A DNA stretch of 64,000 nt, taken from the NCBI RefSeq assembly GCF_003334785.1, contig NZ_QOWV01000003.1, one strand, 5' to 3'. The notes below the pieces were generated by a model. It was not told the DNA's origin. It worked only from the letters and a program-made list of their open reading frames with translations, and ran no database searches. Made by a program: the position numbers and the translations under genes. This DNA comes from Escherichia coli (lineage in GTDB: Bacteria; Pseudomonadota; Gammaproteobacteria; Enterobacterales; Enterobacteriaceae). This document shows, piece by piece, positions 1 through 64,000 of the stretch (within the stretch, counting starts at the first letter, position 1; each line of letters starts with the position of its first letter).

Positions 1-21932: not shown

Positions 21933-23630
21933 TCACGGTTGGCGATCGCGCAAATGTGCGCTGAAGGTTTCAGCATCCATAAAGCCCGTGACGCGTGCTT
22001 GTGGATGCTCCTGGCCTTGTCCGTCAAAAAAGAGAATTGTCGGTAGGCCAAGGACATTAAGATGCTTTAACAGCGCCACATCTTGTGCGTCGTTGGCCGT
22101 GACGTTGGCCTGAAGTAAGACCGTGTCTGCTAACGCTTTTTGCACCTGCGGGTCGCTGAAGGTGTATTTCTCAAACTCTTTACAGGCGACGCACCAGTCG
22201 GCATAAAGATCTAACATCACCGGTTTGCCTTTGGCTTCAACGAGCGCCTGATTTAACTCATCTACCGTTTTGATTTGTGTAAAGTTGAGATGCGTCTGAG
22301 TTTGCGCGGTATGCGTCGCACCAAATGCCCAATCCTGAAGTGGGCGCACGCTAACCAATGCCGCTGCCAGCAGAATAATTTGCACAATACGCATCCAGCC
22401 GCGTTTAGCCTGTAGGCTGGTGATAAAGGCCCAGCCAAAGAATGCGACACCCAGCGCCGACCACAAGCGTAATCCCCATACATCACCAATCACTCGCTCC
22501 AGCAGGAAGACCGGCAGTGCGAGGATCACAAAACCAAACGCGGTTTTGACTTGTTCCATCCACGGGCCGCTTTTCGGCAGCAAGCGGTTACCAAAGACGG
22601 TAATTAGCATCAGCGGCAGGCCCATGCCCAACGCATAGAGATAAAGCGTGCCGCCGCCCAGCCACATGTTCCCGCTTTGGGCGATATACAGCAGAATCGC
22701 GCTAAGCGGTGCGGTGGTGCATGGTGAACAGATCAGTCCGGCAATCGCCCCCATAACAAACACACCGCCAGGTGAGCCGCCCTGTTGGCGATTGCTCATC
22801 AACGTGAGACGTGTTTGCAGCGAAGAGGGGAGTTGCAGGGTAAACAAGCCAAACATTGACATCGCCAGCAAGGTAAAGACGATGGCGAGGCCAATGAGCA
22901 CGTATGGGTGCTGTAGCGCCGCCTGGAACTGTAACCCTGCGGCGGCAACCACCAGACCCAGCGCCGTGTAGGTCAGCGCCATCCCCTGCACATAAATAAA
23001 GGTCAGCAACAATGCTCTGGCAGTGGAGAGCCGCTGTTTACCACCCAGCACGATGCCAGAAATCAGTGGGTACATTGGCAGCACGCATGGCGTAAAGGCG
23101 ATACCAATACCGATCAACAACGCCCAGAGCGCGGAAAAGGGCAATTGCGCGGTGGGCTGCTCTTGCTGCGGAACAGACACAGGCTGTGGCGCTGCGTTGT
23201 TGGCGACCACTTCGCTTAACGGAACGGTTTTGGTTTCTGGCGGATAACAGAAACCGGCATCAGCACAGCCCTGGTAGGTGACAGTTAACGTCGCTCCCGC
23301 ACTCGCCTGGTTGATGGTGACGGGAAGCGTCAGCCGATCGCGGTAAATCTCGCTTTTGCCGTAAAACTCATCTTCATGCCAGACGCCTTGCGGCAGCTGC
23401 ACGTCGGCAATTTTCGCGTGTTCCGGCGTAATGCGGATCTGTTTACGGTAGAGGTAGTAACCGTCTTTGATCTGCCAGGTCAGATTAAGGTCATGTTGGT
23501 TTTGCTGAAAATCAAAAGCAAAGGCTTGATCCGCGGGGACAAATTGTGAACGTCCCGGCGCGTCGAATAATCCGGCAAAAACGGAAGTGCTGCAAAGTAG
23601 CAGGATCAGCGTAAAGATGCGTTGAGCCAT
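21933..23630 (-). CDS. dsbD: thiol:disulfide interchange protein DsbD
   Basis: ORF 21933..23711; start moved to [26 protein letters not shown] (565 aa); TM core; C-terminal thioredoxin CVAC motif. Confidence 0.92.
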
Positions 23631-23944
23631 GAGAGGTAATCTGTGTCTCCGTGTGTAACAGGTAAAACCAGAAGTTCCGGGGTTTGATATGGATGATGAG
23701 ACTTCAGGCATTCCAGCAGTGCCTGCTGGTGAGATACGGTAGTTTTTAAAATCATCTGCACTTCGTATTCTTGCTCCAGCTTACCTTCCCAGTAATAGAG
23801 AGAGGTAGCGCCGGGGATCAAGGTCGCGCAGGCCGCCAGTTTTTCCGCCAGCACTTTGGCGGCTAAATCCTGGGCTGTCGCTTCATCTGGTGCCGTACAT
23901 AGCACCACGACAGACGCGGTATTCGAACTTTTTTCATCAAGCAT
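23606..23944 (-). CDS. cutA: divalent-cation tolerance protein CutA
   Basis: ORF 23606..23950; start at [32 protein letters not shown] (112 aa); 25-nt overlap with dsbD start. Confidence 0.9.
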
Positions 23945-24059
23945 AAACACCTCGCAAGAACAGATGGAACCGCAAGAGAGAGGTCACTATACAACGGACG
24001 GGGGAAGGATGTTAGTCGGCGGGAAAGAAAGCGGGGCGTGAACGCCCCGCGATTGATCA

Positions 24060-25361
24060 TTACAGCATGAAGCTACCCAGCACGAAGCCGAAGCAAACGG
24101 CCAGGGCAACACCCAGAGTACCCGGGATGAAGAACGGATGGTTGAAGACGAATTTACCGATACGGGTAGTACCCGTGTCATCCATCTGTACCGCAGCAAC
24201 CAGCGTCGGGTAGGTCGGCAGAATGAACAGACCAGACACCGCAGCGAAAGAAGCAACAGCGGTCAGCGGTGAAACGTTCAGTGCCAGAGCCATCGGCATC
24301 AGTGCTTTTGCGGTTGCAGCCTGAGAGTACAGCAGAGCAGAAGCAAAGAAGAAGATGACGGCCAGCAGCCACGGATGACCCTGAATCACTTCACCAGCGG
24401 TATCTTTGATCCAGTCGATGTTGTTGGAAACGAAAGTATCGCCCAGCCACGCAACACCCAGGATACAAATACAGGCGCTCATACCTGCTTTGAAGGTGCT
24501 GGAGTTGAGGATGTTGTCGGTATCGACTTTACAGATAACGGTGGTCAGAGTTGCAACGCTGAGCATGATGATCAGGATTGCGTTGGTGGTGTTCATCAGC
24601 GGTTTTTCAACCAGACCCATGCTTGGGCTGTTGATGATTGCATAGATAACCACGCCAACTACGCCCAGCAGGAACAGCCAGACGGACGTTTTTGCACCGG
24701 ATTTGATTTCAATCTGCTTTTCACCGCGCAGTTCAACCAGGCCCTCTTCCAGACGCTTGCGATAAATCGGATCGTCAGAGAGTTTGGAGTTGAACAGCAT
24801 AGTGACCAGGAAGGACATCACCAGAACCGCCAGCAGGGTGGACGGGATGACCACGGAGAGCAGATGGAGGTAGCTGATGCCATGACCTTCCATCACGGAA
24901 GACATGTAAACCACTGCCGCTGAGATTGGCGATGCGGTGATCGCAATCTGCGCGGATACCACTGCAGTAGACAGCGGACGGCAAGGTTTAACGCCTTGTT
25001 CCTTCGCAACTTCAGCGATAACTGGCAGTGTCGCCAGAGAGATGTTGCCAGTACCAGCAAAGATAGTCAGGAAATAGGTCACGATCGGTGCGAGGATCGT
25101 GATGTATTTCGGGTTACGGCGCAGCAGCTTTTCTGTCTGATGAACCAGATAGTCCAGACCGCCAGCAACCTGCATGGCAGAAATAGCGGCGATAACCGCC
25201 ATGATAATGGAGATGACATCGAACGGGATGTTACCGGGTTTAACGCCAATAGCGGCAAGAACCAGCACCCCCAATCCGCCTGCAAAACCAATACCTATTC
25301 CCCCCAATCTGGCGCCCAAGAAGATCGCCAGCAAAACTATGATGAGTTCTACAACTAGCAT
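24060..25361 (-). CDS. dcuA: C4-dicarboxylate transporter DcuA
   Basis: 433-aa ORF MLVVELIIVLLAIFLGARLGGIGIGFAGG...; paralogue of dcuB; downstream of aspA. Confidence 0.95.
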   Translation of the reverse strand: MLVVELIIVLLAIFLGARLGGIGIGFAGGLGVLVLAAIGVKPGNIPFDVISIIMAVIAAISAMQVAGGLDYLVHQTEKLLRRNPKYITILAPIVTYFLTIFAGTGNISLATLPVIAEVAKEQGVKPCRPLSTAVVSAQIAITASPISAAVVYMSSVMEGHGISYLHLLSVVIPSTLLAVLVMSFLVTMLFNSKLSDDPIYRKRLEEGLVELRGEKQIEIKSGAKTSVWLFLLGVVGVVIYAIINSPSMGLVEKPLMNTTNAILIIMLSVATLTTVICKVDTDNILNSSTFKAGMSACICILGVAWLGDTFVSNNIDWIKDTAGEVIQGHPWLLAVIFFFASALLYSQAATAKALMPMALALNVSPLTAVASFAAVSGLFILPTYPTLVAAVQMDDTGTTRIGKFVFNHPFFIPGTLGVALAVCFGFVLGSFML

Positions 25362-25425
25362 ATTAGCCTTCCTTGTTTTTTAACAAGTTGATATTAGATT
25401 GTTATTTTTAAGTTACTGCTCACAA

Positions 25426-25458
25426 GAAAAAAGGCACGTCATCTGACGTGCCTTTTTT
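25426..25458 (-). terminator. Symmetric hairpin terminator between aspA and dcuA
   Basis: aaaaaaggcacgtca-tc-tgacgtgcctttttt: GC stem with A-run and T-run flanks. Confidence 0.7.
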
Positions 25459-25478
25459 ATTTGTACTACCCTGTACGA

Positions 25479-26915
25479 TTACTGTTCGCTTTCATCAGTA
25501 TAGCGTTTTGCTTTGTAAGCCGGGTGCATCAGATTCTGTACGGAGAAAATATCGTCAAGTTCCGCTTCAGTCAACAGACCGCGTTCCAGAACGACTTCAC
25601 GTACACTCTTACCGGTTTCGGCACAGATTTTACCCACGATGTCACCGTTGTGGTGACCGATGAACGGGTTCAGGTAAGTAACGATACCGATAGAGTTGTA
25701 AACGTAACCTTCGCACACTTCTTTGTTAGCAGTGATGCCGTTAATGCATTTTTCCAGCAGGTTGTAGCAAGCGTTGGTCAGAATGTGAACGGATTCGAAC
25801 ATGGCCTGGCCAATGACCGGCTCCATAACGTTCAACTGCAGCTGACCTGCTTCTGCTGCCATGGTAACAGTGGTGTCGTTACCGATGACTTTGAAGCATA
25901 CCTGGTTAACCACTTCCGGAACAACCGGGTTTACTTTAGCTGGCATGATGGAAGAGCCCGCCTGCAGTTCCGGCAGGTTGATCTCGTTCAGGCCGGCACG
26001 TGGGCCTGAAGAGAGCAAGCGCAGGTCGTTACAGATTTTGGACATCTTCACAGCCAGGCGTTTCAGCGCGCCGTGAACCATAACATAAGCGCCGCAGTCA
26101 GAGGTCGCTTCGATCAGGTCTTCAGCCGGTACGCATGGGAAGCCAGTAACTTCAGCCAGTTTTTTCACTGCCAGCGGAGAGTACTCTTTCGGCGTGTTCA
26201 GACCAGTACCGATTGCTGTTGCACCAAGGTTAACTTCCAGCAGCAGTTCAGCGGTACGTTGGATGTTTTTCACTTCTTCTTTCAGCAGGATGCTGAAAGC
26301 GCGGAATTCCTGACCGAGGGTCATCGGTACTGCGTCCTGCAGCTGGGTACGACCCATTTTCAGGATGTCCTGGAATTCGACAGCTTTACGTTCAAAGCCT
26401 TCACGCAGTTGGTTAATCGCATCTACCAGCTTAATCAGGGAAGAGTAAACTGCGATACGGAAACCGGTCGGGTAGGCGTCGTTAGTGGACTGACATTTGT
26501 TAACATGGTCGTTCGGGTTCAGGTACTGATATTCACCTTTTTGGTGACCCATCAGTTCCAGACCGATATTGGCCAGCACTTCGTTGGTGTTCATGTTTAC
26601 GGAAGTACCTGCGCCGCCCTGGTAGACGTCTACCGGGAACTGATCCATGCATTTTCCGTTGTTCAGGACTTCATCACATGCGGCAATGATGGCATTCGCT
26701 ACACTTTTAGGAATGGTTTGCAGCTCTTTGTTTGCCATAGCTGCGGCTTTTTTAACCATTACCATACCGCGAACAAATTCAGGAATATCACTGATTTTGT
26801 TGTTGCTGATATAGAAGTTTTCAATCGCTCTCAGAGTGTGAACACCATAGTAGGCATCAGCTGGAACTTCCCTGGTACCCAACAGATCTTCTTCGATACG
26901 AATGTTGTTTGACAT
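25479..26915 (-). CDS. aspA: aspartate ammonia-lyase
   Basis: ORF 25479..26960; start moved to [30 protein letters not shown] (478 aa); fumarase/aspartase signature [10 protein letters not shown]. Confidence 0.95.
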
Positions 26916-27251
26916 GTGAACCTTCTTTTTCAAGCTGCCAATGATTTGCTTTAAACACACAGAATATATGTGGTTTCGAATGTTTTTCGACCGACGATTA
27001 TCCCCTGCATCGACCGAATACCCGAGATCATATGCTGCTTGAGGATTTCTACCGTAATCTGGATCACTTTAAGTGTCGGTTTTTACCCCTTAATTATTAA
27101 TTTGTGAAATAGATCACCGCTTTGGGATTACTACCAAAAATAGTTGCGCAAACATCTTGAAATTTTGCTAATGACCACAATATAAGCTAAACGCGATTCG
27201 CAACCCATTCAGGTAGCCGGGGTTAACCGGCTGCTATTACAGGAGAAACCT

Positions 27252-27728
27252 TTGCGCTGGTTACCTTTTATTGCCATTTTCCTTTATGTCTATATTGAGA
27301 TTTCAATCTTTATTCAGGTTGCCCATGTATTGGGGGTATTGCTGACCCTCGTGCTGGTTATATTCACGTCAGTTATCGGTATGTCACTGGTACGTAACCA
27401 GGGCTTTAAGAATTTCGTGCTGATGCAGCAAAAAATGGCGGCGGGTGAAAACCCAGCGGCGGAGATGATTAAAAGTGTTTCGCTGATCATTGCTGGTTTG
27501 CTGCTTTTATTACCGGGCTTTTTTACCGACTTCCTCGGTCTTCTACTTTTATTGCCGCCGGTGCAAAAGCATCTGACAGTGAAGTTGATGCCGCATTTGC
27601 GCTTTTCTCGCATGCCTGGCGGCGGTTTTAGCGCCGGGACCGGTGGCGGTAATACTTTTGATGGTGAGTACCAGCGAAAGGATGATGAGCGCGACCGCCT
27701 TGATCATAAAGACGATCGCCAGGATTAA
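27252..27728 (+). CDS. fxsA: inner-membrane protein FxsA
   Basis: 158-aa ORF (M)RWLPFIAIFLYVYIEISIFIQVAHVLG... from a TTG start with aggag RBS 7 nt upstream; acidic C-terminal tail. Confidence 0.85.
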   Translation: MRWLPFIAIFLYVYIEISIFIQVAHVLGVLLTLVLVIFTSVIGMSLVRNQGFKNFVLMQQKMAAGENPAAEMIKSVSLIIAGLLLLLPGFFTDFLGLLLLLPPVQKHLTVKLMPHLRFSRMPGGGFSAGTGGGNTFDGEYQRKDDERDRLDHKDDRQD

Positions 27729-27743
27729 TGTCGAAACGCCGGA

Positions 27744-29000
27744 TTATGTGGTTATGCCATTTTCCGGCGTTTTTCGTTTTGGCAGCAACAGCCATAACCC
27801 CGCCAGCATGATCAGCGCATAGAGACTTTTCCAGCCGACCATTGCCAGTAACAGAACGCATAACAGCCCGCCAACCACCGCCAGTAGTCGATAACGTCCT
27901 TGCAATAATTTACAGCCTGCCAGCATGCATAACAGATAAATCATAATAAAGATGCCATTGGCATAAATAATAAGAGCGTCCAGATTGATCTCTAAAGCAT
28001 GAATCACCAAAGTGCTCACCACACAGCAGCCGAGCACCGCATTGAGGGCATTATTCGGGATATGGCGAGAAGAGAGGCGTGCCAGGTAGTGGTCAGGATT
28101 ATGTTGCGCCTGCGACCAGACCAGGCGGGCGAAGCTCTGTATATAAATGTTGAGACTGGCAAAGCAGGCCAGATAGCCAATCACGCAGGCAATCCATAAC
28201 GCTCCTACACCGAACAACTGCACTACAATTTTTGGAAGCGATGCTGCCGCCGCCATTTTTTCACCATAGGCGTCGAAGTGTAAGACGACTACCGTACAGC
28301 CCCAGTAGACTAATCCTGCCAGCAGCAGACCAATCATCAAAGCACGAGGAAAATCACGCTCTGGATTTTTAAATTCCGAGGCGAGATGGGCAAATGCCTC
28401 CAGACCGACAAAACACCAGAACATCACTGATAACGCAGCAAATAACCCGGTAAGTTCGATATTACCAGGTGCCGGAAAGGGGATATTCGCAGGTTTGATA
28501 TCGCCCGCCCACCAGATAGCGACAATCAGCGCGACGATAAGTCCGGCAATAACGGTTTGTAGATTAGCACTGGAACTGGCACCGCGAGTACCGATATACC
28601 ACACCAGCGCCAGCGTACCGAGTTCTGCCAACAACAGTTGCCAGCTATGCCAGCCAAACATCGCCTGGCCGAACCCGGCGGCAATTTGTAGTGCGGCAGG
28701 CAAACCCACGGGAATGACCGATAAAAACAGCCAGCCGGTGACTCGCTCAAGCCGCGAACCAAACGCCATACCGACGAAGTGCGCGACGCCGCCTGCGCTG
28801 GGATAGTGGCGACCCAGAATCGCAAACACAATCGCAATCGGGAACACTAAGATAATCAAAACGGGCCACGCCCACAGGCTGTTATTGCCCGCTACCAGCG
28901 CAGCTAACGCAGGAACGGCAAACACGCCAGTGCCTAATAATGACGTCGATAGCAGGCCAATGCCCTGGGCCAGCCCCAGTTCTTGTTTGAGTCCACTCAT
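27744..29000 (-). CDS. yjeH: APC-superfamily amino-acid exporter (L-methionine/branched-chain)
   Basis: ORF 27744..29060; start moved to MSGLKQELGLAQGIGLLSTSLLGTGVFAVPA (418 aa); 12-TM profile. Confidence 0.85.
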   Translation of the reverse strand: MSGLKQELGLAQGIGLLSTSLLGTGVFAVPALAALVAGNNSLWAWPVLIILVFPIAIVFAILGRHYPSAGGVAHFVGMAFGSRLERVTGWLFLSVIPVGLPAALQIAAGFGQAMFGWHSWQLLLAELGTLALVWYIGTRGASSSANLQTVIAGLIVALIVAIWWAGDIKPANIPFPAPGNIELTGLFAALSVMFWCFVGLEAFAHLASEFKNPERDFPRALMIGLLLAGLVYWGCTVVVLHFDAYGEKMAAAASLPKIVVQLFGVGALWIACVIGYLACFASLNIYIQSFARLVWSQAQHNPDHYLARLSSRHIPNNALNAVLGCCVVSTLVIHALEINLDALIIYANGIFIMIYLLCMLAGCKLLQGRYRLLAVVGGLLCVLLLAMVGWKSLYALIMLAGLWLLLPKRKTPENGITT

Positions 29001-29159
29001 GGGTTGATGTCCGATTGCGCCCAAATTTTGGGCAACTGCGTAGATTTTCGATGGTAGCACAATCAGATTCGCTTATGACGGCGATGAAGAAATTGCGATG
29101 AAATGTGAGGTGAATCAGGGTTTTCACCCGATTTTGTGCTGATCAGAATTTTTTTTCTT

Positions 29160-29200
29160 TTTCCCCCTTGAAGGGGCGAAGCCTCATCCCCATTTCTCTG
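29160..29200 (+). promoter_or_regulatory. groESL heat-shock (sigma-32) promoter
   Basis: cccccTTGAAggg (-35, about 29164-29175) and CCCCATTTc (-10, 29188-29196), matching the sigma-32 consensus about 80 nt upstream of groES. Confidence 0.7.
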
Positions 29201-29224
29201 GTCACCAGCCGGGAAACCACGTAA

Positions 29225-29569
<345 letters not shown>

Positions 29570-29600
29570 TCCGCGCACGACACTGAACATACGAATTTAA

Positions 29601-31259
<1,659 letters not shown>

Positions 31260-31285
31260 TTGCCCTGCACCTCGCAGAAATAAAC

Positions 31286-31320
31286 AAACCCCCGGGCAGA
31301 AATGTCTGGGGGTTTTTCTT
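31286..31320 (+). terminator. groEL rho-independent terminator
   Basis: aaacccccgggcagaaatgtctgggggtttttctttt: GC-rich hairpin followed by a U-run. Confidence 0.75.
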
Positions 31321-31396
31321 TTGGTCATCTTTCTAGTATAAGATTCAGACACGGACGACGCGAGTGGCGTCCAGCTCATTGATTATGGGGAATAAC

Positions 31397-31750
31397 ATGC
31401 ACGTAAAATACTTAGCAGGGATTGTCGGTGCCGCGCTACTGATGGCGGGTTGTAGCTCCAGCAACGAATTGAGTGCTGCCGGTCAGAGTGTACGCATTGT
31501 GGACGAGCAGCCAGGCGCAGAGTGCCAGCTGATTGGTACTGCGACAGGTAAGCAAAGCAACTGGCTTTCCGGGCAACACGGAGAAGAAGGCGGTTCTATG
31601 CGCGGCGCAGCAAACGATCTGCGCAACCAGGCGGCTGCAATGGGCGGTAACGTGATTTATGGCATCAGTAGCCCGTCGCAGGGAATGTTGTCCAGTTTTG
31701 TCCCGACGGATAGCCAGATTATCGGTCAGGTTTATAAGTGCCCGAACTGA
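31397..31750 (+). CDS. yjeI: small lipoprotein (DUF4156)
   Basis: ORF 31364..31750; start moved to MHVKYLAGIVGAALLMAGCSSSNEL (117 aa); lipobox LMAGC. Confidence 0.8.
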   Translation: MHVKYLAGIVGAALLMAGCSSSNELSAAGQSVRIVDEQPGAECQLIGTATGKQSNWLSGQHGEEGGSMRGAANDLRNQAAAMGGNVIYGISSPSQGMLSSFVPTDSQIIGQVYKCPN

Positions 31751-31784
31751 TGTGATCCAGAGGCTGGGTGACAAACGTATAATT

Positions 31785-31886
<102 letters not shown>

Positions 31887-31952
31887 ACCAACGATCACGT
31901 TATCAGTCATTTCAGGCTGGATGGCTCCAGCCTCGCATTAGCAAAGATGAGA

Positions 31953-32822
31953 TTATTTCGCCTGTGGTGCAGTTTTGCTGGTGGATTGAACACGTAAGTG
32001 ATGCAGCGCGCGTAAGCATTGATCCTGGGTTAGCGGTTGGGCGTTATTCGCCGCTACGGTGCGAACATAGACCTGACATGGCACACCCGCGAGTTTTTTC
32101 AGTCGTGGGCTGAAATCAAGCATTCGGCGAGTGATCGCTTCTATTTCTTTACCCGGCGTTGCTTCACGCGTTTTCACCACTGCGCCGCTAAATTGTTCTT
32201 TGCCACTTTCATCTTTAAAGCGGTAAAGCACCGCCAGATAATGGTCGAACAAGTTATGTTTCCATTCCGGTTGGGAATAGGTGTCATATTCCAGATTGCC
32301 ATTGTCCTGGCAGTCAACGTCGTATAACGGCAGGAAATCTAACAGTGAGGTAATACGTAATGCCAGTTCACGCATTTCCGCATTATTAATTGCATGAATG
32401 ATTGCTCGCGCCAGCATTTCAATCTGCAACTCATTGACGACTAACTCACATTTGCTACCGTCATGTAGCGTTAATACGAAGGTAAGATTTTCGCCTTGAT
32501 TATCGGTAAGTTCCAGCGTGTTAACCCGACGATTAATATCGGCATTTTTAAGCTCATCAACCAGAATTTCTGGGATGTTTTCTGCCATTTTCTTAATGAC
32601 TTTATCGCGAGCTTGCTCATACTGAAGGTGTGCAGCAGCATCCAGTTTATGCTTTTGATGCAGACGACTTTCCAGCGCAATCAGCAGGTCGCGCAGTTCC
32701 ATGACAGACATAAAGAACAACGATTCTTTATTGCGAGGTTCTTTAATTTTCAGCGCCAGTGCAATGAAATTATTACTCTTGCGAATAACACCGGTATTAA
32801 CACCCTTGATGCTTATGGCCAT
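31953..32822 (-). CDS. yjeJ: soluble protein of unknown function
   Basis: 289-aa ORF MAISIKGVNTGVIRKSNNFIALALKIKEPRNKESLFF...; no recognisable motif; AT-rich upstream region. Confidence 0.8.
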   Translation of the reverse strand: MAISIKGVNTGVIRKSNNFIALALKIKEPRNKESLFFMSVMELRDLLIALESRLHQKHKLDAAAHLQYEQARDKVIKKMAENIPEILVDELKNADINRRVNTLELTDNQGENLTFVLTLHDGSKCELVVNELQIEMLARAIIHAINNAEMRELALRITSLLDFLPLYDVDCQDNGNLEYDTYSQPEWKHNLFDHYLAVLYRFKDESGKEQFSGAVVKTREATPGKEIEAITRRMLDFSPRLKKLAGVPCQVYVRTVAANNAQPLTQDQCLRALHHLRVQSTSKTAPQAK

Positions 32823-33083
32823 GTAGGTTCTCCCTAACCATTTCTCAATTAAATAATTAATTTTAATTTATAAGCCAGATAAATGGGCTTGGTAGTAATA
32901 GTTGTTAAAATAACATAAATAGCCGTACTCACTCTATATAAACAGAAAAGAAAGGTTAATTATTGGTGTTAGCTATATAAAAAGTAACAACAGCAATGCA
33001 TATGAATAATTAAAGGTTATGCAACGGGCAAAGATTAAACTTCCCAGTTTAATGACAGGTTGCTGTACTTGCGTTTGTTGCTC

Positions 33084-33185
33084 TTGCCGGATGCAGCGTA
33101 AACGCCTTATCCGGCCTACAGTTCATTGCAAATCCATTCAATTTCAATGCACGATGTAGGCCTGATAAGCGTAGCGAATCAGGCA
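33084..33185. repeat. REP / BIME palindromic units
   Basis: tgccggatgcagcgtaaacgccttatccggcctaca and gtaggcctgataagcgtagcgaatcaggc between yjeJ upstream region and epmB 3' end. Confidence 0.6.
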
Positions 33186-33216
33186 ATTTTAATGTTTAAC
33201 TTCCCTGTTTAATCAG

Positions 33217-34245
33217 TTACTGCTGGCGTAGCTGGAGATCCAGCGGCGTTTTGCTGGGTTCGCCGCCAATTTCTCGCGCCAGTTTCGGCACCAGATATCC
33301 CGACACCAGTGTCAGCAACTCACGCATAATCTGCCGTGCTTCGTCATCACTCACCATAAAATGCGCCGCGCCCTGTACTTTATCGAGCACATGCAGGTAA
33401 TACGGCATTACGCCGGCATCGAACAACGCATTACTCAGGTTTGCCAGCGTTTGTGCGTTATCGTTCACATCACGTAACAGAACGCTCTGGTTCAGCAAAG
33501 TAACGCCTACCCGGCGCAACTTAGCCATCGCCTGACGGAATGTTTCATCTACCTCATTGGCATGGTTGATGTGATTCACCAGCAAGATTTGCAGCGTAGA
33601 ACGGGCAAAGCATTCAACCAGCGCCTCGGTGATACGTGCCGGGATCACAATCGGCAGACGGCTGTGAATCCGCAGACGTTTTATATGCGGGATGGCTTCC
33701 AGTTGTGTGAGCAACCAGTCCAGCTCGTGATCTTTCGCCATCAGCGGATCGCCGCCGGAGAAAATCATCTCGTCCAGTTCCGGATGCGCAGCAACATACT
33801 CAAGTGCAGTTTGCCAGTTACGCTTGTTGCCCTGATTTTCGGCATAGGGGAAGTGACGACGGAAGCAATAGCGGCAATTTACCGCGCAGCCGCCTTTGAC
33901 CAGCAAAAGCGCCCGGTTGTGGTATTTATGCAACAAACCAGGCACTACGCTGTGCTGTTCTTCCAGTGGGTCGGTGGAGAATCCGGGCGCGATGACAAAC
34001 TCATCTTGCGAGGTAAGTACCTGACGCAAAAGAGGATCGTCCGGATTGCCTTTCTCCATGCGATCGATAAATGAGCGGGGCACACGCAGGGCAAAAAGCT
34101 TTTTGGCGCTGCGTCCGGCTAACAGTTTTTCCTCCGCGTCTATATTCAAAAGACGCAGAAGTTCATCAGGATCGGTCACAACATCGGCAAGTTGCGTTAA
34201 CCAATCTTCTCTGGATGGGGTATTTAGGGTTACAATATGCGCCAT
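33217..34245 (-). CDS. epmB: lysine 2,3-aminomutase (EF-P beta-lysylation pathway, radical SAM)
   Basis: 342-aa ORF MAHIVTLNTPSREDWLTQLADVV... with CxxxCxxC radical-SAM motif (CAVNCRYC); divergent from efp. Confidence 0.93.
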   Translation of the reverse strand: MAHIVTLNTPSREDWLTQLADVVTDPDELLRLLNIDAEEKLLAGRSAKKLFALRVPRSFIDRMEKGNPDDPLLRQVLTSQDEFVIAPGFSTDPLEEQHSVVPGLLHKYHNRALLLVKGGCAVNCRYCFRRHFPYAENQGNKRNWQTALEYVAAHPELDEMIFSGGDPLMAKDHELDWLLTQLEAIPHIKRLRIHSRLPIVIPARITEALVECFARSTLQILLVNHINHANEVDETFRQAMAKLRRVGVTLLNQSVLLRDVNDNAQTLANLSNALFDAGVMPYYLHVLDKVQGAAHFMVSDDEARQIMRELLTLVSGYLVPKLAREIGGEPSKTPLDLQLRQQ

Positions 34246-34286
34246 TTTGTGGCTTAGCTACCAATTAACAAATTTCAGAGGGCCTT

Positions 34287-34853
34287 ATGGCAACGTACTA
34301 TAGCAACGATTTTCGTGCTGGTCTTAAAATCATGTTAGACGGCGAACCTTACGCGGTTGAAGCGAGTGAATTCGTAAAACCGGGTAAAGGCCAGGCATTT
34401 GCTCGCGTTAAACTGCGTCGTCTGCTGACCGGTACTCGCGTAGAAAAAACCTTCAAATCTACTGATTCCGCTGAAGGCGCTGATGTTGTCGATATGAACC
34501 TGACTTACCTGTACAACGACGGTGAGTTCTGGCACTTCATGAACAACGAAACTTTCGAGCAGCTGTCTGCTGATGCAAAAGCAATTGGTGACAACGCTAA
34601 ATGGCTGCTGGATCAGGCAGAGTGTATCGTAACTCTGTGGAATGGTCAGCCGATCTCCGTTACTCCGCCGAACTTCGTTGAACTGGAAATCGTTGATACC
34701 GATCCGGGCCTGAAAGGTGATACCGCAGGTACTGGTGGCAAACCGGCTACCCTGTCTACTGGCGCTGTGGTTAAAGTTCCGCTGTTTGTACAAATCGGCG
34801 AAGTCATCAAAGTGGATACCCGCTCTGGTGAATACGTCTCTCGCGTGAAGTAA
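34287..34853 (+). CDS. efp: translation elongation factor P
   Basis: 188-aa [49 protein letters not shown]... with the conserved KPGKGQA loop. Confidence 0.97.
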
Positions 34854-34904
34854 TGCGGTTGTGGTGCGGCCTGCAGGCTGCACCATCACTTATTCAGGTC
34901 AGAG

Positions 34905-35030
34905 ATGATGAAACGCCTTATCGTTCTTGTTTTGCTTGCCAGCACGCTGCTCACGGGCTGTAACACCGCTCGCGGTTTCGGCGAAGACATCAAACATCTC
35001 GGCAACTCCATCTCTCGCGCTGCCAGCTAA
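34905..35030 (+). CDS. ecnA: entericidin A small lipoprotein
   Basis: 41-aa ORF read by hand (absent from ORF track): [41 protein letters not shown]; lipobox LTGC. Confidence 0.8.
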
Positions 35031-35140
35031 TTTTTCTTCTCTTCCGAAAAATCATCAGATTCCCATCATTTTTGGCGATGTTGTCTATTATTAATTTGCT
35101 ATAGGCAAACATAAATAACATTACCTAAAAGGAAGACGTT

Positions 35141-35287
35141 ATGGTGAAGAAGACAATTGCAGCGATCTTTTCTGTTCTGGTGCTTTCAACAGTATTAACT
35201 GCCTGCAACACCACGCGTGGCGTTGGTGAAGACATTTCTGATGGCGGTAACGCGATTTCTGGCGCAGCAACGAAAGCGCAGCAATAA
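35141..35287 (+). CDS. ecnB: entericidin B small lipoprotein
   Basis: 48-aa ORF read by hand: [48 protein letters not shown]; paralogous to EcnA (CNTxRGxGEDI...GNxISxAA). Confidence 0.8.
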
Positions 35288-35292
35288 GCAAT

Positions 35293-35330
35293 AACGGTAC
35301 GACAGCTGTGTCGTGCCGTTTGTTTTTTCT
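35293..35330 (+). terminator. ecnB rho-independent terminator
   Basis: aacggtacgacag/ctgtgtcgtgccgtt hairpin followed by tttgttttttct. Confidence 0.65.
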
Positions 35331-35397
35331 GCGATAGTCACAAAGGTAATAGTTGAAATTCCCCTGCCACCTGGCAAAATATCCGTTCAACCATCAG

Positions 35398-49044: not shown

Positions 49045-50097
49045 TCAGTCATCCGTATCAGAAAAGTTTTTACGCGTTTTTACCTGCGCCATGCTTTCCA
49101 GAATACGGTGATAGTTTTCGAAACGGGTTTCCGCGATTTTCCCTTCCTCAACCGCTTCCCGGATAGCGCAGCCCGGATCGGTATCGTGTTTGCAATCGCG
49201 ATATTTACACAGACCTAAATAGTCATGGAATTCGACAAAGCCCTGAGTGATTTGTTCCGGCTCCAGGTGCCAGAGGCCGAACTCACGCACTCCTGGGGAG
49301 TCAATCACATCACCGCCGTGCGGGAAGTGATACAGCCGAGCGGCGGTCGTGGTGTGCTGACCGAGCCCCGAGTTGTCAGAGATATCGTTGGTCAGGATCT
49401 CTTTTTGCAGCCCCAGCAACGCATTCAGCAGGCTGGATTTGCCGACGCCAGACTGCCCGGCAAAAATGCTGATGCGCCCGGTCAACGCCTCTTCCAGCGG
49501 TTTTAGCCCATCCTGAGTATGGCTGGAAACCATCAATACGCGATAACCGATATTGCGGTAGATATCCATCTGCTCGTTGACGAACGCCATGCCTTCGTCG
49601 TCCAGCAGGTCTATCTTGTTGAGCACAATAATCGGCTCAATCTGCAAGGTTTCGCAGGCCACCAGGTAACGGTCGATAATATTGAGCGACAGCTCCGGCA
49701 AAATGGCGGAGACAATGACAATCTGGTCGATGTTGGCGGCAATAGGTTTTACGCCGTCGTAGAAATCCGGACGCGTCAACACCGAGGTACGCTCATGCAC
49801 CGCTTCCACGATCCCTTTGACATTTACGCCTTCCGCCGCCGGTTTACCCGGACGCCAGACTACGCGGTCGCCGGTTACCAGCGAACGGATGGTACGGCGA
49901 ATATTGCAGCGGTGAACGTCGCCATCGGCGGATTCCACATCAGCGTGCATACCAAAGCGGCTGATGACGATACCTTCATCAGGCTCGCCAAACAGATTGT
50001 CGTCGTAGTCGGGCTTCTCCTTAGACGTTTTAAGACGACGCTGGTGATTGGCGTTCACGCGGCGCTGCTGGCCTTTGGAGAGTTTATTTTTACTCAA
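49045..50097 (-). CDS. rsgA: ribosome small-subunit biogenesis GTPase RsgA
   Basis: ORF 49045..50130; start set at TTG (50095-50097) with ggag RBS, giving (M)[20 protein letters not shown] (350 aa); P-loop GQSGVGKSS. Confidence 0.88.
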
Positions 50098-50191
50098 TCG
50101 TACAGACTCCTGGTCGCCCCTGATGGGCAAAACATCTATGATACACGCAATTGTGGATCAATATAGTCACTGTGAATGGGTGGAAAATAGC

Positions 50192-50737
50192 ATGAGTGCC
50201 AATGAAAACAACCTGATTTGGATCGATCTTGAGATGACCGGTCTGGATCCCGAGCGCGATCGCATTATTGAGATTGCCACGCTGGTGACCGATGCCAACC
50301 TGAATATTCTGGCAGAAGGGCCGACCATTGCAGTACACCAGTCTGATGAACAGCTGGCGCTGATGGATGACTGGAACGTGCGCACCCATACCGCCAGCGG
50401 GCTGGTAGAGCGCGTGAAAGCGAGCACGATGGGCGATCGGGAAGCTGAACTGGCAACGCTCGAATTTTTAAAACAGTGGGTGCCTGCGGGAAAATCGCCG
50501 ATTTGCGGTAACAGCATCGGTCAGGACCGTCGTTTCCTGTTTAAATACATGCCGGAGCTGGAAGCCTACTTCCACTACCGTTATCTCGATGTCAGCACCC
50601 TGAAAGAGCTGGCGCGCCGCTGGAAGCCGGAAATTCTGGATGGTTTTACCAAGCAGGGGACGCATCAGGCGATGGATGATATCCGTGAATCGGTGGCGGA
50701 GCTGGCTTACTACCGCGAGCATTTTATCAAGCTGTAA
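50192..50737 (+). CDS. orn: oligoribonuclease
   Basis: ORF 50048..50737; start moved to [29 protein letters not shown] (181 aa); DEDDh exonuclease. Confidence 0.92.
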
Positions 50738-50947
50738 AATTTTTCCTGGTCACGTAAGCGCCGGAATCCACTTGCGGCGGCGTGATTTTGACGCTAAATT
50801 GAACGTCTTGCTGATAATTTCAGCACTTGAGATAAAAACGCAAAAAAAACTTTTTTGGGGGGTTGCAGAGGGAAAGATTTCTCGTATAATGCGCCTCCCG
50901 TAACGACGCAGAAATGCGAAAATTACGAAAGCAAAATTAAGTAGTAC

Positions 50948-51023
<76 letters not shown>

Positions 51024-51058
51024 AAATTTGAAAGTGCTGTAAGGCACAGACCACCCAA

Positions 51059-51134
<76 letters not shown>

Positions 51135-51149
51135 AATTCTTCTCTCAAT

Positions 51150-51403
51150 AAAATATCCACAGCGACGCGATGCGTTATTGCTGGTTTTTGTTGTCTCTGA
51201 CAAACTCTTGTAAACAGAGTTATCCACAGCCTCAGGCTGTAATCTTAATTTCAAAGAAACTTCGCACGGTGAATAGTATTTTTTTAACCTATTGATAGAT
51301 AAGTTAAAAATTAAGATTCCGTTTTGTCGAGTCGATCACTTGACGATTTTATTCGTCTTGAATTGCAATGCGTTTTTATTTTTATTCACAAGCTGTGGAT
51401 GAA
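51150..51403. promoter_or_regulatory. datA: DnaA-box cluster with IHF-like site (datA-like DnaA titration locus)
   Basis: 9-mers ATATCCACA (51153-51161), TTATCCACA (51220-51228), TTATTCACA (51382-51390) and inverted TCATCCACA (51394-51402); IHF-like TATCAATAGGTTA on the minus strand near 51286-51298. Confidence 0.6.
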
Positions 51404-52541
51404 TCAGGCGTCACGCGGTAACCCTTTTTCAATCACCCGAACCAGACGCTGTTTTTTCGGCAATTGCACTTCGACTATGCACGCATTTCGTCTCTCTATT
51501 TGCTGCGCAATCGCCCACGCTATGTGCTCATCGAGAAGTGGGTGCTCACCTTTACGACTTTCCAGCGCTGTCAAAATCGTTTCATCCCAAGGGGCATTGC
51601 CTAATGCTACGGCGATATTACGCAGCCAACGCAGGTGACCAATACGACGAATCGCCGATCCTTCCGTGACTTTTAAAAACTTCTCTTCGCTCCAGGCGAA
51701 TAACTCAATGAGTTCCGGTGCGTGTAGCGGCTTACGCGGGCTGAAATCCTCTTCTGTGGTGAGTTGTGAATAGCGATTCCACGGGCAGATAAGCTGGCAG
51801 TCATCGCAACCGTAAATACGGTTTCCCATTAACGGTCGCAACTCTTCCGGGATCGCCCCTTCAAGTTCGATGGTGAGATAAGAGATACAGCGGCGAGCAT
51901 CGACGGTATATGGCTCGACGATGGCACCGGTCGGGCAAATCGTCATACAGGCCACGCATTTGCCGCATCCTTCCTCGACTGGTTGATCCACGGGCAGCGG
52001 AATATCGACCAGCAATTCGCCTAAAAAGAAGAACGAACCGGCCTCGCGATTGAGGATAAGTGAGTGCTTACCTGTCCAGCCGAGCCCAGCTTTTTCAGCT
52101 AACGGGCGCTCGAGAATAGGCGCAGAATCGACAAACGGTCTAAAATTCAGCGAAACACAATGTTGCTGAATCATCTCGCCCAGCTTTTTGAGTCGGTTGC
52201 GCAGAAGTTTGTGATAGTCACGGCCCAGCGCATAACGGCTAACATAGCCGAGTTTGGGGTTTTTCAGCGTGCTGGCAAATGCGGCGTTAGCAGGAAGGTA
52301 ATTCATCCGCACGCTGATCACGCGCAGCGTACCGGGCAATAACTCATGAGGGCGAGCGCGCAGCATACCGTGACGTGCCATCCAGTCCATTTCGCCGTGG
52401 TATTGTTTGTCCAGCCATGCTTGCAGTTTGGGCTCGGACTCGCTGAGATCGGTATCGGTAATACCTACCTGCTGAAAGCCCAGTTCCAGCCCCCACTGTT
52501 TAATTTTTTGCGCTAACTGATTGAGATCGAGGGGCTCTGAC

Positions 52542-52543
<2 letters not shown>
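51404..52543 (-). CDS. queG: epoxyqueuosine reductase (cobalamin/Fe-S)
   Basis: ORF 51404..52651; start moved to MSEPLDLNQLAQKIKQWGLELGFQQVG (379 aa); two 4Fe-4S ferredoxin motifs (CGKCVACMTICP, CDDCQLICP). Confidence 0.9.
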
Positions 52544-54522
<1,979 letters not shown>

Positions 54523-54540
54523 CCTTTGAAAGGTGGCGGG

Positions 54541-55878
54541 ATGATGTATCGCATCAGAAATTGGTTGGTAGCGACGCTGCTGCTGCTGTGCACGCCGGTG
54601 GGTGCCGCGACGCTCTCTGATATTCAGGTTTCTAACGGTAATCAACAGGCGCGGATAACGTTGAGTTTTATTGGCGATCCTGATTATGCGTTTAGCCATC
54701 AAAGCAAACGCACCGTGGCGCTCGATATCAAACAAACGGGCGTGATTCAGGGACTGCCGTTGTTGTTCAGCGGCAATAATCTGGTGAAGGCGATTCGCTC
54801 TGGAACGCCTAAAGATGCACAAACGCTACGGCTGGTGGTCGATCTTACCGAAAACGGTAAAACCGAAGCGGTGAAGCGGCAGAATGGCAGCAATTACACT
54901 GTCGTCTTTACGATTAACGCCGATGTGCCGCCACCGCCTCCTCCGCCGCCCGTGGTTGCGAAACGCGTTGAAACGCCTGCGGTTGTCGCACCGCGCGTCA
55001 GCGAACCGGCGCGCAATCCGTTTAAAACGGAAAGTAACCGCACTACGGGTGTTATCAGCAGTAATACGGTAACGCGTCCGGCAGCGCGCGCGACGGCTAA
55101 CACTGGCGATAAAATTATCATCGCTATTGATGCCGGACACGGCGGTCAGGACCCTGGCGCTATCGGCCCCGGTGGTACGCGGGAGAAAAATGTCACCATC
55201 GCCATCGCGCGTAAATTGCGTACTTTGCTCAATGACGATCCGATGTTTAAAGGCGTTTTAACCCGTGACGGGGATTACTTTATCTCGGTGATGGGGCGCA
55301 GTGATGTGGCACGTAAGCAAAACGCCAATTTCCTCGTGTCGATTCACGCTGATGCCGCACCGAACCGCAGTGCGACTGGCGCTTCCGTATGGGTGCTCTC
55401 TAACCGTCGCGCCAACAGTGAAATGGCCAGCTGGCTGGAGCAGCACGAGAAACAGTCGGAGCTGCTGGGTGGGGCGGGTGATGTGCTGGCGAACAGTCAG
55501 TCTGACCCCTATTTAAGCCAGGCGGTGCTGGATTTACAGTTCGGTCATTCCCAGCGGGTAGGGTATGATGTAGCGACCAGTATGATCAGTCAGTTGCAAC
55601 GCATTGGCGAAATACATAAACGTCGACCAGAACACGCCAGCCTTGGCGTTCTGCGCTCGCCGGATATCCCATCAGTACTGGTCGAAACCGGTTTTATCAG
55701 CAACAACAGCGAAGAACGTTTGCTGGCGAGCGACGATTACCAACAACAGCTGGCAGAAGCCATTTACAAAGGCCTGCGCAATTACTTCCTTGCGCATCCG
55801 ATGCAATCTGCGCCGCAGGGTGCAACGGCACAAACTGCCAGTACGGTGACGACGCCAGATCGCACGCTGCCAAACTAA
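54541..55878 (+). CDS. amiB: N-acetylmuramoyl-L-alanine amidase AmiB
   Basis: ORF 54526..55878; start at [28 protein letters not shown] (445 aa); Amidase_3 domain; eight consecutive Pro. Confidence 0.93.
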
Positions 55879-55887
55879 GGACGATTG

Positions 55888-57735
55888 ATGCCAATTCAGG
55901 TCTTACCGCCACAACTGGCGAACCAGATTGCCGCAGGTGAGGTGGTCGAGCGACCTGCGTCGGTAGTCAAAGAACTAGTGGAAAACAGCCTCGATGCAGG
56001 TGCGACGCGTATCGATATTGATATCGAACGCGGTGGGGCGAAACTTATCCGCATTCGTGATAACGGCTGCGGTATCAAAAAAGATGAGCTGGCGCTGGCG
56101 CTGGCTCGTCATGCCACCAGTAAAATCGCCTCTCTGGACGATCTCGAAGCCATTATCAGCCTGGGCTTTCGCGGTGAGGCGCTGGCGAGTATCAGTTCGG
56201 TTTCCCGCCTGACGCTCACTTCACGCACCGCAGAACAGCAGGAAGCCTGGCAGGCCTATGCCGAAGGGCGCGATATGAACGTGACGGTAAAACCGGCGGC
56301 GCATCCTGTGGGGACGACGCTGGAGGTGCTGGATCTGTTCTACAACACCCCGGCGCGGCGCAAATTCCTGCGCACCGAGAAAACCGAATTTAACCACATT
56401 GATGAGATCATCCGCCGCATTGCGCTGGCGCGTTTCGACGTCACGATCAACCTGTCGCATAACGGTAAAATTGTGCGTCAGTACCGCGCAGTGCCGGAAG
56501 GCGGGCAAAAAGAACGGCGCTTAGGCGCGATTTGCGGCACCGCTTTTCTTGAACAAGCGCTGGCGATTGAATGGCAACACGGCGATCTCACGCTACGCGG
56601 CTGGGTGGCCGATCCAAATCACACCACGCCCGCACTGGCAGAAATTCAGTATTGCTACGTGAACGGTCGCATGATGCGCGATCGCCTGATCAATCACGCG
56701 ATCCGCCAGGCCTGCGAAGACAAACTGGGGGCCGATCAGCAACCGGCATTTGTGTTGTATCTGGAGATCGACCCACATCAGGTGGACGTCAACGTGCACC
56801 CCGCCAAACACGAAGTGCGTTTCCATCAGTCGCGTCTGGTGCATGATTTTATCTATCAGGGCGTGCTGAGCGTGCTACAACAGCAACTGGAAACGCCGCT
56901 ACCGCTGGACGATGAACCCCAACCTGCACCGCGTTCCATTCCGGAAAACCGCGTGGCGGCGGGGCGCAATCACTTTGCAGAACCGGCAGCTCGTGAGCCG
57001 GTAGCTCCGCGCTACACTCCTGCGCCAGCATCAGGCAGTCGTCCGGCTGCCCCCTGGCCGAATGCGCAGCCAGGCTACCAGAAACAGCAAGGTGAAGTGT
57101 ATCGCCAGCTTTTGCAAACGCCCGCGCCGATGCAAAAATTAAAAGCGCCGGAACCGCAGGAACCTGCACTTGCGGCGAACAGTCAGAGTTTTGGTCGGGT
57201 ACTGACTATCGTCCATTCCGACTGTGCGTTGCTGGAGCGCGACGGCAACATTTCACTTTTATCCTTGCCAGTGGCAGAACGTTGGCTGCGTCAGGCACAA
57301 TTGACGCCGGGTGAAGCGCCCGTTTGCGCCCAGCCGCTGCTGATTCCGTTGCGGCTAAAAGTTTCTGCCGAAGAAAAATCGGCATTAGAAAAAGCGCAGT
57401 CTGCCCTAGCGGAATTGGGTATTGATTTCCAGTCAGATGCACAGCATGTGACCATCAGGGCAGTGCCTTTACCCTTACGCCAACAAAATTTACAAATCTT
57501 GATTCCTGAACTGATAGGCTACCTGGCGAAGCAGTCCGTATTCGAACCTGGCAATATTGCGCAGTGGATTGCACGAAATCTGATGAGCGAACATGCGCAG
57601 TGGTCAATGGCACAGGCCATAACCCTGCTGGCGGACGTGGAACGGTTATGTCCGCAACTTGTGAAAACGCCGCCGGGTGGTCTGTTACAATCTGTTGATT
57701 TACATCCGGCGATAAAAGCCCTGAAAGATGAGTGA
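55888..57735 (+). CDS. mutL: DNA mismatch repair protein MutL
   Basis: 615-aa protein [40 protein letters not shown] (GHKL ATPase); aagga RBS. Confidence 0.96.
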
Positions 57736-58678
57736 TATCAGTAAGGCGAGCCTGCCTAAGGCGATTTTTTTGATGGGGCCGACGGCCTCCGGTAAAACGG
57801 CGTTAGCCATTGAGCTGCGTAAAATTTTACCAGTAGAGTTGATAAGCGTTGATTCTGCCCTTATTTACAAAGGGATGGATATCGGGACGGCGAAGCCGAA
57901 CGCTGAAGAGTTACTCGCCGCGCCGCACCGATTGCTGGATATTCGCGATCCGTCGCAGGCTTACTCGGCTGCTGATTTTCGCCGCGATGCGCTGGCGGAA
58001 ATGGCCGATATCACCGCGGCGGGGCGGATCCCACTGTTAGTGGGCGGTACGATGTTGTATTTCAAGGCATTGCTGGAAGGGTTGTCGCCGCTACCGTCGG
58101 CAGACCCGGAAGTACGGGCCAGAATTGAGCAACAGGCGGCAGAGCAAGGTTGGGAGTCATTGCATCGTCAACTTCAGGAGGTAGATCCGGTTGCGGCAGC
58201 AAGGATTCATCCAAATGATCCACAAAGGCTTTCCCGGGCACTGGAAGTTTTTTTCATTTCGGGTAAAACTTTAACGGAACTGACGCAAACGTCAGGAGAC
58301 GCTCTACCGTATCAGGTGCATCAGTTCGCCATCGCCCCGGCGAGCCGTGAACTGCTCCATCAACGCATTGAGCAGCGTTTTCATCAGATGTTGGCTTCAG
58401 GTTTTGAAGCAGAAGTCCGGGCGCTTTTTGCCCGAGGAGATTTGCATACGGACTTGCCTTCCATTCGTTGCGTGGGTTATCGCCAGATGTGGTCTTACCT
58501 TGAAGGCGAAATCTCATACGATGAAATGGTTTATCGAGGTGTTTGCGCCACGAGACAGTTGGCGAAGCGGCAGATAACCTGGCTGCGTGGTTGGGAAGGG
58601 GTTCACTGGCTTGACAGTGAAAAACCAGAACAGGCGCGTGACGAAGTATTACAGGTTGTTGGTGCTATCGCAGGCTGA
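57728..58678 (+). CDS. miaA: tRNA dimethylallyltransferase
   Basis: 316-aa [33 protein letters not shown] (P-loop); 8-nt overlap with mutL. Confidence 0.95.
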
Positions 58679-58751
58679 ATGTGTACAATTGAGACGTATC
58701 GTGCGCAATTTTTTCAGAATCGAAAGGTTCAAAGTACAAATAAGCATATAA

Positions 58752-59091
<340 letters not shown>

Positions 59092-59147
59092 ACACGGGGA
59101 GCCAGCGATCCTGCGTTCCCCGCTGATCTATTTAGAGGGTTATACGC

Positions 59148-60428
59148 TTGTTTGACCGTTATGATGCTGGTGAGCAGGCGGTACTGGTACACATCTATTT
59201 TACGCAAGACAAAGATATGGAAGACCTCCAGGAGTTTGAATCTCTGGTCTCTTCCGCCGGTGTCGAAGCATTGCAGGTGATTACCGGTAGCCGTAAAGCG
59301 CCGCACCCAAAGTATTTTGTAGGTGAAGGTAAAGCAGTTGAAATTGCGGAAGCTGTCAAAGCGACGGGTGCTTCGGTCGTTCTTTTTGACCATGCCCTGA
59401 GCCCGGCGCAAGAGCGTAACCTGGAGCGTTTGTGCGAGTGTCGTGTTATCGACCGCACCGGCCTTATTTTAGATATTTTCGCCCAACGTGCGCGTACCCA
59501 TGAGGGTAAGTTGCAGGTTGAGCTGGCGCAGCTGCGCCATCTGGCTACGCGCCTGGTGCGTGGCTGGACCCACCTTGAAAGACAGAAAGGCGGGATAGGT
59601 TTGCGTGGTCCGGGTGAAACCCAGCTCGAAACCGACCGTCGTTTGTTGCGTAATCGCATCGTGCAGATACAGTCGCGCCTGGAAAGAGTTGAAAAGCAGC
59701 GTGAGCAGGGGCGGCAATCGCGTATCAAAGCCGACGTTCCTACTGTTTCGCTGGTGGGATATACCAACGCCGGTAAATCTACCCTTTTCAATCGCATCAC
59801 CGAAGCGCGGGTCTACGCGGCAGACCAGTTGTTTGCCACCCTCGACCCGACGTTGCGGCGTATTGACGTTGCAGATGTCGGTGAAACCGTACTTGCAGAT
59901 ACCGTAGGGTTTATTCGCCACCTGCCGCACGATCTGGTGGCGGCATTTAAAGCCACGTTACAAGAGACGCGGCAAGCCACATTACTGCTGCACGTCATTG
60001 ATGCGGCGGATGTGCGTGTACAAGAAAACATCGAAGCGGTGAATACGGTTCTTGAAGAGATCGACGCTCACGAGATCCCAACCCTGCTGGTGATGAACAA
60101 GATCGATATGCTGGAAGATTTCGAACCGCGTATTGATCGGGACGAAGAGAACAAACCGATCCGTGTCTGGCTTTCCGCACAGACCGGAGCGGGGATACCA
60201 CAGCTTTTTCAGGCTTTGACGGAGCGGCTTTCCGGCGAGGTGGCGCAGCATACATTGCGTCTGCCACCGCAGGAAGGGCGTCTGAGAAGTCGTTTTTATC
60301 AGCTTCAGGCAATAGAAAAAGAGTGGATGGAGGAGGACGGCAGCGTAAGTCTGCAAGTTCGTATGCCGATCGTTGACTGGCGTCGTCTCTGTAAACAAGA
60401 ACCGGCGTTGATCGATTACCTGATCTAA
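59148..60428 (+). CDS. hflX: ribosome-associated GTPase HflX
   Basis: 426-aa ORF (TTG start) [34 protein letters not shown]...; G-domain GYTNAGKST. Confidence 0.93.
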
Positions 60429-60513
60429 CGGCGTAGCGTCTGAAGCGTGGAGTCATATCCTCTGGCGTCGAAAGACAACAGGGATCACCGCATAACAAAT
60501 ATGGAGCACAAAC

Positions 60514-61773
60514 ATGGCGTGGAATCAGCCCGGTAATAACGGACAAGACCGCGACCCGTGGGGAAGCAGCAAACCTGGCGGCAACTCTGAGGGAAATGGA
60601 AACAAAGGCGGTCGCGATCAAGGGCCACCTGATTTAGATGATATCTTCCGCAAACTGAGCAAAAAGCTCGGTGGTCTGGGCGGCGGTAAAGGCACCGGAT
60701 CTGGCGGTGGCAGTTCATCGCAAGGCCCGCGCCCGCAGCTTGGCGGTCGTGTCGTTACCATCGCAGCGGCAGCGATTGTCATTATCTGGGCGGCCAGTGG
60801 TTTCTATACCATTAAAGAAGCCGAACGCGGCGTGGTAACACGCTTTGGTAAATTCAGCCATCTGGTTGAGCCGGGTCTGAACTGGAAACCGACGTTTATC
60901 GACGAAGTCAAACCGGTGAACGTGGAAGCCGTGCGTGAACTGGCCGCTTCTGGTGTGATGCTGACGTCGGACGAGAACGTAGTGCGCGTTGAGATGAACG
61001 TGCAGTACCGCGTCACCAATCCGGAAAAATATCTGTATAGCGTGACCAGCCCGGATGACAGCCTGCGTCAGGCTACCGACAGCGCCCTGCGTGGAGTTAT
61101 CGGTAAATACACCATGGACCGCATTCTGACGGAAGGTCGTACCGTGATTCGTAGCGATACTCAGCGCGAACTGGAAGAGACGATTCGTCCGTATGACATG
61201 GGTATCACGCTGCTGGACGTCAACTTCCAGGCTGCTCGTCCGCCGGAAGAAGTAAAAGCGGCGTTTGACGATGCGATTGCCGCGCGTGAAAACGAACAGC
61301 AATACATTCGTGAAGCAGAAGCGTATACCAACGAAGTTCAGCCGCGTGCGAACGGTCAGGCGCAACGTATCCTCGAAGAGGCGCGTGCGTACAAGGCCCA
61401 GACCATCCTGGAAGCTCAGGGTGAAGTGGCGCGCTTTGCTAAACTTCTGCCGGAATATAAAGCCGCGCCGGAAATTACTCGCGAGCGTCTGTATATCGAG
61501 ACGATGGAAAAAGTGTTGGGTAACACCCGCAAAGTGCTGGTTAACGATAAAGGTGGCAACCTGATGGTTCTGCCGTTAGACCAGATGCTGAAAGGTGGTA
61601 ACGCCCCTGCGGCGAAGAGCGATAACGGTGCCAGCAATCTGCTGCGTCTGCCGCCAGCCTCTTCCTCCACAACCAGTGGAGCAAGCAACACGTCGTCCAC
61701 CAGTCAGGGCGATATTATGGACCAACGCCGCGCCAACGCGCAGCGTAACGACTACCAGCGTCAGGGGGAATAA
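60514..61773 (+). CDS. hflK: FtsH modulator HflK (SPFH/band-7)
   Basis: 419-aa ORF MAWNQPGNNGQDRDPWGSSKPGGNSEGNGN... with Gly-rich N-terminus, single TM and SPFH domain. Confidence 0.95.
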   Translation: MAWNQPGNNGQDRDPWGSSKPGGNSEGNGNKGGRDQGPPDLDDIFRKLSKKLGGLGGGKGTGSGGGSSSQGPRPQLGGRVVTIAAAAIVIIWAASGFYTIKEAERGVVTRFGKFSHLVEPGLNWKPTFIDEVKPVNVEAVRELAASGVMLTSDENVVRVEMNVQYRVTNPEKYLYSVTSPDDSLRQATDSALRGVIGKYTMDRILTEGRTVIRSDTQRELEETIRPYDMGITLLDVNFQAARPPEEVKAAFDDAIAARENEQQYIREAEAYTNEVQPRANGQAQRILEEARAYKAQTILEAQGEVARFAKLLPEYKAAPEITRERLYIETMEKVLGNTRKVLVNDKGGNLMVLPLDQMLKGGNAPAAKSDNGASNLLRLPPASSSTTSGASNTSSTSQGDIMDQRRANAQRNDYQRQGE

Positions 61774-61775
61774 CG

Positions 61776-62780
61776 ATGCGTAAGTCAGTTATCGCGATTA
61801 TCATCATCGTGCTGGTAGTGCTTTACATGTCTGTCTTTGTCGTCAAAGAAGGTGAGCGCGGTATTACGCTGCGTTTTGGTAAGGTACTGCGTGACGATGA
61901 CAACAAACCTCTGGTTTATGAGCCGGGTCTGCATTTCAAGATACCGTTCATTGAAACGGTGAAAATGCTCGACGCACGTATTCAGACCATGGACAACCAG
62001 GCCGACCGCTTTGTGACCAAAGAGAAGAAAGACCTGATCGTCGACTCTTACATCAAATGGCGCATCAGCGATTTCAGCCGTTACTACCTGGCAACGGGTG
62101 GTGGCGACATTTCGCAAGCGGAAGTGCTGTTGAAACGTAAGTTCTCTGACCGTCTGCGTTCTGAAATTGGTCGCCTGGACGTGAAAGATATCGTCACCGA
62201 TTCCCGTGGTCGTCTGACCCTCGAAGTACGTGACGCGCTGAACTCCGGTTCTGCGGGTACAGAAGATGAAGTTACTACCCCGGCGGCAGATAACGCCATT
62301 GCCGAAGCGGCAGAGCGCGTAACGGCTGAGACGAAGGGCAAAGTTCCGGTCATCAACCCGAACAGTATGGCGGCGCTGGGTATTGAAGTTGTCGATGTGC
62401 GTATCAAGCAGATCAACCTGCCGACCGAAGTGTCTGAAGCGATCTACAACCGTATGCGCGCCGAGCGTGAAGCGGTAGCGCGTCGTCACCGTTCACAAGG
62501 TCAGGAAGAAGCGGAAAAACTGCGCGCGACTGCCGACTATGAAGTGACCAGAACGCTGGCAGAAGCTGAGCGTCAGGGCCGCATCATGCGTGGTGAAGGC
62601 GATGCCGAAGCAGCCAAACTGTTTGCTGATGCATTCAGTAAAGATCCGGACTTCTACGCATTCATCCGTAGCCTGCGTGCTTATGAGAACAGCTTCTCTG
62701 GCAATCAGGACGTGATGGTCATGAGCCCGGATAGCGATTTCTTCCGCTACATGAAGACGCCGACTTCCGCAACGCGTTAA
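61776..62780 (+). CDS. hflC: FtsH modulator HflC (SPFH/band-7)
   Basis: 334-aa ORF MRKSVIAIIIIVLVVLYMSVFVVKEGERGITLRFGKV...; 2 nt downstream of hflK. Confidence 0.95.
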   Translation: MRKSVIAIIIIVLVVLYMSVFVVKEGERGITLRFGKVLRDDDNKPLVYEPGLHFKIPFIETVKMLDARIQTMDNQADRFVTKEKKDLIVDSYIKWRISDFSRYYLATGGGDISQAEVLLKRKFSDRLRSEIGRLDVKDIVTDSRGRLTLEVRDALNSGSAGTEDEVTTPAADNAIAEAAERVTAETKGKVPVINPNSMAALGIEVVDVRIKQINLPTEVSEAIYNRMRAEREAVARRHRSQGQEEAEKLRATADYEVTRTLAEAERQGRIMRGEGDAEAAKLFADAFSKDPDFYAFIRSLRAYENSFSGNQDVMVMSPDSDFFRYMKTPTSATR

Positions 62781-62805
62781 TATAACGACTGCGGTACAGG
62801 TCAAT

Positions 62806-62848
62806 AAAGCCACCGCATCCTCAGGGATGTCGGTGGTTTTCTTTTTCT
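62806..62848 (+). terminator. hflKC rho-independent terminator
   Basis: gccaccg-catcctcagggatgt-cggtggt hairpin followed by tttctttttc. Confidence 0.65.
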
Positions 62849-62861
62849 ATAAGGATAATGA

Positions 62862-63059
62862 ATGAATTCGACAATCTGGCTGGCGCTTGCCCTGGTTTTG
62901 GTACTGGAAGGTTTAGGGCCGATGCTTTACCCGAAGGCATGGAAGAAGATGATCTCTGCGATGACCAATTTGCCCGATAATATTTTACGTCGTTTTGGCG
63001 GTGGACTTGTGGTTGCGGGCGTTGTGGTCTACTACATGTTGAGGAAAACGATTGGCTGA
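62862..63059 (+). CDS. yjeT: small membrane protein (DUF2065)
   Basis: 65-aa ORF MNSTIWLALALVLVLEGLGPMLYPKAWKKMISAMTNLPDNILRRFGGGLVVAGVVVYYMLRKTIG; aagga RBS; two hydrophobic segments. Confidence 0.8.
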   Translation: MNSTIWLALALVLVLEGLGPMLYPKAWKKMISAMTNLPDNILRRFGGGLVVAGVVVYYMLRKTIG

Positions 63060-63159
63060 ACAAAAAACAGACTGATCGAGGTCATTTTTGAGTGCAAAAA
63101 GTGCTGTAACTCTGAAAAAGCGATGGTAGAATCCATTTTTAAGCAAACGGTGATTTTGA

Positions 63160-64000: not shown

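Follow-up and report, generated by a model that had tools for sequence, protein, structure and literature searches.

Entericidin genes ecnA and ecnB of Escherichia coli: a stationary-phase promoter within the intergenic spacer as the likely main source of ecnB mRNA

The ecnAB locus and its surroundings

The two short genes that lie in tandem between efp and sugE (= gdx) in the window, by which we mean the whole 64-kb stretch of Escherichia coli DNA analyzed here, are ecnA and ecnB, the chromosomal entericidin locus of this species (Table 1). The locus is already known, and was reportedly described by Bishop et al. in 1998, in J Mol Biol 280:583. A reading of the sequence alone had recognized two entericidin A/B paralogues of 41 and 48 aa, placed 110 bp apart between efp and gdx, and the coordinates, the family models, and RefSeq all bear it out. 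The ecnA peptide scores 114.9 bits against NCBIfam NF007319 (EcnA; equivalog cut-off 86) and the ecnB peptide scores 121.9 bits against NF007487 (EcnB; equivalog cut-off 94); when each is scored on the other's model the values are 44.5 and 46.5 bits, under the cut-off, and EcnA is thereby distinguished from EcnB. Pfam PF08085 (Entericidin) detects both (EcnA, E 7.6e-06; EcnB, E 5.9e-07). The same reading had described the pair as invisible to the ORF track, which is true in that both genes fall below that track's 60-aa cut-off, but not in any wider sense, as RefSeq annotates ecnA as 'lipoprotein antitoxin entericidin A' and ecnB as 'lipoprotein toxin entericidin B', along with efp and sugE. 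Curated family models and RefSeq annotation exist, and the finding of ecnAB is correct but ordinary.

Table 1. Positions in the window of the features of the efp-ecnA-ecnB region
Feature	Position	Strand	Description or basis
efp hairpin, GGTGCGGCC-TGCA-GGCTGCACC	34863-34884	+	directly after the efp stop codon; no U-tract in the window
ecnA CDS	34905-35030	+	41 aa, entericidin A lipoprotein precursor; RefSeq ecnA
ecnA signal peptide	34905-34958	+	predicted by the lipobox rule
ecnA lipobox LTGC	34950-34961	+	Cys19 = 34959-34961
ecnA-ecnB spacer	35031-35140	+	exactly 110 bp
ecnB promoter -10 block, TCTATTATTAA	35084-35094	+	sigma-S-type extended -10; conservation and published promoter
Candidate pause element, TGCTATAGG	35097-35105	+	agrees with the published pause motif, TGcTATA(A/C)T, at 7 of 9 positions (PMC5389655)
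ecnB Shine-Dalgarno, AGGAAG	35130-35135	+	5 nt upstream of ATG
ecnB CDS	35141-35287	+	48 aa, entericidin B lipoprotein precursor; RefSeq ecnB
ecnB lipobox LTAC	35195-35206	+	Cys22 = 35204-35206
ecnB intrinsic terminator	35293-35328	+	12-bp stem at 35293-35320, 4-nt loop, tail TGTTTTTT

Upstream of ecnA is efp, an ORF of 188 aa whose stop codon is at 34853, and downstream of ecnB is the 105-aa membrane protein gene sugE, which starts at 35465. An 801-bp stretch around the pair is identical (100% at the DNA level) to that of K-12 MG1655 and of many other strains; it is matched in 5426 of 5426 complete E. coli genomes, with 5420 of them covering at least 80% of it. The ecnAB genes of K-12 (NC_000913.3 4376317-4376442 and 4376553-4376699) are the same locus, with the same proteins, terminator, and sigma-38 promoter and with identical neighbors (epmB, efp, ecnA, ecnB, sugE/gdx, blc, ampC), and there is no difference between K-12 and the window at ecnAB. 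Published K-12 positions can thus be carried over directly, the genome coordinate being the window coordinate plus 4341412 at this locus (from the ecnA position given in a ribosome-profiling study). In the E. coli genome collection the efp-ecnAB-sugE stretch has 5431 matches, three of them plasmid-borne, and it is present twice in at least one genome; these plasmid or duplicate copies may be linked to the amplified or mobilized ampC-blc-sugE segments known from the literature.

Two other features of the window deserve mention. The 5' leader of sugE/gdx contains a guanidine-II (mini-ykkC) riboswitch (35399-35445, plus strand) with hairpin loops ACGA and ACGG, which scores 50.4 bits on Rfam RF01068 (gathering score 32). 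Near it is a promoter-like site (35353-35380), a published Term-seq 3' end labeled 'internal sugE' falls at window position 35464, at the gdx start codon, and the same riboswitch is found in Pseudocitrobacter and in another Enterobacteriaceae genome. Farther away, at 50948-51134 (plus strand), are only two tandem tRNA-Gly(GCC) genes. The K-12 reference has three (glyV, glyX, glyY), and the window would accordingly come from a strain with one copy fewer, despite an ecn region identical to that of K-12.

Conservation and features of the two lipopeptides

To place the pair in a wider context, a degenerate DNA pattern that specifies two entericidin cores 198-228 bp apart was run on one-genome-per-species collections; it returned 22 loci from seven genera (Escherichia, Enterobacter, Citrobacter, Pseudocitrobacter, Leclercia, Lelliottia, and Entomohabitans). 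In each of the genomes compared (23, the window and the 22 loci) neither ORF is disrupted, and the tandem order ecnA-ecnB after efp, given by RefSeq for the window, is the same in the other 22. Variation among the 23 genomes is concentrated at third codon positions: in the part of ecnA that encodes the mature peptide the variable columns at codon positions 1, 2, and 3 number 8, 6, and 22 over 23 codons, and in that of ecnB they number 4, 3, and 27 over 27 codons. Such a bias argues for purifying selection at the protein level in the annotated plus-strand frames, and mature EcnB is nearly invariant across the seven genera. Three other ORFs overlap the pair, two of them antisense (41 aa, 34886-35011, and 83 aa, 35139-35390, both minus strand) and one on the plus strand (55 aa, 34927-35094); we rejected all three as real genes because the codon-position variation fits the annotated frames. 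The start of ecnA may be 3 nt farther downstream than annotated. The gene opens with ATGATG at 34905-34910, and only the second ATG is present in several Enterobacter species, in Entomohabitans, in Leclercia, and in one Escherichia sp. (which has ATAATG), so that the start kept across genera is 34908; the precursor would then be 40 aa rather than the annotated 41, and the mature lipopeptide would be the same.

The translation on which the sequence-only reading depended is documented for ecnB, whose product is abundant in proteomics: EcnB is among the small E. coli proteins most commonly detected by mass spectrometry, with as many as ~70,000 copies in each cell grown in minimal medium, and its level in a clpP mutant is over 100-fold higher (PMC12529367), an increase that is consistent with control by RpoS. 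For ecnA, a ribosome-profiling study quantified the gene as a 'previously known sORF' at NC_000913.3 4376317-4376442.

The two peptides are plainly related, with 24 identities over 44 aligned positions (55%, E 4e-14), and this alignment upholds the shared CNTxRGxGEDI core that had been proposed for them. The core, CNT(A/T)RG(F/V)GEDI, starts at the lipobox cysteine in both and so directly follows the predicted cleavage site; it is also present in both ORFs of 22 of 22 related loci, although partly by construction, as the scan pattern demanded it. A signal peptide and lipobox cysteine had been claimed for each ORF as well, and both peptides conform to the PROSITE-type lipoprotein rule. Each has a basic N-terminus, with two K/R in the first 7 positions, then an uncharged stretch, and then L-T-G-C19 (EcnA) or L-T-A-C22 (EcnB), and lipidation of EcnB C22 is recorded by UniProt curation (quoted by PMC12529367). 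The lipobox would have each prolipoprotein exported, lipidated on this cysteine, and cut by signal peptidase II, giving predicted mature lipopeptides of 23 aa (EcnA) and 27 aa (EcnB) with Asn at position +2. Over 18 residues the helical hydrophobic moment has a maximum of 0.68 in EcnA, a value reached by 0 of 2000 shuffled sequences, and of 0.49 in EcnB, reached by 0.6% of shuffles. Judging from this sequence-based indicator, the bodies of the mature peptides, about 18 residues each, can form amphipathic helices.

Transcription of ecnA and ecnB

The terminator downstream of ecnB is strong and is used in vivo. Its predicted fold has an energy of -30.7 kcal/mol (z = -5.4), and the 'primary' 3' ends assigned to ecnB by Term-seq (Adams et al. 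2021), at genome positions 4376735/4376736, correspond to window positions 35323/35324, inside the T-run; they were found in all three conditions (LB OD 0.4, LB OD 2.0, and M63). The sequence-only reading had proposed both this clean intrinsic terminator and the lack of one behind ecnA, and stem, T-run, and mapped ends confirm the first, and several negative results agree with the second. No terminator-like site was found when the 110-bp spacer was scanned, the spacer folds no better than its shuffles (z = -0.6), RNAalifold identifies 0 conserved pairs among 18 divergent spacers, and neither the Term-seq nor the bicyclomycin tables assign a 3' end or a Rho-dependent region to ecnA, although low expression could hide one. 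Since nothing stops ecnA transcripts, read-through into ecnB is still expected, and the 35293-35328 terminator serves ecnB and any such read-through transcript alike. We also considered a hidden attenuator or other RNA element in the spacer and rejected it: the folding results are those just given, and an Rfam search at a permissive E value is empty there. In E. albertii and E. whittamii (loci L002 and L020) the ecnB terminator has lost its T-run; next to it come a REP-like palindromic insert, GCCGGATAAGGCGTTTACGCCGCATCCGGCA, and, beyond that, a second copy of the terminator's left arm, AACGGTGCGACAGCTGTGTCG, an arrangement that would fit the insertion of an element into the terminator.

A spacer that lacks a terminator and conserved structure, and one strong terminator that comes only after ecnB, are what would be expected of a single operon that owes its ecnB expression essentially to read-through from ecnA, the spacer being only a leaky gap, and reviews do name the pair the 'ecnAB operon'. 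We nevertheless regard this account as very improbable. Its difficulty is that the spacer contains a published and conserved promoter. The sigma-38 holoenzyme transcribes 'ecnB P' in vitro, whereas the sigma-70 holoenzyme recognizes it poorly; a C just upstream of the -10 element matters for sigma-38, the site for the repressor OmpR overlaps the start region, and sigma-38-dependent promoter-proximal pausing occurs at +17/+18, in a region that overlaps the OmpR site (PMC5389655). The same paper, citing Bishop et al. 1998, gives activation of ecnB in stationary phase at high osmolarity (PMC5389655).

We infer that the published promoter and pause element map onto exactly the bases listed in Table 1. 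The window has the hexamer TATTAT at 35086-35091, with the C favored by sigma-38 at 35085 and an AT-rich discriminator (C-TATTAT-TAA, 35085-35094). Sigma-S promoters have an extended -10 consensus of the TCTATACTTAA type, which the ecnB block resembles. The sequence TCTATNNTTAA is matched only once in the 64-kb window, at this block. Conservation points to the same bases. In an otherwise variable spacer there are two conserved islands, TTGTCTATnnTTAA (35081-35094) and the ribosome-binding region AAAGGAAG with its ATG, and across the seven genera no other non-coding part of the spacer is as well conserved as the TCTATTATTAA block and the ecnB RBS. The 16 columns from 35079 to 35094 include 8 that are invariant and have a mean identity of 0.88, whereas the 5' part of the spacer averages 0.72; positions 35126-35143 have a mean identity of 0.91, with the AAAGGA core of the Shine-Dalgarno sequence invariant in 23 of 23 genomes. 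Downstream of the -10 hexamer, GCTATA is kept in most genera. The numbering in PMC5389655 would put the ecnB start site at about 35097-35099, giving a 5' UTR of roughly 42-44 nt and an ecnB-only RNA of roughly 228 nt. The 110-bp spacer, then, serves in three ways at once: as a 3' untranslated region of ecnA that lacks a terminator, as the promoter of ecnB, and as the 5' UTR of ecnB.

At 35062-35070, just upstream of these elements, the window and K-12 read ATTCCCATC and the other aligned Escherichia read ATTTCCGTC; the two substitutions in ATTCCCATC make a small stem (CGTCA/TGGCG), which lies just 5' of the ecnB -10, less stable.

Published expression data bear on the contribution of this promoter to ecnB mRNA. 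The Term-seq count at the ecnB 3' end is 3,796 at LB OD 0.4, 145,410 at LB OD 2.0, and 96,649 in M63, a 38-fold increase from OD 0.4 to OD 2.0, over which interval the count at the efp 3' end declines 18-fold, from 42,717 to 2,315. An inhibitor of LolCDE raises ecnB expression 6.7- to 13-fold, and ecnA is not up-regulated (PMC5105897). A rise in ecnB accompanied by a fall in efp, together with induction that is independent of ecnA, cannot be explained by read-through from upstream, and can be explained by an RpoS promoter; the same observations weigh against a single operon. In addition, ecnB mRNA, which is repressed by the small RNA MicA, has been detected on 6% polyacrylamide gels (PMC3551931), a format for short RNAs that fits a short monocistronic ecnB transcript. 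The SMRT-Cappable-seq supplement (PMC6131387) has no entry for ecnA or ecnB, and a preprint on Xanthomonas ecnA does not discuss promoters or terminators.

That ecnA and ecnB differ in their response to stress could also mean that they are two separate units, with ecnA RNAs ending within the spacer by the action of Rho or by RNase processing and never reaching ecnB. Over its first 60 nt the untranslated spacer is richer in C than in G (13 C, 7 G), as Rho-loading sites are, and in several genera, the window not among them, weak stems of 5-7 bp with T-rich tails occur just upstream of the -10 and could attenuate read-through. Set against this are the short extent of the untranslated stretch (110 nt only), the lack of conserved structure in it, and the Term-seq and bicyclomycin tables, which, subject to the low expression noted above, offer neither an ecnA 3' end nor a Rho-dependent region. 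On balance we consider separation of this kind improbable.

There remains the source of the ecnA transcripts. A consensus sigma-70 scan found no promoter-like site upstream of ecnA or ecnB, but the strict scan also missed the real sigma-S promoter of ecnB. What lies upstream of ecnA is the efp hairpin, which has a predicted energy of -24.4 kcal/mol (z = -2.6) and is conserved in 13 divergent sequences, with 10 pairs, 4 of them with compensatory changes. The Escherichia hairpin has no U-tract, whereas the Enterobacter version has a T-run and scores as terminator-like. The 'primary' Term-seq 3' end of efp, at genome position 4376301, is window position 34889, only 16 nt upstream of the ecnA ATG, too close for a separate ecnA promoter to fit between the two. 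The hairpin is probably a leaky efp terminator, or a stabilizer of the efp 3' end, that ecnA transcription must pass, and ecnA probably depends on read-through from efp.

It seems very likely, taking the layout as a whole, that the stationary-phase promoter in the spacer is the main driver of ecnB. Three steps can be envisaged. Lacking a recognizable promoter of its own, ecnA would be made mainly from leaky read-through of the efp hairpin; the ecnA transcripts would continue through ecnB to the strong terminator behind it; and most ecnB mRNA would come from the sigma-S promoter in the spacer, which is on in stationary phase or in minimal medium and is repressed by OmpR, the mRNA in turn being repressed by MicA. 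The EcnA:EcnB ratio would depend on growth phase and not on an attenuator between the genes. The partial read-through from ecnA into ecnB that the sequence-only reading had suggested is therefore to be expected where no terminator intervenes, but as a minor route; that reading had overlooked the sigma-38 promoter of the spacer.

Related systems and the function of the entericidins

The ecnAB loci of Citrobacter, Enterobacter, Leclercia, and Lelliottia are like that of the window, with ecnA-ecnB after efp, the same -10 block and RBS, and a near-invariant mature EcnB. They differ from it in that only they have an opposite-strand gene between ecnB and sugE; in the window the guanidine-II riboswitch and gdx directly follow ecnB instead. 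In one of these loci (L007, 9718-10317, minus strand) the additional gene encodes a 199-aa LuxR/RcsA-like regulator, whose best NCBIfam match, RcsA, scores 51.6 bits, below the cut-off. We take this regulator to be, probably, the 'ecnR' of the Citrobacter entericidin locus.

Type I toxins (Hok, Ibs, Ldr, TisB) resemble EcnA and EcnB in being very small membrane-active peptides encoded by short ORFs that tracks miss, and the repression of ecnB mRNA by a small RNA, MicA, is a further likeness. Type I systems, however, pair an antisense RNA, the antitoxin, with a toxin that is a hydrophobic helix of the inner membrane and carries no lipid modification, whereas in ecnAB the antidote that has been proposed is itself a lipoprotein, a paralogue of EcnB, and export and lipidation are predicted for both peptides. 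The sole match to a type I toxin family in the profile search was Ibs_toxin, with a non-significant E of 2.5.

Membership of EcnA and EcnB in a toxin-antitoxin or addiction module comes from the literature and is disputed. Papers on entericidins quote earlier work in which overproduction of EcnB lysed the bacteria and EcnA supplied in cis offset this effect, and in which Flavobacterium was killed by an EcnB homologue that Enterobacter C6-6 secretes. On the account that we prefer, both entericidins are lipid-anchored amphipathic peptides of the envelope; EcnB at high dose would perturb membranes, and EcnA, as its paralogue, would compete or co-assemble with it. Alternatively, the pair may not be a toxin and antitoxin at all, but small envelope stress lipoproteins with a structural or adhesive role, the lysis being an artifact of overproduction. 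Several observations fit that alternative: an ecnA deletion is viable, and the mutant is in the Keio collection; cells in minimal medium carry ~70,000 copies of EcnB and do not lyse; ecnB is a member of the general RpoS stress regulon; and in many Proteobacteria ecnB-like genes occur without ecnA. Atu8019 of Agrobacterium, which like EcnB is a small lipoprotein with an entericidin domain and a lipobox cysteine, is unlike ecnAB in being a solitary gene and non-lytic, and it has been implicated in the docking of outer-membrane vesicles. The reported bacteriolysis and its neutralization by EcnA in cis, the killing by the Enterobacter C6-6 homologue, and the persistence of an intact tandem pair in 23 of 23 genomes speak the other way, and we lean against this alternative while granting it a real possibility.

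Two practical points follow. A floor of 60 aa for ORFs hides real and highly expressed genes, EcnB being present in tens of thousands of copies per cell, and the reasoning that the lack of a terminator means read-through is unsafe where an intergenic gap may hold a promoter. Beyond these, we offer a more tentative suggestion, one that we would sooner doubt than believe: that ecnA is made only from leakage past the efp hairpin, with no promoter of its own, while sigma-S drives ecnB. If that is true, the proposed antidote tracks the growth-phase expression of EF-P and the proposed toxin tracks starvation, and promoter logic alone would invert the ecnA:ecnB ratio as cells enter stationary phase.

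Follow-up and report, generated by a model that had tools for sequence, protein, structure and literature searches.

The interval between the tRNA-Gly operon and queG

The element described here lies in a 64-kb stretch of E. coli DNA (the window, by which we mean this whole stretch) in which the neighbouring genes are arranged as rsgA, orn, tRNA-Gly, tRNA-Gly, yjeV, queG (convergent), nnr and tsaE. A first-pass annotation had reported a cluster of four DnaA-box 9-mers with an IHF-consensus match among them and had proposed that this cluster is datA. Our analysis showed that the flanks are as it had claimed, with two tRNA-Gly(GCC) genes on the + strand and a convergent queG on the - strand. All four 9-mers were found at the positions given and are boxes 1, 2, 3 and 4 of datA, boxes 3 and 4 being separated by 3 bp, and the IHF-consensus match is a single exact match located between the two perfect boxes (Table 1). 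Box 7, an essential box located beside box 2, was absent from the first-pass annotation. The region is AT-rich, with a GC content of 31-34% at positions 51200-51400.

Table 1. Features of the datA region, with positions in the 64-kb window and mean majority fractions in the Enterobacterales alignment
Feature	Position	Strand	Mean majority fraction	Remarks
Two tRNA-Gly(GCC) genes	50948-51023, 51059-51134	+		ARAGORN, Rfam tRNA and annotation; local form of the glyV-X-Y operon
datA DnaA box 1, ATATCCACA	51153-51161	+	0.72	8/9, one misfit; conserved mainly within Enterobacteriaceae
TglyV-X-Y, terminator/attenuator of the tRNA-Gly operon	51157-51193	+		Hairpin 51157-51184, then UUUUUGUUG
datA DnaA box 7, TTGTAAACA (putative position)	51208-51216	+	0.82	Two misfits; 3 bp upstream of box 2; the 3' ACA and the GA after it are invariant in 39 sequences
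datA DnaA box 2, TTATCCACA	51220-51228	+	1.00	9/9, perfect consensus; all 9 positions invariant; 38/38 Enterobacterales and 12 Vibrionaceae loci
datA IHF-binding site (IBS), TATCAATAGGTTA	51285-51297	-	0.75	Exact match to the IHF consensus WATCAANNNNTTR; TTGA core invariant across Enterobacterales
Conserved block CGATCACTTGA (CGATCACTTG)	51333-51343			Dam site GATC at 51334-51337; between IBS and box 3
Conserved TTGAWT (TTGAAT in the window)	51358-51363			Between IBS and box 3
yjeV, annotated 17-codon ORF	51368-51421	+		Shares sequence with boxes 3 and 4 and with the 3' end/stop of queG
Conserved T-run	51372-51381			Directly before box 3
datA DnaA box 3, TTATTCACA	51382-51390	+	0.93	Fits TTATNCACA; orientation as boxes 7 and 2; 8/9 positions invariant, only the N position varies
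datA DnaA box 4, TCATCCACA	51394-51402	-	0.53	8/9, one misfit, inverted; 3 bp past box 3; poorly conserved outside Enterobacteriaceae
queG (epoxyqueuosine reductase)	51404-52543	-		Annotation; convergent with the tRNA operon
Two one-misfit boxes inside queG	51765-51773, 52051-52059	-		Candidates for outlying boxes of the datA fragment (~1 kb) as first described
Spacers			about 0.5	Unalignable

The boxes are numbered after reviews and the 2024 Kasho paper, and box 7 was putatively placed from these reviews and from the fit to a length of 183 bp. Counted from box 7 to the last base of box 3, the segment (51208-51390) measures exactly 183 bp, the length of the published minimal datA (PMC5742627), and the published coordinates do not place the element elsewhere. 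Its extension to box 4 (51208-51402) measures 195 bp, compared with about 200 bp for the published minimal region that includes box 4. Boxes 2 and 3 are 162 bp apart, start to start, and the single IHF site between them is identical to the 13-mer printed as TATCAATAGGTTA for the datA IBS of MG1655 by Frimodt-Moller et al. 2015 (PMC4585315, supplementary Fig. S11).

The main activity of datA is the IHF-dependent hydrolysis of DnaA-ATP (DDAH) and titration is secondary (PMC5742627; PMC5835720), so that the term "DnaA-titrating" used in the first-pass annotation belongs to the older model, although some direct titration is real. Box 2 has a high affinity and is essential (PMC5742627), as is the low-affinity box 7, which has the same orientation as the adjacent box 2 (PMC5835720; PMC5742627), and box 3 and the IBS are also essential datA elements. 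Box 1 is dispensable for DDAH and overlaps the glyV-X-Y terminator (PMC10950094), and box 4 has a stimulatory effect on DDAH in vitro and is non-essential in vivo (PMC5742627; PMC10380432). This published description fits the anatomy of the window without remainder.

The comparison of positions 51125-51440 with MG1655 (NC_000913.3, 4,392,649-4,392,964) showed 316 identical positions out of 316 (100%), the segment being the glyY-queG interval of K-12; the expected location of datA next to glyVXY was thus borne out. Minimal datA is placed in the interval flanked by glyV-X-Y and queG (PMC10950094; PMC10380432), at 4.39 Mb (PMC5742627), and in published work the locus, which shares its replichore with DARS1, keeps its distance of about 10% of the chromosome from oriC across 59 E. 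coli genomes. K-12 datA, the DDAH element at 94.7 min, shares with the window boxes 1, 7, 2, 3 and 4, the IBS, the overlap with the terminator and the flanking genes, and the only difference is in the upstream context, where the strain of the window has two tRNA-Gly(GCC) genes instead of the three of K-12 (glyV, glyX and glyY).

We then estimated how unusual the clustering of the boxes is, using 1000 dinucleotide-preserving shuffles of the 64-kb window as the null of the scan statistic. A pattern search found exact matches to TTATNCACA at boxes 2 and 3 only in the whole window, and two exact boxes within 170 bp were obtained in 1.4% of the shuffles. When one mismatch was allowed, the number of matches in the window was 50, which equals the shuffle average, and datA was the only place where four such boxes occur within 250 bp; a cluster of at least four boxes under the same limits was present somewhere in 3.9% of the shuffled sequences. 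The density had been called far above chance; the clustering is indeed unusual, but only moderately so by motif count, and the claim was overstated.

The element between the tRNA-Gly operon and queG is almost certainly datA, the locus on the E. coli chromosome that inactivates DnaA, and we regard this identity as settled because of the 100% identity to the K-12 datA interval and the deep phylogenetic conservation described below, and not because of the density of motifs. Nothing in the sequence contradicts it. This identity was already known: the recognition of datA in an unannotated window was correct and adds nothing to the knowledge of E. coli.

The retained spacer between the tRNA-Gly genes is identical to the glyX-glyY spacer of K-12 and one repeat unit of 112 bp is missing, as expected from recombination between identical repeats. 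The distance from the promoter to datA is about 112 bp shorter in the strain of the window, and this might affect timing, because read-through from the promoter of the tRNA-Gly operon regulates the binding of IHF at datA. The segment 51135-51200, which contains the terminator, folds as RNA with -14.3 kcal/mol (z = -2.3) and the terminator hairpin overlaps box 1, in agreement with the published overlap of TglyV-X-Y and box 1 (PMC10950094). According to the same study, datA is crossed by read-through originating at the promoter of glyV-X-Y, which affects the timing of IHF binding and is damped by the tRNA terminator and by DnaA bound at box 2, and the timely release of IHF from datA needs a further factor (PMC10950094).

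The earlier statement that the cluster is not a promoter for any flanking gene holds, yet datA is transcribed by read-through and contains the putative yjeV promoter. A sigma-70 scan of positions 50700-51700 detected no promoter-like site, the known glyV-X-Y and the putative yjeV promoters being likewise undetected. The Rfam search returned only the two tRNAs and a sub-threshold match to YrlA (Y RNA-like) at 50973-51111 (+ strand), which scored 40.3 bits (gathering score, 69), covers both tRNAs and is most likely an artefact due to the tRNA-like module of the YrlA family. A GC-rich hairpin with an AT-rich tail (ACAGCC-TCA-GGCTGT, 51226-51240, + strand) overlaps the 3' end of box 2; it was flagged by the terminator scan and has a stable fold, and the alignment shows no conservation of this hairpin beyond Escherichia.

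The annotated yjeV is probably an annotation artefact and not a real gene. Its ATG is missing in the aligned sequences of several Enterobacter, Pseudocitrobacter and related Enterobacteriaceae, so that the apparent conservation of the ORF is better explained by boxes 3 and 4 and by the 3' end of queG.

Conservation of datA in E. coli and the Enterobacterales, and a related box cluster in the Vibrionaceae

Besides the identity, the position and the motif anatomy of datA, we analyzed its conservation. A query of 601 bp from the window was matched in 5426 of 5426 complete E. coli genomes, and so was the 269-bp datA intergenic fragment, which is present in one copy in nearly all of them. In two divergent strains, the changes are located in the spacers, at an N position of the IBS or consist of the loss of 5 bp between box 1 and the terminator, and boxes 1, 7, 2, 3 and 4 are unchanged in both, which agrees with the published study of 59 genomes.

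Several matches depart from this pattern. In the complete genome of E. coli P276M (NZ_CP044293.1; locus L003, 3225-3290), the match ends at the equivalent of window position 51359 and the stretch of boxes 3 and 4 reads TTATTTTGG...TTTGGATGA in place of TTATTCACA...TGTGGATGA, both boxes being degraded; P276M may have a naturally defective datA, or its assembly may be in error. Of the 5429 places that match the datA fragment, two are on records labelled as plasmids, and three chromosomal matches have an identity of 80-90% only.

The DNA downstream of queG was examined at queG loci from 80 species. The Enterobacterales loci (L006-L042, L050 and L064) include Citrobacter, Enterobacter, Kluyvera, Cedecea, Serratia, Yersinia, Rahnella and Pantoea, as well as Pectobacterium, Dickeya, Brenneria, Hafnia, Budvicia, Moellerella, Photorhabdus and Edwardsiella, and majority fractions were calculated per position over 39 aligned sequences (Table 1). 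Both TTATCCACA and TTATNCACA were found in the same orientation at 38 of 38 Enterobacterales loci, and the start-to-start distance between boxes 2 and 3 varied from 159 to 164 bp in the 38 species, with a mode of 161 (162 in E. coli). The architecture was kept in Pectobacterium, Brenneria, Budvicia, Moellerella and Photorhabdus, where there is no tRNA gene within 900 bp. The elements published as essential are the most deeply conserved and the dispensable ones are not, a pattern that gives independent support to the published model of datA.

The strict WATCAANNNNTTR pattern is lacking at many Enterobacteriaceae loci. We rejected the reading that the IHF site is absent from these loci, since the TAA....TTGA core is retained in the alignment and the strict pattern is therefore too narrow.

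Three blocks that are not named datA elements (51333-51343, 51358-51363 and 51372-51381) have majority fractions of about 0.8-0.9 per position, compared with about 0.5 for the spacers. A promoter reading of the conserved TTGAC and TTGAAT blocks was rejected, the search by hand for -35/-10 pairs having given poor -10 hexamers only, and no convincing promoter or DnaA-box reading was found for the conserved blocks between the IBS and box 3.

The Vibrionaceae loci (L045, L048, L049, L051, L052, L058-L060, L062, L065, L067 and L081; Vibrio, Photobacterium, Grimontia and Salinivibrio) have a DnaA-box cluster at the site downstream of queG in 12 cases out of 12. This cluster is located about 50-400 bp downstream of queG, is longer overall, with a span of about 275 bp, and starts with the 15-mer of boxes 7 and 2, ACAGANTTATCCACA, followed 10 bp later by an inverted box. 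Next comes a TAACT...TTG block that resembles an IHF site, and GATC sites and the pair TTAAACACA (- strand) and TTTTCCACA (+ strand) follow. The 15-mer occurs once per locus at 37 of 38 Enterobacterales and 12 of 12 Vibrionaceae queG loci and once in the 64-kb window (0.03 expected), and it was absent from the sampled queG loci of Shewanella, Alteromonadales, Aeromonas, Idiomarina and others; the cluster was likewise absent from the loci of these four named groups. A limited literature search found no description of a Vibrio datA, which does not by itself establish novelty.

These comparisons lead us to a tentative and rather doubtful proposal, namely that the core of datA goes further back, and contains more, than is described in the E. 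coli-centred literature consulted: ACAGANTTATCCACA, an IHF-like site and downstream boxes may form a common core at the 3' end of queG in the Enterobacterales and, in a rearranged form, in the Vibrionaceae, and the additional blocks that lie from the IBS to box 3 (CGATCACTTG with its Dam GATC, TTGAWT and the T-run) may be functional sites. If this is true, the blocks could bind a factor that times the binding and release of IHF, or could couple this timing to hemimethylation after passage of the fork.

Mode of action and alternative readings

Protein binding, ATP hydrolysis and timing are taken from the literature, in which they were measured on the identical K-12 sequence, and would be expected to apply to the window as follows. 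ATP-DnaA would bind on one side to boxes 7 and 2, which have the same orientation, and on the opposite side to box 3, with box 4 assisting. After initiation, IHF would occupy the IBS between the boxes and bend the DNA sharply, so that DnaA at boxes 7 and 2 would meet DnaA at box 3 and the bound ATP would be hydrolysed. The head-to-tail DnaA oligomer depends on Arg285, Arg281 and Leu290, and hydrolysis proceeds via the sensor-2 Arg334, after which ADP-DnaA dissociates (PMC5742627); since ADP-DnaA falls off, datA would act catalytically, and some DnaA would also be titrated by it. HU is no substitute for IHF, and negative supercoiling stabilises IHF binding (PMC5742627; PMC10380432). The dose of datA would be doubled just after initiation because its position near oriC leads to early duplication (PMC5742627), and the occupancy by IHF would be timed partly by the tRNA-Gly read-through, which the tRNA terminator and DnaA bound at box 2 would weaken.

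A primarily transcriptional role, in which a roadblock of DnaA and IHF ends the read-through from the tRNA-Gly operon and shields queG from antisense transcription, with an incidental effect on replication control, would account for the terminator that overlaps box 1 and for the second small hairpin that overlaps box 2. However, the arrangement of box 2, IBS and box 3 is kept downstream of queG in the genera without any tRNA gene over a distance of 900 bp, transcription is not needed for DDAH in vitro and the deletion of datA alters initiation (PMC5742627). The published direction is also the opposite one, transcription regulating datA, and a datA relocated near oriC shows a near wild-type behaviour in published work. 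We consider this reading very unlikely as the primary role of the element; a roadblock effect is real but secondary (PMC10950094). The original titration model, in which datA is a purely passive sink for DnaA with no catalytic role, is very unlikely indeed. It draws on the discovery of datA as an exceptionally strong DnaA-binding fragment and on the observation that deletions outside boxes 1-4 and point mutations of box 2 or the IBS only reduce titration (PMC5835720). The clusters of Bacillus subtilis and Streptomyces coelicolor, like datA, are non-origin chromosomal DnaA boxes that repress untimely initiation (PMC5742627). These clusters are non-homologous to datA in sequence and position and are thought to titrate, no IHF-dependent hydrolysis having been described for them. 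Point mutations of the IBS, box 2 or box 7 have the phenotype of a datA deletion, and reconstituted complexes of datA and IHF have been reported to hydrolyse DnaA-ATP catalytically in vitro, with no need for RIDA; DDAH explains much of the apparent titration (PMC5742627; PMC5835720). The strict orientation and spacing of the boxes (159-164 bp) also fit a defined looped complex better than a passive sink.

A DnaA-box cluster and an IHF site are shared with oriC and DARS2, and the DNA is AT-rich (31-34% GC); this could suggest an element akin to an origin or to DARS, with a role in activating DnaA or in unwinding DNA, which we find exceedingly improbable. The left region of oriC (R1-IBS-R5M) resembles datA in having an IHF site between boxes of the same orientation and an Arg285-dependent head-to-tail oligomer of ATP-DnaA (PMC5742627). 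However, its outcome is unwinding while that of datA is ATP hydrolysis; the distance between the boxes of datA is much longer, no 13-mer duplex-unwinding element was matched (GATCTNTTNTTTT, up to 2 mismatches, within 51100-51450) and HU cannot replace IHF at datA (PMC5742627). The hydrolysis of DnaA-ATP is in turn not seen at oriC (PMC10380432). DARS2, like datA, is a non-coding DnaA-box cluster whose activity needs timed IHF binding and negative supercoiling (PMC5742627), but it releases ADP from ADP-DnaA to yield ATP-DnaA and needs Fis, whereas datA promotes the hydrolysis of ATP-DnaA. DARS and datA differ in phenotype: the deletion of datA raises ATP-DnaA and the number of origins per mass, the opposite of the published effect of a DARS deletion (Table 2 of the published work). 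As for a chance cluster of motifs in an AT-rich intergenic spacer, the share of shuffled 64-kb windows that contain at least four boxes within 250 bp (given above) leaves some room for it on motif counts, but its probability is virtually nil: the boxes and the core of the IBS are invariant across the Enterobacterales next to unalignable spacers, the 15-mer of boxes 7 and 2 recurs once per queG locus at the Enterobacterales and Vibrionaceae loci counted above, and the sequence is the same as that of an element characterised by experiment. It is this conservation that excludes chance.

Place of datA in the control of initiation

The DDAH system of datA is one of the four systems, with RIDA, DARS1/2 and SeqA, that limit E. 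coli to one initiation per cell cycle. Its physiological contribution is modest: the deletion of datA in the wild type increases ATP-DnaA by only a few percent (PMC5835720) and, according to PMC11331064, cells without all extrinsic regulators can behave nearly normally. The comparative result obtained here mirrors the functional hierarchy of the datA elements, and the conserved blocks between the IBS and box 3 and the Vibrionaceae cluster could guide work on the timing of IHF binding, a contribution of modest value.

Follow-up and report, generated by a model that had tools for sequence, protein, structure and literature searches.

An eight-proline tract in the AmiB linker of Escherichia coli: a documented EF-P-dependent pause site whose nearness to efp, epmA, and epmB probably reflects ancestral gene order

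The cell-separation amidase AmiB of Escherichia coli carries eight consecutive prolines at the start of the linker that joins its two domains, and this run depends on elongation factor P (EF-P) for smooth translation, as is already documented. The initial annotation of the stretch of DNA analyzed here (64,000 nucleotides, hereafter the window) had described the proline run, interpreted AmiB as an EF-P client, and drawn attention to the genes for EF-P and two of its modification enzymes in the same neighborhood. The sequence observation and the client interpretation are both correct, and both were already in the literature; the significance of the neighborhood is not upheld by the comparisons described below. 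Beyond this confirmation, the analysis makes two modest additions, namely the polymorphism of the tract across lineages and the recognition of a second client, CadC, within the window.

Considered jointly, it is very probable that the tract represents a lineage-specific polyproline spacer in the linker, that the pause it imposes is shortened in trans by EF-P, and that its proximity to the EF-P genes is merely ancestral. In mechanistic terms, the tract would serve as a spacer that opens a flexible linker between the septum-targeting AMIN domain and the amidase domain. An eight-residue polyproline-II rod is stiff and about 2.5 nm long, and the tract may form a stiff spacer of this kind. Because peptide bonds between successive prolines form slowly, ribosomes pause on the eight codons, to an extent detectable even in the wild type, and beta-lysylated EF-P, a diffusible factor that depends on efp, epmA, and epmB and acts in trans on hundreds of mRNAs, keeps the pause short. 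In cells without EF-P, ribosomes would be expected to pile up before the tract, with few passing it. The closeness of amiB to efp, epmA, and epmB would play no mechanistic part in this scheme.

The window is, by sequence comparison, E. coli K-12-like DNA. A 2-kb query around the tract finds a match in every complete E. coli genome (5,426 of 5,426), with 100% identity to K-12 MG1655 records, and the whole window gives a 99.98% alignment with an MG1655 chromosome record. Annotation transferred from that record yields 58 complete coding sequences, from melA to yjeT, and all of their proteins are identical to those of MG1655, with the exception of one residue in HflX. The amiB coding sequence (54541–55878, + strand), present both in the list of open reading frames and in the RefSeq annotation of the MG1655 record, specifies the N-acetylmuramoyl-L-alanine amidase AmiB of 445 amino acids, and its translation shows no differences from RefSeq AmiB of MG1655 (WP_000990333.1). 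The gene is present in every one of the complete E. coli genomes (5426/5426).

Direct reading of the sequence bears out the octaproline PPPPPPPP at AmiB residues 130–137, numbered from the annotated ATG at 54541. The tract (54928–54951, + strand) is in frame with amiB and reads ccg cca ccg cct cct ccg ccg ccc, with gtg as the next codon. It is a real compositional feature, far above i.i.d. chance, because an i.i.d. proteome of 1.35 M residues with the proline frequency of the window (4.46%) would be expected to hold only 2e-5 runs of at least eight prolines. An antisense open reading frame covering the same region (54826–55140, containing GRRRRRWR) was considered and set aside as the mere complement of the CCN run, without support of its own.

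The domain organization of AmiB places the tract at a boundary. The AMIN domain (residues 27–112; 54619–54876, + strand) is recognized by Pfam PF11741 (E=7.9e-4), and the Amidase_3 catalytic domain (residues 194–413; 55120–55779, + strand) by PF01520 (E=4.3e-48), the latter region also matching PDB entry 8c0j (E=5e-143). With both domains present and orthology to E. coli AmiB established, the protein is an AmiB-type cell-separation amidase of the AMIN plus Amidase_3 class. Between the two Pfam domains lies an inter-domain linker of 66 residues (residues 128–193; 54922–55119, + strand), and the proline run lies at the N-terminal end of this AMIN-to-Amidase_3 linker. The last conserved AMIN strand, VVFTINAD, ends just upstream of the run, and the motif is kept in homologues. 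The solved AmiB structure, 8c0j, spans residues 190–422 only and omits the proline tract.

This location is one that polyproline motifs often occupy. According to Qi et al. (2018; PMC5811046), such motifs are depleted inside domains and frequent close to domain ends (−2 to +9 residues); linkers of E. coli proteins are likewise enriched in them, and a role as a co-translational folding aid has been proposed. The AmiB tract, which starts directly after the last strand of AMIN, falls inside the −2 to +9 window. AmiB orthologues from other families of Enterobacterales do without the motif, and a folding benefit for AmiB has the status of a proposal.

As a polyproline stall site, the tract combines the sequence requirement, at least three consecutive in-frame proline codons in a translated open reading frame, with the behavior in published data, namely pausing in vivo and an increase in pausing upon deletion of efp. 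Martens et al. (2015; PMC4402525) identified the eight proline codons of amiB as the longest such stretch in E. coli and reported a sharp ribosome-footprint peak at these codons in the wild type. Ribosome profiling of an efp deletion, which the initial annotation had put forward as a check, had already been published as well: in the data of Sieber et al. (2024; PMC11611912, Suppl. Data 3B), amiB asymmetry scores, which cover six PPP positions and the PPV position and come from a single supplementary table, are 1.0–1.24 in the wild type and 6.7–10.5 in the efp deletion, a rise of about 6-10-fold. In the same table, the scores are 1.0–2.9 in the efpL deletion and 3.8–6.7 in the efp deletion with EfpL overproduced. 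The wild-type footprint peak and the rise in asymmetry upon loss of efp support AmiB as a strong EF-P client. [quoted passage not shown]

AmiB output may also depend on EpmA and EpmB. PPP proteins in general depend on YjeA and YjeK (PMC4176338); AmiB is absent from the text and supplements of that study, and it has no match in the supplements of Elgamal 2014 or Starosta 2014. For epmA and epmB, the literature search turned up no data specific to AmiB, and the accessible literature contained no report of AmiB protein levels in efp, epmA, or epmB mutants.

AmiB shares with general XPPX and polyproline clients of EF-P, including the 94 PPP proteins of E. coli, the slow chemistry of Pro-Pro bond formation that is relieved by beta-lysyl-EF-P, and differs from them just in the extreme length of its run for E. 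coli (PMC4402525). Among its paralogues, AmiC resembles AmiB in having an AMIN domain followed by a linker, and AmiC and AmiA both have the same catalytic domain as AmiB (matches to 4bin and 8c2o); unlike AmiB, however, both are absent from the list of E. coli PPP proteins (PMC4218817 Table S4). Only AmiB proteins from Escherichia, Citrobacter, and their close relatives have the polyproline spacer. The same list contains other PPP proteins involved in peptidoglycan remodeling: NlpD (the AmiC activator), MepA, MrcA/PBP1A, NlpC, and FtsK.

A homologue search at 90% identity recovered sequences from Escherichia, Shigella, and Citrobacter and one Salmonella-labelled cluster only. Among the clusters at 90% identity that are closest to E. 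coli, most Citrobacter AmiB sequences carry eight prolines (P8), with a few P9, P7, P6A, or P4A forms, and P8 is common to most Citrobacter and Escherichia clusters. At 50% identity, 52 representatives with an AMIN and an amidase domain were compared; their linkers contain PPP or a longer run in 6 cases, PP in 9, and no PP in 37. AmiB of Yersiniaceae (68% identity) and of Sodalis lacks any PPP. The tract is thus of recent origin, limited to Escherichia, Citrobacter, and their close relatives, and no requirement of AmiB. The Yersiniaceae AmiB (10001–11707 in the extracted locus) is a protein of 568 amino acids with C-terminal LysM repeats that are absent from E. coli AmiB, and its AMIN-amidase linker contains no polyproline.

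The tract also varies within E. coli. K-12 and O157:H7 carry P8, an O145:H28 strain carries P7, two strains carry P6, and ST131 carries PPSPPP followed by M. With the ST131 allele as query, 711 genomes (13%) match at ≥99% identity and are of the PPSPPP type, 140 genomes (2.6%) match at 95–99% and have P6-type alleles equal in length to the ST131 allele, and 4,574 genomes (84%) match at 90–95% and have alleles of eight or seven codons, all of these frequencies reflecting the choice of sequenced strains, in which ST131 is heavily sampled. The 84% class is nearly all P8 in the sample: P8 was found in five of five sampled alleles without an indel relative to K-12, and the 3-bp-shorter length of P7 occurred in a single row among 60 evenly spaced genomes. 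The residue preceding the run is V in K-12 and A in most other strains, and the ST131-type sequence reads DA-PPSPPP-M. Together with the absence of the tract from other Enterobacterales families, this polymorphism offers a set of natural variants with which a role as a stall can be tested against a role as a spacer.

A length difference of 36 bp in amiB of E. coli M15 (NZ_CP185789.1) was initially a candidate tract variant and was discarded. It is a tandem duplication within the signal peptide of the gene (542–1915), which gives an AmiB of 457 amino acids, and the tract is unchanged.

Distribution and allelic variation also bear on what selection may have acted upon. It is conceivable that the pause itself is selected, such that a slow-down after synthesis of the AMIN domain aids export or folding, or limits the copy number of AmiB, with the spacer being secondary. 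Such a view is compatible with the spacer explanation, from which it differs only in the target of selection, and it would fit the enrichment of motifs at −2 to +9 residues from domain ends with its proposed folding aid (PMC5811046), the footprint peak that is visible even with EF-P present (PMC4402525), the low copy number proposed as the reason for the PPP of CadC (PMC8129111), and the retention of P8 across Escherichia and Citrobacter. However, the PPSPPP form occurs in about 13% and P6-type alleles in about 3% of complete E. coli genomes as sampled, and AmiB proteins of Yersiniaceae, Sodalis, and more distant groups have the same domain architecture and no PPP; therefore, neither the length of the tract nor a strong pause is required. 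The codons (4 CCG, 1 CCA, 2 CCT, and 1 CCC) are also close to the genome average (PMC8129111), with no sign of tuning. On balance, we consider it unlikely that the pause was the target.

At the other extreme, the tract could be the product of neutral expansion, in which a (CCN)n repeat that is prone to slippage reached eight copies by drift, in a linker that tolerates it and without any selected role. In-frame P9, P8, P7, and P6 forms and interrupted forms all occur within Escherichia and Citrobacter, more distant AmiB proteins lack the tract, and the linker in which it sits is unstructured, all of which would be expected from such drift. Against this, P8 is the majority form in Escherichia and Citrobacter despite a general selection against polyproline in E. 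coli (PMC5811046), which argues for some constraint, for instance on the stiffness or length of the linker, and drift alone strikes us as decidedly improbable. A spacer whose pause is relieved by EF-P remains the preferred account of the tract.

The genes for the factor and its modification enzymes all encode proteins identical to those of MG1655. They comprise efp (34287–34853, + strand), for elongation factor P itself (188 amino acids), the trans-acting factor that relieves stalls; epmB, also called yjeK (33217–34245, − strand), for a modification enzyme of the lysine 2,3-aminomutase type, which is divergent from efp; and epmA, also called yjeA or poxA (41231–42208, + strand), for the EF-P-(R)-beta-lysine ligase. 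Measured to the tract, the distance is 20,075 bp for efp (from its end), 20,683 bp for epmB, and 12,720 bp for epmA. The initial annotation had located all three genes within 20 kb of this client; its coordinates are right and epmA, at 12.7 kb, is within that distance, but efp (20.1 kb) and epmB (20.7 kb) fall outside it by at most a few hundred bases.

The importance attached to this arrangement is not supported, in view of three observations: the number of PPP genes in the vicinity is at expectation, the genes belong to separate transcription units, and the synteny exists in Yersiniaceae without a PPP in AmiB. The E. coli proteins that contain PPP number 94, and the entry for AmiB has 2 PPP units (Mandal 2014; PMC4218817 Table S4). 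From this number, the expectation is 0.85 PPP genes within ±21 kb of efp, where two, AmiB and CadC, are observed (P(≥2)=0.21), and among the 58 complete coding sequences of the window 1.27 are expected versus 2 observed (P=0.36). More than 12 further genes, distributed over both strands, and an array of tRNA-Gly genes lie between amiB and the efp, epmA, and epmB genes; frdABCD, ampC, mscM, the tRNA-Gly array, and others separate amiB from the efp region.

In the Yersiniaceae genome GCA_002858785.1, the gene order is epmB-efp-ecnAB-blc-frdDCBA-epmA-mscM-psd-rsgA-orn-queG-nnr-tsaE-amiB-mutL-miaA-hfq-hflXKC, which matches that of the window apart from a few inserted genes, and efp is 16 kb from amiB. 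The AmiB of this genome, the single Yersiniaceae genome in the synteny comparison, has 68% identity and contains no PPP, just two PP dipeptides. Because a matching order thus accompanies an AmiB without PPP, the nearness of amiB to efp, epmA, and epmB is best understood as an ancestral Enterobacterales gene order that probably predates the tract, with no functional link.

The contrary proposition, that factor and client benefit from co-location, by being co-regulated or by a local supply of EF-P, we regard as exceedingly improbable. It can draw on the longest-run gene lying only 20 kb from efp; for this gene alone, the chance of a position ≤20.1 kb from efp is 0.9% (P about 0.009), a figure that answers a post-hoc question about one pre-named gene in one genome. 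It can also draw on CadC, another strong client, 13.8 kb from efp on the other side. The features expected of a functional cluster are nevertheless lacking: the genes are neither adjacent nor co-transcribed, being 12.7–20.7 kb apart in separate units on both strands with many genes and the tRNA-Gly array between them; clients are not enriched near the factor (P=0.21); and proximity is not tied to the tract across genomes, in a comparison with one genome whose matching gene order includes a PPP-less AmiB. EF-P, moreover, works in trans on many mRNAs, with 388 genes listed as dependent on EF-P or EfpL (PMC11611912), and cadC has a tRNA-Phe gene and the remnant of an integrase as neighbors, a setting typical of variable regions. 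An ancestral neighborhood around a client that is served in trans is therefore retained as the explanation.

CadC, a well-studied EF-P client, is the one further protein with a PPP that the 58 coding sequences of the window specify, and it was not mentioned in the initial annotation, so the window carries two strong EF-P clients, AmiB and CadC, rather than one. The cadC coding sequence (18984–20522, − strand) lies 13.8 kb from efp, closer than amiB, and its translation contains the proline triplet in the context LSSPPPIPEA (residues 120–122; 20157–20165, − strand). This triplet has been discussed in the literature, with low copy number proposed as the reason for its presence (PMC8129111), and in the asymmetry table that includes amiB its score rises from 2.6 in the wild type to 10.8 without efp (PMC11611912). 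The two proteins are alike in having an in-frame PPP and in being low-abundance, envelope-associated proteins, and their scores without efp reach similar values (from approximately 2.6 to approximately 10.8 for CadC, and from approximately 1.1 to 6.7–10.5 for AmiB). They differ in that CadC has three prolines, in the cytoplasmic linker of a membrane-bound regulator, whereas AmiB has eight and is a periplasmic enzyme; in addition, control of CadC copy number by EF-P has a described physiological role, and none was found described for the AmiB tract. Adjoining cadC are the cadBA genes for lysine decarboxylation (15058–18619, − strand), and lysU (11788–13305, − strand) is a further neighbor. The product of lysU is lysyl-tRNA synthetase, hence of the paralogue class of EpmA.

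Downstream of the tract, mutL starts 9 bases past the amiB stop codon and is followed by miaA, hfq, hflX, hflK, and hflC on the same strand. Given this layout, it could be imagined that low EF-P, through a stall in amiB, uncouples transcription from translation and leads to Rho termination, with less expression of mutL, miaA, hfq, and hflXKC. A reporter with PPPPPP does show Rho-dependent loss of the downstream transcript in an efp deletion (PMC5021804), but amiB and mutL have 0 occurrences in that paper. The C/G ratio is about 0.9–1.0 over the 400 bases 3′ of the tract, and by composition no rut-like C-rich, G-poor stretch is present in these 400 bases. Any such polarity would also be buffered by promoters internal to the operon that serve miaA and hfq. 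A polarity switch of this kind is, in our estimation, very improbable; were it real, EF-P status would affect mutL and hfq expression, and nothing here points in that direction.

An extension of the same idea would make the tract a sensor of EF-P activity, in which limiting EF-P or beta-lysylation lowers AmiB along with read-through into mutL-miaA-hfq-hflXKC and the PPSPPP and P6 alleles set lineage-specific thresholds. Mismatch repair and Hfq levels would then be tied to the status of a translation factor, and we hold this idea to be highly doubtful. More generally, the tract shares with the arrest peptides SecM, TnaC, and MgtL a pause that depends on the nascent chain and occurs inside an operon with downstream genes. 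These peptides, however, are encoded by short dedicated leader open reading frames, their arrest sequences are conserved, and a defined RNA switch lies downstream, whereas the AmiB tract lies inside an enzyme, is variable in length, and shows no associated switch, such that the likeness is a resemblance only.

Two CCU-C sequons (cct-cct and cct-ccg, 54937–54945) occur in the tract, and the examined P8 and P7 alleles retain them. According to Krafczyk et al. (2021), sequons of this class tend to cause +1 frameshifting, and selection acts against them in E. coli. A +1 shift at the tract would add 42–43 residues before a stop codon.

Elsewhere in the window, two tRNA-Gly(GCC) genes are present (50948–51023 and 51059–51134), and the MG1655 record NZ_CP032667.1 annotates three. 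Relative to that record, the window is without one 111-bp tRNA-Gly repeat unit, and it further differs by 9 mismatches, one additional 1-bp indel, and the single HflX residue change. Next to the tRNA-Gly array, a RefSeq-annotated hypothetical protein of 17 amino acids (WP_010723271.1; 51368–51421, + strand) is encoded by an open reading frame that overlaps the 3′ end of queG (51404–52543, − strand) on the opposite strand.

Follow-up and report, generated by a model that had tools for sequence, protein, structure and literature searches.

The yjeT locus of Escherichia coli

The window considered here is a stretch of 64,000 nucleotides of Escherichia coli DNA (RefSeq assembly GCF_003334785.1, contig NZ_QOWV01000003.1). 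Positions refer to this stretch, and features lie on the plus strand unless otherwise stated. The genes for HflK and its SPFH-family partner HflC are followed by a small gene, yjeT, and then by purA. hflK (60514-61773, 419 aa) is an open reading frame (ORF) whose homologues lie upstream of hflC in related loci, and hflC (61776-62780, 334 aa), annotated 'hflC: protease modulator HflC', is located directly upstream of yjeT. The 81-nt spacer between the two contains an intrinsic-terminator-like element (62807-62847), formed by a hairpin with 14-bp arms (62807-62839) and a U-rich tail. It is followed by a Shine-Dalgarno motif, AAGGA (62851-62855), read from the sequence 6 nt before the yjeT start codon. 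The yjeT coding sequence (62862-63059) begins with ATG and comprises 65 codons and a stop; the ORF listing gives the product as MNSTIWLALALVLVLEGLGPMLYPKAWKKMISAMTNLPDNILRRFGGGLVVAGVVVYYMLRKTIG. It is separated from the purA start (63164) by a spacer (63060-63163) in which AAGCAAACGGTGATTT (63141-63156), just upstream of that start, appears to resemble the PurR operator consensus. The same spacer carries the purA promoter of a published list, which in its entry for this interval gives a constitutive promoter, CTGAAA-19-TTTAAG (PMC3946193).

Identification of the gene relies on the ORF, a Pfam match, genome annotation and selection on the coding frame. Residues 5-60 of the 65 in YjeT align with positions 1-56 of the 56-position Pfam model DUF2065 (PF09838; E 6.8e-21, 74.5 bits). 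The gene is annotated 'yjeT: DUF2065 domain-containing protein' between hflC and purA in 5426/5426 complete E. coli genomes. A 501-nt query centred on it, overlying annotated hflC, yjeT and purA, is found at 99% identity or more in 5406 of the same 5426. Comparisons with Dryocola, Buttiauxella, Cedecea and Edwardsiella give dN/dS values of 0.07-0.14, with dS near saturation. Among 1.84 billion cluster representatives, an all-against-all search retrieves 201 relatives at E <= 0.001, nearly all of 58-66 aa; homologues recovered by word-indexed search come from Enterobacterales only, and NCBIfam holds no model for the family. yjeT is thus a genuine, conserved protein-coding gene under purifying selection. 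It is also an already known and annotated one, being the same gene as E. coli K-12 yjeT (DUF2065/PF09838, COG 'YjeT' family) with no difference. As a sequence feature it is ordinary, and it belongs to a family without assigned function.

Two other reading frames in this stretch were considered and rejected, since the conserved and selected DUF2065 frame explains it. One begins at an ATG 4 nt upstream of the yjeT start, in another frame (62858-62980, 40 aa); the other is an antisense ORF of 80 aa (62821-63063, minus strand) that overlaps yjeT. Each has the appearance of a by-product of the yjeT frame.

A preliminary description of this DNA had recognized yjeT as a DUF2065 gene with its own ribosome-binding site immediately behind hflKC. 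The ORFs, the Pfam match, the E. coli annotation and the AAGGA motif agree with that account. Its placement of the gene start 14 bp past the hflC terminator also holds, the ATG lying 14-15 nt after the terminator tail. The limits it assigned to the feature, 62806-63059, are right at the 3′ end, where the ORF indeed stops. At the 5′ end they are not, as 62806 marks the foot of the hairpin and the gene begins at 62862.

Linkage of DUF2065 genes with hflKC

Conserved linkage with hflKC in other genomes had been suggested as a check on the functional link that the preliminary description considered plausible, with its absence counting towards refutation. This check was made by tblastn with the Hfq, HflX, HflK, HflC and PurA proteins of the window. 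hflC lies directly upstream of the DUF2065 gene, on the same strand, in 80/80 loci. These are the best 80 of 231 confirmed matches in a scan of one genome per GTDB species, and they belong to Beta- and Gammaproteobacteria. The sample derives from a four-sequence DUF2065 alignment that biases it towards Betaproteobacteria. It consists mainly of related Burkholderiales, chosen by one peptide pattern and similarity rank, and does not amount to 80 independent events. Beyond Burkholderiales, it covers Nitrosospira, Ferrovaceae, Aromatoleum, Thiothrix, Chromatiales, Wenzhouxiangellaceae, Salinivibrio and several Enterobacterales. Across 81 distinct loci, the median distance from the hflC stop to the DUF2065 start is 18 nt, and 31 of these loci have 10 nt or less between the two.

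More distant relatives, sharing 27-48% identity with YjeT, were looked up singly. The order hflK-hflC-DUF2065 is found in 10 of these 12, one of them on a short contig where the upstream fragment was identified as the C-terminus of HflC. The remaining two, with proteins 76% identical, belong to one alphaproteobacterial clade (L002 and L084-L086; GCA_033344895.1 and relatives). There, the DUF2065 gene sits between a divergent soluble lytic transglycosylase gene and uvrB, directly upstream of the latter, and no Band_7 gene occurs within 6 kb upstream of it.

The surroundings of the gene trio vary. The gene following DUF2065 is hisZ in 65 loci, purA in 16, degP in four (and in three loci added later), uvrB in four and another gene in two. 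In Beta- and Gammaproteobacteria the wider order is hfq-hflX-hflK-hflC-DUF2065-hisZ/purA. In alpha-type loci, that is, those of relatives of proteins labelled Alphaproteobacteria or Minwuiales by NCBI, it is thyA-folA-hflK-hflC-DUF2065-degP, and another lineage has hflK-hflC-DUF2065-purA without hfq-hflX. The linkage thus holds across at least four wider gene contexts, and the only constant neighbour is hflC, together with hflK. Five alpha-type loci have an ATGA in which the stop codon of hflC overlaps the start codon of DUF2065, a classical signature of translational coupling. Few purely genomic signs predict a functional, and usually physical, partnership as strongly as gene order that is conserved across lineages with such overlaps. 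The persistence of adjacency with hflC in alpha-, beta- and gammaproteobacteria, through turnover of all other neighbours, therefore favours YjeT as a partner of HflK/C-FtsH, and supports the link that had at first been thought plausible. On this genomic ground, yjeT is probably a dedicated genetic partner of hflK-hflC.

In the alpha-type loci L087, L089, L096, L098 and L100, a gene for a DegP/HtrA-type periplasmic protease directly follows hflK-hflC-DUF2065, which brings two systems of envelope quality control together at one place.

Coevolution was assessed by a mirror-tree comparison of 71 distinct loci, in which the distances between YjeT proteins correlate with those of HflC (0.74), HflK (0.75), HflX (0.72) and Hfq (0.65). 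Once HflX is controlled for, YjeT and HflC retain a partial correlation of 0.28 (permutation p 0.001), and the reverse control, YjeT with HflX given HflC, leaves 0.11 (p 0.06). The same partial statistic reaches 0.82 for HflK and HflC, which are proven partners. The mirror-tree lends weak support to a link between YjeT and HflC.

The linkage is interrupted in Edwardsiella (L066-L070). About 1.6-1.7 kb is inserted there between hflC and yjeT (for example at L069 4376-6000), including an ORF of 370 aa for a polytopic membrane protein on the opposite strand (L069 4698-5810), and yjeT still adjoins purA. Cut off in this way from hflC, the Edwardsiella gene must be transcribed independently of hflKC, and co-transcription is dispensable in this genus.

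The hflC-yjeT spacer and expression of yjeT

The hairpin at 62807-62839 reads AAGCCACCGCAUCC, loop UCAG, then GGAUG-U-CGGUGGUUU, and is followed by the tail UCUUUUUC, which extends to about 62847. An 88-nt segment containing it folds with -27.7 kcal/mol (z = -3.7), and 0/200 shuffled sequences fold as well. A consensus terminator scan calls the inner stem (62815-62830) terminator-like, and the element 62807-62847 as a whole has the GC-rich hairpin and immediate U-tract by which intrinsic (Rho-independent) terminators are recognized in sequence. Rfam gives no family match in 62600-63300, which argues against a known riboswitch or small RNA. A promoter scan finds no sigma-70-like site over the same interval.

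Similar arrangements recur wherever the spacer between hflC and the DUF2065 gene measures 60-100 nt. A GC hairpin with a U-tract occurs in Enterobacterales, in Salinivibrio, in several Gammaproteobacteria and in one other lineage (L003, L061-L065, L072, L074, L078 and L080-L083). These hairpins are unrelated in sequence to that of E. coli; the structure recurs, the sequence does not. Beta- and alpha-type loci have gaps of 0-40 nt or ATGA overlaps, with no room for a hairpin. Given this split, the coupling of DUF2065 expression to that of hflC varies by lineage.

According to an RNA-seq study, yjeT lies within one complex operon of 14 genes with read-through at internal terminators (PMC4161252). 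E. coli yjeT is probably expressed mainly through read-through of the terminator-like element, and YjeT would therefore be present at a lower level than HflK/C. The proposed picture for Gammaproteobacteria, E. coli included, is that of a gene placed behind a terminator-like hairpin and expressed by read-through, below HflK/C. In Beta- and Alphaproteobacteria the gene would be tightly or translationally coupled to hflC.

Architecture of the YjeT protein

The AlphaFold2 (AF2) model of YjeT, built from a 96-sequence alignment, has a pLDDT of 93.3 and contains helices at residues 2-22, 24-35 and 39-64, in keeping with the two membrane segments initially described. Transmembrane helix 1 (codons 2-22, 62865-62927) carries E16-G17, with the GAA codon of E16 at 62907-62909, and P20. 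Next comes a short, basic amphipathic helix with a predicted cytoplasmic orientation (codons 24-35, 62931-62966), containing P24, W27 and K/R28; its assignment draws on the model and on conservation, as does that of helix 3 (codons 39-64, 62976-63053), which includes transmembrane segment 2 and bears R43, G46 and G53. Over 176 family sequences, the near-invariant positions are E16 (99%), G17 (99%), P20 (91%), P24 (99%) and W27 (85%) in the first half, and R43 (98%), G46 (98%) and G53 (97%) in the second. They compose a DUF2065 signature of proteins of about 60-65 aa, E-G-x2-P-x3-P in helix 1, then W-(R/K), then R-x2-G-x6-G at helix 2, which E. coli YjeT displays with E16, G17, P20, P24, W27, K28, R43, G46 and G53. 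As modelled, the protein is a helical hairpin: helix 1 holds a Glu embedded in the membrane, a turn kinked by Pro leads into the basic amphipathic connector, and helix 2 presents an Arg and then a G-x6-G packing face.

Positive charges are concentrated in the connector, where residues 23-45 contain on average 4.05 Lys and Arg, compared with 0.06 at the N-terminus and 0.48 at the C-terminus. By the positive-inside rule, this would place the loop in the cytoplasm and both termini, of 3-5 residues each, in the periplasm.

Four cluster representatives (P0170, P0192, P0228 and P0264) are natural tandem duplications of DUF2065, with 117-124 aa and four transmembrane helices. Both halves of each retain the E-G … P … R-x2-G-x6-G motif, and the duplications arose independently, more than once; one tandem gene (L095 3941-4309) sits between hflC and hisZ. 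The AF2 model of one tandem has a pLDDT of 94.3 and a pTM of 0.81, the alignment combining natural tandems with self-concatenated single-copy sequences (pseudo-tandem). The result hints that two hairpins pack against each other and, given the pseudo-tandem alignment, is suggestive, and only suggestive, of a dimer for the single-hairpin proteins.

Searches for remote relatives yield little. Foldseek and other fold searches of the PDB return nothing specific. In a Pfam scan at E <= 10, the only matches are DUF2065 and, marginally, DUF4345 and DUF7940, and NfeD (PF01957) and OB-fold domains are absent. The match of YjeT residues 7-62 to positions 7-65 of the 119 in DUF4345 (PF14248) is marginal (E 0.025) and not significant; DUF4345 (~119 aa) is as long as a tandem DUF2065, and the two families may be distantly related.

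Physical association and published data

The PDB (2026, including the HflK/C-FtsH entries) contains no chain that matches YjeT, the best match being an unrelated protein (E 0.56). yjeT is also absent from two HflK/C papers and their supplements (PMC12005517, PMC12048511) and from a membrane (Peptidisc) interactome (PMC6697469), in material whose supplements may be incomplete. YjeT provides only about one tryptic peptide favourable to mass spectrometry (MS), and MISAMTNLPDNILR is suited to targeted MS. In the maps of the native 'nautilus' form of FtsH-HflK/C, the membrane region was left unassigned (PMC12048511).

In the literature searched, no study is devoted to YjeT, DUF2065 or COG3242, and yjeT appears in passing in operon lists, screens and a microarray table. 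When overexpressed, it came through two of the three rounds of a screen for Ala-Ala toxicity/export (PMC10299036). A Dickeya Tn-seq table gives scores of -11.1 for hflK, +0.06 for hflC and -1.4 for yjeT; it is not discriminating because hflC itself scored +0.06. A Salmonella Tn-seq study names yjeT among starvation-stress genes, in a passage that does not mention hflKC.

YjeT and the HflK/C-FtsH assembly

The reading favoured by the genomic evidence, and in our judgement a fairly likely one, is that YjeT would serve the HflK/C-FtsH assembly as an accessory membrane component or as a modulator. YjeT would be an inner-membrane hairpin with two transmembrane helices and a basic amphipathic helix at the cytoplasmic face. 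It would act inside the bilayer and the cytoplasmic leaflet and not in the periplasmic cage, since it has almost no periplasmic surface. It is probably a dimer, in which the membrane-embedded Glu16 and the interfacial Arg43 are likely functional or contact residues. A more specific version is offered tentatively, as one that may well prove wrong. YjeT would then be an unrecognized third component, with the dimeric hairpin lodged between transmembrane helices that belong to the HflK/C ring or to FtsH, on the side of the cytoplasmic leaflet. From there it could influence how the ring assembles or opens, how substrates enter or how local lipids behave, through the invariant buried Glu16 and Arg43.

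Several observations weigh against a partnership with HflK/C-FtsH. YjeT has neither a chain in the PDB nor a mention in the HflK/C papers and interactome searched. A terminator-like hairpin lies between hflC and yjeT in E. coli and in other Gammaproteobacteria. The minus-strand gene of 370 aa separates the two in Edwardsiella, and the uvrB-linked alpha clade is devoid of a Band_7 gene in the 6 kb upstream. YjeT is nearly without periplasmic exposure, whereas nearly all the mass of HflK/C is periplasmic. In Dickeya, the strong score of hflK is not matched by that of yjeT, with the proviso that the hflC score deprives this comparison of discriminating power.

Part of this evidence suits a YjeT that would be an independent small membrane protein, related for instance to ions, protons or small molecules via its buried Glu16. 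It would then stay beside hflC because of operon inertia or common requirements for expression, and would be mechanistically unconnected with HflK/C-FtsH. The hairpin that divides hflC from yjeT in Gammaproteobacteria, the retention of the gene where linkage is lost (Edwardsiella and one alpha clade) and the lack of a PDB chain all fit such a protein. So do the passage of overexpressed yjeT through two of three rounds of the Ala-Ala screen (PMC10299036) and the naming of yjeT in the Salmonella starvation-stress passage that leaves hflKC unmentioned. This explanation nevertheless appears unlikely: adjacency with hflC outlasts every other neighbour in three proteobacterial classes, with gaps of 0-10 nt and ATGA overlaps that would be unusual for unrelated genes, and the tandem-duplicated DUF2065 gene keeps its position next to hflC.

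YjeT might also be directed at FtsH itself, as a client, adaptor or inhibitor by a logic like that of YccA, lambda CIII, MgtR or SpoVM, and not be a structural part of the ring formed by HflK/C. Joint encoding with hflKC would then allow the regulators to be made together. The ATPase and protease domains of FtsH are on the cytoplasmic side, where the only non-membrane surface of YjeT, its basic amphipathic helix, is predicted to lie; sub-stoichiometric expression behind a terminator would likewise be fitting for a regulator. The conserved neighbour is hflC, however, and not ftsH. The tight translational coupling to hflC in alphaproteobacteria suggests production matched to HflC, and the literature searched contains no FtsH-linked phenotype or degradation data for YjeT. 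Such a role is accordingly given a low probability, somewhat below that of an unrelated membrane protein.

A functional tie to the downstream purine and histidine genes, or a mere purA leader region, is very improbable and largely refuted: hisZ or purA does come next in 81/95 loci (Beta- and Gammaproteobacteria) and E. coli yjeT does lie between the hflC terminator and purA, but alpha-type hflK-hflC-DUF2065 loci have degP in that position, the purA promoter is downstream of yjeT (PMC3946193), and YjeT is under purifying selection with a predicted membrane-hairpin fold.

Comparison with known systems

Other prokaryotic SPFH proteins have partners of the NfeD family, as in the QmcA-YbbJ and YqiK-YqiJ pairs of E. 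coli, or in the archaeal stomatin PH1511 with the NfeD protease PH1510. HflK/C is the SPFH pair usually described as being without an NfeD-type partner. Like NfeD proteins, YjeT is membrane-anchored and shares an operon with an SPFH/Band_7 gene, in a pairing that persists across lineages. Unlike them, it has no NfeD/OB-fold or other soluble domain, is only about 65 aa long, and is encoded downstream rather than upstream of its putative partner.

Another point of comparison is provided by KdpF, CydX and AcrZ, small single-helix subunits encoded in the operons of their complexes, with demonstrated binding, and easily missed in proteomics and in structures obtained from overexpressed cores. YjeT shares with them its very small size, its hydrophobicity, a position beside the genes of a putative complex and, often, translational coupling. 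What sets it apart is a hairpin of two helices, a conserved Glu buried within it and a binding that is only putative; there is no sequence relationship.

Among membrane interactors or substrates of FtsH-HflK/C are YccA and SecY (PMC12048511), proteins with a fate or a function linked to the chamber of HflK/C-FtsH. YjeT resides, like them, in the inner membrane; these are large polytopic proteins encoded elsewhere, whereas YjeT is tiny and encoded with hflKC.

Implications for HflK/C-FtsH biology

As a machine of membrane quality control, HflK/C-FtsH has been studied intensively, and the opening of its cage and its role are still debated in cryo-EM papers of 2022-2026. In the literature searched, the small gene that follows hflC is not discussed; it is present in nearly every proteobacterial locus sampled. 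If YjeT is not a partner, yjeT is simply a correctly annotated conserved gene whose function is unassigned. If it is one, preparations and structures from cells that overexpress only HflK, HflC and FtsH would be incomplete, and published hflKC deletions may have altered yjeT expression unknowingly; such polar effects are possible, as the scan detected no separate promoter for yjeT in E. coli. Ready-made sites for point mutants exist in Glu16, Arg43 and the two glycines of helix 2, so that the partnership is directly testable. The putative functional link between YjeT and HflK/C is strongly supported by genomic context.
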